A stretch of 64,000 nt of DNA from Adineta vaga. Its lineage: Eukaryota > Animalia > Rotifera. The DNA lies in contig CP075493.1 in assembly GCA_021613535.1 (NCBI GenBank), forward strand, positions 3,596,001-3,660,000, read 5' to 3'. Positions within the stretch are counted from its first letter, which is position 1; every line of letters starts with the position of its first letter. This document shows positions 1-64,000 of this stretch, piece by piece. Position numbers and translations under genes: made by a program. The notes beneath the pieces are model-generated. The model was given only the letters and a program-made list of their open reading frames with translations, was not told where the DNA came from and did no database searches.

Positions 1-2102
1 CGAAATCTATCTAATATTTTCAAAAAACAAAACTTTACTTCGTCTTCGTCGCTCTTCCTCTTCTTCTTCTTCAAGTCTTTTTCGTCTTCGTCGTTCTTCT
101 TCATTTTCTTCCTCTAATCTTCGTTTTCGTTCTTCTTCTTCTTCTCGTTTTCGTCGTTCTTCTTCTTCCTCTAATTTTCGTCGTCGTTCCTCTTCTTCTT
201 CTCTTCGTTTTCGATCTTCATCCTTTTCACGTCTTCGTCGCTCTTCTTCTTCTTCTTTTCGTCGTTGTCGCTCTAAATCTTCGATTTGTCGTAGACGATC
301 CGCTTCAGCACGTCTTCGTAGTCGTTCCGCATCTTCTTCTTTTCGTAATCGTTCGATTTCCTCACGTTTTTTCAAACGTTCTGCCTCATCTTCATTTCGT
401 TGTCGTGCTAATTCGTCTTGTCGTCGTCTTCGTTCCGCTTCATCGGCTTGTCGTTGTCGTTCTAATTCTTCTTCTCTTCGTTTTCTTTCAGCTTCTTCTT
501 CTAATAATAATAATCGTCGACGTTCTGCCTCTTCTTCTTGTTGTTTTCGTAAAGCTTCCTCTGCTAATTGTCTAGCCAGTTGTTGTTCATATTGCAACTG
601 CTTAAGACGTTCACGTTCTTCTTCAGCTCTACGTCGTGCTAATTCTGCACATCTCGTAAACGTTTTTCTTCGATTTGTTGTAATAAATCTTGTCGATATC
701 TTTCTTGACGTCTGACTTGTTCTTCGGTTTTAAATGTACCATAGATGCCATTGAATATTGATCCACGTGCATAAGTTGGTGACGGTGGACGATTCTGAAA
801 AAGAACGATTTCTGTTGCATTGAAATAAAACATATTTTGTTTAAACGAAAAAAAGGAGAAATCAAGTACTAAAACGATAAAAGATTATATTCAATTACTG
901 GATCTCGTGGTGTTCGAGGTGATTGAAATTGTTGTGGCTCTGGTGCTCTTCTTGTTGTTGTACTGAAGTTTTCTGTACTTCTTGTTGTTTGTTGACCTAT
1001 TTGTAAATTATCAATCGGCCGTGGAGTCATTTGTTTAATTGGTATAGTCATATTAGATGTACCACCATTGACAATGACACGTCCACCAGTATGTGGAACA
1101 GGTGGTCGCTCAAGAATTTGAGCTAATTCATAATCAACAGCTACTCGTTGATTTAATCGTTCGGCAAGTAATGCATTTAATGCATTTAAATCTTGAGTAT
1201 ATCGTGCACGTGTTTCACTTGTTGAATTATGAACCGTGAGTTTTCGACTTTCTAAAAATTGAAAATAATATCTTTTTTACGATGATAGAAAATCTAAGAC
1301 TATACCAGTTTCTAATTGTCTAATTCGTGCTTCTAATTCATAAATTTGTTCATATAATTCTAAAATATATTCTTCACGATCACGAATATATTGTTCACTA
1401 TGTTGTTGTACTAAACGTGCTCGTGCTCGATTCCCTGCTAATTCAGATGTTACTGTTGATGATAAATCATTCATACTATGAACATTATGTATACTTGTAC
1501 CGGACGAAACATCACTCATACTTTGAGAATTCTGCATTCCTCTCGATGATGAAATATCATTCATACTATGAGCATTGTGTATTTTGCGTTGATCTTGAGA
1601 TCCACCGATAGTTTGTCCTTGTTGAAATTGTACACGTCGCGTAACATTACCACGTGGTGTATTCATCTGTTGAGCTTTTCTTCTTGCCATATTATGTAGT
1701 GATTGTAAATATTCATTATATTCACGTTTTAAATCATTATTTAGACGAGCACGTACTTGATCATGTTGACCGAAACGATCGAAAAAAGCGAAATAACTTT
1801 TCGTTTGTTCATCTGTTGAAAATGGTTGTTCTTGTTGATATTCCATTGTAGAATTGTTAGGGAAATAGGAAGATTGTTGAAATTGAAAATAAGATGATCC
1901 ATCACCAAATGGTTCTTCCTTATTATTTGATTGATTACTTGGTTGACCTGCGGTAGGCGGAGGAGGTGGATGAGGCGAAAGCGGGGGTTACCATTGCTTG
2001 TGGTTCTTGCTGTTGATTTCCCTGTGGTCGACCTGACGGTTTGTTCATTCTAGACCTCTCATTCTCAATAAAGTGGTCAATATCTTGTGAAGCAGTGGTC
2101 AT
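1..2102 (-). CDS. CSPP1: CSPP1-like centrosome/cilia coiled-coil protein, multi-exon, 3' end runs off the window
   Basis: ATG at 2102 gives MTTASQDIDHFIENERSRM, resembling the CSPP1 N-terminus as I recall it (DxxDxFIExxKxR). It also has LKREYNEYL and YARGSIFNG...QERYRQDLLQQIEEKR motifs and a long E/R-rich helical tail (ORF 7-597). Short GT-AG introns. Apparent frameshift near 1983-1987. Confidence 0.6.
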
Positions 2103-4065
2103 TACGATTGTTGTCTTTCCTATGTATGCATGACCGATGTCGAGTTGATGATGCCGATAAACAATTTAGAATGGTAAGAAATTTTTAAATTCTGTCGTAG
2201 ATTACAGTTAAAAACATATTCACCTTTTGTCTCTTGAAAATCAATCATATTACCTTGGATACGAAAAAGAAAAGCAATTCAAAAGAAAAAAAAAAGAAAG
2301 TTTTAAAAGTAAATGGTAATTATCGCATTCTACAGGAAAGAAATAGATAAACATCATAATATTGATTTTAAATCCTCGTCGAAAAGTTTTTTACTTAGTT
2401 CAAAATAATAAAAAACGTAGAGAATGATCTGTATTTTCATATGCTAATTGTATTTTTTGACAGGTATTTATTTTATTCTTGAATTGAGTCAAGTGATTAT
2501 AGAGAACGAAAAGTTTATTACAATCAGAATTTAAGATAAGATGGGTGTGGATAGAAATCTTCGATCATCAAGAATAATCTATATCCTATATAACTTGATC
2601 AGACAAAGCAGTATATTAGAAAGATTATTTCTAATCTCGATTGAATGATAATGAACGTTAGATCAATGAATTATTTTAGTGTTCATTTAATGATTTAATT
2701 TATCGTCATCGAATTCGAAGGTATGTTATATTCAAATCAATAGATGTCACTAGTGTTTATCCGGATAATTGTCAATCATTACAACGTCATCGATTAAATT
2801 TTCTTTCTTTTCGAATATTTTCAATAATAAAATCTCAATGGAGGATATTTCATATCATTCTAATTGCTTAAAAATACCCATTGGTCACACCTTCATTTTA
2901 ACTTTGTTTATTTTATTTCATAATAGATCTCTTTATTTTCATTATTTTAACACTGTTTGTATGTCAACAGCGAATTAGTTTTAATATAATTATTTATTTG
3001 ATATCAAGTAAGTGTTTATCTTGAAATCAAGGAAATTTATTTTTATCCATGTACAGATTAATGATTATTTTGCGAAGAGAATTATCAAAGAATTGACCAT
3101 TGATGATGCAGTAAAAGGTTTGAGATAACTAATACAATCGTTGATTCTTTAATGCATCTTTTTGTTTATAATTCTGCCGCTGTTCTTGAATGTTTTGATC
3201 GTGCAGGCATATGTAAACAGAAGATAAAGATGTAAAATTAAAATGCGACTTTGTGCGAGAGGTACCATTCGAAAAGCTTTATCGATGGTGACTTTGAAAA
3301 GACGCGATAGAACTATTGCAACGATGGTATTATTTTATCAATAACTGAAAACAAAATCGATCTATTCTGAGGTCAATTCTTATCGAGAATTCATAACAAC
3401 GAAGAGTGTATTTTTCTCTATAACACATTGACCAAATGTTTTGTCAAGGTCATTTCGTATATAGTTTGACAGTTTATTTAATATGTTTTCATATATTTGT
3501 TTTCTATTTGCAAAGAAAAAGAACAAAACTGTAATATGTATTGTCAATAATATATACATAACGAGTTTCTTTCTATCATATAGACAAAGACAGTGTCGAT
3601 AGATCGACATGCAATAGAAAAAAAAGGCAGAGAGATGAAATGGTATCGATGATAAACATTATCTTTCTCAACAAATTTTAACATCAAAGTAAATCAATAC
3701 ATAACAAACATCCCATTGTTCAATAAATCACGCATTGAATGCGTGTTATATATTTAACTAAACATTTCTTTTAAAGTTAGTCTTGTAGATTTCTTTTTCT
3801 CTTTCATTTGTTTGTCTTATCTCTCGGCTTTTTTCTTTCGTTCTTACGTTAACTGAATCAATAAGACATACCAGTAGTATATCACGCATCAAGTGCATGA
3901 TCAGTTAGCAATGGCATTGATAATAATAAGAAGAAGAATAGTCATAAACATCGTTTCAAAATATTTCATTGTCTTTTAGTGCAACGTGCGGTAATCAATA
4001 GTGAATTTGACGAACGAGTAACAATTATAAAGTGTGAAAATAATGAGGATTGTCTTGAACATGAT

Positions 4066-6478
4066 ATGCAACGAATATCAACAACGATGGCGTTAGGAAT
4101 AAATTCAATGAATAATAATACATTTGGAAGTAATAATGAATTACTAGATTGTGTTGTTTGTGGAGATCGTGCAACAGGTAAATCAATGGAAAACAAAACA
4201 TATTTCATTCTTACATTTTACTTTAGGTAAACATTATGGAGCGATATCATGTGATGGTTGTAAAGGATTTTTTCGACGAAGTGTGAGAAAAACTCCAACT
4301 TATGAATGTCGACATCAAAATAGTTGTACGATTGATAAAGATAAACGAAATCAATGTCGACATTGTCGATGGAAGTATGGAATATAGTTTTTGTCAATCT
4401 ATTTTTTTTTATTTTGAAATAAATTCACTTATTGTAGAAAATGTATTCGAATGGGTATGAAAAAAGATGGTAAGAATTTTGTTTGTTTTGCATATAGAAG
4501 ATAAAATGTTTTCGATTCAAATATTTTTAGCTGTACAAAAAGAAAGAGATCGTCTTGGACGATCAAGTACAATCAAATCTTTAAAACGTGTTAATACTAA
4601 TTATGAAGATGACGATGATGATCTTAGTATTATGGCACTCTTAAGAGCAGAACTAACAGCAAAAGAAGTATGAAACAAATTTATAAAAGTTTTTTTTGTT
4701 GTATGAAAGAAAAAGCTTTTCTTGTCGTTTGTAGTATATTGGACGCCATATTCAACTAGATCGATATCCCTCGAATACAGAACGTGTACAAGCAACTTTA
4801 GAGACAATTGGTATATCAATGAATTATCAACTTCGAAGTTTAATCGAATGGGCCAAAGATCTCAAGGGTTTCATTGATTTATCTGATAATGATAAAGTAA
4901 TTTGATTTGATCATAAGACGAAAAGAATGAAAAGAAAATTTCAATGAAATTTATTTAGATTGCACTTTTACGTGGTCATACAGGTGAAAATCTGGTCTTA
5001 GGTGTTGCTTGTCGTTCATTAAACTGTGATGATTATTTACTTCTTGGTAATCATTATGTTATTCCTCGTTTAACATCTGATCCTGGTTTGACACGTGCAG
5101 CAGGAAGAATTCTTAATGAAATTGTTAAACCATTAAAAGATATTCAATTAGATGAAAAAGAATATGCTTGTTTAAAAGCAATTGTTTTCTTCGATAATGG
5201 TTTGTATTTTATCGACAAATGAAGAGATCGAAGAAGAAAAACTCTTATCATTTCATTTATTCTTTGTAGATAACAAATCACTCGCAGATCCAATGCGTGT
5301 AAAAGAATTACGTAAACGTGTTCAAGTTAATCTTGAAACTTATATAAATCAACAAAAACCAGTCATGCGTGGACGATTTGGTGAATTATTATTATTACTT
5401 CCACCTTTACAAAATATAGCTCGTCTTATGGTGGATCTTGTTGCACGTTACAATCAAGATACAAAACAAGTAGATGATCTTATCAATGAAATGCTTTTAA
5501 GTAAGTCATAAGCGAAAATGAAAAACAAAGACGTGTTGTTGTTGTTTTTTCCCCTCGCATTTGATCGAAAGAAATAAGTTTATCGCAAAAAATTGTAGTT
5601 TCGTAAGTTCAGATAGATATCGTGATGATTGTCAAGATTCAATGATAACGACAACAACAAATACAATTCAGATGATAACAACAACGACATCATCACCGAG
5701 TAATTCAAGTAAGAATGATGATATGATATATAAATCTATTAACATAAACACAATCCATAATACAATGCACGTTCGAAACTAATGATTCCTTTCTTTTTTT
5801 GCATGTTTGTATGTTTTTTTTATCAAAATATGAAAGAGTATTGTTACTGTTTTTAGCTAACATATAATTATTAAACATTCTAGAAATAACTTTTGACATT
5901 CTTATTCTGTTTTTTTTATATATTTAGTTTCAAAAGAAAATGATCTTGATTCCAATGGTTCATCACTTGATACCGATATGGAAGATAGTACATCCCAATC
6001 ACAAGATAGTCAACAATATCCTGATCCATCTTTAGCAACACCCGTTCCAACTTCAATTATGTTTCATCCTCATGATATCTCCCATATTCAACTTTTACAA
6101 ATGAATTCAATTATCGATCCAAATTTAAATCATCATAATACTACTTTAGTTTCAAATTCAATTAATACTGATCTACATGATTATCATCATGGGCAAATTT
6201 TACAATTTTTGACGGATTCATCCACTGATCGATTACGAACAGTTAAACGTTCAAAAGCGATTACAACTCCTGTTTCATCATCAACCAATGATCCTAATGG
6301 TGATATGAATTTCTTATGTGAACTCGTTACTCCACCAGCTAATCAACGACAATTACATTTTTCGAATATTCTGTCCGATAATGATTGGCATAGTCGAATA
6401 GGATTAACGAATCCAACATCATCACATCCGATTGATACATCCAAACACATACATGAACAACGAAATATTCTACAATAA
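4066..6478 (+). CDS. HNF4: Nuclear receptor HNF4 (NR2A), multi-exon; start codon uncertain
   Basis: The spliced DBD reads [31 protein letters not shown]...[38 protein letters not shown] segments: [38 protein letters not shown] and [15 protein letters not shown]. The last exon (from 5928) continues in frame into ORF 5978-6478. Confidence 0.93.
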
Positions 6479-6683
6479 GATTTTATATCATCATGTACAT
6501 CTTTATTTATATGTACAAAAAAAAACAGAGTCAATCTTTCTCATGTTCCTTTCTTTTGTTCTCATCTGTCTTTCTACGATATCGTCATCATTATAAGAAA
6601 ACAAAAACAAGCAATAAGATACTTTTTAAACAGTTATATATTTGTTGAGTTTTGTTTTTTCTTCTTCATCTTTTTATTGTCAA

Positions 6684-6710
6684 CATTATTATTATTATTA
6701 TTATTATTAT
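6684..6710. repeat. (ATT)n microsatellite
   Basis: Direct run attattattattattattattattat. Confidence 0.8.
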
Positions 6711-7171
6711 CTTTTTTTCGTATTTGGATTTTTTAGGCAGATTTATTAGAGTGTGAGCGTTGTATTTTTTATTTACGTATATGTGTAAAGACGATTTGAT
6801 TTCATATCATGGGTATCTGCTTCATCAGTGTATATTTATAGACTTAAAAGAGAATCAAGATACACAATTTATCTGTATAAATGAAAGATTTAGAAAAAAA
6901 ACAGGAGAAAAGTGTGTGAATTCACACAAGTATTGATCATATTTGTCTTCTATTTAGTTCAAAACATGGAGAACAAGCAAAAGAAAAAATACAAGCGTTG
7001 TCCTTCTATCCTTCCTCAAACTATACATTCATCGTCGGCGATGATTTTTTTTCATTGTACGATGGTCAAACATACCTTCGTCTCATTTTTCTTCTTCTCT
7101 GTCATTCGTACATTCGTTGTTGACCCTTTCCTTCACATTGGCTATAATTCGTTGATTATCTTTTACAGAAC

Positions 7172-7802
7172 ATGACTTGTTTCAAGGTCATCGAAGGTAT
7201 TTTCTATTGATTTGACTATTTTTTTCACTAGGAAATATCTTTATTTAGGACTTTTTCTATTTCATCTAATACTTGTCTGTTATGGTCAGTTTTTAACACC
7301 AGATCAACTACGAGAACAATATGAACTTGGTTATGGAGCACGAACGCATTATGAAATGTCCGGTAGTCGACGAACAGATATGTTCAATCGTATGAATCCT
7401 GATTACTTACTTCGAGGTTATCCATTTCGTTTTCGCTAACAAGAAAAGAAACATATATATTTTTCTATCTTTGAAATAGGTTTCTTTCCATTCTGGTCAA
7501 TGGTACTCATTGGTTTTGCACTCGTCTTTTTGATCTTAGCCGTTTTTGGTTTGATCGGTTATATGTTAGGCTGTCGTCGGCCAACATTAGAAGAACTATA
7601 TGCCGATGAATTTGATCAATTAACTCCAGATGATGAATTTCTATTAGGTGGAGGAGGTCTTTCTCATCTGAATGATACAAAAATTTCCATGCCAATTTCG
7701 TCAAACGGATATTTTGATATTCAACCAAAAGAGTTTCGTTATGAACCATTGCCACCAATTGAACGAACACGTATAGGACAAAGTCATGAAGATATGGTGT
7801 AA
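7172..7802 (+). CDS. Small type I membrane protein of unknown function (3 exons)
   Basis: Spliced product MTCFKVIEG-LFLFHLILVCYG (signal-like), a short ectodomain, a hydrophobic TM segment (MVLIGFALVFLILAVFGLIGYMLG) followed by CRR, and an acidic tail. Canonical GT-AG introns keep the frame. Confidence 0.7.
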
Positions 7803-8095
7803 ATCAATTGTTAATTAATTTTATCATTTTGTAAAAAAAAATAAATACGTGCATAATCTTTGAAATTATTTACGAAGCAAAAAAGTTGAATGTTCGAAAT
7901 GCGTCATATAACGACCTCAAATGAGTTCAATTCAAGTTTGAATGCTTATTTATGAGAATAAGGAAAAATATGAATAGATTAATTGAATTTTATTTTAAAT
8001 CAATTCTCACAAATTCTTTATGAACTTTGCATTCACACTTTATCAATTCATAAATATAAATAGTTCTTTCGAAATTAAAAAATTTCTTTTCTTTC

Positions 8096-8713
8096 TTAGT
8101 TGAATCCTGTTATTTGTGGATATTGCGTTGGTTGTCTTGTTGGTGGTTGTAATTCTTTAACTACTTTACAAGGATTTCCAACAGCTACAACATTTGCTGG
8201 TATATCCTTAACAACAACACTACCAGCACCAATAACACTATTATCACCAATGGTTACACCAGCAACAATAATAGCACCACCTCCAATCCATACATTATTT
8301 CCAATGCGAATAGATTTTCCATATTCGACTGCAGAAAGTCGTTGTTGAGGATCAGTTGGATGTGTAGCACCATAAAATTTCACATCCGGACCTATCAATA
8401 CAAAATCTCCCACATAAACTGGACAAATATCTAGTATAACTAAATTATAATTTGCAAATGAATTTTCACCCCAATAAATATTATAACCATAATCACATTG
8501 AAATGGTCTTTCAATAACTGAATTTGTTCCAAATTTACCAAATATTTTTTGTAACATTTCATTTCGTTTTTTCTCTTCACTTGGACGAGTAGAATTATAT
8601 TCATAAATGAAATCTTTACAAATGGCCCGTTCATTTAATAATTCTGGCGTAAATGCATTATATAATTCGCCAGCAAGCATTTTCTCTTTCTCACTACGTG
8701 TATCAGTCGACAT
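8096..8713 (-). CDS. maa: Maltose/galactoside O-acetyltransferase (Mac domain + left-handed beta-helix), intronless, non-metazoan type
   Basis: EKEKMLAGELY N-terminal Mac motif, PFQCDYGYNI, ATHP (catalytic His), hexapeptide repeats IGNNVWIGGGAIIVAGVTIGDNSVIGAGSVVVKDIP, AVGNPC. Confidence 0.92.
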   Translation of the reverse strand: MSTDTRSEKEKMLAGELYNAFTPELLNERAICKDFIYEYNSTRPSEEKKRNEMLQKIFGKFGTNSVIERPFQCDYGYNIYWGENSFANYNLVILDICPVYVGDFVLIGPDVKFYGATHPTDPQQRLSAVEYGKSIRIGNNVWIGGGAIIVAGVTIGDNSVIGAGSVVVKDIPANVVAVGNPCKVVKELQPPTRQPTQYPQITGFN

Positions 8714-9614
8714 CGGACAAATTTAAATCAATCTAAAATCATACAGAAAAATATTTAAAATACTCTATGTCTCTCGACATAAGTGTTATTGACCTACAAA
8801 AAGACATAAAAGTTCTATTTATACTGATTCAAACAAAAAATATGTACGTGTGGTGCAGTGCAAAATACAGATTGGAGGGTTAACAGAATCCAATCGATAT
8901 TTCATAAATATCTAAGTCGCTATTTTACTGTCATATGAAATTTGTATTTGTTGATACTTTCATTTGTTTTCTCACTCGTGTATATGAGGCAATGATTCAG
9001 ACTTGAAATGATTGTATTGTCTGCAAGGAAAAGGATCAATTATCATTGTAATTTCAATGAAGTTCTACAAGAAAATACTCGACAATGCACTAGTGCAATC
9101 TTTCGCTCATTATAGTTGCGTGATTCTTAGAATACATTTTTTATCATTGGTTCTCCGTAGATGAATCATATATGTTGTTCTTAGATTTTGTCACTGACGA
9201 TAACAACAACAACAACTCGATAGATGTTCGAATTTCTTTCTAAGAATATCGATAATTGACATTTCATTTACTTTATATAGCGTAAGAAAAGTATGATAAT
9301 GGAATTGGAATAAGTGTTTATGTAAGACGAACATAATATGGTAAAAAATTACTGACATAAGCTGAATTTAATGCAATAGCATTCTCTGTAAGAACATCTG
9401 ATCTAAGTTATAAAGATCAATTATATTCATATCACAATATTGTACAAACAATAACGATTGATTTATTAAAAACTCTTATTTGAACATGAAAACACGAATT
9501 TAATGTAACATTTTTTTGTATATTTCTTTTAAACAGAGAAAAAACCTCTCTATTATTTAAAACGTTTTATTTCTTTCTAATTTTATGTTTTTATCTCTTG
9601 TGAATAAAATAGAT

Positions 9615-11008
9615 ATGAACAATAATTCTTCCAATAATAAAAATGATGTTGATGATGAATCATCCAATATTGTTAATGTTCATGATCCATTCTTTCTCTG
9701 GGGTTTACTTGAACATTCTGATCAATCATTAATTCGCATATATGATACACTTTCTGACCCCGATCGTAGTCGACTATATTGGTCGTGTTATTATTACAAA
9801 CGTCTGCCAGTTTGCGAATATATTTTAAACAATTGTTCATTAGTTCGAACAGCCGATGAAGCAATTAAAAAGCTCTCTGAATTGACAAAACTTAATGGAA
9901 ATAATGAACCAGATTTGAAACAAATTCCCGTACCATTTATGTTACCAACATCACCAGATTTTGTTGTTAAAGAAGTACGTGATGGATCATTTATTCCATC
10001 TAAAGGCAAACCTTTGAAATTCACAGTTGTTAGTGAAGATAATCAAACAAAAACGTAAGAAAAAAATTGCTATTTATAAAGTTATTCAGATGATTATTGT
10101 AGATGCATTTATAAACATGGCGATGAATTATTACAAGATGCTCTATGTGTTAGTACAATGAAGGAAATAAATAGTATATTTGAAGAAGAAAATATTGATG
10201 CTGAAGTTGTTTTTTATGAAGTAAAGATAAGATTATTAATAAACGATATATATTGAACGTTGTAGGTTCTTCCTGTTGATAAAACTGAAGGGTTGATTGA
10301 ATGTGTTGAAAATGCACATTCATTTCGTGAATTTACAATGGCAGATGAAAACAATATTTCAAAATCTTCCGACGCATTGAAACAATTCGTTGAACAATCA
10401 CCAGAAAGACGAAAAAATCTAGTTCGAACATTTCTTGGTTTTGTTATTTCTGGAATTGTTTTCGACTTAGCCGATCGACATGGTAGAAAGTTCATATTTC
10501 GATGAAAAATTTGTTTGAATCTTTCATTTTGTATAGATGATAATATTATGATTACTGATGATGGTAAAATCTTACATATAGATTTTGGTTGTGCGTTTGG
10601 TCAGAAAACGAAACTAGAACGATTACTCGGTCTGTTTATGGACATTCCCAGTTCTCCATTTAGTGAAGATGTTTTTATTGGTAATTATTTTGATGAATGA
10701 ATTCGTCAGATCATTTCTTTTCTTTAGCAATCATCGGCCGAGAAGATGATAGTGAAATGATTACAAAACTATGGCAAACAATCAAAGATCGAATGTGGGT
10801 ATGTTTTAATGCAATTCGAATGCATATTAATCGATTTAAACCTGTTGGTGAAGATAATTACGAACATTTTTATGAACATTTAATGCTTGCAAAGACTGAT
10901 GAAGATGCTCGACAAGCCTTAGATGCTGAATTAGAAAAATGTTATAACAATCGATTCAATGCAGCACGTGCATTTTATTATAAAATTCAACAAAATATTG
11001 TCAGTTAA
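9615..11008 (+). CDS. Minimal PI3/PI4-kinase-family protein (~399 aa, 5 exons: 9615-10054, 10103-10220, 10266-10482, 10537-10680, 10728-11008)
   Basis: Motifs PSKGKPLKF, IYKHGDELLQD, GLIECV, LADRHDDNIMITDDGKILHIDFG. The exons sum to 1200 nt in frame. Confidence 0.85.
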
Positions 11009-12418
11009 AAATGTATTCGTTTTTTTTTAATCTTACTCATGTATTTAATCCTGCAATGATAGATTTATAATAAAAAGAACAAATACATATGTTTGTTTTC
11101 ATTTAATCTAAATAAGTAGAAAATTTCCTATCTATTTCGAAAAACTTTTTGTTTCATTAACTGTATGGCCGATGAATAATTGATCGTATTCATTTTAAAA
11201 ATTAATCAAAAGTAAGCATGTGATATTTTCATAAGTAAAGAAAAATATCATGATTAAAAAACATCACGCAACAACTTTTTATAAACTCTTCTTTTGGATC
11301 AGTTACTTTGAAAACATTCTGTTCGCTTTTCAATCACTATAGCAATGTTGTAAGAATTGTTTTTCTTCTAAAGTATATAAAAAATACAATCTCGTATTTA
11401 TTTACTAACAAACAGAAACCTTTCAATTGAGAAAAATATGAACTTAGATGACAAATGCAGATTTTGAAAGATAGTTCTTTATGTAATTCATGAGATAGTT
11501 CTAGCCGAAGTATACTCGATTGTATTTTGTTTCTCTCTCTAAATCGAAGTGTTTTTGTTACGAAATATGAAATTTAATCCGTTAATGGAAAAGAAAAGTA
11601 TAAAGATTAATTCTCAACTAACAGCTGTTATTTTTTTTTTGTTTTAATAGAAAAAGATCGTTAATGATTAAGTGCTGTGAATTACTTTCTTGTTATTCTA
11701 TAGTTCAATTATTAAGAGAAAAGTACATCTCTTTTCCAAACAAAATATATAAGAAAAATAAAAGACTATATTACGCAGTTGGCAGAATCGAAAAGTATTC
11801 ATAATATTATAAAAAAACAACAACTAAGTACGTGAAAAAGATGAGAAGAGTTTTTCGATTGAAATAACTGCAATTATTCTAGTTCAATGATAATAGTAAG
11901 TAATAAGATCTTCACATGATAAGAGAAAACTTCTCTACCTTTCTTCTTTTATTCATCATTTTGGACTGAAAATTGACATAGAAATGTTGAAGTGTATGCA
12001 TTGAATTGATTTAATACGGAATAAATTTATTCGAAAAAGTTTTTATTAAAACTTGAAGATTTGAAATCATGATCATAAACTTGTTATCAGAAGAAAACAT
12101 ATCTTCTGTCTTTTATTGTCAATATCAAGATAGTTTTCATGATGAATTATATTCGAAGGTGAAACTAACGAAGAAAGCGAGTAAAATATTGATTGTTTAT
12201 TTTCTTAAAAGCTTTTTTTTAAACTAGTTTATTTCATCTGAAATACATCCAAGGTTGAAAATCTATCTTTTAAAACATACCATAACATTTTTTCATTTGA
12301 ATAATTACTTACCATCGATCATATTTCAGGTTTCTTCTTCATTTTGTTTGAAAAGTTCATTTCAATTATTGAAATCTAAATCAAATATTTCTTAGACATT
12401 CAAGGTCATCTAGATACA

Positions 12419-12444
<26 letters not shown>
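12419..12444. repeat. (TC)n microsatellite
   Basis: Direct run of about 13 TC units. Confidence 0.85.
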
Positions 12445-12449
<5 letters not shown>

Positions 12450-13307
12450 CTTTCTTTCTTTTTCAAGAAAAATATCATATAATCGATAGTTTCCTTCCTA
12501 TTTAAAAAGAAACATGAGTAAACTTATCATTAAACAACGTATGTTTTTTTTCCACGAGTTCACCAGAACATGCACATAAAAGTTTTCTTCTTCTTTTTTT
12601 CTCTTATTAAATAGACTCAATGATCAATCGGAGTCCTATCGAATCAATTTGTTCTCTATTTATTTATAATACAGAAACATGATCAAGTACATGAACCTGA
12701 AATAAATCTATATGCAAGAATCGTTAGGTATTCAGTAAGACTTTCTTTTTTTCTCTTAAATAAAACAATCAAATTCGCTTCGATGTTATGGCAGTAAAAC
12801 GTTCTTTACTTCTTTTCTTTAATGTTCGTATTGTAGTCGCTGGTGTCGACGACGACACACACACACACACAGTTGACAACAAACATATTATGAATGTCTT
12901 TTTTTCTTAAGTATTTTACAGCGAAACAATGCCACTGATTCTCATGTCAGAAAGAAAGAAAAGCCCGAAGACAACGTTGAAGTTGGCGAGATTTTTTTTT
13001 CTTTCATTTCTTTGAGTTTTTTTCTCACTCTTAATTGTTTTCCCGTGTGTCTGTGTATCTTTAAGTTACAAGAACTCTTTCATTACTTTTTCTTTGTTAT
13101 TTCTTCTTCTCCTTTCTTTGTGCTGTTTGAAGAACAGACTGTAACGAAGAAGAAGAGGGGAGCAATGTAAGTATCGACACAATGATTAAAATGAATGAAA
13201 TAGATTAGGAAATATAAATGTTCAAAAAATGTGTCTTAGTTTTAGAAGTAAAATATTTGTATGTACATGAAATTATTAAATAGAAGATATTCACCATATA
13301 ACAGATA

Positions 13308-16300
13308 ATGACAAGCGGATTAAAAGATAATGGTAGCGGCGGACAGCCGATGCTTTTGTTACAATCAGGTGAACAACAAGTTATTGTAAGTATATTCTAT
13401 TCAATTGTTTTACTAATGTTATTTTTCTTTTCTTTTTTTTGTCAAGGTCGCTTGCCGTATTCGGCCAATGACCGAAGAAGAAGTTCTTGAAGGAGCTACG
13501 GGCGTTGCTCATAAAGTCGCCGATGATAATGTAAGTTTATTAAATATTGATATTTCAGATTTAATTAATATATGCATATATATATATATATAGATGGTTG
13601 TTTTACTTGATCCCGAAGAAGATCATGATAATGCTCTTCGTGCTAATCGATCCCGTGAACGTAAATATGTCTTTGATGTTGTTTCCGATGCTCGTGCTGA
13701 TCAACAAGAAGTCTATGCTTCGTCATCAAAATTACTTTTGAGTAGTGTCTTAGAAGGTTACAATGCCACCGTTTTTGCTTACGGCGCTACAGGTAGACAA
13801 AATAAAGAACAAAAATAGAATTTTAATTAGAGATTAATCTATTATCCATCATCATTATTAGGAGCTGGAAAAACTTATACGATGTTGGGTACAGAAAATA
13901 ATCCAGGTGTAATGTATCGTACTTTACATGATTTATTTGTGGAAATAAAAAAATTCGAAGGTCAACGCGAATATCAAGTGACAATGTCCTATTTAGAAAT
14001 CTATAATGAATTAATACGTGATTTACTTGCTCCCTCCTCCTCATTTCTTGAATTACGTGAAGATGCCAAAGGTACAATTCAAGTTGCTGGTCTAAGTGAA
14101 ATTGTTGCTAAAACTCCTGAAGAAGTTATGGATATGTTACATAAAGGAAACCGTGCTCGAACACAAGAACCAACTAAAGCAAATAAAACTTCATCACGAT
14201 CTCATGCAGTCTTACAAGTTAATATTAAACAACGTGATGTTAATCGTTCACATACAGATCAAGTTCGATTTGGTAAAGAAACAAATTTAATCCTATCTCG
14301 ATTATATCAACATAAGAAAATTTCATTTCGTTCTAGCGAAACTCTATATGATCGATTTAGCTGGTTCAGAACGAGCAGCACAAACTCAAAATACAGGCAA
14401 ACGAATGATAGAAGGTATTGTAAAGAATTTAGAAAAAAAAAACATAATAATTAAAATTCATTTTCATTTTGTACAGGTGCTCATATTAATCGGTCATTAC
14501 TTGCCTTGGGAAATTGTATCAATGCCTTGAGTGAAAAAGGCAATACTAAATATGTGAACTATCGTGATAGTAAATTAACTCGAATATTGAAAGATTCCTT
14601 GGGCGGAAATTCTCGGACACTAATGATTGCACATATTTCTCCAGCATCGATACATTTTGAAGAATCTCGAAATACATTAAACTATGCAGATCGAGCAAAA
14701 TATATCAAAACAAAAGTTTGTTTCCTCTGATGGTTGATCGATATTTTTGGAAAAAAAAAATTTATCTTTTTTATTCATAGATTCGTCGAAATGTTGTTGA
14801 TGTTTCCTATCATATAGCTCAATATAAACAAATTATACAAGATCTACGTAATCAAGTTCAATTGCTACGTGAACAAAGAGATGATCTTGAAATGCGTTTA
14901 ACAACAAATAATGAAGCACGATTCAGTCGATTGGGAAGTATGTAACTGAACTTACTATGTCTAGTGGTAAAAACCCTTGTTAGACGTGAATTACTTTTTC
15001 AAACGAGTTCAGCTTGACACATTCGAGTACCGAGAACAAAACACATATCGATAAAAGGAAATACATTTACGTTTGTTTTTGAACGTGCACAATGAGAAAC
15101 TTGTACGTTGCTTTTCAAGTAACATTCGAATACAATTCCGTAAACTAATTGTTCGTTATTTAGATAATAACACAACTGAACGTCTTCGGGTAGAAGAAAG
15201 TTTAAAATTAAAAGAAAATATTGTTCAATCTTATCGTAAACAAATCGATGCTCGACGTGCCTTACTTGAAATCGATACTGGAATTATGGACATTGCACAT
15301 GAATGTCAACGAAATGAATCTATTGTTGAACAGTAAATGACAATATAGTTTAGAAATAGTTGATAAAAATCCTTTCGTTTTCTTTAGAAAAGAATCAAAT
15401 GATGAGAATAGTCCACGTAATCAGAAGAAATCGACAGATGATATTCTTGCTGAAATCAATGTATCTGATAATGCAAAACAACGTGCACGTGCAGAATTAC
15501 GAGTACTCGAACAAGAACGTGCGAAATTAGAAAAACAACGTAAAACTCAATTACAAGAATTCGAAACATCAAAAAATGATTCACGGCGATTACTTGATGT
15601 TCGTAGATGACGAAAATTTCTTCCATTAAGATCTTTGTATATATTCATTGCTTTTTAGAAAGTAACAAAGAAAATGAATACAGGTGAACAACGTGAATTA
15701 TTAAGATTATTAACAGAAAATTTCGAATTTGAAATGAAAACAATTGAATTACAAGCTGAAATATTTGTTCGAGATTATACGATTAAACATAAAGATTTAC
15801 AATTATTACGCATGTCACAACATCGAAGTTTATGTGATACAATTATTTTTCAACAAAGAAAACTTATACAAGGTAAAGTAGCTCCTGGAAGAGAAAGTTT
15901 TCAATGAATAGATCCGTGAATTTTAATGATGAAAAGAACGAGAAAATACTTGAATAATTGATTCAATTTTAAAATTAGATTTTAATTGAAGCAATTTGAT
16001 GAAAATACTATTTCCGTTTTGTTGACGACTTTGTGAATACTGGGGAAAAACAAAAGAATCGTCAGCCGAGACAGGTCTCGAATGTCTAATATGATAATTA
16101 TTTGAATACCTCGATCAACCTAGATTAAATAATTATGTTTATTTATTTCTTTTTTGTAGACAACAGAATCTTAGTACCATCAGATCTTGAAGAACTTTAT
16201 CAACTGTATTCTCGAGATATTGATGAAGGCCAACTAATTCATGATTTGAAAAGTAAAGAATGATTTGCTTATAAGAACTTCGTCATTTATAATGATCTGT

Positions 16301-17461
16301 AATATTCTAGGTTATTCTCCTCGATTGGTAGCAGGTAATTCCACTAATGGTAAACCTTCTACTTCTGCATCCTTTCCATTTCTTTCTCAAATTGCTGAAG
16401 AAGATCTAACTAGTGCATCAACATCTGTGACTAGTTTTCATTTACCAAATAATGGCTCTCGACATTATCCAATGATGACATCAACTTTACCACCACATCG
16501 TACTCTCTCTGATCAAGATCTATTTACTCGTCTTCATGATGATTCAATAACGAATACAGATGTTGGACAAGATTTTATGTCAACAATAAGTAAACCGGTA
16601 TCTTATTCACATTTTAATTTTGATCAGACAACAAAACAATTAACAAAAGGAAATTCGTTAGCAAGTTTAAATTCTGAAAGTGCGGATGCTTCATTAGCGA
16701 ATGGTGATGGAACACGACGAAAAGGTCATGCAGGTTCACCAGCAAATGATTGGCCATCTGAATTATCACCTGCATTTCGAAATCATAATGGAAGAGACAA
16801 AATGGATCTTCGAAAACAAACACAAGATATAGCTGCACGTGCTGCTCAACGAAGAGCAAATCTTCATCATAAAGAACTCATGCAAGATATTGGTAAATTG
16901 AATACGAAGATCTATTTCGACTGTTTTGTTAATATTTTCTTTTTAGGTCCAGCTCTCTCTTCTGATCGTATTATAGCAAAGGAAAATAGTGCAGGTGCTC
17001 TTGGTCTTGAACCGATCGGTAGTAAACCGAAAAAAACCGTTACAATCAATGATCCCGTTTTGGTAAAATCTTTCTTTTTTTTGAGGGGCAAAATCGAATT
17101 CTAATTTTAATAATTCTATAGGATCGAACTCGAGGAAATGATTTCCAGCGAACAAATTCTGAATCTCCTGATTTCAATGCTCATTACGGATCAAACAGTG
17201 GTAAGAACTTCTACATTTCATTCTTATAAATCAAATAAACTATTATATTATTCTAGATTTAGATCCATTCTATTCAACATCATACAATCGTGGTTCACGA
17301 AATACAAATAAAAAACGATCGATTTGTAAGTCAAACGTTTTTTTGTTCAATCATTACAAAACAAATGACAAATTTTCTTTTTCTTAGCTCATGGTTCATC
17401 TACCAACAATCGTTCGAGTGGACCAGTTGCCAATGTTGTCGTTCCTCGAGATTATTATTAA
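13308..17461 (+). CDS. KIF19: Kinesin-8 family motor KIF19, multi-exon
   Basis: [37 protein letters not shown] (P-loop split by an intron), [61 protein letters not shown], then a coiled coil and low-complexity tail ending VPRDYY* at 17461. Confidence 0.9.
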
Positions 17462-18422
17462 ACATCAAAGACACGGTGCATTTGTTTTTCCTTTAATAAA
17501 AAATTTTCTCTTGTGCTATATCGATATATATTTTTCTTTATAAAAAAAGAAGTTCTTTTTTTTCTTTTTCTAAATATTTTTAAATCTTTTATTTTCTGTG
17601 TGTCAATGATTAAATTATGAAAATAACATAAATGAATGAAGATGAATACACAATCGGTGTTTGCTTTATCTTTTTCTTTTCTATTGTGATTGAACTATTT
17701 TTAAGGTATATAAATAAATAGTGCTATAGAAATATGAACTAATTCTTCATTATCATATTAGATATGCGCAGGTTTCTTTTCTAAATGATAAAACTTGCCG
17801 GTCGTTTTCTCTGGTGTGAAAAATTTCCCATTATTTGATGCATTATTTATAACATCGTCGGTCGACTTAAATGCAAAAAATATATTTAATAAATAGTATT
17901 TTTTTGAGTTTATTTATATTACAGTTTTTCTTTTTCAGTGAGAACATATTGTTGATAGAACTGACAATTCAAACTTTCCTTCAGAGTTTTCCAACGATGC
18001 GATGACGCGTTCTCATAATCCGGATGAGAATATTCGAATAGATGTCGCTAATATTTGTCATGTTTTCGAAAAACAAATATCGTTCGAATCGAAAATAAAC
18101 TGTTTCTTCGAAAGATATTCGATTGAAATCATTCGTTGAGATTTTTGCTCAGTATTTCGAGAAATAATTGAATTCTGATTGATTCTAGTCGATTATCCTA
18201 TGAAAATAATTTGTTTGTTTATTTATTTCAATAGTCAATGATTGAGTTTTTGTTCTGTTCTGTTTCCTGTAGTAAATCTTCTCTTTAGGCTAATCATATG
18301 ACCTACTTTATAATCCTTTCGTAAGGAAAATCCATTGAGTCTTCTCATAAAAATTTATAAAAAACAGAAATTTTTCAAAATTATCATTACGATCTTTCAG
18401 TTTTGATTTGTTTTCTAGATAA

Positions 18423-20663
18423 ATGACGAAAAATGCTGATGGTGATAATCTTTACAGTCGTACGGCAGGATTGGTTGCTGAATTTGAACGTACACGGGAT
18501 CCTGATTCGACGGAAATTGGTCAACAATTTGCTGTACGAAAATATAACTTCTTCATTTTTATCTTTTATCTTTTCTTCTTCTTCGTAGCAATTACAAAAA
18601 GCTATGATAGACAATAATGACGTTCTGTCTTGTCTCGAAGGTGCAAAACCAAGTAATCGATTAAAAAATCGCTATAAAGATGTTCTACCATGTAAGTTAA
18701 AATACTATTAAGATTAGTTTTCTATGAAAGAAATGAATTTTTAGATGATAAATGTCGAGTGATTCTTACATCGGAAAATGATTCAGATTATATCAATGCA
18801 TCGTTTATTGAAGTAATGAAAGAGTTTATTTGATTCGTTTGATTATAAAATGTTATTTTAGGATTTAAATGGACATCGTCGATATATTGCAGCACAGGGA
18901 CCTATTGAAGAATCAGTAACGGATTTTTTTCGTATGATTTATGATTTTAAAATCGTATCAATTATTTGTACGGCTAATGATGTTGAAGCTGGACGAGTAA
19001 GAATCATTTTCTCTTCAGGAAGAAAAGCTTTTGAGTCTTGAACAAATCTATTTTTCGTTTGAAAATTTAGTTTAAATTTCGCCGTTATTGGCCTGATGAA
19101 AATGAAGAATCACTCCAATTTGGACCTTACAAGATTAGTAAAGTAATTGCGATATTTTTAATCAAATTCAATGTTTTAATCAACTGTCATATATAGGATC
19201 AATCGAGTGATAAAGGTTACACTTGTACTGATTATGAAATACGTCCATTGATTATTTCTCGAGATGATGATAATCAACAACAACATGTATTACTTTATCA
19301 TTTTTTACATTGGCCTGATCATGACATCCCCAATGATGAAGCTCCCATACTTGATTTACTCTTACGATTATATAAAGATCGAGATTCTTCAATCGATTCG
19401 CCAATACTAGTGCATTGCAGGTTAATTTAAAACAATTTATCGTATTAATCTCGTCTTGTTTCATTTTCAACTTATGTTCTAGTGCTGGTTGTGGTCGAAC
19501 TGGTAGTATTATTGCTATTGATCTCTGTCGTTTATATTTAAATGATGAGGTTAGTGGAAAAGAGAAAGAAAATGTTTTTGATTCGATAACAATGTATGCA
19601 TATATTTTAGCACTTATCTTCAAATGAAGATTATCAACCCTATCCGGTATTTAAAATTGCTTCTTATATTCGTCAATTTCGTATTGCATTAATTCAAACT
19701 CTTGTAAGTATTTGTTGTTTTTCTTATCATAATTTTGCTAATATATTTTGTTTTGTTTTTCCAGAAACAATATTTCTTCGTTCATAAAATGTTTTTATTT
19801 CTAATGAAATCAACTGGTACTGTTTCCTCAAATTCTACAGAAAACAACGACGAAAATCAAACATGTAATTTTTTGTTACCACAAGATACATGAAAGATTT
19901 TCATGTCGTATGAACATTACTATTTTTTTTTCTTCAAACATAAATTTAGTTTTTGAAAGATAATCGACAAAAGAAAACTCTATAGATATCATACATTATT
20001 CTAGTCGACTAATATGAAAGATCATTATGAGAATAAAATGGCATTAGAACATTTGCGGAGAGATTGATTTGCTACAGATACGTCAGATAGTATTGACATT
20101 GAAACAATTTGTATTCATATGATCGATTTGAAAGATTCTTTTGTGCACTTGTTTAATCTTTACGATTAAAAAGTTGAAGCTGATTTCTTCTATCATGACA
20201 ATCATCAAGTGATTCTTTCTTTTTGTTAGTTCCATCAGCATTACCTACGTCCACTAAATCGCTTTCATTACGTCGTCCATCTGCGCCACTTCAAATAACA
20301 CTTCGTAATCCGCCCATTGGTCGTCGTTTATTAAATGGCAGTAATATTAGCAATACCCCGTCGCCTACAATATCTCCTTTGGAATTCTTTCCACCAGCAT
20401 CGAAATCTTCATCATTGAATGACACATTACTAACAGCTGATCCTCTAGCAATCCCTTCATGTAACTCACTTTTACAAACAAGTCATATTCAACACGAAAA
20501 TGACTTGAATCATACAAATGAAACATCAAACGAGACACTTGGCAATGTTCGACAAACAAAATCAAAAAGTTCGCGTTCAGATTCTGCTAATGTTCATTTA
20601 ATTGTTTCTTCAACTTTTCAAGAAAATGAAGTTTCAAACGAACAAAAATCTAAATTAGATTAA
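18423..20663 (+). CDS. Non-receptor protein tyrosine phosphatase, PTPN12/18/22 (PEST) subfamily, multi-exon
   Basis: KNRYKDVLPY, DYINAS, YIAAQGP, WPDHD, VHCSAGCGRTG (the CGRTG variant typical of the PTP-PEST group), IRQFRIALIQT, and a Pro/Ser-rich C-terminal exon. Confidence 0.88.
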
Positions 20664-20986
20664 AACAAAATTTACATCTATTTTCGTTGTGTTGTTGTTT
20701 TTTCTATGGTGCTTTATTTTTTATTCTTTATTATGCATATCAATGTGAAATCAATCTCAACAATTTCAAAATCAATAGTCGGTTATTATGTCGCCGTCCT
20801 TTATTAACAGTTTTTCTTTTCTTTTTTTTGTTTACGCTAACCGGTGAGCGTAGTTGTATGTGTTTTATTTTTTCAATTGTATTTCTTTTTTGTCTTATTC
20901 ATTGTATGAAAGAAACAAAAATGAGTATGAAAGTAATTCATATGTATATGTTTATCTTTTTATTAATTATCTGTAGATTAAAATCC

Positions 20987-23056
<2,070 letters not shown>

Positions 23057-23288
23057 TCGATGTTTTTCGAACAGTTTCGTTTTTATCTAGTCGTTTATGT
23101 AGATATTCTTGCGTGATTGATCTTCTTTTTTTTTTGTATAAATGTGGAATATCTAATCAGAATATTTTTTTTTGTAAAAAGAAAAACTAATAAACTTATT
23201 TATTTTTCAATAAAAGTGGCTTTTAAATTGAAAATATACACATTAAAAAAAGCCGCCGAAAACTATTCTCTTTTCTTTCAACAAAATC

Positions 23289-23564
23289 ATGTCTAGTATT
23301 ATTGCAATATGTTTACTTATTTCTGCTAGTATTTGTCTTCTTCTTGTTATTAGTATTACAATATATATACTCTATGTAATTAAACATCGTTCAACAAATG
23401 TTGGATTTGCTATTAGCTTAATACATAATATACTTAAACAAAAAATGCTTGTACCTCTTATGATATTAGTTCGTTTTCATTTTCCATTTCCAATTATGTT
23501 ATTTGTTGCATTTCTAAGACGAAATTCATCATCACAAACGAAAACAAATGACAATGCAAATTAA
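23289..23564 (+). CDS. Hypothetical small two-TM protein
   Basis: 91-aa ORF with two hydrophobic stretches and T/A-ending codons like the neighbouring genes. No recognisable family. Confidence 0.4.
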   Translation: MSSIIAICLLISASICLLLVISITIYILYVIKHRSTNVGFAISLIHNILKQKMLVPLMILVRFHFPFPIMLFVAFLRRNSSSQTKTNDNAN

Positions 23565-23891
23565 ATTTCAAAGAATTCCGTAAGAATTGATGAATTCTTA
23601 ATTAAACAAATGTAAAACGTTGTTTTTTTTTGATTCCTTATCAAAAGATACGACGCAGTTTGATATCAAATAATACTTTAGAAAACCTAATAACGAAATA
23701 AATAAATCATTTTGCTGTATAATTAATTCGTTTATTTGAGATAAATAATAACTTCAAAGAAAATGAAGAAAAAAAAACAACATTGTTTTTATTCACACAC
23801 ACACGCACACATAGAAAAAAAACAGACTGTTTCTTCAAGTTGACTAGGCATTCGGAAAATCAAACAATATAATAGAATATGTATATTTTTA

Positions 23892-25490
23892 TTAAGCTAC
23901 TAGTGGTGTTCGTTCATTGTAATCTTCATCATTGAGATTACTTTTATAAGCTGATAGTTTCGTACGATCTGATGTAAGTATTTCATGACGATTTCCACCG
24001 ATATTTGCTTTCCATAAACTCAAAGTCATTGCAATAGTTAAGATAGCAACACCAGCTGGTATGAAGGATAAAATTTGTCTATAATACAGTTGACATTTCG
24101 GTGTTGTATTTGCTGAACATGGGTTAAATTGTTGAATAGCAGCAATAGCAATACCATTCGCGAGTTTATCTGCAAATGACATAATTCCATATACGAAAGC
24201 ACCACATTCCGTATTTAAACCAATTAAATCCGATGTCAAAGAAAATGAACAAATATTTGTTGTTGATGTTCCAATGCCAAGTAAAACACAAGCAACAATC
24301 AATGTAATTTCAATTGGTATGAGTGGTTTCAATTGAAAAATAAACCAAAATAAAAGTGTACTTGAAAAAATAAATGTTAAACCAACAATCATTGTTATTT
24401 TTCGTCCAAGACGTTTATTAATTGCACGCATTGGAAATGATGCAATTAAACCACTAACATATGAACATAAAGGAGCAATAGCAACAAAAATACGATCAAG
24501 AGTAGAAATTGTATCGATTATATACAAAGGTAAAAAGACCTAAATAAAATTATCAATCTAATACGATGATTTCTTTGTTAGAAGAAAGTTTTACTTGTGT
24601 TACGTTGAGTATGACACGTGTAAACATCCAAATGGCTGCACATTGATAAAATTCTTTTTCACGTAAAAAACATTTCCATGTCATTCGTTTCAATCGTCCA
24701 CTTGAAGTTAATGATAGTTGTAGTCGACTTTCCGTCTCTTCAGCAGGTAATTCCGATTCTTTTAAACCAAAATGAAAAACCATCATACAAACTGCACCTA
24801 ATCCAACAACAATAAATGTTAATGTTCGAAATATATGTGCATCCGCTGGTGTTATATCCGTTTTATCATCACCATTATGAACACCTAAAAGAACACTAGC
24901 CATAGCATAAACAAATATATTAGATACAACTGTCCAAGCATAACGATATGAATTCAAAGCAACACGTTCACCATCTTTATGTGTTAATTCATTAATCATT
25001 GATCTAAACGAAATAATTGAGTTCCATTATATATATATATATAAAACAATCGAACCACTTACAAATGTGTTATTTGTGAGCATGACCATCCAAATTGAAA
25101 AACAACAATAAACATTGCATAATAGATAAATTGTGCCCATAAATCACTATATCGACATCCAATACATACATTGAAACAAAATGGAAATGATCCAAGTACA
25201 CACACAACACCAATGAGATGCCAAGTTTTTCTTCGACCATAATGAAATAAACCTGTACGTGTTCGATCTGATTCAAATCCGACGAATGTTGTAGCTAAAG
25301 CATCAGCTATTTGACCAATTAATAAAAGATATCCAGCAGATGCGTTCGAAAAATTGACCACACGATGATAGAAAACAAGTAAATAGGAAAACCACATGGA
25401 TGCACTAAGATCATTTAGTACATGTCCAACACTATAGGCAAGTTTTGTCTTTTTTGATACAACATCTGCATCAGATACAATGGGCTCCAT
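23892..25490 (-). CDS. MFSD12: Major facilitator superfamily domain-containing protein 12 (3 exons)
   Basis: AYSVGHVLNDLSASMWFSYLL, GQIADA, YGRRKTWHLIG, VFQFGWS, GAFVYGIMSFADKLANG, C-terminal ERTPLV. Confidence 0.93.
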
Positions 25491-26563
25491 TGAAACGAGA
25501 AAGAAAATGAATTACCTAAAATGTAAATTACCAAAATTTAAATGTCATTATAAAGAGACACACGTATGCATAAATAGTCATTCAAAAAAAATGTTTCGTC
25601 ATTCTTATTCGAGTTTTATTTCAACAATTTACTTTATGTGTAAAAGACGAAGAACTCAAACAGTAGAACGATGAAAAGTAAATGTAAAGAAGATAAAAGA
25701 GATAAAACAAAACAAAAAAAAGATAGAACTTCTCGATAAGATTTTAATATCAATTCATCCATTCTGACATCACATATCACTGATAAAACGAAAAATATGT
25801 CTCAATAACAAATTAAAATTGTTTTAACGATTAGATATTCGATATTTTTCAACAGTTTTGCATTTCAAGACGACATGATTTTTATCATAGAATAATAAAA
25901 CTGATTCATATAGATAAAACAACATTCTTTGTTATTTTTCGACTTTCTGCTGACTCGACAAAATGTTTGTCAACATATTCGAAATACCGTTTACAATTAT
26001 TAAATAACTTGAATCTTTCGATGTACTTAGATGATAAGGCAATTATCTCAACAAATCAAAACGTTCCTTTTTTTATTTTATTTTCAAATAGCATTCGAGA
26101 ATACAACATAAATTTACACATTTATTCACGGTAAGTGTGAAAAAAATTCATTAAAACTTGAAAATATATCGATTTATTGATTAAAATTAACACATTAATA
26201 TTTTTTTTTGAAGATTAAACAATATGTATTTCTATTTTTTCGTGAAATTTGTTTATTTCTAATAAACTATTAGTATGATATATTGAGTCTGCTGATATTG
26301 GGTGTAAACACAAGTACAATATAGAAACAAAAATAAAAATCTTTAACATAACATTTATTTTTCTTTCTCTTTATTGCAATCGTGTAAATCTTGTTATAGA
26401 ACCAAAAAAGAAAAAACCAAACGACCGGGAAATGTTCTTTTCCATACGTAAATGAAATGAATATATATTTATATATATACATACATAGATACTGTTTTCG
26501 TATCATTAGTTCATTGATCGAGATTAAAAAGAAATATATGGCGGGACTCGAAAAAATCATATT

Positions 26564-29500
26564 CTAATCAATGAATGTCCAAACTTCAACACTTGCAATG
26601 ATAAAATCTTCCTTGGATGATAATAGAGTATTATCAAATGTTTTACTTCGACATGTACGACCATGATATAGATCTGCATCAACCCATAAACCATATGTAC
26701 CTCTACAAAAAAAAATAAAACATATTTGATTGAAAAGAAGAAAAAAAATCTCTTTTGAAACATACTCTCCACTACCAATACCAAGTGATTTAACATCACC
26801 CTTGACAAAAAATTGATTATTACCAGTCCAATGAAATACCTAAAGTATAATATTGATATAACATGCGATACTTTGCCCTGAAATCCCTTGTACTTCTTCG
26901 AGAATTATTACATCCGTCCGGACTAACTTAGATAGAGAGATCGAATAATCTCAAACGTCTATATAGATACATCTATGTTACTGTTAAGAAAGCACGCGAT
27001 TCTATCTAGGAAAAAGGACTAATCTTCCCAAAGTATGAAGAATAAGAACAAGAACATCTTTAACTTAATCGAAGCAACCAAAGAAAGGATATGAATTCAT
27101 CTTAAGATTACAACGCTATTCACTCATGTTGTTTCATCCATACAGTCAAGTGTAATGAGTTGGAATAATAGTTGATAAAAATAGACAACTTATATTAAGA
27201 TGAACTTCCAAAAATACTTACTTGAAATTTTGGATGAAATGTAAAAAGAAATGATTCACCAGTACCATAAAAACCTTCACTAACCATTAATTGTTGTGAT
27301 ATATATGCTCCGAAAGTCTATTCAAATTAAAAAAAAAACAAAGGACTCTTATCGAAGTTATAAAAAGAAAAGAAAAGAACACAAATTTTGCTAATTTATT
27401 TACATTCTGTTCAATATCTTTAACAATGAGCAATGCCGGTGTATCACGATCAACTTCCATTGATCGACGATAAAGTTGATTTAAACTAAATCCATGAGCT
27501 TCAGTACTAAAGATAATTTGCCAATTAAGACCATGTACACGAGCAGGTAATTCAAGTAAAATCTTCAAAAGAATAAAAGAAGAAATTTGATCGTTGAGTC
27601 TTTCAATTTCATACTTGTTTCGACTTTTCTTCATCAATAAGTGTGGATGGCTGCAGAAGTTTAGGCGGTGGTATACCCGGATCAGATGTGTGTGTGTTAT
27701 TCGCATGTGTGGCATTAATGCGTCGATAAATTTCATCAACACTGATGATCTAAATAGACAATGTCATATTTCCGTTCTTATTCTTCGCTCAAATGTATTG
27801 TTTTGTTTTTTAATTTTAATCTTTTTTAGTCGTTTTTTCTTCTTCTTCTCTCTTAAATTCTCATACCGGAGTGGAACTATTTTGTCTATTGAAAGTTGAA
27901 CGATTAAGAATAGATGATGATGGTAATAAACTTTTCGCACGTTTCTTGAAACTTGCTAATTGTTGTTGATGATGAGGAATTTGTTCGAAAAAATCTTTTT
28001 TCGAATCAGATAAACGTCGTGCAAGTGTATGAAATGTTGAACGACGTGTAGTCAAGGGTGATGATGGTGGAGTTGATATAGTTGAAGAAGATGAAGCATT
28101 TGATAGAACTTTAGATAGCGTTCCAATCATAATCGTATTTCTTATTCGATTGTTATATTAATGTAGTTATACATTTATTAATAACAATAAGAAAAAAAGA
28201 AAAAAATGCGAATAGAAAAGATGCTTATATAGTTCTCTCATGTTGAAGAAATTTCCACCAATCCTCTTACAAAAGAACTTTTCAGTTCTTCTTTTATTCT
28301 TTTTCCGTCACGACTTTGTAGACAGACTATACTATCATAAACATATAATTGTATTCCGAAAAACAAATGATCATATTAAATATGTAACAGATCGATAGAA
28401 AAGAAAACTTATAATTATCAGTAACATCGAGTTTAATGTTACAATATATCAATTAAAGAAAATAAGAAGACGAAAGTTAATGAGTAATTTCGTGTTCTTT
28501 ACAATTTCTTAAAAGAAAATGCATTAACCTTGATGATTTATGAAATATGACAAATTGATTAGTCCCTTGATGGCAATGGCATCGCTATGTGAACTTCTTT
28601 CTTGTTTAAAATAATCTTTTTAGTAATATAGATTTGACAGATATAAAGCAAAATGAAATTAAATGTCATTCAACTAACAAAATGACATCTTTTTAACTCA
28701 GCTTTTCAATGTTTTTTTAGATATAAAAACAAATCGTTTTTCTCTTTCTTACCTCCCATTCTTTCAGCAATGTATTTTGTCGTTTAAGATAATGTTGTTT
28801 TTTCGTGTCATTCCCACTACTGTCAGATGAATTAGTTGCTGTTCGATCTCTTGAACTATTATTATTTTGAACAGATAGATAATCACCAGTTAATTCCGGA
28901 TCATCATTTGCTAAGAGTACAAAACCTTTGCCCGATGTAGGTTCTGTATGTTTTGATTGGTTCGAAGATGCATGACGATTGCCTTGATTTAATGAAGTAT
29001 TACTATTATCCGGATAATCATTATTGTAATATGGATCTAATGCACGTTCAGGACTCCAACGCAGAAAAAATGCATATAAATGATCAATTCTAAAATAGAA
29101 AGAAAGAAAAAAAAAACTTGATTAATTATACACTTCGATTTTCTTTGAGATAAACATTTCGCTTTTATTTCCGATTAATCGAGCTAGAAATATAATCTGT
29201 CTGATACTATTGAAACAAACTCATTTGGCAACGATCAAAATAGAAGGATAAAAAATATCTTAGTTGTCAACGTTCGTCTTTTATATTGATGAACGTAAAA
29301 ACGGATAAGATTAGGCCGCTATTATAGTTTAAAATAGTATCGAAAGATTTATTTCAGTACAAATTCTAAATAAAAACTATTTTTCTTTCGTTTGCTTTAC
29401 AACAGTGTAGAATTCACTTGACTGTTGCTTCTGTATTTGTTTACTAACGTGCTATTGAAACAGAATACATTTATGGACATAGAAAAGTGAACTTTAATTG

Positions 29501-32500
29501 AAATTTGAACTAGATATACAAATCTTTTCCCTCGGTGTTTTCTTTCCTAGATCAATGTAGATGTCTTTCAACTTGATCGTAGTCTTATTCAGCTATATAT
29601 CTAATTATAAACAAGCACAAGAATTGTATGAACACTATTATTGAGAATATATATATACTATATAATTTACTATTCTTTCATAGTAGAATACGCTCTTTTT
29701 AGTTTAAGATCTTCTAGAAAGTGTACACAATGATACTTGAGAGTATGTGAAGATGAATAAAGATCGAAATGCTCACTTTTCCTTAGAAACAGAAAACCAA
29801 TATTCATGATCAAGTTCTTTTTTTCCATAAACATCAGCCATATGTTTTCTATGTTGTTTGTCTTGAAATGATGCTATATCATTCGCAAGTACACTCGTTT
29901 TTATACACAAATAATATGGTATTTCAATTGGATGAGGTGTTACATAGATATCATGTTGTTTTTGTAATAATTCTGAAGAATAAATATGATTCGAAGATGA
30001 TAATAACAATAATAATTTTCGAAATCAAACTCTTCCTTACTGTCAATTTCAGTGAAACGTTCATTAAAATTATCAACGGGTGCACAATTTTCTAATTGAT
30101 AACCAGCTAAACAAAACAAAAATCATGTAAATATTTATAAGTTTTTTTTCCAAATATTCAAAATACATACTTGATGGTATATCGCTTTCATTAATTAAAA
30201 TTCCACTGGAATGTTTATGACCATCGAGTGAATAGAATAGATCGTCATTATCGAAAAGTTCGTGATCTGATGATTTATGACGATGGGTACTTGCAGAGGC
30301 GTTGAATAACATTCGACTAGTATCAACTGGTATTGTATTGTTCTCCTTATCGATTGTATCCAATAATGATGACATTAATTCATGTATTTGTTCGTCATCT
30401 GTATTTAATGGACATTGATGAAGACTTTTTATACTTGAAGAATGGCACATTTTACGTTTTTCTTCGTCTCTATAAAAATAACAACATGTTCGTATTCAAT
30501 CGATTGTTCTATGTACCGTAATGTTGCTTCATGTTCATACATGACCATATCTTCATACAGAGCAATACCAGCAAGTAAATCCATTCTGAAAAAAAAAGAA
30601 AGAAAGTTAATATAAAATTTGAAGACAAGTTTCAATGTAACAAACTGAATGATTAAACCATATTTATCAATGCCATGTTCTTTAGCTAATGGATCGAGAA
30701 CATCTGGATCAAACATAACAGCATTTGGTGTGACAAGTAGAGTACCCGCAACACTTTTCTAATGAGTCAAAACAAAACTATGTAATGGATGTTGAAAATT
30801 GAATCATGAGAAGAGGAAGATTATTAATAGTATTATTCTATTTCAAAAATAACTGATCATTTCTTTCCTGAGATTGATAAAATGAGGCCTGGACACTTGT
30901 TTTTATATGCAAGAATGAATGATGTATTAAATATTAAACGAATATTCATATGTGCATTCAGTATAAAGAAAAAGTAATAGTATCTTGTCATAAATAATCA
31001 GAAGTTCATTCTCAATAACATTGTAAATCTTCTAACGACAAACAAAAGATTAATCCTTGTTCAAGTATTCTAAGCTTCTAAAATCTTCCACTTCAACTCG
31101 AGATTTTGCTTTGTTATCTATTCTAGACATATAAAATGTTTGTTTTCATCACATATGATGTAGTGATAATGAATACTTCTTTAGATAATCTTCGTTTTTC
31201 TTTAGAATCTAAATGAGATTTTCATAAAGCATCCTTGATTTTCTTTTTTTCCTGCGAATAAACACAAGATGTTTCTCACATAAAACCCCAAAGGACTTAC
31301 GCTAAAAGCTCGATGGAATGAAATCATTTTCGAAAAAAAATCCAATAGAGAAAAACTGTTTATTTCGATCGAATAAGAAATCTTTGCGTGTTTAAGTCTT
31401 CTTCTATCTATATAATTGTGCTTTAACTACAACGGATAATATTGACAGAGCAGAAATAATTTTCATTAATCATATTAATTATTTAAATATTCGATATGAA
31501 ATCATCATTCATAAGAATATCAAAAGTTTTTCATAGGAAACACGAGAAGAATTTTAAGAAGTTATTACTTACACGATCTTCTGTCATTAATCGAACGTTA
31601 ACTTTAATAAATCGTTGTAGACATTCTTCATCTAATTGTTGATTTTCTTCAATCGATAATGTTTTCTGTATTTGTTTAACTTGTTTACTATTATCTTCTT
31701 TATGAGATTTTAAACGATCTTCAATCGTTCGAGGTGATGTTGATGGTTCACTTTCTGTACTTGCTTCACTTTTCAATCGTTGTGCACGACCAGGTTTGGC
31801 TGTTGATTGTCGAGCCATTGACCAAACCATTGCACCAACATCTTGTTGTGTTCCCGAAAGCGATGATTCATTGGATGAACGATGATCAGTTAGAAGAACA
31901 AATGCATCTCCATCTTTGGATTTTTTTATTGATGATGGAGAAATTATTGAAATATTTGTTGAAGATTTTTCTTCTATCGTTGTTTGTGAAGTAGACATAT
32001 CCGGTACAAAGAGTGCCTGAAAATAACGAAGAAAAATATTTTGAATCTACCTCTCTCTTCTCCTTGCCGAAAGACATTTTGCTACACTAATATTCAATCT
32101 AACAAATCTTCGAAATTACAATCAATTCTGATCAAGAATTAGATGACTTTTCAATAAAAAAATATACATTATAAACATATCTTTGTAGAAATGAAAAGGT
32201 CAATGTAATAGATGCTCGATTTTATCTCGAATAAATAGACTCTTGATGTGAAGTAGATGATAAAAAACAAACATACTTGTCCTGGAAAGACAATTCGTGT
32301 ATTTAATTTATTGAGCTGGAGTAATTCGGACGGTGTTAAATTAAAATGAAGAGCAATTTTTTCTACTGTATCACTATTTCCAACCTAGAAGAATGACTAA
32401 TGAATGAAAATTTCCCATCAATGAAAATTATATACCGTATAGGATACTGTTCCTTTTGGTTGACAGATTGTTCGACCACGTTTTGAATCACGATCTGCAG

Positions 32501-32639
32501 AAAAAAACGAAATAAAACAAAACTGTTTCTTATTCTTCAATGTTATACTTGAATTTGTTTTGAACGAATCTGAAAAGCTTTGAACATTTGCCATTGAATG
32601 TGTTGTTAGATGAGTAGTCTCGTCTGATTTTGTCGTCAT
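26564..32639 (-). CDS. OXR1: OXR1/NCOA7 (LysM-GRAM-TLDc), multi-exon; 5' end approximate
   Basis: LysM exon (DTVEKIALHFNLTPSELLQLNKLNTRIVFPGQ), GRAM (GTLLVTPNAVMFDPD), EYWFSV...LYAFFLRWSPE, TLDc (FSTEAHGFSLNQLYR, FYGTGESFLF, FHWTGNNQFFVKG), ending EVWTFID* at 26564. Confidence 0.92.
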
Positions 32640-33535
32640 TAGAGGTATATTTGATGAAATACTCGTTAGATGATTGCTTTGAAGCAGGTTCTGTTGTACG
32701 ACTTCAAAAAAAGAAAATAAACATAATCGATAAATTAGCTTTATAAAATTTATCAAACCCAGTTCGATTCATTGCTAGAATTGCTCACTGGATCTAATTC
32801 ATGATGATTGATCGACGTAGAAATCTCCGTGTAATAAACACAGAATGAAAAAAAAACCAGAATAGTGTAATAAATAACAGTAGCAACAATAGTCAAAAAG
32901 ATCTAAAAAAAAAGGCAAGAAATAAAAACAGAATTCTTTGTTCTTTTCCTTTCTTTTTCTTTCTTCGTCGTTCGTCATTCAACGTTTGACAAATCGTAGG
33001 TTTTCATATTTCTAAAAATAATGAAAAATTCGATACCATAGATTTTTATGAACACCAGACCAGAAAAGAAAAACACATCGTTCAATAAATATTTTTTTCC
33101 TTTACTTCCGTCTAGCTTTTTAGAATGAACTAATTGAATTGATTATTTTATATATTACTGTAGTGCGATCGACAAGAGAGAGACTGAAAGAACAGGAAAA
33201 AACTACTCGTGGCATACACAAGATACGACGAACGTTGATAAAAGAAATAATTGCGTGCATTCATCAGGATTATTTCTTTATTGGAGAATAGAATCAACCA
33301 ATAGATAATGATGAAAAACTTAATTAATAAAATCTCTTCGTTTTTCTTTTTTTTTCGAAAATTAATTATATTTAAAGGGATAACTCTCGAATAGAAGACA
33401 TTTTTTTCGAAATAATACGGAAAGTAAAAATTTATTGGTTGATTACTAAAAGAAACTGAATGGCGACCATGGGAATATATATTTATATTGTAGATTACTA
33501 TTCTTGTAAAGAGTTCTATTGTGTAAAATAAAACT

Positions 33536-34005
33536 ATGCTAACCCGACTCATTGCATCTGTTGCTCAATATCAACGTCCGTTGATTTCAACTTCATTTCG
33601 TTTTATAAATACAAGTGTAGTAAGATTAGGTGATGGAGATCATACAAAATCAAAAGCAGAAGAAAAAGCAGCAGCTGATTTGAAATCTCGTAAAGAAAAA
33701 CGATGGTTAGATACAGTTGCTTCTGACAGTGGTAAATATTAAGAAGTGAAGTACTGAACATCCTTAATATCATATTCCTTTTTTTTTTTGAAGAAGCGAT
33801 AGTCAAAGGTGAAAAACAACATGCGAAGAAACAAGGTGATCGTAAGAAGGATACAAGCAAACTTCAAAAAGATACGATCGACGCTATTCAAGATAAACAA
33901 GCAAAAGGTCATTTACAGAAACATGATGTTGGCCGACGAGATACGAAAGAAGAACGAGTCGGCAGTGGTCTTGGTAGTAGTAATACAAAATCAAAGAAAC
34001 ATTGA
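33536..34005 (+). CDS. Small hydrophilic protein with mitochondrial-presequence-like N-terminus (135 aa; exons 33536-33731, 33794-34005)
   Basis: MLTRLIASVAQYQRPLISTSFRFINTSVVRL (Arg/Ser-rich, no acidic residues) followed by a K/D/E-rich body with WLDTVASDSEAIVKGEK. A GT-AG intron restores an open frame to TGA at 34003-34005. Confidence 0.75.
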
Positions 34006-34486
34006 AGAAGTTGAAATCTGAATTCTAATTGCATTTTCTTCGTCTATTCATCCATCTGCTAGTCTACTATCAAATCTTGATTGATCTAGTTCTTTTTATT
34101 AGATTATATCATTTCATATATATCTCCTGTTTTTTTCTTCCCTTCTTTTATTTTTTATTGTAGTGTAGAACCGTATGATTGACTTTTTCGACTCATCATC
34201 CCTGTATTTGCACCGATGTCTGTGTGTTTGAATGGAAAATAAAATATTCGAAAAATGATATCTAACAATCGCCATTGAATAAGTTAGATTTTTCTCTCAC
34301 GTACTCAGTAGTAGTTAAAAAACAAAATAATAATCTATTGTAATATTCTTCGAAAAATCGCGTAAGATATTCTATAAATCCATCTATTTGTTTATAAAAA
34401 AGAAGAAAGAGTCAAAGTATACACATGCTCTATCTATTAGGAAGAAAAATTGGACAAATGGGGAAAAACAGTTCGTTATATGTTGT

Positions 34487-34657
34487 TCACCAATTGGGTT
34501 CTTTCATTCCGCCCACTAATTGACTTCGATTACGAAAATAATCTTGTCGAAGATTTTCATGTTTTTGAACAAATATTGAATAAGCAATAAATGGAAATAT
34601 ATACCAACGCTTAATGCAAACTTCTTTCAACCAAAAACGAGTTACTTCGAGTGCCAT
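34487..34657 (-). CDS. NDUFB1: NADH dehydrogenase 1 beta subcomplex subunit 1 (MNLL), 56 aa
   Basis: MALEVTRFWLKEVCIKRWYIFPFIAYSIFVQKHENLRQDYFRNRSQLVGGMKEPNW: one TM segment, then FRNRSQL (compare FRNKSML in NDUFB1, from memory) and a terminal W. Confidence 0.65.
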   Translation of the reverse strand: MALEVTRFWLKEVCIKRWYIFPFIAYSIFVQKHENLRQDYFRNRSQLVGGMKEPNW

Positions 34658-35026
34658 TTTGATATTTGTAGCTTCGTCAACTACGTTTGTAAATAAATTT
34701 TCAAACAAATAATCAAGATCAGGACTAAAACAGAAAGAAAAAGATCGATGTGTTGATTTGTCGTTAGTATTGATGGTGAGTCATTCATTGATATGAACAT
34801 TTATCTATGATTGGATAATTTATTTCTAAGAAAAAAATGAATATAAAAATAAAATCAATGAAAGTTTTCTTAATATTTTTTTCGTAAAAGTTCGATGAAA
34901 TTTTCTTATTGGTTAATTTCATATCCGATAAATACCAAAGTCCATCCAACAACAGTGTGAAATATGTATCTATCAAGTACAGACTAAATCAGCGTTTTTT
35001 TCTCTCTCTCTCTCTTGAGCAATATC

Positions 35027-36119
35027 ATGGGCCTTTGCAAATGTCCTCAACGCAAAGTGTCAACTTTATTTTGTTTTAAACATCATGTCAATGTTTGTGA
35101 ATCATGTCTTGTCAACGAACACAATCAATGTATTGTACGTTCATATGTATCTTGGCTACAAGATAATGATTTCAATCCAAATTGTGCTCTTTGTCAACGA
35201 TCATTAACTGAAACTGGTCAAGAAACAATACGTCTTATATGTTATGATCTCTTTCATTGGCCATGTTTAAATGAATATTTTCGTTCATTTCCAAATCATA
35301 CAGCACCCGATGGATATACATGTCCAACATGTCATACATGTGTATTTCCACCTTCGAATCTTGTTTCACCGGTTGCTGATAATGTACGAGCAAAATTAGC
35401 GACGGTAAATTGGGCAAATCGATTGCCAATGCTATCATCTCATGATTCAACTTTTAATCCAGATAAACAACAATTATTAACTGAAACAGAAAATAATGGT
35501 TATGTTATTGTCAATCCAACTGTTAGTGCAAATAGTACAGAACATCTAGGAACAACGAGTGGATTATCACATCATCCACATCGTTCTATTGATATGTTAC
35601 AAGGAGCAACAGTATTAACAACAAGAGTATGTCCTATTTTACAGTTCAAGTTTTTAAATATATATTTCACATCTGAATTGAATTAGTATAGCGAAAAAAA
35701 CGAGATTGAAATAGTCGTTAAAGTTCATCTAGTTTTAAAACAAGACTGTAATCAATTATATTTGATTTCAGCCACCACAAATGGATTTTGATGATGAAGA
35801 TAAATATAAACGTCGTAGTGTATTTACCTGGTTTGCTCGATGGCTACGTTCTCGTCAGTCGACATCTCGTAAAGGTATTTTAACTAGTAATCGTTCGCAA
35901 GTATCTCGTATTCGTTTTACAATTTATACGATCTTAATTGTTCTATTTGTATTCATAACAATTCTAACCGTTTTATATCATTTAACACGTGGTGATAACA
36001 ATGAACATTTAGATCGTATTAATGATCCACAATTTAATCCATTAAATAATCCATTTATTCGTGTCGGTAATCGTCTATTAAAGAATCCTTTAAAAGACTC
36101 GAATCAAGCAAAATCGTAA
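35027..36119 (+). CDS. ZFPL1: Zinc finger protein-like 1 (Golgi), multi-exon
   Basis: [27 protein letters not shown]...[40 protein letters not shown], a TM segment, [14 protein letters not shown]. Confidence 0.95.
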
Positions 36120-36319
36120 TACATACATTATCAATCACGTTCTTTCTTTTCTCTTCATTTGTTGGTTTATTTTTTATTTCATATGGCAGTTTTCTTTTTT
36201 TGTATATCGATAAATTTTGTTGTTTTAAGCAGTACAAAGACAAACAAAACTAAACCTAATTCATCTATTCTTTTGGAAAGAAAAATTCAGATATTTATTT
36301 ATTTATATATTTCTAGATA

Positions 36320-37000
36320 ATGATGATGATGATGAATATTATTCGTCGTTTTGTTTCAACTTCAACGGAAAATAGTTCTTATACTATTTCATCACGTTTA
36401 CTCAATCGTAATCCACGTACACTTGAATGGCAAAATTTACAATGGCGTGCAACTGGTTGGCCATTGCAATATCCACCAAAAGATTATTTACATCGTGCAC
36501 GTCTTCTTTCATCTGGTCGACATTTAATTGCACAAATTGATCATTATTCAACGGGAAATGTTTGTGTACAAGCATCTACACGAGAATGGGCGATTCGAAA
36601 ACATCTAGCAACTTGTAAAGATCGTTCAGTTGCGTATAATCTTGCTTTAATTCTAGCACAACGTGCCGAAGAATGTGGAATAACAAAGATCTATTTTGGT
36701 CATCCACATGATCAAAGATACGATAAATCATCTCGATTACAATATTTTTATCGTGGTTTAATTGATTCAACTATTGAATTTGAACAAAGAGAAAATAGTC
36801 AAATACAAATGACAAGAGATTCAATTGATGGTATCAATTATGATGAACATGAACGTGATGTGAGATATTCACCACCGAATATTCATTATCCACCTGATAC
36901 ATATCAAGAAAAATTACATTATTTTCAATTAGGATTGAATAAAACAAATGAACTTGTAGAAAATAATGATACAAATAAAGAAAGCAAAGTTTTGTCATGA
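36320..37000 (+). CDS. MRPL18: Mitochondrial ribosomal protein L18 (uL18m)
   Basis: NRNPRTLE, GW, VQASTREWAIRKHL, LAQRAEECGI. Confidence 0.88.
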   Translation: MMMMMNIIRRFVSTSTENSSYTISSRLLNRNPRTLEWQNLQWRATGWPLQYPPKDYLHRARLLSSGRHLIAQIDHYSTGNVCVQASTREWAIRKHLATCKDRSVAYNLALILAQRAEECGITKIYFGHPHDQRYDKSSRLQYFYRGLIDSTIEFEQRENSQIQMTRDSIDGINYDEHERDVRYSPPNIHYPPDTYQEKLHYFQLGLNKTNELVENNDTNKESKVLS

Positions 37001-37131
37001 TATATACATATATATATTCATGTGTTTTTTCGTTTTTATTTATAGATTAATAATACTGATAAATTACTGTGAAGAGAATATCAATTAGAATTTCTATTGA
37101 TACAATTGTTCTTTTTCTGTTTTTTTTTCAG

Positions 37132-37764
37132 ATGTTAAATCGTCTTGTTTTTCGTTCTCTTCCATCGTCAATATCATCACTTCAGCAATCATTTCGTTTT
37201 TTATCTTTAACATCAATCAATTACAAACGTACACATACAGATATACGTGAAGGAGCTGTTCGTGAGATAAATTTACATCCGGAAAATATTCAGACACCAT
37301 TAAGTATTAATGTTGATAAATATTATGGTGGATCTGGTCAAGTTCGCGAAACCGATTTTGAAAAATTAATTGGTGATACGAATAATCCAGAAATTCCACA
37401 AGTTAAATATGAAGATTTACCAATTGTTCATATTAAATGTTCACGTAACAATACATTAGCTGATGTGAGTGATTGTACAGGTCAACAGATATTTCGTACA
37501 TCCTGTGGTGTTGTTGGTTTTCATAATGCAAAAAAAGGTACAACAACAGCAGCACAAGCTGTTGGTATACATATGGGAAATAATTTACTACGACGAAATA
37601 TGAAATATGTACGAGTAGTGGTGAAAGGTATTGGACCAGGACGTTTAATGGCAATTAAAGGTTTACAATTAGCTGGAATTGATATTGTAACAATAACTGA
37701 TAATACGAGTATTCCAACATTACATGTTGGATTGTCACGACCGAAAAAAATGAGACGTGTTTAA
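37132..37764 (+). CDS. MRPS11: Mitochondrial ribosomal protein S11 (uS11m)
   Basis: Presequence-like start MLNRLVFRSL; LPIVHIKCSRNNT, SCGVVGFHNAKKGT, VRVVVKGIGPGR, ITDNT, RPKKMRRV. Confidence 0.93.
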   Translation: MLNRLVFRSLPSSISSLQQSFRFLSLTSINYKRTHTDIREGAVREINLHPENIQTPLSINVDKYYGGSGQVRETDFEKLIGDTNNPEIPQVKYEDLPIVHIKCSRNNTLADVSDCTGQQIFRTSCGVVGFHNAKKGTTTAAQAVGIHMGNNLLRRNMKYVRVVVKGIGPGRLMAIKGLQLAGIDIVTITDNTSIPTLHVGLSRPKKMRRV

Positions 37765-37803
37765 ATCTAGTTTTTCTTTGATTGTTTTTTTTTTGTATTT
37801 CAG

Positions 37804-38482
37804 ATGTCTAATCAATATCCAACAAGTACGACGAGTTCAGTTCGATCGTCTCAACCACGTCGAAAATGGTTTGTTAATTTACAGATGGATAAACAAGAAC
37901 GTGCAGCAATGGCTGTAACAACAACAGCAGTCACCACTGATAGTTCTGTCACAAGAACAACAACTGATGAACTTAATCTGGTACCTGTTGGTTTTACTAA
38001 AAGCGAAGTAAATGATATCGCTACTCCGGATGATGACGATCGTTTAATAGCAAGACGCTCATGGGATATAGCATTACAACCGATAAAACAATTACCGATG
38101 AATATGATTTTTGCATGGATGGCTGGTAATTCCTTTTCATTAATGTCAATTATGATTGTTGTGATGTTATTTATGAAGCCAATACAAGTAAATCATTTTG
38201 ACTTTTATTACCTATTGATACTGATATGTGTATGTGTTTTCCTTTTTGTAGTCGATTTTTTCTCTTAGTTCAGCATTTGCATCATTAGAACAAGAAGGTG
38301 TCGCTGGAAATATTTGGTTACTTAAAATAGTCTACTTTTTAGGTAATTTAACACATTTAGCATTGGCTTTATATAAATGTCAATCGATGGGTTTATTACC
38401 AACATATAACTCTGATTGGATTGCTTTTGCTGATCAACAAACACAAATGGAAATGACTGTTGGAGGATTTGCTTACCATTAA
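37804..38482 (+). CDS. EMC4: ER membrane protein complex subunit 4 (TMEM85), 2 exons
   Basis: RSWDIALQPIKQLPMNMIFAWMAGNSFS; second exon LALYKCQSMGLLPT..SDW, ending GGFAYH* at 38482. Confidence 0.92.
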
Positions 38483-38727
38483 ATTTACTGTTTGCTTATT
38501 TTTCTTGTTTATGCGTTCCATTTTCTTTTCTTTATGCACTACTATGCAAAGCAATAAAATTTCATAGGCATTCTTATCACCTATCCATTCATAAAAATCT
38601 ATTTCATGAACTACTAAACAAATAAAGGTACCATTCAATCATGTGGTTTTTCGAGATTTTCTCGTTAGTTTTCAACTCCATAGAATGATATAAATTTCTA
38701 CTTTTTTAAAGATAAATAAACAGTTGC

Positions 38728-39681
38728 ATGGCTAAATATAGAAATCAATTACCTCAACTTTCCGGTGGATTTTTCATCATTAGTGGTGGCTTAGAAACGT
38801 ACTTAGTTCATCAGAAAGGCATGAACCTTCCCTACTTTGCTGCAATCTGTGCAATGAAAGATCAATCAGGATGTAAATTCATCAAAGATTATCTATCTAC
38901 GTTCGTTCTTTTAGCACAAAAATACGGTGTTGGTGTTATTTTGCAATCACCAACATGGCGTGCCAGTCCTGATTGGCTTAAAAAACTAGGCTATTCTGAT
39001 CAAGATCTTCTCAGCATCAATCGTCAGGCTGTTGATTTACTTGTTGATATTCGTGAGAAGCATGAGACAGTAAACTCTCCAATTATTATCAATGGAGGTA
39101 TTGGTCCACGTGGAGATGGTTATAATTCTACGATCGTCATGTCACCTGATGAAGCACAAACATATCATTCAGCACAAATCAATGCTCTTAGTCAAACTAA
39201 AGCAGATCTAATAACTGCTTTCACGTTAAACTATTCCGAAGAAGCCATCGGAATTGCACGTGCAGCTAAAGCAGCTAGCATGCCTATTGTTATTTCATTT
39301 ACAGTCGAAACCAATGGACAATTACCAAATGGACAATCATTAAAAGAAGCTATCGAACTGGTAGATAATGCGACTGAGAAAACTCCCATTTATTATATGA
39401 TCAATTGTGCACATACGAGTGCATTTGAACAGCTCTTAAATCCAGAAGAAGCATGGGTACAACGAATCCGTGGATTCAAGGGTAATGCATCAAAAAAGAG
39501 TCATGCAGAACTGAATGATAGTAAAGAACTCGATGATGGTGATCCAGTAGAATTTGGGCAATGTAATCTTGCACTATTGAACAAGCTCAAAAATGTGAAC
39601 ATACTTGGTGGATGTTGTGGAACAGATATACGTCATGTCGAAGAAACATGCAAAGCATGTTGTAAAAGCAGACAATCATAA
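38728..39681 (+). CDS. Homocysteine S-methyltransferase, intronless, bacterial type
   Basis: MAKYRNQLPQL..GGLET, SPTWRASPDW, IGPRGDGY, ISFTVETNGQLP; Zn ligands INCAH and GGCCGTD; NASKKSHAEL. Confidence 0.92.
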   Translation: MAKYRNQLPQLSGGFFIISGGLETYLVHQKGMNLPYFAAICAMKDQSGCKFIKDYLSTFVLLAQKYGVGVILQSPTWRASPDWLKKLGYSDQDLLSINRQAVDLLVDIREKHETVNSPIIINGGIGPRGDGYNSTIVMSPDEAQTYHSAQINALSQTKADLITAFTLNYSEEAIGIARAAKAASMPIVISFTVETNGQLPNGQSLKEAIELVDNATEKTPIYYMINCAHTSAFEQLLNPEEAWVQRIRGFKGNASKKSHAELNDSKELDDGDPVEFGQCNLALLNKLKNVNILGGCCGTDIRHVEETCKACCKSRQS

Positions 39682-39955
39682 GAACTGATTATTGTATTTC
39701 GAGATAGTTGACGTTCTATCTTACAAAATAAAATGGTATTGACGATCATGCACTTATATGTTTCAGAAGGGTAGATAATCGTCCTGTTCTAGGAAAAAAT
39801 CTGCAGATGAAACCCTCGATAACAAAGCTTATTTGTAATTTCCAGTCTACTGATGATACAATATTTCGAAGTAAACTTTTTCTGTCTATTTATACGTCAT
39901 CAATTGTTAGCAAAAGTTCTGACAAGAAGCATGATTGAAAAATCAAATTAGACAG

Positions 39956-40582
39956 CTAACAATTGCTTGTACTATAAAGATAATTGTGATCATATGATGT
40001 TTGACAAAAACAGTCAACTCCTCGAGACTTCTTTGAACTAGAAGATTTTCTTTTGGTTTGATATCGTCGTGATGATCTCTTCCCATAATGGTCGTCCGAT
40101 AATAAAGATTCTGACGAGCATGATGCATAATAACGATGACATTTATAAGCTGGATTTTGATTTCGATGATCAATTCTAATTTTTCGTCGCTTCGAAAATG
40201 AATCGAATCGTTTTTCTAAATATCGCAATTCATCCTTTTTACATAAGTAACAATAAGATTTACCATGTAATCGAGGATTCCATAGAATAATTGGTGCTCG
40301 ATTACAATTCGTTGGTCGTTGAGATGAATGCATAGTATATCGATGATTGAAACCAGAAATGTTGGATTCAAGTGTACGCATGGAAGGTGGTATTGGCACA
40401 TCATTAGTTTGATTGTAACGATGTGAATGTCTGTGTTGCTTTTGATCACCATCTCCTCCTGATGTTCGCTTCGATTGTCGATTCATCCTAGTTGTTTTTT
40501 TAATAATTTCAGATATTTTCAACAGAGCATCAATAATCGCTTTTTCGGTTTGATATCGATCTGTTGAATTGATTTTTCTCAT
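39956..40582 (-). CDS. Hypothetical basic, low-complexity protein (~208 aa)
   Basis: Long uninterrupted ORF in AT-rich DNA with coding-like composition and CYLC/CFC motifs. No recognisable family. Confidence 0.5.
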   Translation of the reverse strand: MRKINSTDRYQTEKAIIDALLKISEIIKKTTRMNRQSKRTSGGDGDQKQHRHSHRYNQTNDVPIPPSMRTLESNISGFNHRYTMHSSQRPTNCNRAPIILWNPRLHGKSYCYLCKKDELRYLEKRFDSFSKRRKIRIDHRNQNPAYKCHRYYASCSSESLLSDDHYGKRSSRRYQTKRKSSSSKKSRGVDCFCQTSYDHNYLYSTSNC

Positions 40583-41215
40583 TGATAGTACCAAAAAAAG
40601 GCAATAGAAAATAGTATGAAGAAGAAAAACGATGATTCACAATGCGCCAAACAACAAAACTAAAGAAAATGACTTTTTTAGAAATCGATATTATTTTATT
40701 AAAACATATATCTAATGTATGTTATATTTGATAACAAATGGATCATATGTTATCGCACAATTCATTATGATAAACGACTATTTGACCCGATGATGGATGC
40801 AACAGAGTAGATTGATACTGTTGCCGTTGTTTTCTATTCATCGCTAGAAAAATAAATTTCAAAAAATGGAATTGGATGTGATTGACGTACAAAACTTGTT
40901 TCAAGTATAATTCGTTGTTCACAAGTATAAACATGACGAGCTAGAGGAGGAGAGGACATTTTTGTACATGAAAAACACATCGCAATCATAATGAAAATAT
41001 CTGTATGATGATGATGATGATGACGAAATAAGCTCAACGGATTAAGTAATTTATCAATAGAAAAAAATGATTATCTATGAATGTATGAAACGGTATATGC
41101 GGTAGTTGAGCTTTGATTCAAAAAATGTAACATGAAAATCAATAGAATTTCTTTTTCATTTATTCAAACAAACTTATACTTTATGAAAGAAAAGAAAAAA
41201 AATCATCGAGTTCAT

Positions 41216-42777
41216 CTATACACATGAATTGATTGTATTATTCCAAACAGTTCCATTTGCACAATCACAATTATTCGGCGTTGGATTATTCCAAACCATA
41301 TTTCCAGGACATATACAATGTCCTAAATGACACACAAGATTACTTGAACAAGCGTATTGACCTGGACATGTCCCATTGAATGAATGTCGAATAATACATC
41401 GTTGTCCATCCCAAAAATTGCCTGCTTGACAATCACATATGTATGCATACGACGTAACATAACAATCACAACCAGTACTAACACTTGGACATGAAAGATT
41501 CACCGTTGTATTACATTGGAAATCATACTGACAAGAAATTGAATATGTTTTCTATTGAAAAGACAATAAAGATAGTGTAAAGTATCATGTTTTTCAAAAA
41601 ATAACCTTTTGTTCACACCAAAATGTCGTAATATTATCCCAATAACTATAAAAATCACATACACAAATACCCGATTGACATGAAAGACCTCGTAGAGGAT
41701 CACATGGTTTCGTTAGATTACATGATTCTCCTCCAAGAGCTTCTATAGAAATAGACCAGCTGTTACGAAATGAAATCTATTCATAAATGAAATTTACTCT
41801 GTGCACAGGTTACTCCATCCCAGTATGTTGTTGAATCACAAACACATCGGGCAGCTTATAGACGAACAAGGGGAAAAAAGACAAAACTTTATTGATTATT
41901 TCCATGAAAAAATATCTAGTCTTACTTCCTGCAACATTTGCACATGAGAGACCTAACCAATCTTGACAATCATATTTACTCTTACATGGACTATTGTATG
42001 TTAATCGAGGAACACAATTACCATGATTTACACCACCAGATGTATCCAAATAAGTGGTATTGTCACATGTACAAATATCTTGACCAGTTGTATATTTTTG
42101 ATTTACCGTAGTAAGACATGTTAATGTTGGTCGGCATGGTATAGTATTACAAGGATCACCGAAATAACCATCGCCTTGACAAGTAAGACCAGTCCATGTT
42201 TCAAATAGTCCACATGAACAATTTTGAGCTGTTGTATTCCATTTAAAATTACCTATACATATACATTTACCAGCTGGACACCAAAGCATACGTGTTGCAT
42301 CACATGACCGAGAATTCATATAACATTCTTCATTATAAAGTAAAAATGGTTGAGTTATTACTTTCGGTAAAGATATCCAATAAGCTAGGCCGCCTGAAAA
42401 GCAAGATTTTATGATTAACAATATATATTCAAACTTTAGAGTCTCATGCACTGTTACTTACCAATGCCTGCAGCTAATGCTACTAGAATGGTACCCAATG
42501 CCAATGCTATTTGCCATCTTCGAGTTAAACATTTCTTTTTACTTGCTAATTCTGATCGTCGTGCTTTTCTTAATAATTGTTCATTAATAAATTCGACTTG
42601 CATAACTGTTTGTTCTTCAACTCCACCATCTTTTTCCAAGAGTTGTGGAAATCGAATATCTTTTGTAGATATATCAGATGTTTCTCGTAAAAATCGATTA
42701 GTACTCGATTTACCATCGACATAGTTTGGAGATATTAAACGTTGATGAGAAAATGTTGAAATTAGTGATCCACTCAT
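41216..42777 (-). CDS. Type II membrane protein with Cys-rich EGF/EB-like repeats, multi-exon
   Basis: Cytoplasmic N-terminus, TM segment (WQIALALGTILVALAAGIGGLAYW), then repeated CxC...W...C modules across several GT-AG-joined exons. Confidence 0.8.
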
Positions 42778-43420
42778 GTTTTTCAAGTTATTCGAATATA
42801 CATTAGTCGATAAAAATCAAATCAGTTCAGCATACACTTCTATGTTTTGTTTTCTTTTTATTTATTTCTCTTAATAATTGTAAACTATGTTTGATCAATC
42901 GTTAACAATAATTTGAAGAAAAATATGGCAACGCCTTTATGACATTTCGTATGTTTAATATGATGATGACATATAAACGACATATGTCGATTTTTTTTGA
43001 CAAATAAAGAAAGATTACTTCTTTTATTTGCCAATACATTAACTTCAATTAGACTTTGGTTGTATATCTATCTTCATAAGAAATAGAAATTAGGGTGAGG
43101 ACGAGTTTGTAAGTTGTATAAAAACATCGGTATGAATGTCATCAAATTTTCATTTTATCAATGTGTTGTTGAAGTTGTACAAAAGACATTATCGATATAG
43201 CATCTTCATCTTCAATGGTATAAGAATAACTTTGACAAAAACATTCGCAATTTATCGTTGTTTCTTTGTTTATTAATGAAACAAATAATACAACAACAAT
43301 ACACAAACTGTTTTACACTTCAAATAAACAAATAGCATAGAAAATAAATCGGAAAAAATCAACTGTACAAATGTGTGTGATAAATCATAACAATGAGAAT
43401 TACAAAAAGATAGATATGAC

Positions 43421-46400
43421 CTAGTTAGAATCTGCAGATGCTGAATTCGTTTGAACAGGTTTGGTTTGATTGTAATAATCAGGCAAAAGTTTAAGACGAT
43501 TCAAAATTTGATCAAGTATTATTGATGATAATGGTTCAATAGAAAACCAAAGTGAATCCTCGAGAACTTGTCGAGGTTGTGGATTTAAATAGAAAACATC
43601 AGCTGTACCACGTATTTGTTCAGGACTAAAAGATAAATCTAGTTTTTTAAAATCGAATTTTCAAGAAAAATAATTTACCATTTTGAAACGTAAAAATCAT
43701 ATTGTTTTATTGGACAACGAACTGGATCATTGATGTGTTCCATAATTTCATAAACAGTTGGAGAATCTGCCAAAGATTTTAAATCTTCATGTTTCAAAAA
43801 GAGAGAAGAAATTAGAATACAGATTTATTTTTATCAGAAAAAAATGTAATAAATATACCAGGATTATAAGCATAAAATCTCAGATAATTGATTTGTTGCC
43901 CTTGTGGTAAACTCGTCGAAAGACGTCCCCATTGTGAATATTTACCAAAATTTGCAAAGGATATCGTTAAATGTGATTCAATCGTTTTCAAATTAAAACA
44001 TTTAGTATTTGTATAGATCAGTGTGGTTAACACTGACCATGGTGTTAGTGTACCTAATTGATGGACATCATATAACAAATCTTCGTCAATCAATGAAACA
44101 TAATTATTTGCTAAAAATAGAACAATTCAGATGATTATCATAAGTTCAGAATCGAATAAAACTTACAACTAGTGGAAAGACGTGGTGAGTGATTTAAAAG
44201 AATTTTATTTAATGTTGAATTAAATTCTGCATAACGTGGATTGAATAGATCGATTTGACGATTATTGAAGTTTAAATAAAATTGTATACCTAAGAAACGG
44301 GTTAAAAGTTAATGAAGATTTTTAATCAATAAGTTGTAAAATATACCTAAACAAAGGTAGAATATACTTTCTGGTAAATATTCATGACCTGTTGGACGTC
44401 GAACTTCAGTAATGAATATGCTCATAACATGTTGTAATTCATCTGCATTCGTATATGTAAGTAAATCTGATTTAATCAACTGTTCAGGTGTTGTAATGGA
44501 AAGTGATGGAGATAGAATAGATCCATTACGTTGTGCACACCATTGTTGAAAAGCTTCAACACCATAAGTCCATTTAAGTCGATATTCAGCATCCGGTAAC
44601 ATTCGAAGAAGCTATATATAGAAATGGAAGATTTCTATCAATAGAAAGTGTTCTTTTATATATGTACTTTTTGAACTTCAGGATCATTTGATGTTATTGG
44701 ATCGATGTAATGTGCTTCTAAATCCAATTCAGGTAAATTTGCCATCATTTGAACTATTCTCAAATAACAATCTAATGAAAACAAAACAAAACAAAACAGA
44801 AGCTGTATCTGTATATGTAGTAGAAGAGATGAACAAACCATCGCCAGTGATATCCATCGTCATTATCGATTCATTCATATGATTTAATGTTGTCTGTTGT
44901 GGTTGATTTTCTGCTCGTACAAGACTTTCTGCATGTAAAACAAGTGCTGCTTCGAATGGGTCATCTGGTAAGAGATCACGTTGACTCTAAAATCAGATTT
45001 AAGTTTCAATACGATAGAAATGATCGATTCGAAGTCGACTTACTTGAAGATATTCTCGAATACTTTTATAAGCTTTTTTTGACACTGGTATCATAATTGG
45101 TACGAAAACAGGTACAGGAATAGGGACTGCAGTTGGTTTGAATAATCGATAACTTGGTGTTGGTGACGGAAGATAGATTGGTACAGGTAATGTGAGAAGA
45201 GGTACATCGGGAATCATATGTTCTATTTCTAAATCAGACAACTACATGTGAGATCATGTTGATTTGACACAAAAGAATCAAACCTGTTTGTGTAGCCACA
45301 GTACATCGTGTTGGTTTAGCTTCGACTTCTCGTTCAAATACTAATGGTTTACACATAGTCATTTTATTTCTCATTATGGATGGATTTGCAATTTGTTGTG
45401 GCATAATCAGTGGTACATGGGATTTGACATGATACAGCTCATCATCTGGCCAACGTGGTTCTTTCTTATTTTGAACTGTTGTTGCACGTAATTCAGCAAC
45501 TGTACGTGGTTTTCTACTTGCTCCAGCTAATGTTATGGAAGACGTAGTCGATGAAGCTTGTGATTGTTGTGATAGACGTGGATAATCCATCAAACGATAC
45601 GGTATATCATCTTCATCATCATCTACTTTATGTAAAGGCATTGATGACGGTGTTGGAGTTAATGGATTTCCATGTTCATCACGATCTAGTAAGGGGAATG
45701 TAACAAAATCAGCATCTTGCTTTGGTTTTGGAACACGTGCTGAACGTCGTGTTGGACCGAGATTATCATTACTATTTATGGAATAGGATAATGGAGATGA
45801 ATCAAGATCAGAATCAATTTCATCACCGGAGGAATGACGACGAGAACGATTTCTAGATATTAAAAAAAGGAGATATTGAAAATGAAATAGTCCTTTATAA
45901 TATTTACGGAAACCAAGAGAGTGGCCGCCGTTGAGAAGATTGATGTTGATGTCCGATTGTTGATGGAGTTGTTGTTTGTTGATGTTTATTTGGCATGAGT
46001 CCAATACGATCGTGATATTGTCCTTGTCCAATTGTAGGTGGTATCGATGATGTAGGTCGTCCGAAAAACATTCGATCATCATTTACCAATTGTTCTTGCA
46101 TAGGCTTGCGAATTTTTGATCCACTATTTGATAGTATTGTTGATTTGACAGCCGTACCGGGTCGACCACTACTAACAACAGATGCGTTACCGTATGTATT
46201 TGTAGTACGAGTATGGCGTGTATTTAATGAAGCAATATGAGAATTTGACTGAGTATCATTGGCAGCTTGTTGATGATACTTTTGCTCCATTGCAAGTGGT
46301 ACAATATTATCAAGTGGATTTTGAATCAATGATTTTAGTTCTTGAAGAAGAATTGCTGATGATGATTGAGATGCAGATATGTTAGAAGAACTTGATGATG

Positions 46401-46882
46401 TTTCCATAGGAGTAGGAATAGTTAATAATTCGATAGTTTGACCGACGCTAGGTATATCTTGAGAAAATCAGAGAAAGAGATAAGTCTATTGCGCTATAGA
46501 TCGATGACAAAAAATCATCATAATATTTTGAATAAGTAGGTATCTATTCTAACGTTATCTCACTGTGTATTATATTACTTACATGCTTTTCCTGTTTTGT
46601 TCAGTTCTTCAAGAAATTCATGCATTTCTGGTTCTGTCATTGAACTAAGAACTGCTTGTAGTGATGCATCATCAACAACATTTATTTGTTGTTCTTTTAC
46701 TGATGTATTCATTGTCATCGCTTCATTTAATGAAGTTGATGGTTCTGTATTTTTTCCTGTTGGAACTAAATAACATGATTCATTCTACTAAAAGATAATA
46801 TCATCACATAGTTCATACGTTTAGTTTGTTCTTCATTTGAAATCTTTGTAGTTATTGTGCTTTCTGTTATGTCTTCGGCCAT
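43421..46882 (-). CDS. WOC/ZMYM2-3-4-like protein with DUF3504 domain, multi-exon
   Basis: MRNKMTMCKP...VATQT, a Pro-rich VPIYLP...PVPVFVP segment, LKWTYGVEAFQQW, EVRRPTGHEYLPESIFYLCLGIQ, QLGTLTPWSVLTTLIYTNTKCF, RCPIKQYDFYVSK, VFYLNP, WFS. Confidence 0.85.
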
Positions 46883-47045
46883 ATCTTCAACAAAAGTATA
46901 CAGAGATATATATATATAAAAAGAAAAAAAAACATTTTCTCAACAAATTATTTTCATAAAGATGAAAAAAAACACCATAACACAGAAATATATCACAAAA
47001 TTTCTTTTTTTATCGTGAATACTCTAACACAGAACAAAAAAATGA

Positions 47046-47853
47046 CTAGTAGAACGAAACAGCATGTAATACAATTCGTTTAGTTTTCTCTTCAAATTCT
47101 GAGAGTATATCATCAATTGCATTGTCTAAATCATTTGTTGATTCCAACTAAAAACAAACGATTTTGAAAATTAGTTGTTTCATTCTCAAGATGTTTTCTT
47201 TTCTTTTACCTTTTGTGCTAATTCACAAAGCATAAATGCACCAAGTGTTGCATCTTCTGGATTATCAATGACATCAATGTTAATAATATGAACAATTTCA
47301 TTCGTTCGTTTTTCTCGATTTTCTAAATCTAAAAGACATCAAAACATCATTTCTTGTTTTCTCATAAATTATATATACATTGTAATATTTACCTTCAAGA
47401 ACTTGATCAAATATTCGTTCTTCAACAGTAAATATCACATCAAAACGTTCACGACTATCTTGAAAACGTTCAGGCTTTTCTTTTATTCGACGATTTCGAT
47501 CCAGCATATGAAGGACACCATTTTGTGTATAACTTCAATAAACTTTAAACTTCACTTTTATAGATACAACAAAAACGATTATACATACAAATTCGTATCT
47601 TTATTATATAAATCTTTGTACATAAATTCATATGGAGTATCAAATGTGTAGACATTAGGTTTTTCAAGAGATGTTCCAGGTAGTTTGACTTGTTGACCTG
47701 AACCGTATGATTTGACTAGAAGACCACGTTTACTAAACTTATTGACATGTTAACATCGATATCAAACAGAGGATATTCATACCTCATGAAGTTATGTGCT
47801 TCCATACTACGATTTTGATTTGAAGAACAAACAACAGCGAAACGATATGGCAT
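47046..47853 (-). CDS. SSU72: RNA polymerase II CTD phosphatase SSU72, multi-exon
   Basis: AVVCSSNQNRSMEAH catalytic motif, VKLPG, MLDRNRRIKEKPERFQ, DNPEDATLGAF, ending LHAVSFY*. Confidence 0.95.
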
Positions 47854-47976
47854 TATTCAGATCTAAAAATAATAAACTAAGTTTAGGACATTGAAAAAAA
47901 ACAAAATGATCAACAAGAGTATAAAAGCTGGAATAAAAAATATTTTCGAAGGTTAAAAAAAAAGACTTCGCTTTTA

Positions 47977-48710
47977 TCAATTCTTTTTTATACCAATTAC
48001 ACCACAAGCCACTCGACCACCTGCATTGCCTGTTTTTTTCGAATCGGCTGAATTTCCACGACCTAAATCATCTTCTTTTTCATGAACAACAATTGAACGG
48101 CCAATAATTGATCGTGGACCAGTTAATTTAATGACTGAATCTTTAAAATTAAATTTAGCGACATTACCGGAACCACCAGTAATATTTCCTACAAATTCAA
48201 AGTCAAGAAATTTCAATCATACGAAGTATACACTCATTACCAAGATCGCCAACATGACGAAGTTGATCTTGTGGACCGGCATGTTCATTATTGTCTGGAT
48301 TGTAATGAGCACCTAGATTAACATTAGAATTGAGTATGATATACAAAAAGACTTCTCTCTATGTGCGACAAGCAATACATTCTATCCTAGTTTTCATTAT
48401 CACTTTTCGTAAGTATCAAAATCATTTACTCAAAATTTTCGTTTCACTTCCAATTATTACCAGCAGAAGTACATCCATTTGTAGTATCACCAAATTCATG
48501 TATATGAAATCCACGTTTTTGTTTATCTGGTATATTTTTAATTTCACCACTAACAGTGACTACTCCATCAGTTGTTTCAACAAAATCAACATGACCATAG
48601 ACTTGTCCACTACTTGGATCAGCCAGTACAGCAACTGCATGAACACCTGGTGTTCCCAATACAGGTACATTCTTAACTGTATCGGTCATTTTTTGTGTAA
48701 TACCACCCAT
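47977..48710 (-). CDS. SOD1: Cu/Zn superoxide dismutase (3 exons)
   Basis: [23 protein letters not shown]...HAGP...[42 protein letters not shown]. Confidence 0.95.
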
Positions 48711-48861
48711 GTCTTATTTATCTTTTATTTTCTTTTAATCTAAAAACACAATGAGAAAAAAAGAACACAAATCAGTATCTCAATGTTTTTTTAGGAAAAA
48801 GAAAACAAAAACAAAACAAAACAACTGAAACAAAGAAAGAAATCTCGTTTTAATTTCTTCA

Positions 48862-51229
48862 TTAAGTACCAAAACGTTTTCGTTTTAATGCTGGTGGTAA
48901 ACACTGTTCAACAATGGATGGTAATAATTCCACAACGAATAATTGTGTTGAGGATAAGAGTGTTACATGTAAAAGATATTTAAATTGTTTACAAACATGA
49001 ATAGGTGAATTTGTTTGATTTGTATTATTGAAAATTTTTGTATAAGTTCCCGGCATTTTCTTTCCACGTTCAATAATACTTAAATATGTTGAATCAATAA
49101 CAAAAAGTTTCTCTTTTGTATCATAGAATAAATTAATAATTGGACTTCGTTCCGAAAACCATTGTAATGGCATTCGTTTTAAATATTTACGTGTCCAATC
49201 CGAATATTCATTCTGTTGAATATCATATTCAATAATCGATCGATCAGCATAAGCACATGCTAAACGATCATTAGCAAATGACATTGCTGTACATTGATAT
49301 GTTTCTTGTGGTAATTGTGCAAGAATATGATAGGTTGAATTGAGATAAATTGTTACATGTCCATAACGATCTGCTGTAGCGATATATTTTGATGAAACTT
49401 CAAAATGAAGTGTTGATGGCAAACAGGAAATAATTCGATTAAGTTTATAAGGTGTTAAAGAAAAACAATATAATTGACTACGAGAATTTAATGCAAATAA
49501 TGAAGATGATTGAAAACGTAACTGAAGAATATTCTTAATCGATGAAAATGATTGATCCATATTTTGTTCATCGGAATAGGTTTTAATTGGAATAACACTC
49601 AATTGTGATTGTGGATCTAAACCTAGAGACAAACAAATTTAATCAATTCAAAATTCGTCGTATGAATGAATTCAATTACCTTGAACAACATAAACATGTA
49701 AACCAATTGTATCACCCATTGCAATTGTTACTTGTTCATCCGTTTTCGTTTTCTTAATTGCCATTGCTACAGTATCAATTCGAGCTTGATGTGTCGTCTT
49801 AATTTGAACAAGATTTTTTGGTGCACGTTCGAGAATATCTTCTCCATTCTCATTCATACCACCTTCTTTTCCTATTGACCATAATTCAATATAATCTCGA
49901 TATGTAAAAAGAAAATAATTTCCTTTTTGATGAATTTTATTTCGATGTTGAGTAAAATTAAAACATTTTCGCCAGAGAACAGGTGGCTTGGAATTATCAC
50001 GAACAATATCATGAACAAGTAATCGTGCATCAAGACCACCAGATATTAACATTAATTTATTACTTAAATTATGTTCTTTATTACGTAGAGAAGCAAAACG
50101 TGATGGAATTAATGCTAATGAACGTACATCATGTGAATGAGAATGAATCGAGATTGTTTTAATCCATTGTTTTGTTGAATCAGTTGTTGGTAATGTTGTC
50201 GATGCTGTTGTTACTGTTGATTTTGGTGAAACAAGTTCGATACGAACGATAACAGAATCAACACCAGAACAGAATAATGTTTGTTCATCAGATGATAATG
50301 CCATACAAAGTACATCAGCACGATGGGTTTGAAATGATCTAAGAAATAAGAACAAATGAATTCAACATATGAAAAGTTAAGGATGGGTGTGGCAAATGAA
50401 TTCATGACATCCTAATCTAGATTATAGATCAAATTGATATTAATTTCATAACCTACCGAATTAATGTTCCATAGACAGCATCCCAAACACATGTTCGACC
50501 TGATGAATCACCACTAAAAACCGTATAATCATCGGTAACAGCTAAACACCAAATAATTGTATCTTTTTGTCCACGTCGATTCGATGTTGATGATAATTTT
50601 CCTACATTAATTTGTTGAATTGTACGTTTTTGTCTTGTTGAACATATATAAATTCGATTGATACTTCCAGCAACCAAAAAATCATCATCATTTGTATGCC
50701 ATGCTAATGAAACAATACGTGCAGCTTGTTTACATACCGACATAGCTAAAGAGAATTGACTAGCATCCTAAACAAATCGTATTCATAGATAAATCACATC
50801 TCAAATAAAGAAATGTTTTACTTCATCAAGTTGATAAACATTGACATGTCCAGTTTCTGTTCCTACAGCAATTCGTCGTGTTGCTTCATGTTTTGCAATA
50901 CTCCAAATTGCTCCACCAGCAGCATGACATGATGTTAAAATTTCAAATGTTATTGGATCATAGGCAATTAATTGACCATCTAAACCAGCTGTAATCAAAT
51001 ATTTATCTAACCAAATAATCAATTCAGGTGAATGTGATGCATTTCGAGGTTGAATGGTACGTTCAAGTGTAAATGAATCATGACTATTCCATAATTCTAT
51101 GGAATGATCAGAACGAAGAACTGCTAATAGATGATTTGGTGATGAACTATGTTGATGATGAGATAGACATAGAATTGATGAAAGACGTGGCTTATAGAGA
51201 TGAGTACGATGTACGAGAAAATCACACAT
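48862..51229 (-). CDS. UTP4: U3 snoRNP-associated WD40 protein UTP4 (cirhin), 4 exons
   Basis: WD40 repeats, HRADVLCMA, HSHDVRSL, and the C-terminal LPPALKRKRFGT characteristic of UTP4/CIRH1A. Confidence 0.92.
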
Positions 51230-52458
51230 GTTTCCCTATTGATTGAAAGTTTTCTAAATCTGAGGATTTTAAACGAAACGAAAATATTTTACGTTAATGT
51301 ATATGTGTGTGTTTTGAACATTAAATCTGATTCGTCGTCAATATGTGAACCAATTGATGGGTTATGTACATTTCAATATTAAAAACTTCGATTTCATATT
51401 TTTAAATATGAAATAATTTTTTTGTTCTTAAATAAAATTTCTTTTTTCATATTTATATAGATGTCGTTAGATTTAAGAAAGATTATCTAGTCAAATAATT
51501 GGTCGCTTTCTTTTACCGATATCAATATGTTAATCTCGAATATCATTCATATCGGTTAAGTAAGAACAGAAAAGATTTACTTGTATTGTATCTTTGATCA
51601 ATAATAATAAATGGTTGTCATTTAGATCAAGTGTAAGGAACTATTTCTTGTACGCCCTTATCAATAAAACTGACATCCACTAACTCGATGAAATACTATT
51701 GGAATCAATACTAGCATTTGTTGACATGTGATGACGATAGTAGACCACCCACCTCGACTACAACTCATCGCTATATTCATTCATTTATTTATAGGTTTGA
51801 GTAATATAGACATCTGGAAAGATGATGAAAATACAAGCAGTGACATTCATCACGTTTATGGTTGAATCATATTGACATTTAGGAAATGATATCGATTATA
51901 CTTGTCACTCTAATTGAAATGAAGTCAAGCATTTATCAAATACGATTCGTGATCGTGTCGAACGACAAGTGTGATATTCTCTAGAGATAAATATTTTGTC
52001 AAAGAAAAAGCCAAGTTTGATATACGACAACCTACGTACTGATAAGACATTTCTGTCATAGTAAACACGTCCTCACATTCTTGACCTCGTATAACGAACA
52101 TAAACTTTTAGTATACGTCTGAGACATCTCATATTATCAACAGGAGGAAAATAGATATGTTCGTACAATTATTCAGCTTTATTACATTATTTATTGTATT
52201 TAATTTACATGCATACATATACACATTGCTATCGGTCAACGTAAGGGAAAAAGGTAACAAAAAAGGACGGACCTTATAAATACAAACAAAACGAAGAAAT
52301 CGAATATAGAAAAGAAAAATGTTTTATTTGTTAGGTTTCTATATATTTGTTTAAGGTTTGTTTTGTTTTCTCAAAAATTGTTTTTTTTATCAGTGTGAAG
52401 ATTATTTATATACGTGAAGAAGATATTATCACAGAAGATCTAGTTTTGCTCATATGAT

Positions 52459-55400
52459 TTAGCTAATAGCTTTCAATGGTTCTGTTGAAACGACTGTCGG
52501 TGATGGAAATTGTCGTTGAAGAATCGAGAGAACAGAAGCAACATCTTCAGTTAATTTCGTTTCTAATATTGTTAATCGTCTAGAAAAATATTGATAAGAT
52601 ATTTTCTTCAATAACATAAGAAAAAAGATTGATTTACTTCGTCAATTCTTGTAGTCGATATTCGACACTTGATTGATAGGGATCAAATGTTGATGATTGA
52701 TTTGTCTAAAAGAAAATTGTTTTCGTCAAAAACAAAACCTTTTCAATCATTTTTTATGTTACAAACCATTGGAATTAATTCATCATTTACTGCTGTAAAT
52801 GACGAACGATGAAAAGCATTCAGTAATGATTGATTACCTAAAAAGAAAATTCTATCAAAATAAAGAATGTCTCGATGACATGAAAAATATACCATGAAGC
52901 ATCGATGCACCACTAAAAGATTTTTCTCGACGATCACGACGTCGTGCACCTATTGTACCAAATTCCAAATTAGCTGGAGTTATATCTTGACCAGCTAATT
53001 GTGGATTGAATTCAAGTATACCTTTGAAAGAAAATTCCAAATTTATTCAATATGATTAGTGTCTACATTAGACTTGTTTTTTTTTCTTATTTGGACAAAA
53101 CCAGCTGTTAAACAGGGTCGATTATCCTTTCGAAAGACATCAATTTTGGTCTCAGATGCTCAAATGATATTTCATATCGTCGATCGTATTTCATCTCATA
53201 AATAAATAATTATTCGCAAGTCAAACATACAATTAAATTAATGATCAATTAGCTAGCGATAAATAGCAAAAAATATTCAACAATCTAATAGCATTCATTA
53301 TAATTGCTTGATAAAAATTTCCTTCTAAGTACATTTATATTTTATTGTGAAGAGATATTGTTTGAAAAACAAAATCTACGTACAGTGACGTTGTTAGGGT
53401 TTTTTTAACGTGAGATGACTTTTAAGAATAACACTATGATAAGAACTTGTTTATTTTCTTTTCTTTCGAGACAAGTCTGATGAAGAATCGTTGTGTTAGC
53501 AAACTAGAGAAAAGGACAACTCTGTGATGTGCAAAAAATATAGGCAGTCATATCAGCGAAGAAGGAAAAATGCAGTAAACAAACTCTTGTTTTCTGCCTC
53601 TTCTTTTACGCCTCTTACTCAGGTCATTCACGTCATACGCTCGGTATCGGCTGACTAACGTATGAATGTCGATCTTTTTTTCCCTTCGATGTACGAAGAT
53701 ATCTCTCTATATATAAGGAGTGGTGTAAAGGAATGTGTGCATGTTTGTTCGCCTTTTCATCGGAGACAAGATAACGTTTCCCCCTGTGTCTACGATGTAC
53801 TGTTCATGGAAAGATATTTTTGGATACACGACCGAGAATAAGAAAGCGCAATAATGTTTCTATTCTTCATAATTTTTTCCAGATTTTCTCATTTCAACGT
53901 ATCCTATTTGCAACTGTATAGATCAAACTAATGGCAGATACACAACAACAATCCGCAGTTGTTTCTGATGTCCATACAGAAGTGAAAGAAACTAATACAC
54001 AAGGTAAATCATTTGTTCTCTGATGTTATAATCTAACTGATTTACAAATTATGATTGTTTTCAATAGATCAAAATGTCGAACAAAAAGGTAGCAAAGGAT
54101 CAAATTTTCATATTATATATGTTTATCTATTCGTATTTAAAAGGTGCCGAAGTGAAAGCTGCAGCAAGTGAAGTTGTTGATGCAACAAAAGAGAAAGCTG
54201 CTGAAGTGAAAGATGCAGTACAAACAGCAGCTGATGATGTAAAACCTGTCGTTAATGATGCGAAAGAAGTTGGTATGTATTTTCTTCTTTTTACTTTGAA
54301 TTATTCAATTAATTAACGGAGTAAAAGTTTTAGTAGGAGAGCATATACTTATTTATTTAGACGAACATTGACTTTCCATAGAAAGAACAAGGGAAAAAAC
54401 CAATTTATTAATAACCCAAGGGAGAGTTAGTTTTTCATCCGAAACGTCTCTGAAGAAGAATGTTTATTTTCTTAGATATGATTACAACCTAGAATTTATC
54501 ACTATATAAAATTTTTGTTATCTATTTTTAGGTGCTCAACTTGTTGGTGAAGCAAAAGATGCAGTAGAGAAAAAGGTTGACGAAGCAAAAGAAGCTGGTG
54601 CACAATTAGCCAATGATGTATCACAAAAAACTGAAGAAGTTAAACAAGTTGCCCAAGAAAAAGTCGATCAAGCGAAAGAAACAGGAGCTCAATTAGCAGA
54701 TGATGCAGCAAACAAAGCAGAAGAAGCAAAAACTACGATTGTTGAAACAGCAATTCATGCAAAAGATGTTGCAGTTGAAAAAGCTCAAGAACTTGGACAT
54801 GCTGTTAGTATTCAACTCAAGTTTTTTATCTCGGAGATTCATTCCTTTCTTTTAGGTTGCCGAATCCGTACAAGCCGTTCCTTCAGCTGTAGCTGGTGCT
54901 GCTAACTTAGTAGGCGAACAACTTGCAGCTGCTGGACAATGGGTAAGTTTCTCTATAAGAGAAAGGATTCTTTGAATTTGAACAAAATTTTTTCTAGACT
55001 GCAGAAAAAGCAACTGAAGTCGGATCAGCTGTTGTTCATTCAGCAGAAGAAGCATTACAAAGGTACTCTTTTTTAATCAGGAAGTTTTCTCGTTAAATGT
55101 AGATGTTTATTTAGTCTTGCTGGATTAGCGACGGCTGCGAAAGACAAAGGTAAACTTTAGTATACCGTTAAAATAGAAGAAAACTCTTAGTTTCTATTTG
55201 ATCTGCAGTGACTGAAGTAGTTAGTCAAGCTATAGATAAAGGTAGATATATCATTTTATTCTAACGTGTCAATGCTTAAATTTTTGTCTATTTCACAGGT
55301 ACTGAACTGGAAGAGCAAGCAGCAGAAAACGTTGAAGACGCAAAAGATAAAGCTAGTGAATTAGCTGCTGATGCCAAAGAAAAAGGCGAAGGTCAGTATT

Positions 55401-58400
55401 CTTATTTGAGATAATAAATGATCTTATTTTCTAATCTAATACGAATAGAAGTGAAAAAGAATGTGGAAGAAAAAGGTAGAATTTATTTATAGATTTGAAT
55501 TATTTCTAATTTCGAATATTTAGCTGGTGAATTGAAAGATCAAGCTGCGGAAAAAGTCGATGAAGCAAAAGATAAAGCAAGTGAATTGACGGCTGATGTC
55601 AAAGCTAAAGGCGAAGGTAATTTAAACGACATAAAGTTTTCGAAATGTTCTGAAATTATTGTTTCTATGTAGAAGTAAAGAATGACGCTGAACAAAAAGG
55701 TTTGATCATTAATTTAGAAAATCATTTGCATCGATTTCAATCTTTTAGTTGATGAATTAAAAGACAAAGCTTCGGAGAAGATTGATGATGCAAAAACTAA
55801 AGCTGAAGGTATTTCATTTTGTTTTTATCTCGTAAACTGAACTTAATAATTATTTCTCTCTGAATAGAAGTCAAACAAGATGTTCAAGAAAAAGGTATAA
55901 TGCTGCAGTTTTGTTTTGAAAATAGAATTATGTTGTTCATTTAGCTGGAGAAGTGAAAGACAAAGCTGTTGAACTAGCAGCTGATGCAAAAGCTGCAGGT
56001 CAAGGTAAAAATCATCAATAATTTTCAAAGGAAACCAGTTTAAAATTTCTATTATTAGAAGTGAAACAAGAAGTTGAACAAAAAGGTTTGTTCTTTTTTC
56101 TAAATTGATTTTCGAATGAAAACTTTCATTCTTTTAGCTGGTGAATTAAAAGATAAAGTTTCCGAAAAAGTTGATGAAGTGAAAGACAAAGCTGGTGAAG
56201 TTGCTGCTGATGTCAAAGCAGTAGGTCAAGGTAAAAGACGTTTTGTTTTGTAAAGGAAAACATTAACTATTTGCAAATTTATTTATTAGAAGTTAAACAA
56301 GAAGCTGAACAGAAAGGTTTTCTATTTCGTATTAGAATCTTTGTTCAATTAGAAATTTATTATTCTAGCTGATGAATTAAAAGATAAAGCTTCAGAGAAA
56401 GTTGAAGAAGCAAAAGACAAAGCAGGTGAATTAGCTACTGATGCTAAGGCGAAAGGGGAAGGTAAATAACATCTATATCTGTCGAGAAGAGATCATGATC
56501 TTGATATTTTTAGAAGTAAAAGAAAATGCTGAACAGAAAGGTTTGATTATTAACGAATGTAAGACATATTTTGAATAATTTTAAATATTCTAGTTGATGA
56601 AGTAAAAGACAAAGCTAATGAAGTCGCTGCCGATGTAAAACAAGCAGGCAAAGGTAACGAACATAATTCTTGATGAAAATGAATATTTGAATAGTATTTC
56701 TCTAATAGAAGTCAAAGCTGATCTTCAACAAAAAAGTAAATAAATTGAAATTATATTTTATATTTCATTCAACTATTCTCGTTTCGTTTTTAGCCGAAGA
56801 ACTTCCACCGAATAGTGACGCATGCAATTCACCAACGGACACGTTTGCGTTGTGACAGAACCAACCGATCAAACTGTACCTGCTAACACGACCGAAAGGA
56901 AATAAATATCAACAGATACAAAAATATATCCTCATCTGTTTTGACAGCCTTTCTTTCGTTTATCAACGTTGTGTATACATTATCCTTTCTTGCTGTGTGT
57001 GTGGGCATTTATTTATTTAACCTATAGTGTTGCTTTCAACTAATATTGAGACACTAGCGCATACACTTTACGAAATAAATTCTAATACTAACAATACTCA
57101 TCAAATTGAAACTATCATTTTACGTTTCCTGAAAATCTTATTAAAACATACAAATCTATTTTACCTGTTCCACTAGGATATTCATCGAAATACGATTGAT
57201 GTGGAGCCATTATAGATATATTATCATCTTCAGTTCGATTACAGGATGCACCTGAGAGAGAATAAATATTTTCATCAGTAAGAAATTCTTTCATTCAATC
57301 AATTCTTCTTACTTCCTCGACATTGTTGTGAATTTGGAAAATATTTTGATCGACATTCATTCGATTTTGTAACAAGATCTTCCTTTTAAAAACAAATAAA
57401 TCATCGCTACAGATAGATCAGTATCAAAATGAAAACAAAACTATATACATCACGTAAAGTCAGTGTAATTTTTAAATTCTGACAAAAACTTTGTGCAAAT
57501 TCCGGATACATATCAATCACTTCCAGTAAATCTTCTCGTAAGATTTTATGCAAATCACAATAAGTTAATGCACGAACATTAAACGCAGATTTGCCTGGTT
57601 CACTGTATAGCAGTGGATTCTCTCCAAGAATATCGTCTTTACCTAATGGAACAGAAAGAGAAATCATCGAAAGGCGTTCTTTTTTTATAGGTACATACTA
57701 AGAATAGCGACAACATTATCATCTTTCAAGATTTCTATAGATCCACGTGAAATAAAATAAATTGATGTTAAGATATCTCCTCGATGTGTTATGATATCAC
57801 CGGGTGGTGCATGTGTTGTCTTAAGTTTCATTGAAAATGTACGCAAACAACCGTCACTTGCATCTATGAAAAAAAAGCATTTAAAAGAAAAGAAAATTTT
57901 CTCTCAAACCTTTAAATGCTGCACAATTTTGCAACAATTGACTGTTTAAATGTAAGCAAATGTCTGCTTGTAAACATTCGGGAAAACCTTTCAAGACCAT
58001 ATTCATATCAATACCACTAGAATTTCAAAATAAAATGAAATTCGAAAGTAAATATATTGTATTTACTTTGTATAATTCCATGCGTGATTGAAATAATCTT
58101 CTAAACGTTGTCGAAGTGGATTTGGTATTTGATGAAAACGAATAAATTCTTTCACTCTATATGGAAACGATAAATTCATTTATAGACATCAATCTTTTCT
58201 TTGTTTATACCGTAACATTTGGATTTGATAACGTGCAGTACCCGAATATAATCTTTGAATAATAGCACTAACATTACCAAAAATACTGGCATACATCAAA
58301 GCTAAAAGAGAAGATAAATAGAAATTACGTGACGATTAATAGAACATAATTTGCAGGATATATCATATGGACATAAAAGCAAAATCAATCACATGCAGTT

Positions 58401-61278
58401 ATAATTTAAAAGCAATATTATACACTCTGTCTTTCTCACATCCGATTAACATAACAAAAATGGAAAAGACCTTTTCCATATTTGTATTCGGACTAACCTA
58501 AAAGAAAAGTAAATCGAATGAGAATTGTTTCGTTTGTTTTCTAATCTCTTACATTGCCAAAACCAACTGATGTAAGTGATGAAAATGTAAAATAAAGAGC
58601 AGTTATATATCTGGAACGAAGATTAGGTCCACCAATACATGAATTCGGATCAATTCGTGTTGATATTGTATCATTCGCAGATGAAAGTAATGAACAGTTA
58701 TATAATTGACCGGATGTGCGTGCTAATTCATCAAGCCATGTAATACGTAATCCTACAAAGAAGAAACGAAGCGAACACAAAACGACAACACAACATTGAC
58801 GACAACAGTGAGAGACGAAGACAATGAATCGAACGGAAACAAAACAAAAACAATTGAGAACTCACATCCTACGAGCATAATTATAATTGAAAAGCCCTTT
58901 TCACTATTAGTATTTGGACTAGAGAGAAGAGAGAAAGATTGCTAAGAAAGGAAAATTTTCGTTCGAAAATAATCGAGCTAACCTCACGTTACCAAAACCG
59001 ACTGATGTTAGAGAAGAAAAAGTAAAATAAAGAGCAGTAATATATTTGGATGTTTTCGTTGGACCAGATGTTGCATCTGAATCATCATAATACTGATGTG
59101 TATGATTAGCTAATTCAGCTAACCATCCAATAACTCTTTCAGTACCTAATGAAATTAAAAGGGAATATCTTCGCTCGAAAATATAATCAAATGAAATCTT
59201 TTCTTTTATCGTCTTATAATTGATTAGGATAAATTGATTCTATTTACCATTATTATTTCGTTCAAGACGACCAATTGCATACCATATACAAGCAAGCCAA
59301 TGTGCAATAAGTGCAAATGTAGCAGTTAATAAAATTAACACTCCAATACCATATTCGGAATAACGATCTAATTTTCTTGCAATACGTACTAATCGTAATA
59401 AACGTGCTGTTTTCAATAAACCCATTAAGACTGTTGATTCTCCGCCACCTTGTGTTTGTACAAATGAAAATAAAATATCGAAAGGTATAGCTGCTGTTAC
59501 ATCAATCAGAAACCATCCTTTAAGATAGTGTTTAGCAATTTTACTTGCACGTGTTACTAATTCTTCATTACGTTCAACATATGTCGTACGTAAATTAACT
59601 AATAAATCAATAATAAACATAACATCAACAATAAGTTCGATAACATTCAAGGCACGTGATGGTCGTGAACGTTGTTTATTCGGTCCATCTTCATGCATCA
59701 GAAAAGCTGCAATATATGGTGTAACAATAGCTGTATAGATTACAAGTAATAATATAAACCAATCCCATGCTGCTTTAATTGGCGAATAATGAAATATAAT
59801 TGTACGTGGAATACGACGACTATCCGGTAGACGAAAATCAGGTGCAACATCTTCACCTAAGGATAAAATCTGGGCAATATGATGCGGAATATTTGGTAGA
59901 AATGATCGATTTGTTTTGTTCGATTCTTTGGTTTCTTTTTTAATAACAGTTTCTAAATACAAACAAAGTCAATTTATGAGAATAAAAATTCCATTTAAAA
60001 ACAATGTCTTTTACCAGCGATATTACTTATACTTTGCGATTTATTTCTCATTAAATCAGCATCAGTATTATTATTATTCCATGGATTACCCTCTGGTTTT
60101 AATAAATTATTCGAACTTATTGAAGATTGTTGACTAATTTTATAATCCAATGGAAAAGTTTTTGCTGGCGGAGAATTTATTTCATCCAAATGAATCATTG
60201 TTGTCGTTTTATGATTTAAAGCTATTCAAAAATACACAACAAATGAAAATTTAATGGAAAAAAATGAATATATTTAGATTATCTGAATGATATTTAATTA
60301 AAACAGATGTAGAACATATATATTTAATTATTATCGAATATTCAACAATGATGAAATGAATCTTATCTATAAATTACTCGATAATTTAATTAACGCTCAA
60401 ATGTTCTCTCTTAAAAGAATGAGATGGATAACATCATTCATTACCTATATAACCTGGTGTCTCAATGGAAACAATTGGCGTTTCAGATTGATTTCCATCT
60501 TCAAATGAAAAATTCTTGTTCTGTGATGGTCGACGTTTTCCTAATGGATTTAACATATCTAACCATGAACGTTTACGAATTCCATCTAGAACAATCGATT
60601 AGAATGGCTCAATCAATAGAGAATATTTTCTCTACGTACTTGTTGGACTAATTGAGTACTCGTGAATTTTTGCTAGAAGGTTATATCATATGGAATATAT
60701 TGACCTTTAGTGTGAGAAAAAAAAGAAGTCTAAATTGATACATACGTATTCGTCGTGGACGATTCTGATCGATATTTTCAGTAAATTCTAAGATGAATAG
60801 AATAATATCGCATAATTCATTTTTCACCGGTGCAATTAAAACTGAACAACGAAATCTTGTACCTAAATACAAATAATCTAATGAAAACTCAAAGTATTAT
60901 ACGAAAGAAATTTACCAATATTTCGATATAAAACTATTTCCACTTCTTTTTCATCACTTCCATGTAATGCATGACGAATTTGTTTAATCGATTTTTCGCT
61001 TGTTTCAATTCCGTATAAAAATTCACATGTACAGGGCTTTTGAATAATATCTGAACGTGAATAACCAGTTAGTTCGCAAAAAGCATCATTACAATAAATT
61101 ATCGGTTTATTAGCCAATTGAGCATTGGATATAAGAAACCGTCGATCTAATTAAGACGAAAATATGTTTATGTCCTATTAATAATGAAAATATTCATACT
61201 TTGTGAGTCAAATTTACGTATAATTGTATCAATAAATGTATTTTGAGGAGCCGACACATGACCCCGTTTCATCGGCAT
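52459..61278 (-). CDS. KCNH2: ERG-type voltage-gated K+ channel (KCNH2/6/7 family), multi-exon, with duplicated pore exon and nested gene
   Basis: PAS-cap [26 protein letters not shown] domain, S4 [24 protein letters not shown], pore [23 protein letters not shown]6 [25 protein letters not shown], c[16 protein letters not shown], and C-terminal coil [23 protein letters not shown]; stop at 52459. Confidence 0.95.
53706..53716 (+). promoter_or_regulatory. Candidate TATA box of the nested LEA-like gene
   Basis: ctatatataag about 220 nt upstream of ATG 53931, with a splice acceptor (gtatag) 9 nt before the ATG. Confidence 0.35.
53931..56855 (+). CDS. Group 3 LEA-like hydrophilic repeat protein (~505 aa, 23 exons), nested antisense in an ERG intron
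   Basis: Exons: 53931-54003, 54068-54088, 54144-54272, 54532-54803, 54856-54942, 54998-55062, 55115-55149, 55209-55241, then 14 alternating modules from 55299 to 56735, and last exon 56794-56855. All introns are GT-AG and the total is 1518 nt in frame. A/K/E/D-rich 11-mers such as [11 protein letters not shown] and [11 protein letters not shown]. Confidence 0.85.
58553..58752 (-). other. ERG pore exon B (alternative)
   Basis: 200 nt, phase 1 to 0, flanked by tttgtag and gtaaga; encodes [67 protein letters not shown]. Confidence 0.88.
58988..59145 (-). other. ERG pore exon A (alternative)
   Basis: 158 nt, phase 1 to 0, flanked by ttcattag and gtgagg; encodes [53 protein letters not shown]. 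Confidence 0.88.
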
Positions 61279-63008
61279 TTTCTTTTTTTAACGGAAGCTC
61301 ATAAAAATATTGTCATCATCTTCAAGAAAAGAACGGAAAAACAAAATATACTCATGTCATTCATAGTCCAAGACACAATACAGAAACAGACAGCAGAGAA
61401 AATGCGAGTATTCATGTATATATTTATATTTATATATAGATGTATGCAGGCGTTAGAGGAAGATAGCTAAAGACAAGCGGAAGAGTTTGACGTCAGTGAA
61501 AAGATACAGAACATTGCGTCATGAAGAGAACCTTAAAGTAACAAGAGAATCAAGGCTGCATGTTGAGTATATAGATACATATATGTACAACGTGACGAGC
61601 TTTCCTCTAGAGAGAGAAAAATAAAGTAAAAACAAGGAAAGCAAGAAAAAAGATTTACACACCCTGAGTGTCTATTTTAATCAATTGTTGATGCAACTTA
61701 TATGATATGTCTCGACTTGGTTTATTATTATCATTTAGTTGTATTCATTTTCATTATTAAGAATAATTTCATAAAATCAAGAAAAAAAAACTATGAAAGA
61801 AATATTCAATGTAGATTGTAAGAGACAAGAAACTAAATGAAGCTAGTTATTTTCACGCAAATAAATCTCGCGATTTTCTGGAATTATTAATAGGAAAAAG
61901 AGGAAGAGAGAGAGAGAGAAAACAGCAAATGGGTGAATGTTGTTGACTAACTTTCTCTAATGATTTGCTTTTCTAATAGAAATAATAATAATAATGACGA
62001 GAAAAATCGAGGAAAAAGTCGTTTGTAAGGTATAAATATAAATAAATGAGCCATTTTCACTATTCTTTTCTAACACACACACACACACACATTCATCAGT
62101 GTAATAGCCTACGGAAATCTGAGAAAAGTTGCTCACGGTTCATGACATTTTCTCACTATGACTATTGCTGTATTATCTCGAGTAATATAATTGATGAAGA
62201 ATGTTTCTTGTCATCATCGTCATCTATTAATTTCACAAATTCAAACATAGGATCGGAAAATTGAGTAAAAAAAGAAGGAGATAAATCATTATTTTGTCTT
62301 TAGAAAACTCTCTCTCTTCTATACAATGTGTTCTTACTAAATATTCGCTTCACTTAATCACATAATCATGTATATAAATATATGCTTTATTTCACTGATG
62401 TTGTGACAATAGATCGTGTATCTCTATCTATATACGTAGAGAAATATCTCTCTTTTCTTTGTCATAATGACATTTTACATATGTAACGATCTTAGATGTC
62501 GAATCATAATTATTTCAATGGCATATGATATTCAAAGGTGTACTGACGTCAAGATGTCGACTGATCAATTAGTTTCTGTCACATAGAATATGATCGAGAT
62601 GAAATTATATGATTTTTAAAAATGATTGGCGGACGCTTTGGGATAATTGATCAGGTATCCGATAGACAGTTAAATAGGTCGTTATTCTGTACTATAACTA
62701 TGAAAAATTCAAATACAATAGACGACGATAGTAAGAAGATAAGAGATTATTGGCCTTGTCACCACAACAGCAACAGAATTGGTAAAGACATATCGGCTCC
62801 CATAGAGTACATTCTTTTATAAATGCAAACAGCCGGTCGACGATCGAAAGGGAAAGACGATCTAAGTCTTTCTTCTATTTTTTTTATCTCTTATTGTCTT
62901 CTTATTTGCTTGTATACAAAGGGCGAAAATGGGCTAAAGATGAGCTAACACTACACAGCAAATAAAAAGAACAAGAAAAGAAACAATTTCTTTACGGATA
63001 AGAAAAAA

Positions 63009-63030
63009 AGAGAGAGAGAGAGAGAGAGAG
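63009..63030. repeat. (AG)n microsatellite
   Basis: Direct run of about 11 AG units. Confidence 0.8.
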
Positions 63031-63816
63031 GCATATGCAACAGATGGAATCGACCTTCGGGAATCAGATATTCATATAGAACAATAAACATTTGATTAAA
63101 AAAATCGCTTTCATCTATCTATCTATATAATATTATGTTATTATCAAAAACATTTTCTTGTTCTGATAATCAGTAGAAACGATTATTTGTATGTCAAATT
63201 AATAAATAATTTAGTTAGTTAATAAACATCTATAGCGACATATTAATCAACGGAGAGATATTCTTACGAAATCATTAGAAAATTAGTATCCTATTATATA
63301 AAATATTAAGGAAAATAATGCAACATACATTCTCATATATTCTTATAAATTAAATCACGTAAAAAACACATAAACACGAAGAAACTAACATCTAGACGTT
63401 TTTTTATTGTTCACTATATAAAACTATGTATGAAAGGTCAAATGAGAAACGTTTCAGTCAGATTATTTTCTTGTGTCGAAAAAGCTCTAAAAAATGATTA
63501 TTTGATTTGGTAAATTGTGTGTAATATTATTTTGTTTATAGTTGCATAAGAACAGTTGTAAATGAGCTAGAGATGTTAATTATATATTTTTGTATTGATT
63601 TGTACACTACTCGAGGGTATAATTCATTTCTGTCATCACTGAACGGTTGATTTCAACAAATGAATAAATCATTCATACAGAATATTCGAACGTTATCAAC
63701 AATTTCTTCCTGTTTTCAATCGTTATATACATTAGAGTAGAGTATTAATTATGTGACAAAATGTTTAGCTTCAATGAAAAGTTTTTTTTTGTAAAGAATG
63801 GAAACATTATGTTAGT

Positions 63817-64000
63817 TTATTCTTCAGATGATACTGAAAATGGTCGTGCTCGTGTCCAAGCATTTAAACCCATTTTATAACCATTTTCACCTGGTGGACG
63901 TCCAGCATGATATGTCAAATAGTCAAGACGTCCTTCCTTATCAACATTCGACCAGAAGATACTGTTTCCAGGTATTGGACGAAATCGAATACCAGAACCA
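63817..64000 (-). CDS. 3' end of a prolyl-4-hydroxylase-like 2OG-Fe(II) oxygenase (partial; not in ORF track)
   Basis: The minus frame from 63999 reads GSGIRFRPIPGNSIFWSNVDKEGRLDYLTYHAGRPPGENGYKMGLNAWTRARPFSVSSEE*, matching the P4H pattern PxxGxAxFW...HAGxP...K...xW. Confidence 0.75.
   Translation of the reverse strand, partial: GSGIRFRPIPGNSIFWSNVDKEGRLDYLTYHAGRPPGENGYKMGLNAWTRARPFSVSSEE

What the first reader, a model, noticed from the sequence alone, without database searches (positions are those of the whole stretch)
35027..38482. Candidate trans-spliced operon ZFPL1-MRPL18-MRPS11-EMC4
Seen in the sequence: four same-strand housekeeping genes with stop-to-ATG gaps of 200, 131 and 39 nt. 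Each downstream gene has a pyrimidine/T tract and AG at or near its start codon: ttctag|ataATG (36320), ttttttcag|ATG (37132), tgtatttcag|ATG (37804). The 39-nt gap has no AATAAA and no room for a promoter. Established: spliced-leader trans-splicing occurs in bdelloid rotifers, and operons in nematodes and tunicates are enriched for mitochondrial and growth genes. Inference: a polycistronic pre-mRNA resolved by SL addition. To my knowledge operons are little characterised in rotifers.
Basis: partly seen in the sequence, partly recalled or inferred. Interest (0 to 1): 0.72.

Follow-up and report, generated by a model that had tools for sequence, protein, structure and literature searches.

The report
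Leader-spliced four-gene operon in a rotifer
In a bdelloid rotifer four housekeeping genes sit head-to-tail, and RNA from one run shows the first gene's message ending at the very spot where a spliced leader is joined onto the second, so the four likely form one operon cut apart by leader splicing, an arrangement not found reported for rotifers.

Summary
Confirmed and sharpened. ZFPL1, MRPL18, MRPS11 and EMC4 lie head-to-tail with gaps of 200, 131 and 39 nt, each downstream gene behind a T-tract and AG. In 1 of 4 RNA runs laid, the MRPL18 contig starts with the end of the published rotifer spliced leader at 36317, and the spliced ZFPL1 contig ends in poly(A) at that same AG. The first 'gap' is therefore ZFPL1's 3' UTR, with no spacer, as in Ciona and C. 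elegans SL1-type operons. RNA contigs cross the MRPS11-EMC4 junction unspliced in 3 of 4 runs. The 31-42-nt MRPS11-EMC4 gap is kept in 9 of 9 related loci, the whole order in 5 of them, and a divergent gene with conserved promoter-like motifs bounds the 5' side. Not shown: leader at 37132 or 37804, a single promoter, one molecule spanning genes. Missing AATAAA alone is not significant. A 2021 paper says rotifer operons are unreported; eight searches found none described. The scan noted a similar bdelloid cluster before, without RNA (e1-2593265). Verdict: likely SL-resolved operon (0.82), a known kind new for the phylum.

The parts
34487..34657 (-). Divergent 56-aa gene; bounds the cluster on its 5' side
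   Evidence: 92% DNA identity to L006-L008, 11 synonymous vs 2 non-synonymous codon changes; RNA contigs in 2 of 4 runs; no family hit
34658..35026 (.). Inferred bidirectional promoter and ZFPL1 5' UTR; conserved blocks at 34777-34783, 34808-34820, 34908-34912, 34966-34979 and a pyrimidine tract from about 34993
   Evidence: Alignment with L006, L007; no RNA cover 34768-34991 in 4 of 4 runs, ZFPL1 contigs carry 28-30 letters before 35022; promoter function is inferred
35027..36119 (+). ZFPL1 coding sequence, 315 aa, intron 35627-35771; inferred first cistron
   Evidence: intron skipped in 4 of 4 runs
36120..36316 (+). ZFPL1 3' UTR, running to the acceptor AG (36315-36316); poly(A) follows at 36316/36317
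   Evidence: X5 record 15: spliced ZFPL1 to 36317, then 16 A; the genome there has no A-run
36283..36293 (+). Conserved short motif (AAAT[T]CAGATA) shortly upstream of the MRPL18 acceptor; role untested (spare acceptor or 3'-end element)
   Evidence: present in 6 of 6 aligned sequences
36315..36317 (+). Trans-splice acceptor of MRPL18; leader joined at 36317
   Evidence: X5 record 16 begins with 8 non-genomic letters that, with the AG, equal the 3' end of the rotifer leader; not in the window
36320..37000 (+). MRPL18, 226 aa, no intron
37001..37131 (+). MRPL18 3' UTR and inferred acceptor of MRPS11 (AG 37130-37131)
   Evidence: leader-bearing X5 contig runs to 37128, 128 of 131 nt; AG directly before ATG in 7 of 7 related loci that hold this start; leader itself not seen
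37132..37764 (+). MRPS11, 210 aa, no intron
37765..37803 (+). MRPS11 3' UTR and inferred acceptor of EMC4 (AG 37802-37803)
   Evidence: crossed unspliced by contigs in 3 of 4 runs; gap 31-42 nt with AG before ATG in 9 of 9 related loci; leader itself not seen
37804..38482 (+). EMC4, 204 aa, intron 38188-38251; inferred last cistron
   Evidence: intron skipped in 4 of 4 runs
38553..38558 (+). First AATAAA after EMC4; inferred end of the unit
   Evidence: the next gene (38728) is not adjacent in the related loci

Best explanation
The four genes likely form one operon, likely transcribed from a promoter upstream of ZFPL1 and likely cut into single-gene messages by leader splicing, with the leader seen joined to MRPL18 at the same AG where the ZFPL1 message ends in poly(A). 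Shown: gene models, leader on MRPL18, poly(A) of ZFPL1 at that AG (one run), RNA contigs across MRPS11-EMC4, conserved order. Inferred: one promoter; leader addition at 37132 and 37804; no spacer at those two junctions. Inferred mechanism (about 55%): the trans-splicing cut after the AG itself frees the upstream 3' end, which is then tailed. The alternative is ordinary cleavage that falls on the same base, so that one precursor yields either the upstream or the downstream message.
For:: in X5, loose end TTACCAAG before 36315 and poly(A) behind 36317; records 15 and 16 abut at the AG; those letters plus AG are the 3' end of the published rotifer leader; that 11-mer is absent from the window at up to 1 mismatch; contigs across the MRPS11-EMC4 junction in X1, X4, X5 (two studies). 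DNA carry-over is not apparent: 34768-34991 is uncovered in 4 of 4 runs, and the ZFPL1 intron bin is explained by exon cover alone in the 3 runs checked. MRPS11-EMC4 adjacent in 9 of 9 loci (5 lineages, 77-88% identical to the window), all four genes in 5 loci (3 lineages). L009 joins MRPS11 to an intron-less EMC4 and ends 14 nt after AATAAA, like a two-gene cDNA; accession order fits adjacency in two Adineta and five Rotaria taxa, and MRPS11-EMC4 in Didymodactylos; an A. ricciae model fuses all four (939 aa); divergent neighbour and conserved motifs upstream of ZFPL1; CCAAT/ATTGG 2-4 times there, 0 in the window's three gaps.
Against: Leader and poly(A) at 36317 rest on one run, one contig each; the other 3 runs have no listed contig on that junction, and only 4 of 24 listed runs were laid. 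No run covers 37129-37226, and no leader was seen at 37804 (16 of 20 loose ends and 32 of 89 pieces were shown). No contig crosses junction 1 or 2. Contigs are not molecules. In the L002/L004 lineage the MRPL18-MRPS11 gap is about 600 nt, with AATAAA and two CCAAT-type words. In Didymodactylos MRPL18 has distant accessions and another contig. Most bdelloid messages carry the leader whether in operons or not (PMC1925144). L009 may be DNA of a species that lost the intron.
Confidence: 0.82

Rival explanations
1. Each gene has its own promoter inside the upstream gene; the leader only replaces a 5' outron, and the tight packing is genome compaction (or a hybrid: operon plus internal promoters).
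For: Over half of bdelloid transcripts are trans-spliced (PMC1925144). The neighbour at 33494 gets the same leader end with no RNA upstream of it. A 605-nt gap with AATAAA and CCAAT words in L004. No start-site data here.
Against: It does not explain poly(A) falling on the acceptor AG, the 31-42-nt gap kept in 9 of 9 loci while flanking genes changed, or conserved promoter-like blocks found upstream of ZFPL1 and not in the window's gaps. Promoters within coding sequence were not tested.
Confidence: 0.13
2. The AGs are cis acceptors and the genes are spliced into fusion messages, as public models of 939, 624 and 410 aa imply.
For: Annotated fusions in A. ricciae and R. socialis; a GT lies at 37726 in MRPS11.
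Against: No such joint in 4 of 4 runs (table 5). The models use different donors in different species (after IPTLH versus after KKMRR), and A. ricciae is annotated both fused and split. A leader, not an upstream exon, is joined at 36317. Fused models are a known artefact at operons (PMC12582326; PMC7986045).
Confidence: 0.03
3. The leader and poly(A) ends are assembly or library artefacts and the cluster is only densely packed.
For: One run; contigs only; the poly(A) is followed by adapter-like letters (the adapter likeness is recalled).
Against: Eight non-genomic letters match the published leader exactly at the predicted AG, and nine letters do so at 33494 in 2 runs of 2 studies. The genome has no A-run at 36317. 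Two other poly(A) ends in that run lie about 15-20 nt behind AATAAA, as expected.
Confidence: 0.02

Closest known systems
Ciona intestinalis operons without intercistronic DNA (Satou et al. 2006, PMC1488885; passages and section 17 read)
   Same: Upstream poly(A) directly after the acceptor AG; no AATAAA near that site in this window; the same leader end on a gene outside the cluster; unresolved two-gene RNA.
   Different: A spiralian, not a chordate; different leader; four genes where Ciona's are mostly two; abutment shown at one junction only; AATAAA does lie before the first acceptor in L006-L008.
C. elegans SL1-type operons (as described in PMC1488885, and PMC7986045)
   Same: Little or no intercistronic sequence; general leader used.
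   Different: Those carry AATAAA in the upstream cistron; this window does not (L006-L008 do).
C. elegans SL2-type, Oikopleura, Schistosoma and chaetognath operons (PMC1488885, PMC12582326, PMC12460157; passages)
   Same: Same-strand housekeeping genes closely packed and resolved by leader addition; mis-annotated as fused genes.
   Different: SL2-type, Oikopleura and Schistosoma operons keep a spacer (about 100, 23-30 and median 99 nt); junction 1 here has none. Chaetognath operons were defined by distance under 250 bp; the passages read give no poly(A)-to-acceptor spacing.
Bdelloid spliced-leader trans-splicing (Pouchkina-Stantcheva and Tunnacliffe 2005; not held; seen only as cited in PMC1925144 and PMC3795323)
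   Same: Same 23-nt leader 3' end.
   Different: [quoted passage not shown]

Membership tests
SL-resolved eukaryotic operon | Same-strand genes very closely spaced | tested here: met
SL-resolved eukaryotic operon | Leader on second cistron (MRPL18) | tested here: met
   1 of 4 runs
SL-resolved eukaryotic operon | Leader on third and fourth cistrons | tested here: inconclusive
   37129-37226 uncovered in all 4 runs; at 37804 only read-through contigs listed
SL-resolved eukaryotic operon | Polycistronic precursor RNA | tested here: inconclusive
   contigs cross junction 3 in 3 of 4 runs and L009 looks like a two-gene cDNA, but contigs are not molecules
SL-resolved eukaryotic operon | Separate polyadenylated message for the upstream gene | tested here: met
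   ZFPL1, X5 record 15
SL-resolved eukaryotic operon | One promoter for all cistrons | not testable with these tools
   sequence hints only
Ciona-type / SL1-type operon (no intercistronic DNA) | Poly(A) site abuts acceptor, junction 1 | tested here: met
   poly(A) behind 36317, leader joined at 36317, same run
Ciona-type / SL1-type operon (no intercistronic DNA) | Poly(A) site abuts acceptor, junctions 2 and 3 | tested here: inconclusive
   MRPL18 contig reaches 37128; an unlisted piece of about 30 nt and depth about 427 lies over 37780-37784, letters not seen
Ciona-type / SL1-type operon (no intercistronic DNA) | Same leader inside and outside operons | tested here: inconclusive
   last 8-9 non-genomic letters identical at 36317 and 33494; the 5' part of the leader was not seen, and 33494 is not shown to be monocistronic
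Ciona-type / SL1-type operon (no intercistronic DNA) | Trans-splicing itself makes the upstream 3' end (proposed, unproven in Ciona too) | not testable with these tools
   PMC1488885 section 17
C. elegans SL2-type operon | Spacer of about 100 nt between poly(A) site and acceptor | tested here: not met
   0-1 nt at junction 1

The most novel reading that the evidence does not exclude
Bdelloid rotifers carry many conserved operons without intercistronic DNA, in which leader splicing at an AG|AT acceptor makes the upstream 3' end without AATAAA: a third animal lineage with this design after Ciona and nematode SL1-type operons, hidden in public annotations as fused genes. A second four-gene run in this same window (WD40, SOD1, SSU72, QRICH1-like) fits that picture.
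Probability: 0.5. Interest if true: 0.75.

Novelty: new member of a known kind. Interest (0 to 1): 0.62.

Why it matters
It would put operons in a phylum where a 2021 methods paper says none are reported, with base-level RNA evidence for the rare spacer-less design. That makes an old question testable in a culturable animal: whether trans-splicing itself makes the upstream 3' end, and whether neighbouring cistrons exclude each other on one precursor. With operons known in chaetognaths and no leader found in Brachionus ESTs (PMC12460157, PMC1925144), gain and loss within Gnathifera can be traced. It also flags fused bdelloid gene models (939, 624, 410 aa) as likely wrong, which affects gene counts and expression studies.

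Tried and rejected
No whole genome is held, so no genome-wide count of gaps or acceptors was made. Missing AATAAA as evidence: rejected, 0.75 expected by chance and present in 4 of 5 related first gaps. A local cis exon as source of the leader letters: none in the window; the rest of the genome is unsearched, but the letters equal the published leader. Internal priming at 36317: no A-run. Real fusion proteins: rejected. Extending the unit upstream to the 33494 gene: rejected, it ends in poly(A) at 34258 and a minus-strand gene intervenes. Extending it to the methyltransferase at 38728: unsupported, not adjacent in related loci and no leader letters listed. Uncovered stretches (36986-37226 in X1 and X4, 37129-37226 in X5) prove nothing. 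Rfam: 0 matches in the window and in 7 of 9 loci scanned, so no known RNA gene in the gaps or the 605-nt insert. The 56-aa protein: no hit in Pfam, PDB or Atlas. Whether ZFPL1 itself gets a leader could not be read, as its 5' end lies in a skipped repeat.

Full report
Observation. ZFPL1 has one intron (35627-35771) and EMC4 one (38188-38251); both are skipped in 4 of 4 RNA runs. Names rest on Pfam, solved uL18m chains and the Atlas. The nearest named relatives are bdelloid rotifer proteins, for example MRPS11 at 88% to Adineta steineri. A T-rich tract with AG within 3 nt precedes 32 of 2900 ATG triplets in the window and all three downstream starts. The lack of AATAAA in the gaps is real but within chance (0.75 expected).

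RNA. One search listed 24 runs; 4 were laid, all as assembled contigs, from up to 3 studies. They behave as RNA: introns are skipped, 34768-34991 has no cover, and the depth over the ZFPL1 intron bin is fully explained by exon cover in the 3 runs checked. In X5 the MRPL18 contig begins with eight letters that are not genomic, TTACCAAG, placed before the AG at 36315-36316. With that AG they are the 3' end of the rotifer leader printed in Table 1 of PMC3795323 (passages). The 11-letter end is absent from the window at up to one mismatch. The same leader end appears at 33494, on a neighbouring gene, in X4 and X5. In the same run X5 the spliced ZFPL1 contig runs through the whole 200-nt gap to 36317 and continues as 16 A. 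The genome has no A-run there. So ZFPL1's poly(A) site and MRPL18's leader site coincide to within one base. The two other poly(A) ends in X5 (34258, 39752) lie about 15-20 nt behind an AATAAA; this one has none.

Other junctions. The leader-bearing MRPL18 contig reaches 37128, three bases short of the end of the next AG, and stops in a T-run. No run covers 37129-37226, so the start of MRPS11 could not be read. At MRPS11-EMC4, contigs pass through unspliced in X1, X4 and X5; X6 does not cover it. Assemblers tend to trim short tips where a through path exists (my knowledge), which may hide leader and poly(A) ends there. X5 has an unlisted piece of about 30 nt and depth about 427 over 37780-37784. 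It fits a poly(A) tip ending at the EMC4 acceptor, but its letters were not seen and a T-rich stray match is possible. Of 20 loose ends 16 were shown, and 32 of 89 pieces. The leader at 37132 and 37804 stays open.

Conservation. One metagenome scan gave 9 loci in 5 lineages, 77-88% identical to the window over MRPS11. MRPS11-EMC4 is adjacent in 9 of 9, gap 31-42 nt, AG directly before ATG. All four genes lie in order in 5 loci (L001, L003, L006-L008; 3 lineages), with first gaps of 71-146 nt and second gaps of 42-65 nt; the other four loci are too short or begin too late to show ZFPL1. Against: L004, and by 95% identity L002, has a 605-nt second gap with AATAAA and two CCAAT-type words; and AATAAA occurs in the first gap of L001 and L006-L008. 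L009 holds MRPS11, a 35-nt gap and EMC4 without its intron, ending 14 nt after an AATAAA, which looks like an unresolved two-gene cDNA but may be intron loss. Accession numbers step by about 3-20 in the order MRPL18, MRPS11, EMC4 in Rotaria sordida, R. magnacalcarata and Rotaria sp. Silwood1 and 2, and MRPS11, EMC4 in R. socialis, A. steineri and Didymodactylos carnosus; I read this as adjacency, which is indirect. Didymodactylos MRPL18 lies elsewhere in the numbering. Public models fuse the genes: 939 aa with all four and 624 aa with three in A. ricciae, 410 aa with two in R. socialis. Their donors differ between species and no such joint is, so I take them as annotation errors of the kind described at operons (PMC12582326, PMC7986045; passages).

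Edges. Upstream of ZFPL1, 369 nt away and on the other strand, is a conserved 56-codon gene, head-to-head also in L006-L008. Between them several blocks are conserved, among them CCAAT-type words, which occur 2-4 times in the 300 nt before ZFPL1 and not in the window's three gaps (about 0.6 per 300 nt is the window average, so the absence is weak). The unit therefore cannot start further upstream, and a shared promoter there is likely. In L006-L008 no AG lies between the pyrimidine tract and the ZFPL1 ATG, as suits a first cistron without leader. Downstream, EMC4 has AATAAA at 38553, and the methyltransferase at 38728 is not a conserved neighbour.

Mechanism. A leader can only be added to an RNA that extends upstream of the acceptor, here into ZFPL1's 3' UTR. 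That RNA comes either from the ZFPL1 promoter (operon) or from a promoter within ZFPL1. The coincidence of poly(A) and acceptor favours the first, by the argument made for Ciona (PMC1488885, passages and section 17). I put the operon at 0.82. Within it, I think it slightly more likely than not that the splicing cut frees the upstream end, which is then tailed; one A of ambiguity at 36317 leaves ordinary cleavage open.

What is known. Spacer-less operons are described in Ciona and as a minor class in C. elegans; Schistosoma operons keep spacers; chaetognaths have operons (PMC12460157, passages). [quoted passage not shown] PMC12460157 (2025) names rotifers in passing among lineages with 'trans-splicing and operonic transcription', with citations but no rotifer data in the passages read. 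Eight searches (listings only unless named) gave no paper describing a rotifer operon, and PMC8494291 has none of four terms. PMC2776167 (passages) notes a prediction that all trans-splicing species may have operons, which lowers the surprise. The 2005 leader paper is not held, subscription papers are outside the library, and no supplements were read; bdelloid genome papers or their supplements may mention operons. The scan noted a similar three-gene cluster in A. steineri without RNA (e1-2593265); I did not check it.

Verdict. Observation confirmed, interpretation supported and refined to the spacer-less type at the one junction that could be read. New member of a known kind; interest 0.62.

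Noticed in passing
window 51229-46882 and on to about 43800, - strand: Second operon-like run: WD40 gene, 151 nt, Cu/Zn SOD, 123 nt, SSU72, 163 nt, then a gene that likely carries the QRICH1/DUF3504 domains; each start follows an AG, the three internal ones behind T-rich stretches. No RNA laid here.
   Followed up: partly
window, 8 gene-start acceptors vs 12 intron acceptors: All 8 gene-start acceptors read AG|AT, against 2 of 12 intron acceptors (Fisher p 0.0007; 0.0015 without the two AG|ATG sites). Only 2 of the 8 are leader-verified and the other 6 were picked by eye.
   Followed up: partly
window 34487-34657, - strand: Conserved, expressed 56-aa protein with no family hit. It recalls the complex I subunit NDUFB1 in size and C-terminal motif; that likeness is from memory and untested.
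   Followed up: partly
window 33494-34258, + strand: Leader-spliced gene with intron 33731-33792, AATAAA at 34238 and poly(A) at 34258; encodes a small, highly charged protein with a targeting-like N-terminus and no Pfam hit.
   Followed up: partly
window 38728-39681, + strand: Intron-less homocysteine S-methyltransferase, expressed, poly(A) at 39752; possibly horizontally acquired, origin not tested.
   Followed up: no
L004 817-1421 and L002 2-598: About 600-nt stretch between MRPL18 and MRPS11 in one lineage, with AATAAA; no Rfam match, no match in the other loci or the window. A natural test of operon break-up.
   Followed up: partly
window 36320-36334: Run of five ATG codons at the MRPL18 start; X5 has one more, related loci have one.
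   Followed up: no
window 8099-8722 (-) and 54510-54902 (+): Maltose-acetyltransferase-like gene and a weak LEA_4 match.
   Followed up: no
P0223, P0114, P0179: Bdelloids have a second, more divergent EMC4 copy on other contigs; whether it has left the cluster was not checked.
   Followed up: no

What the first reader, a model, noticed from the sequence alone, without database searches (positions are those of the whole stretch)
55299..56735. Modular LEA-like gene built from strictly alternating symmetric micro-exons (93/27/93/27/60/27/60/27/93/27/93/27/60/27 nt)
Seen in the sequence: seven 27-nt micro-exons (55449-55475, 55673-55699, 55868-55894, 56059-56085, 56290-56316, 56514-56540, 56709-56735; consensus EVKxxxEQK) alternate with 93-nt exons (55299-55391, 55524-55616, 56138-56230, 56369-56461) or 60-nt exons (55749-55808, 55945-56004, 56594-56653). 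All are phase 1-1 and multiples of 3, separated by ~50-60 nt introns that have diverged while the exons stay similar. The 93- and 60-nt classes differ by exactly 33 nt, one 11-mer. A 33-nt exon (55209-55241) and a 21-nt exon (54068-54088) upstream are also symmetric. Established: group 3 LEA proteins are 11-mer amphipathic repeat proteins linked to desiccation tolerance. Inference: the gene grew by tandem duplication of an exon-intron-microexon-intron unit, and any subset of modules can be skipped in frame, possibly yielding a combinatorial family of protectant lengths, reminiscent of schistosome micro-exon genes. It is nearly invisible to ORF-based annotation.
Basis: partly seen in the sequence, partly recalled or inferred. 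Interest (0 to 1): 0.85.

Follow-up and report, generated by a model that had tools for sequence, protein, structure and literature searches.

The report
Rotifer LEA-like gene from exon doublets
A rotifer gene for a likely drying-protection protein grew by copying pairs of tiny exons, and the pairs appear to stay together because each single exon encodes half a helix turn out of step; RNA data show one full-length product, not a combinatorial set of variants.

Summary
The genome fits the bdelloid rotifer Adineta vaga (inferred). RNA contigs from four studies splice every array intron as predicted. One unbranched 618-nt contig carries exons 10-20 in each study, and contig lengths (753, 618 nt) equal the all-exon model, so abundant skipping is not seen; rare isoforms are untested. 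New result: the array is one continuous amphipathic helix pattern (99.25 degrees per residue). Each single exon (9, 20 or 31 aa) is a half-turn unit, so skipping one flips the hydrophobic face about 165 degrees, whereas a long+micro pair (29 or 40 aa) keeps it. The homeolog and seven syntenic bdelloid copies (1 to 11+ modules) follow the same rule. The protein works like a cytosolic group 3 LEA protein, but Pfam LEA_4 stays below cut-off and stress induction is untested. It is not a schistosome-type micro-exon gene. The scan noted a similar phase-1-module LEA-like gene about 160 kb upstream (s1-505581); I checked it and it obeys the same rule.

The parts
53931..54003 (+). Exon 1 coding part (ATG at 53931; transcript starts at or before 53879); no signal peptide
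54068..54088 (+). Exon 2, 21 nt, phase 1-1, included in RNA
   Evidence: 753-nt contig length needs it
54144..54272 (+). Exon 3, 129 nt, phase 1-1
54532..54803 (+). Exon 4, 272 nt, intron-free 22/29/40-aa repeats; best LEA_4 hit (E 7.7e-7, 29.3 bits, cut-off 51.1)
54856..55149 (+). Exons 5-7 (87, 65, 35 nt; phases 0-0, 0-2, 2-1): conserved non-modular core shared by all homologous loci
55209..55241 (+). Exon 8, 33 nt (11 aa, full-turn unit), phase 1-1
55299..55475 (+). Doublet 1: 93-nt exon 55299-55391 + 27-nt exon 55449-55475 (40 aa)
55524..55699 (+). Doublet 2: 93-nt exon 55524-55616 + 27-nt exon 55673-55699 (40 aa)
55749..55894 (+). Doublet 3: 60-nt exon 55749-55808 (lacks last 11-mer) + 27-nt exon 55868-55894 (29 aa)
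55945..56085 (+). Doublet 4: 60-nt exon 55945-56004 (lacks an earlier 11-mer) + 27-nt exon 56059-56085 (29 aa)
56138..56316 (+). Doublet 5: 93-nt exon 56138-56230 + 27-nt exon 56290-56316 (40 aa)
56369..56540 (+). Doublet 6: 93-nt exon 56369-56461 + 27-nt exon 56514-56540 (40 aa)
56594..56735 (+). Doublet 7: 60-nt exon 56594-56653 + 27-nt exon 56709-56735 (29 aa)
56794..57111 (+). Last exon: stop TGA ends 56855 in the window haplotype (a second allele reads on to about 56905); AATAAA at 57074, poly(A) tail joined at 57111

Best explanation
A constitutively spliced bdelloid gene for an acidic, hydrophilic, signal-peptide-less (probably cytosolic) LEA-like protein. Its C-terminal half grew long ago by tandem duplication of a two-exon unit (long exon, short intron, 27-nt exon, short intron). 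The protein repeat is 29 or 40 aa (hendecads plus one heptad), a whole number of helix turns; the two introns cut it into half-turn pieces (20 or 31 aa, and 9 aa). Only the doublet can be gained or lost without flipping the hydrophobic face, which accounts for the strict alternation. Short introns are most likely recognised across the intron, so the micro-exons are included by default. Shown: exon structure, splicing, inclusion in the dominant transcript, helical register, module-number variation between species, purifying selection. Inferred: the protein is disordered when hydrated, folds into a long class A amphipathic helix on drying, and coats membranes or shields proteins as group 3 LEA proteins do.
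For: Splicing and inclusion: (all-exon model predicts contigs of 753 and 618 nt, the observed lengths; no repeated 31-mer in the CDS that could collapse the assembly; two alleles are kept as separate contigs, so abundant variants survive). Register: array moment 0.307 at 99.25 degrees, residue-shuffle maximum 0.178; single-exon skips shift phase by 163-168 degrees on average, pair skips by 8-20, native junctions 19; 0 of 5000 exon-order shuffles reach the native value; at most 0.2% for L012, L016, L017. Homologues: (half-turn exons occur in pairs; exons that stand alone are 11, 22, 29 or 40 aa). Class A pattern: (82% of V/L/I on one face, 74% of Lys at the interface, 72% of D/E opposite). Old, constrained modules: (dN 0.13-0.30, dS 0.6-1.4). 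FoldIndex -0.10, no hydrophobic N-terminus. LEA_4 hits E 8e-7 (exon 4) and 49.1 bits versus cut-off 51.1 for a natural spliced homologue. Short flanking introns free micro-exons from special regulation in C. elegans (PMC8378409).
Against: LEA_4 never passes its curated cut-off; YtxH and Apolipoprotein models score higher on the spliced homologue, so the family label rests on low-complexity similarity. No expression data under drying could be tied to this gene. A homologue is present in an assembly labelled Rotaria magnacalcarata, a species I recall as not desiccation tolerant. Contigs drop rare variants and the run conditions are coded. The register rule need not reflect selection: unequal crossing-over copies whole periods and 11-mer self-similarity favours 33-nt deletions.
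Confidence: 0.68

Rival explanations
1. Combinatorial micro-exon gene: any subset of the 14 symmetric exons is skipped to give many protectant lengths, as in schistosome MEGs.
For: All 14 exons are phase 1-1 and multiples of 3. C. elegans lea-1 does have many isoforms, some induced by desiccation (PMC8670023). Assembled contigs cannot show rare forms.
Against: One unbranched all-exon contig in four studies; no skip joint among the 15 listed, and the 6 unlisted are fewer than the 8 upstream introns. Of about 15,200 subsets of 80 aa or more, only the 570 alternating ones keep the moment (mean 0.32 versus 0.20). Introns 48-59 nt; no signal peptide.
Confidence: 0.07
2. Limited, register-preserving alternative splicing: whole doublets (or a 27-nt exon together with a donor 6 nt upstream, net 33 nt) are skipped at low level or under stress.
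For: Pair skips keep the register. Exons 55945-56004 and 56138-56230 carry AG|GT 6 nt upstream of the donor. Homologues have fixed 87-nt modules, the same net change.
Against: No such joint in any of four runs.
Confidence: 0.12
3. Same gene structure, but the protein is a constitutive lipid- or membrane-binding exchangeable-apolipoprotein or perilipin-like protein, or a structural coiled coil, with no particular role in drying.
For: Class A helix pattern; Apolipoprotein model 86.1 bits versus cut-off 90 and weak apoA-I/A-IV sequence hits (E 6e-5) for the spliced homologue; a Rotaria homologue folds in silico into three long helices (pLDDT 73, pTM 0.44); strong conservation of long-range register suggests a real folded state; expressed in all runs.
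Against: No signal peptide, no regular proline punctuation in the array, negative FoldIndex, no fold match at E under 0.001; nearest non-rotifer hits carry LEA_4 annotation.
Confidence: 0.2
4. The alternation is only a by-product of mutation: unequal crossing-over copies whole periods and deletions occur between 11-mer look-alikes, with no selection on helix register. (Compatible with the best explanation except for the cause of the rule.)
For: The 87-nt exons of L016 end in the same sequence as the micro-exons, as expected from recombination between similar ends 33 coding nt apart; L024 introns are still alike (mean 0.65, up to 0.79), showing recent block duplication.
Against: The register has lasted through near-saturated synonymous change with dN/dS about 0.1-0.4; it also holds in intron-free exon 4 repeats (29/40 aa) and in a second gene with different exon borders.
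Confidence: 0.35

Closest known systems
Group 3 LEA proteins (Pfam LEA_4, PF02987), e.g. C. elegans LEA-1
   Same: Hydrophilic A/E/K/V/D-rich repeats with 11-residue periodicity, amphipathic helix pattern, almost no W/C/F/Y, weak LEA_4 hits.
   Different: Below Pfam cut-off; repeat is 29/40 aa (hendecads plus a heptad), not pure 11-mers; C. elegans lea-1 makes many isoforms (PMC8670023) while this gene shows one dominant splice form.
Bdelloid lea-1 proteins (ArLEA1A/ArLEA1B of Adineta ricciae; lea1-C of A. vaga)
   Same: Bdelloid LEA-like proteins present as divergent pairs; one protects proteins, the other binds lipids (PMC4326354). LEA-labelled genes rise on rehydration in A. vaga (PMC10809525).
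   Different: From memory ArLEA1 proteins have a signal peptide and an ER-retention end; this protein and its homeolog have neither. No lea-1-named protein came up in three homologue searches. The primary papers were not held, so identity could not be tested directly.
Schistosome micro-exon genes (MEGs)
   Same: Runs of short symmetric exons.
   Different: MEGs have introns of 0.1-5 kb, mostly 15-nt exons, a signal peptide and isoforms from alternative splicing (10.1101/2023.06.21.545858). Here introns are 48-59 nt, 18% of the CDS is in exons of 36 nt or less, no signal peptide, no skipping seen.
Olduvai (DUF1220/NBPF) exon doublets
   Same: A repeat encoded by a small plus a larger exon, multiplied as a doublet inside one gene (PMC9313022).
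   Different: Unrelated protein; a recent primate expansion; no helical-register constraint described in the passages read.
Exchangeable apolipoproteins (apoA-I/A-IV, apolipophorin III)
   Same: Class A amphipathic helices from 11/22-mer repeats (own knowledge); near-threshold Pfam score and weak PDB sequence hits for the homologue.
   Different: No signal peptide, no proline-punctuated 22-mers, no significant fold match.

Membership tests
Group 3 LEA (LEA_4) | 11-residue periodic repeats able to form an amphipathic helix | tested here: met
   Autocorrelation peaks at 11, 18, 29, 40; moment 0.307 at 99.25 degrees versus shuffle maximum 0.178
Group 3 LEA (LEA_4) | Hydrophilic, poor in W/C/F/Y, predicted disordered | tested here: met
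   GRAVY -0.80, pI 4.55, 3 W/C/F/Y in 505 aa, FoldIndex -0.10
Group 3 LEA (LEA_4) | Pfam PF02987 above curated cut-off (51.1 bits) | tested here: inconclusive
Single exons 14.7-29.3 bits; natural spliced homologue L014 49.1 bits.
Group 3 LEA (LEA_4) | Induced by, or abundant during, drying or rehydration | tested here: inconclusive
   Transcribed in four studies but conditions coded and contig depth cannot rank expression; gene could not be mapped to ids in PMC10809525
Group 3 LEA (LEA_4) | Heat soluble, coil-to-helix on drying, protects proteins or membranes | not testable with these tools
   Needs bench assays
Schistosome MEG-type micro-exon gene | Coding region made mostly of very short symmetric exons | tested here: not met
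   18% of CDS in exons up to 36 nt, 43% in exons up to 81 nt
Schistosome MEG-type micro-exon gene | Long introns (0.1-5 kb) | tested here: not met
   21 of 22 introns are 48-64 nt, median 55
Schistosome MEG-type micro-exon gene | N-terminal signal peptide, secreted | tested here: not met
   Highest 11-residue hydropathy in the first 35 aa is 0.55
Schistosome MEG-type micro-exon gene | Many isoforms by skipping of central exons | tested here: not met
   One all-exon contig in four studies; holds for abundant forms only
Exchangeable apolipoprotein (PF01442, PF07464) | Class A amphipathic helices | tested here: met
Exchangeable apolipoprotein (PF01442, PF07464) | Pfam cut-off, signal peptide, helix-bundle fold | tested here: not met
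   86.1 of 90 and 18.8 of 36.3 bits on the homologue; no signal peptide; no fold match with E under 0.001
Bdelloid lea-1 (ArLEA1A/B) | Sequence orthology to ArLEA1A/B | not testable with these tools
   Sequences not returned by any tool; primary papers not held

The most novel reading that the evidence does not exclude
Bdelloid LEA-like genes obey a 'second reading frame': exon modules are gained, lost or skipped only in units that keep alpha-helical register, under selection for one long amphipathic face formed on drying; and under desiccation stress this gene skips whole doublets to tune helix length.
Probability: 0.12. Interest if true: 0.75.

Novelty: new variant of a known kind. Interest (0 to 1): 0.42.

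Why it matters
LEA proteins are usually treated as loose strings of interchangeable motifs. Here a 247-residue stretch has kept one helical face through old duplications, deletions, intron loss and saturated synonymous change in several rotifer lineages, and the exon borders give natural half-turn and full-turn deletion units. That makes a standing question directly testable: does long-range register of a LEA helix matter for protection? It also shows that frame-symmetric micro-exons need not mean alternative splicing, and that this abundant candidate protectant is fragmented or wrongly fused in public gene sets.

Tried and rejected
Combinatorial skipping: rejected for abundant forms. Assembly collapse as the cause of the single contig: rejected, the longest repeated word in the CDS is 19 nt, below k = 31. 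Recent or hypervariable array: rejected, dS between modules 0.6-1.4, similar to homeolog divergence; the module tree is mostly unresolved, so the order of duplications cannot be given. Intron homology inside the window array: only marginal (2 of 36 same-type pairs with z over 3). Fold and PDB searches gave nothing significant. Mapping the gene to expression tables in PMC10809525 failed (stored tables are cut). Two primary papers were not held. Literature searches for exon-module structure of LEA genes and for exon skipping in bdelloids found nothing relevant; a tropoelastin search gave no paper. The joined 505-aa model was built only inside scripts and was not sent to any search tool. Searches were coordinate slips, corrected afterwards. 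The automatic parser failed on L011, L015 and L022 (no usable anchor), L018 and L021 are cut by contig ends; these were left out of the module counts.
Full report
Observation. Extending the model gives 23 exons from ATG 53931 to TGA 56855 and a 505-aa product rich in A, E, K, V, D (GRAVY -0.80, pI 4.55, net charge -49). Twenty-one of 22 introns are 48-64 nt. No ORF of 90 aa or more is listed over the gene. The genome has 100.8 Mb in 6 contigs and about 30% GC, and the homologues with names are from Rotaria; I infer the bdelloid rotifer Adineta vaga.

Splicing. I laid 3,701 letters (53600-57300) on contigs of four runs from four studies. The contigs are spliced and one ends in poly(A) at 57111, so they are RNA. 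All 13 introns inside the array and the last intron are removed at the predicted sites in all four runs. One unbranched 618-nt contig carries the array from the end of the first 93-nt exon into the last 60-nt exon in each run, and a 753-nt contig (run X1; 772-774 nt with a longer 5' end in X14 and X15) carries exons 1-9. The all-exon model predicts exactly 618 and 753 nt for these spans, and the CDS has no repeated word over 19 nt, so the single path is no collapse. Allelic variants are kept as separate contigs at ratios near 1:2, so abundant splice variants should be visible; none is listed. Six joints were not shown, fewer than the eight upstream introns. Contigs drop rare forms and the run conditions are coded, so low-level or stress-specific skipping remains open.

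Why the alternation is strict. Residues 239-485 have one hydrophobic moment peak at 99.25 degrees per residue (0.307; residue shuffles at most 0.178). V/L/I lie on one face, lysines at the interface and acids opposite, a class A pattern. At this angle 9, 20 and 31 residues are each about half a turn out (173, 185, 197 degrees), while 29 and 40 are whole turns. Removing one exon shifts the hydrophobic face by 163-168 degrees on average; removing a long+micro pair shifts it by 8-20, like native junctions (19). None of 5000 exon-order shuffles reaches the native moment.

Homologues. The homeolog on C4 has 13 exons and only two 93+27 doublets, but has expanded its intron-free exon 4 with the same 29- and 40-aa units. 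Seven syntenic loci from other bdelloid assemblies, next to the same WD40 or enoyl-CoA hydratase gene and ERG-type channel gene, were parsed with a splice-site program of my own. They carry 1 (Rotaria sordida), 2, 4 or 5 doublets; one (L024) has eleven or more 87- or 66-nt exons and no micro-exon; one (L025) has micro-exons fused to the next exon. Half-turn exons come in pairs, and exons that stand alone are 11, 22, 29 or 40 aa (the 30-nt terminal exons of L012 and L017 end the helix and were left out, and one L012 exon was read as 27 nt at a tandem acceptor). These ortholog models are predictions without RNA, except L014, an intron-free record of a homologue that includes all its modules in register. 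Modules in the window gene are old and constrained (dN 0.13-0.30, dS 0.6-1.4, like homeolog divergence), and their introns have almost lost similarity, while L024 introns are still alike, direct evidence for exon-plus-intron duplication in this family. A second LEA-like gene about 160 kb upstream of this one, flagged earlier by the scan (s1-505581), has 87- and 66-nt phase-1 exons at the same 99.25 degrees. Mutation alone (unequal crossing-over, deletions between 11-mer look-alikes) could produce the same rule; selection on register is likely but not shown.

Function. Single exons hit LEA_4 weakly (best E 7.7e-7, 29.3 bits, cut-off 51.1); the spliced homologue L014 scores 49.1 bits on LEA_4, 99.7 on YtxH and 86.1 of 90 on Apolipoprotein. 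Language-model neighbours are LEA_4-bearing clusters at 0.82-0.90, a lead only. A Rotaria homologue folds in silico into three long helices with low global confidence and no fold match. There is no signal peptide or transmembrane segment. From known LEA biology (coil-to-helix on water loss, PMC8670023; protein versus lipid protection by the A. ricciae pair, PMC4326354; LEA-labelled genes rising on rehydration in A. vaga, PMC10809525) I infer a cytosolic protectant that becomes a long amphipathic helix on drying. I could not tie expression data to this gene.

Comparison. It works like a group 3 LEA protein; formal membership is unproven. It fails all four MEG features tested (10.1101/2023.06.21.545858). 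Default inclusion of micro-exons between very short introns has precedent (PMC8378409), and doublet duplication has precedent in Olduvai domains (PMC9313022). I found no paper on this exon architecture in bdelloid LEA-like genes, but the main lea-1 papers were not held.

Limits. By the operators' rule the joined spliced model was not sent to any search tool; I searched exon by exon by reference and used natural spliced homologues (L014, P0043, P0044, P0014) instead. No step needed referral.

Verdict. Real and well-supported gene structure; the combinatorial idea is not supported; the exon-doublet and helix-register rule is the new part. New variant of a known kind, interest 0.42.

Noticed in passing
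window 56839-56842: RNA contigs show a second allele (two substitutions and one extra base) that extends the C-terminus from 20 to 37 last-exon residues (505 to 522 aa). The longer form matches homologues, so the window haplotype carries the derived, shortened end.
   Followed up: yes
L035:2607-5284 (G000:C1 about 3492100-3494780): Second LEA-like gene with 120/87/66/87/87/87/87-nt phase-1 exons, same helical angle, homeolog near C4:10794250. It holds an exact 101-nt tandem duplication (L035 about 3928-4132) that creates a 40-nt frame-breaking exon copy: assembly artefact or a skipped pseudo-exon.
   Followed up: partly
L018, L019 (P0043, P0044); L007:7766-8554: Public Rotaria gene models fuse an upstream enoyl-CoA hydratase to the LEA-like gene; in this genome's C4 copy the hydratase is a separate, complete, intron-free 262-aa ORF, so the fusion is probably an annotation error.
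   Followed up: partly
window 55993-56004 and 56219-56230: AG|GT sits 6 nt upstream of the used donor in two long exons; using it while skipping the next micro-exon would remove exactly one 11-mer. Not seen in RNA contigs.
   Followed up: partly
L024:5786-7327: A homologue with eleven or more near-identical 87-nt exons and still-similar 49-51-nt introns in an alternating pattern: a recent expansion without micro-exons.
   Followed up: partly
window about 57200-60000 (- strand) and 48862-51229 (- strand): ERG/KCNH-type potassium channel gene downstream and WD40 gene upstream; both are conserved neighbours in homologous loci.
   Followed up: no
window 8096-8713 (-) and 38728-39681 (+): Intron-free ORFs that look like maltose/galactoside O-acetyltransferase and homocysteine S-methyltransferase by eye; candidates for horizontally acquired genes.
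   Followed up: no

Follow-up and report, generated by a model that had tools for sequence, protein, structure and literature searches.

The shaker gene of the lobster Panulirus interruptus reportedly has two alternative pore exons, which are said to be single exons and to make channels that differ in gating and in their sensitivity to blockers. What it has in common with the rotifer gene described here is that a voltage-gated K+ channel is alternatively spliced in its pore-forming region (Kim et al. 1997, pmid 9334397). Shaker is however a Kv1 channel, whereas the rotifer gene is an ERG, and what is swapped in the rotifer is a pair of exons covering the long ERG turret as well as the outer part of S6.

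In NALCN, exons 15a/15b and 31a/31b are tandem, mutually exclusive exons that encode pore helices and filter; exon 15 takes in the start of S6, and the pairs are old and conserved (PMC3557258). There the filter residue switches between E and K in one of four domains, whereas the rotifer ERG has identical filters, a two-exon unit, and a tetrameric build that could let A and B subunits mix. Exons 12a/12b of invertebrate Cav3 encode either/or S5-P turrets with the same filter, one of them short and the other about 11–14 amino acids longer with more cysteines, and their use depends on the tissue (PMC4436565, PMC10017353). Cav3 is a four-domain Ca2+ channel in which the exon stops before the filter, and the demonstrated effect is on Na+/Ca2+ selectivity (PMC4436565, PMC10017353), whereas the rotifer switch is known from sequence and transcripts.

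A further parallel is found in the control of C. elegans unc-32 exons 7a/7b, which are single exons of a V-ATPase gene. UNC-75 (CELF), acting on a UUGUUGUGUUGU stretch between the alternatives, represses the downstream exon, and RBFOX, acting on UGCAUG after the downstream exon, helps to pick the upstream one in neurons (PMC3585155). Similar elements occupy the same positions in the rotifer gene; binding and neuron specificity are shown for unc-32 (PMC3585155), and are predictions for the rotifer ERG.

Within the ERG family, the human ERG1 isoforms 1a, 1b, 1c and USO also form heterotetramers, but their transmembrane core is identical and the termini vary (PMC9113952), whereas in the rotifer it is the pore that varies. 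Voltage-gated channels have more than their share of tandem duplicated exons (PMC9741552). One supplementary text file of that study has no entry for KCNH, sei or eag, the main text of a C. elegans survey of tandem exon clusters does not mention unc-103 (PMC4165533), and PMC3519636 has nothing on pore splicing. No report of an ERG pore switch, or of this rotifer gene, was found in a search mostly of freely available papers, supplements aside. The author of the initial annotation of the sequence knew of ERG variation at the termini and not of a pore-exon switch. Pore-exon switching is known from lobster shaker, NALCN and Cav3 and apparently undescribed for ERG, and the swapping of two exons as a unit is unusual.

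Gene identity and exon organisation

The gene lies on the minus strand of a stretch of 64,000 nucleotides from Adineta vaga (CP075493.1:3596001-3660000), here called the window, from whose first letter positions are counted. Its coding span, located by tblastn with the A. vaga protein P0005, is 57057-61278. The S1-S5 exon (234 residues) is 100% identical to P0005, and 86–94% identical to proteins from other Adineta and Rotaria species. P0005 contains PAS_9, Ion_trans and cNMP_binding domains above the Pfam cut-off, scores 880 bits with hERG and 536 bits with KCNH5/KCNH1 (EAG), and has hERG as its best match in the PDB. The protein has the PAS domain, six-helix channel and cyclic-nucleotide-binding homology domain of the ERG subfamily, together with a GFG filter, a long S5-P linker, and a closer relationship to hERG than to EAG as judged by scores and alignment rather than by a family tree. 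By sequence, the gene is a bdelloid ERG/KCNH channel, of which the fast C-type inactivation and inward-rectifying K+ current typical of the subfamily would be expected. Residue numbers of hERG used below were counted along alignments with hERG. The features are as follows.

57057..61278, minus strand: ERG/KCNH gene with PAS, S1-S6, C-linker and CNBHD (tblastn with P0005, Pfam, PDB match)
59248..59952, minus strand: common S1-S5 exon, 705 nt, ending in phase 1 (identity to P0005; donor used in spliced joints)
58983..59145, minus strand: exon A1, short turret, pore helix and filter, 163 nt (sequence and spliced joints)
58982..58987, minus strand: inner donor GTGAG, 5 nt before the end of A1 (sequence; present in 11 of 11 distinct loci)
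58866..58918, minus strand: exon A2, 53 nt, encoding the P-S6 linker and outer S6 of A (spliced joints)
58753..58865, minus strand: inter-module intron, 113 nt, 8% A, UG-rich (sequence)
58785..58795, minus strand: UGUUGUGUUGU element, candidate B1 repressor site (11/12 match to the UNC-75/CELF element of unc-32)
58553..58752, minus strand: exon B1, 200 nt, ending in phase 0, encoding a long two-Cys turret, pore helix and filter (sequence and spliced joints)
58440..58497, minus strand: exon B2, 58 nt, encoding the P-S6 linker and outer S6 of B (sequence and spliced joint)
58392..58397, minus strand: UGCAUG in the intron that follows B2, a candidate site for RBFOX (motif count over loci)
58211..58301, minus strand: first common downstream exon, inner S6 from hERG S649 onward (sequence and spliced joints)

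The initial annotation described two paralogous exons for turret, pore helix and filter on the minus strand, both entered in phase 1. Sequence and spliced joints bear this out, and the joints, together with the recurrence of this layout in each of 13 independent contigs, exclude a chance pairing. The limits then given for exon B (58553-58752, 200 nt) are those of the joints in all four sequencing runs. Exon A however had been drawn as 58988-59145 (158 nt, leaving in phase 0), whereas all four runs use a donor 5 nt further on, at 58983, and A1 ends in phase 2, within the S631 codon. The exon starting at 58497, with the residues VSPNT and S6, had been taken as common to both forms. In fact 58440-58497 belongs to B, and A has its own exon A2 (58866-58918), which was overlooked and is covered by contigs in all four runs. 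The duplicated unit is a two-exon module, consisting of turret, pore helix and filter, followed by the outer half of S6. The common inner-S6 exon (58211-58301) is entered in phase 1 and carries Y652 and F656.

Two introns elsewhere in the gene are worth recording. A 54-nt intron (58157-58210) follows the common S6 exon in the window and apparently in one related locus (L006, see below), while the 10 other loci that extend to this point have the two exons joined without an intron; the comparison marks it as a recent gain or loss. After the PAS exons there is an unusually long AT-rich intron (60226-60442, about 215 nt), and the in-frame ATG downstream of it, near 60200, is a possible start for a PAS-less isoform like ERG1b.

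Spliced transcripts

Of 18 sequencing runs listed, none is recorded as RNA; four, from three studies, were used. Their contigs were treated as cDNA because GT-AG introns are skipped in them. Such contigs drop rare variants: the presence of a joint is informative and its absence weak, and depths were not used to rank A against B.

The joints S5-B1 (skips 495), B1-B2 (skips 55), B2-common (skips 138) and A1-A2 (skips 64) are each present in all four runs. S5-A1 (skips 102) is present in two, and A2-common (skips 564) of this gene copy in one, as a single contig in run X13. A second, diverged gene copy, with 22 differences in A1, has its A2-common joint in two of the four runs; that its B module was not seen in the contigs is uninformative, because related B modules are 76–87% identical to that of the window and fall under the 90% threshold for contig matching. 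The pieces of A1 and B1 listed for runs X11 and X13 have no mismatching letters against the window. The joints A2-B1, A1-B2 and S5-common were not found among the contigs of these four runs from three studies, in which rare forms are dropped. In run X1, one contig with A1 spliced to A2 extends 60 nt into the inter-module intron (58806-58918), and is perhaps a partly spliced intermediate.

Both exons are spliced in the contigs, and no joint from A to B is seen in them. The modules are homologous alternatives between the same flanking exons, each in frame and each a two-exon unit, and each module alone is found in transcripts (for A2-common of this copy, in one run of four). We regard the switch as almost certainly real, expressed and conserved, and the choice between modules as very probably a strict one.

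Reading frame and junctions

It had been argued that inclusion of both exons, or of neither, would shift the reading frame. As an explanation for exclusion of the whole modules this is rejected: module A (A1 and A2) is 216 nt long and module B (B1 and B2) 258 nt, both multiples of three. Among 13 exon combinations tested, four reach the common exon without a stop, these being A alone, B alone, neither, and a hybrid in which the inner donor of A1 is joined to B2 (216 nt). With neither module the frame is kept and the pore is deleted. Inclusion of both is also in frame by length, yet creates a TGA at the A2/B1 junction, whose T is the final base of A2 and whose GA opens B1. If the inter-module intron is retained, the reading frame ends at a TAG. 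The earlier proposal of an either/or switch of the ERG outer mouth therefore holds in its core, on the evidence of spliced contigs and related loci, while its anatomy and its logic of exclusion do not.

The A2/B1 junction gives TGA in 14 of 14 loci, including the window. One A. steineri model has a B module beginning with Glu rather than Gly, and here too joining of A to B is predicted to make a stop. A role for this stop as a decay safeguard is plausible. Fourfold-degenerate sites are however invariant at 6 of 27 positions in A and 8 of 28 in B, and since about a quarter of them are invariant anyway, the fixed TGA may reflect chance or splice-site constraint.

The introns inside A and B are offset by 5 nt (58982-58988 in A and 58552-58553 in B, minus strand). 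That of B is in phase 0 after N629, and that of A in phase 2 inside S631, with A keeping a GTGAG at the position of B's site; this looks like intron sliding after the duplication. The offset means that splicing to B2 from the donor that A1 uses would be out of frame.

Turret, filter and outer S6

The stretch Y611-N629 is the same protein in A and B, encoded with 8 synonymous differences over its 19 codons, as the initial annotation recognised. Over the 38 codons that A and B share, 13 differences are synonymous and 5 change the amino acid; these five (636, 639, 643, 644 and 647) all lie in the P-S6 linker and outer S6. The filter, pore helix, S620, N/E588 and S631 are the same in both. Because the filter residues are identical in A and B of the window, this is not a selectivity switch of the NALCN type. 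A side observation concerns three Rotaria models from the second gene copy (P0023, P0032 and P0037), whose module B has Thr at hERG S624, beside the filter; this is the only change in that stretch among the bdelloid models.

The B turret of the window has 47 residues and the A turret 33, confirming that B is 14 residues longer and carries two Cys and the sequons NCS and NDT. Every intact B module has a loop 11–14 residues longer than that of A, flanked by two Cys and with one or two sequons. Both Cys are present in 13 of 13 intact B modules (12 tabulated, each with two), and in 14 of 18 gene models with a B turret, the other four being cut short. Two Cys in the turret occur in none of 118 distinct non-bdelloid ERG pores. 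Closure of the B loop by a disulfide is likely from these sequences. An AlphaFold model of the B isoform was set aside, having a mean pLDDT of 54 and a loop below 50.

The A turret had been called short and acidic. It is short, but only mildly acidic, with a net charge of −2 in the window and −1 in all 13 related loci. The sequons of B had been presented as a contrast with A; NCS and NDT are indeed found in B, but A also has a sequon, NHT, and in 11 of 13 loci a second, NDS, which is absent from the window. In the A1 turret (59063-59092) the window has Asp where 13 of 13 loci have an Asn matching hERG N598, and this copy has thereby lost that glycosylation sequon of module A.

In the helix corresponding to hERG 583-597, A and B differ at 7 of 15 positions (584, 587, 591, 592, 593, 594 and 596). 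A cysteine scan of hERG for effects on inactivation and K+ selectivity rated 591 and 593 as high-impact and the other five as intermediate (PMC2229555). No locus departs from the module-specific residues of turret helix and S6, and the Gly that A has at 639 is found in none of the 118 distinct non-bdelloid ERG pores. On these grounds a measurable difference in gating between A and B is likely, and it would most likely be the purpose of the switch. The difference may be small, since the classic inactivation residues and the filter agree.

Conservation and age

Thirteen metagenome loci (L001-L013) were found with a degenerate pattern for the A turret. They were taken as bdelloid because their A1 is 85–92% identical to that of the window. 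A1, A2 and B1 occur in the same order in all 13; 12 have an intact B filter, and 12 reach the common exon. Three loci (L009, L011, L012) were dropped before the counts as duplicates of L003 and L004, and L002 was excluded from the statistics for B on account of its garbled filter; the loci share kinship, and locus counts are not independent events. In L002 (846-1110) the filter and donor of B1 are garbled, while L013, which is 99% identical in A1, is intact. This is probably a sequence error, though it may be decay.

Both modules are under purifying selection, as the synonymous differences had suggested, with pooled dN/dS of 0.069 for A (11 sequences) and 0.245 for B (10 sequences). For pore and S6 the values are 0.009 for A and 0.071 for B. 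Within B, the loop between the cysteines has a dN/dS of 0.76 overall and 1.36 in four loci with short loops, against 0.20–0.23 in its flanks.

A and B sequences separate with 100% bootstrap, and within a locus they differ at 0.51–0.80 of silent sites; the duplication is therefore old, and homogenisation is not ongoing. Among 37 related gene models, 32 have the A turret, 18 the B turret and 15 both. A splice switch between two modules accounts for these 15, in which parts of both are fused into one impossible protein. Bdelloids are tetraploid, and in A. steineri, R. socialis, R. sordida and Rotaria sp. Silwood1 both modules are present in two distinct gene types each. From this distribution we infer that the duplication predates the split between Adineta and Rotaria, and the split between the two gene copies.

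A search with the B turret gave 10 matches among 16 candidates, 8 of them named bdelloid, and is a weak test of absence elsewhere. The non-bdelloid comparison returned 161 proteins, with 118 distinct pores fitting the pattern. Two of these proteins, P0128 and P0129, have two filters each, but the repeats are near-identical and look like artefacts of assembly or annotation. The Brachionus model has a single pore, being one gene model that is unable to show absence. The turret of this Brachionus plicatilis ERG (P0163) has Thr 584 and Asp 587 as in B, followed by a helix like that of A, a mixture as expected of an unduplicated, ancestor-like pore.

Control of module choice

Pairing of docking and selector sequences in the flanking introns had been suggested for inspection. 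No signal of such Dscam-type base pairing was found between introns, in any of 10 intron pairs over 9–11 loci, the mean duplex z being −0.8 to +0.9. Steric exclusion through an early branch point is likewise unsupported: across loci the inter-module intron is 79–113 nt long, exceeding neighbouring introns that are spliced (54–64 nt), and inspection of its sequence gave no branch-point candidate consistent across loci.

In 11 of 11 distinct loci the intron that follows B2 contains the motif GCATG, with 15 copies in 1243 nt as against none in the 3610 nt of the other four introns; the expectation from the rate in the window is about 0.05 per intron. In the inter-module intron, the UGUUGUGUUGU element (58785-58795) is the sole copy on the minus strand of the window, and 8 of 11 loci have TTGTGTTGT some 30 nt upstream of the acceptor of B1. 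The UG element is modestly above composition, its match being reached by under 3% of composition shuffles in only 4 of 11 loci. The arrangement is that of unc-32 exon 7, where a UG element separates the alternatives and UGCAUG follows the second. By this analogy A would be the neuronal form and B the default. For neuron-specific control of the choice by CELF and RBFOX, we judge the case for and against to be evenly balanced.

Discussion

Four other explanations for the pair of modules were considered. The switch may be real with B serving mainly as a shield, its cysteine loop and glycans capping the outer mouth against toxins or ligands with little change in gating. The rapid evolution of the loop relative to its flanks fits this, as does the retention of the cysteines and a sequon despite that rate, and long turrets restrict the access of drugs and toxins in Kir2.2 and K2P channels (PMC4436565). 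However, relaxed constraint is an equally good explanation for a high dN/dS in a stretch of about 20 codons, fixed residues in the 583-597 helix and outer S6 are exchanged with the module as well, and one scorpion toxin relies mainly on S631, which is the same in A and B, with the hERG turret secondary (PMC4108063). We regard a mainly protective role as rather improbable; it is also improbable that A and B are electrically near-equivalent, and are kept for glycosylation, folding or surface delivery in different cell types. To our knowledge there is no ERG-directed toxin from an enemy of rotifers. Near-equivalence would agree with the identity of filter, pore helix, S620 and S631, and with sequons and cysteines as the main visible differences, but it leaves aside the module-specific residues of turret helix and S6 that are fixed in all loci, including the Gly639 of A that the 118 other ERG pores lack.

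The choice could also be less than strictly two-way, if the inner donor of A1 were joined to B2 to give a third, hybrid pore with the turret of A and the outer S6 of B. The join would be in frame, and the GTGAG is kept in 11 of 11 loci although its Val codon is fourfold degenerate. It may however be retained as context of the donor that is used, and no such joint occurs in the four runs from three studies, whereas A1-A2 is found in all four; we think this quite improbable. Finally, one of the modules might be a duplicate that has decayed, or the two might have been joined in assembly from homeologous loci, as the initial annotation itself cautioned. Bdelloids do carry several gene copies, and L002 has its garbled B filter. 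Against this, both modules are spliced to the same flanking exons, without a mismatching letter in the A1 and B1 pieces from X11 and X13, and both are under strong purifying selection, which disposes of the idea that only one exon is ever spliced while the other decays. The assembly question was judged from L001-L013: the same order recurs in these 13 independent contigs, and the second gene copy can be told apart by its A1 differences. Decay or misassembly is thus extremely improbable.

On balance we think it probable that the gene splices in one of two two-exon modules, and that the resulting subunits are likely to differ in gating and to be chosen by cell type. The A and B subunits would have a common filter with a different turret and outer S6. 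We hypothesise that the default route runs from S5 to B1. In cells with CELF and RBFOX, probably neurons, the UG-rich element would be bound and the B1 acceptor repressed, and the GCAUG site after B2 would aid the joining of A2 to the common exon; stray transcripts containing both modules would be removed by nonsense-mediated decay. B would add a loop that is probably closed by a disulfide and glycosylated, and A would place a glycine at 639, at the top of S6. Because of the differences in the 583-597 helix, the B loop and Gly639 of A, inactivation and voltage dependence should differ, with the K+ selectivity motif and the inner drug site unchanged. A bolder version is doubtful: that the coupled swap provides neuronal and non-neuronal ERG under a CELF/RBFOX code shared with nematodes, that B carries a disulfide-stapled, fast-evolving cap not seen in other ERGs, and that C-type inactivation differs sharply between the two.

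If the A and B channels do differ sharply, they would form a natural chimera experiment on the turret and outer S6 of hERG. A standing question about hERG is by what means its long turret and the upper end of S6 produce such rapid inactivation. Here natural selection has provided two turrets for a single channel that is otherwise identical and keeps one filter, and voltage clamp could read their effect directly. The finding extends pore-exon switching to the ERG family, whose described isoforms differ only at their termini, and in a less common form of switching, in which two exons are chosen as a unit and the wrong junction is guarded by a stop codon.
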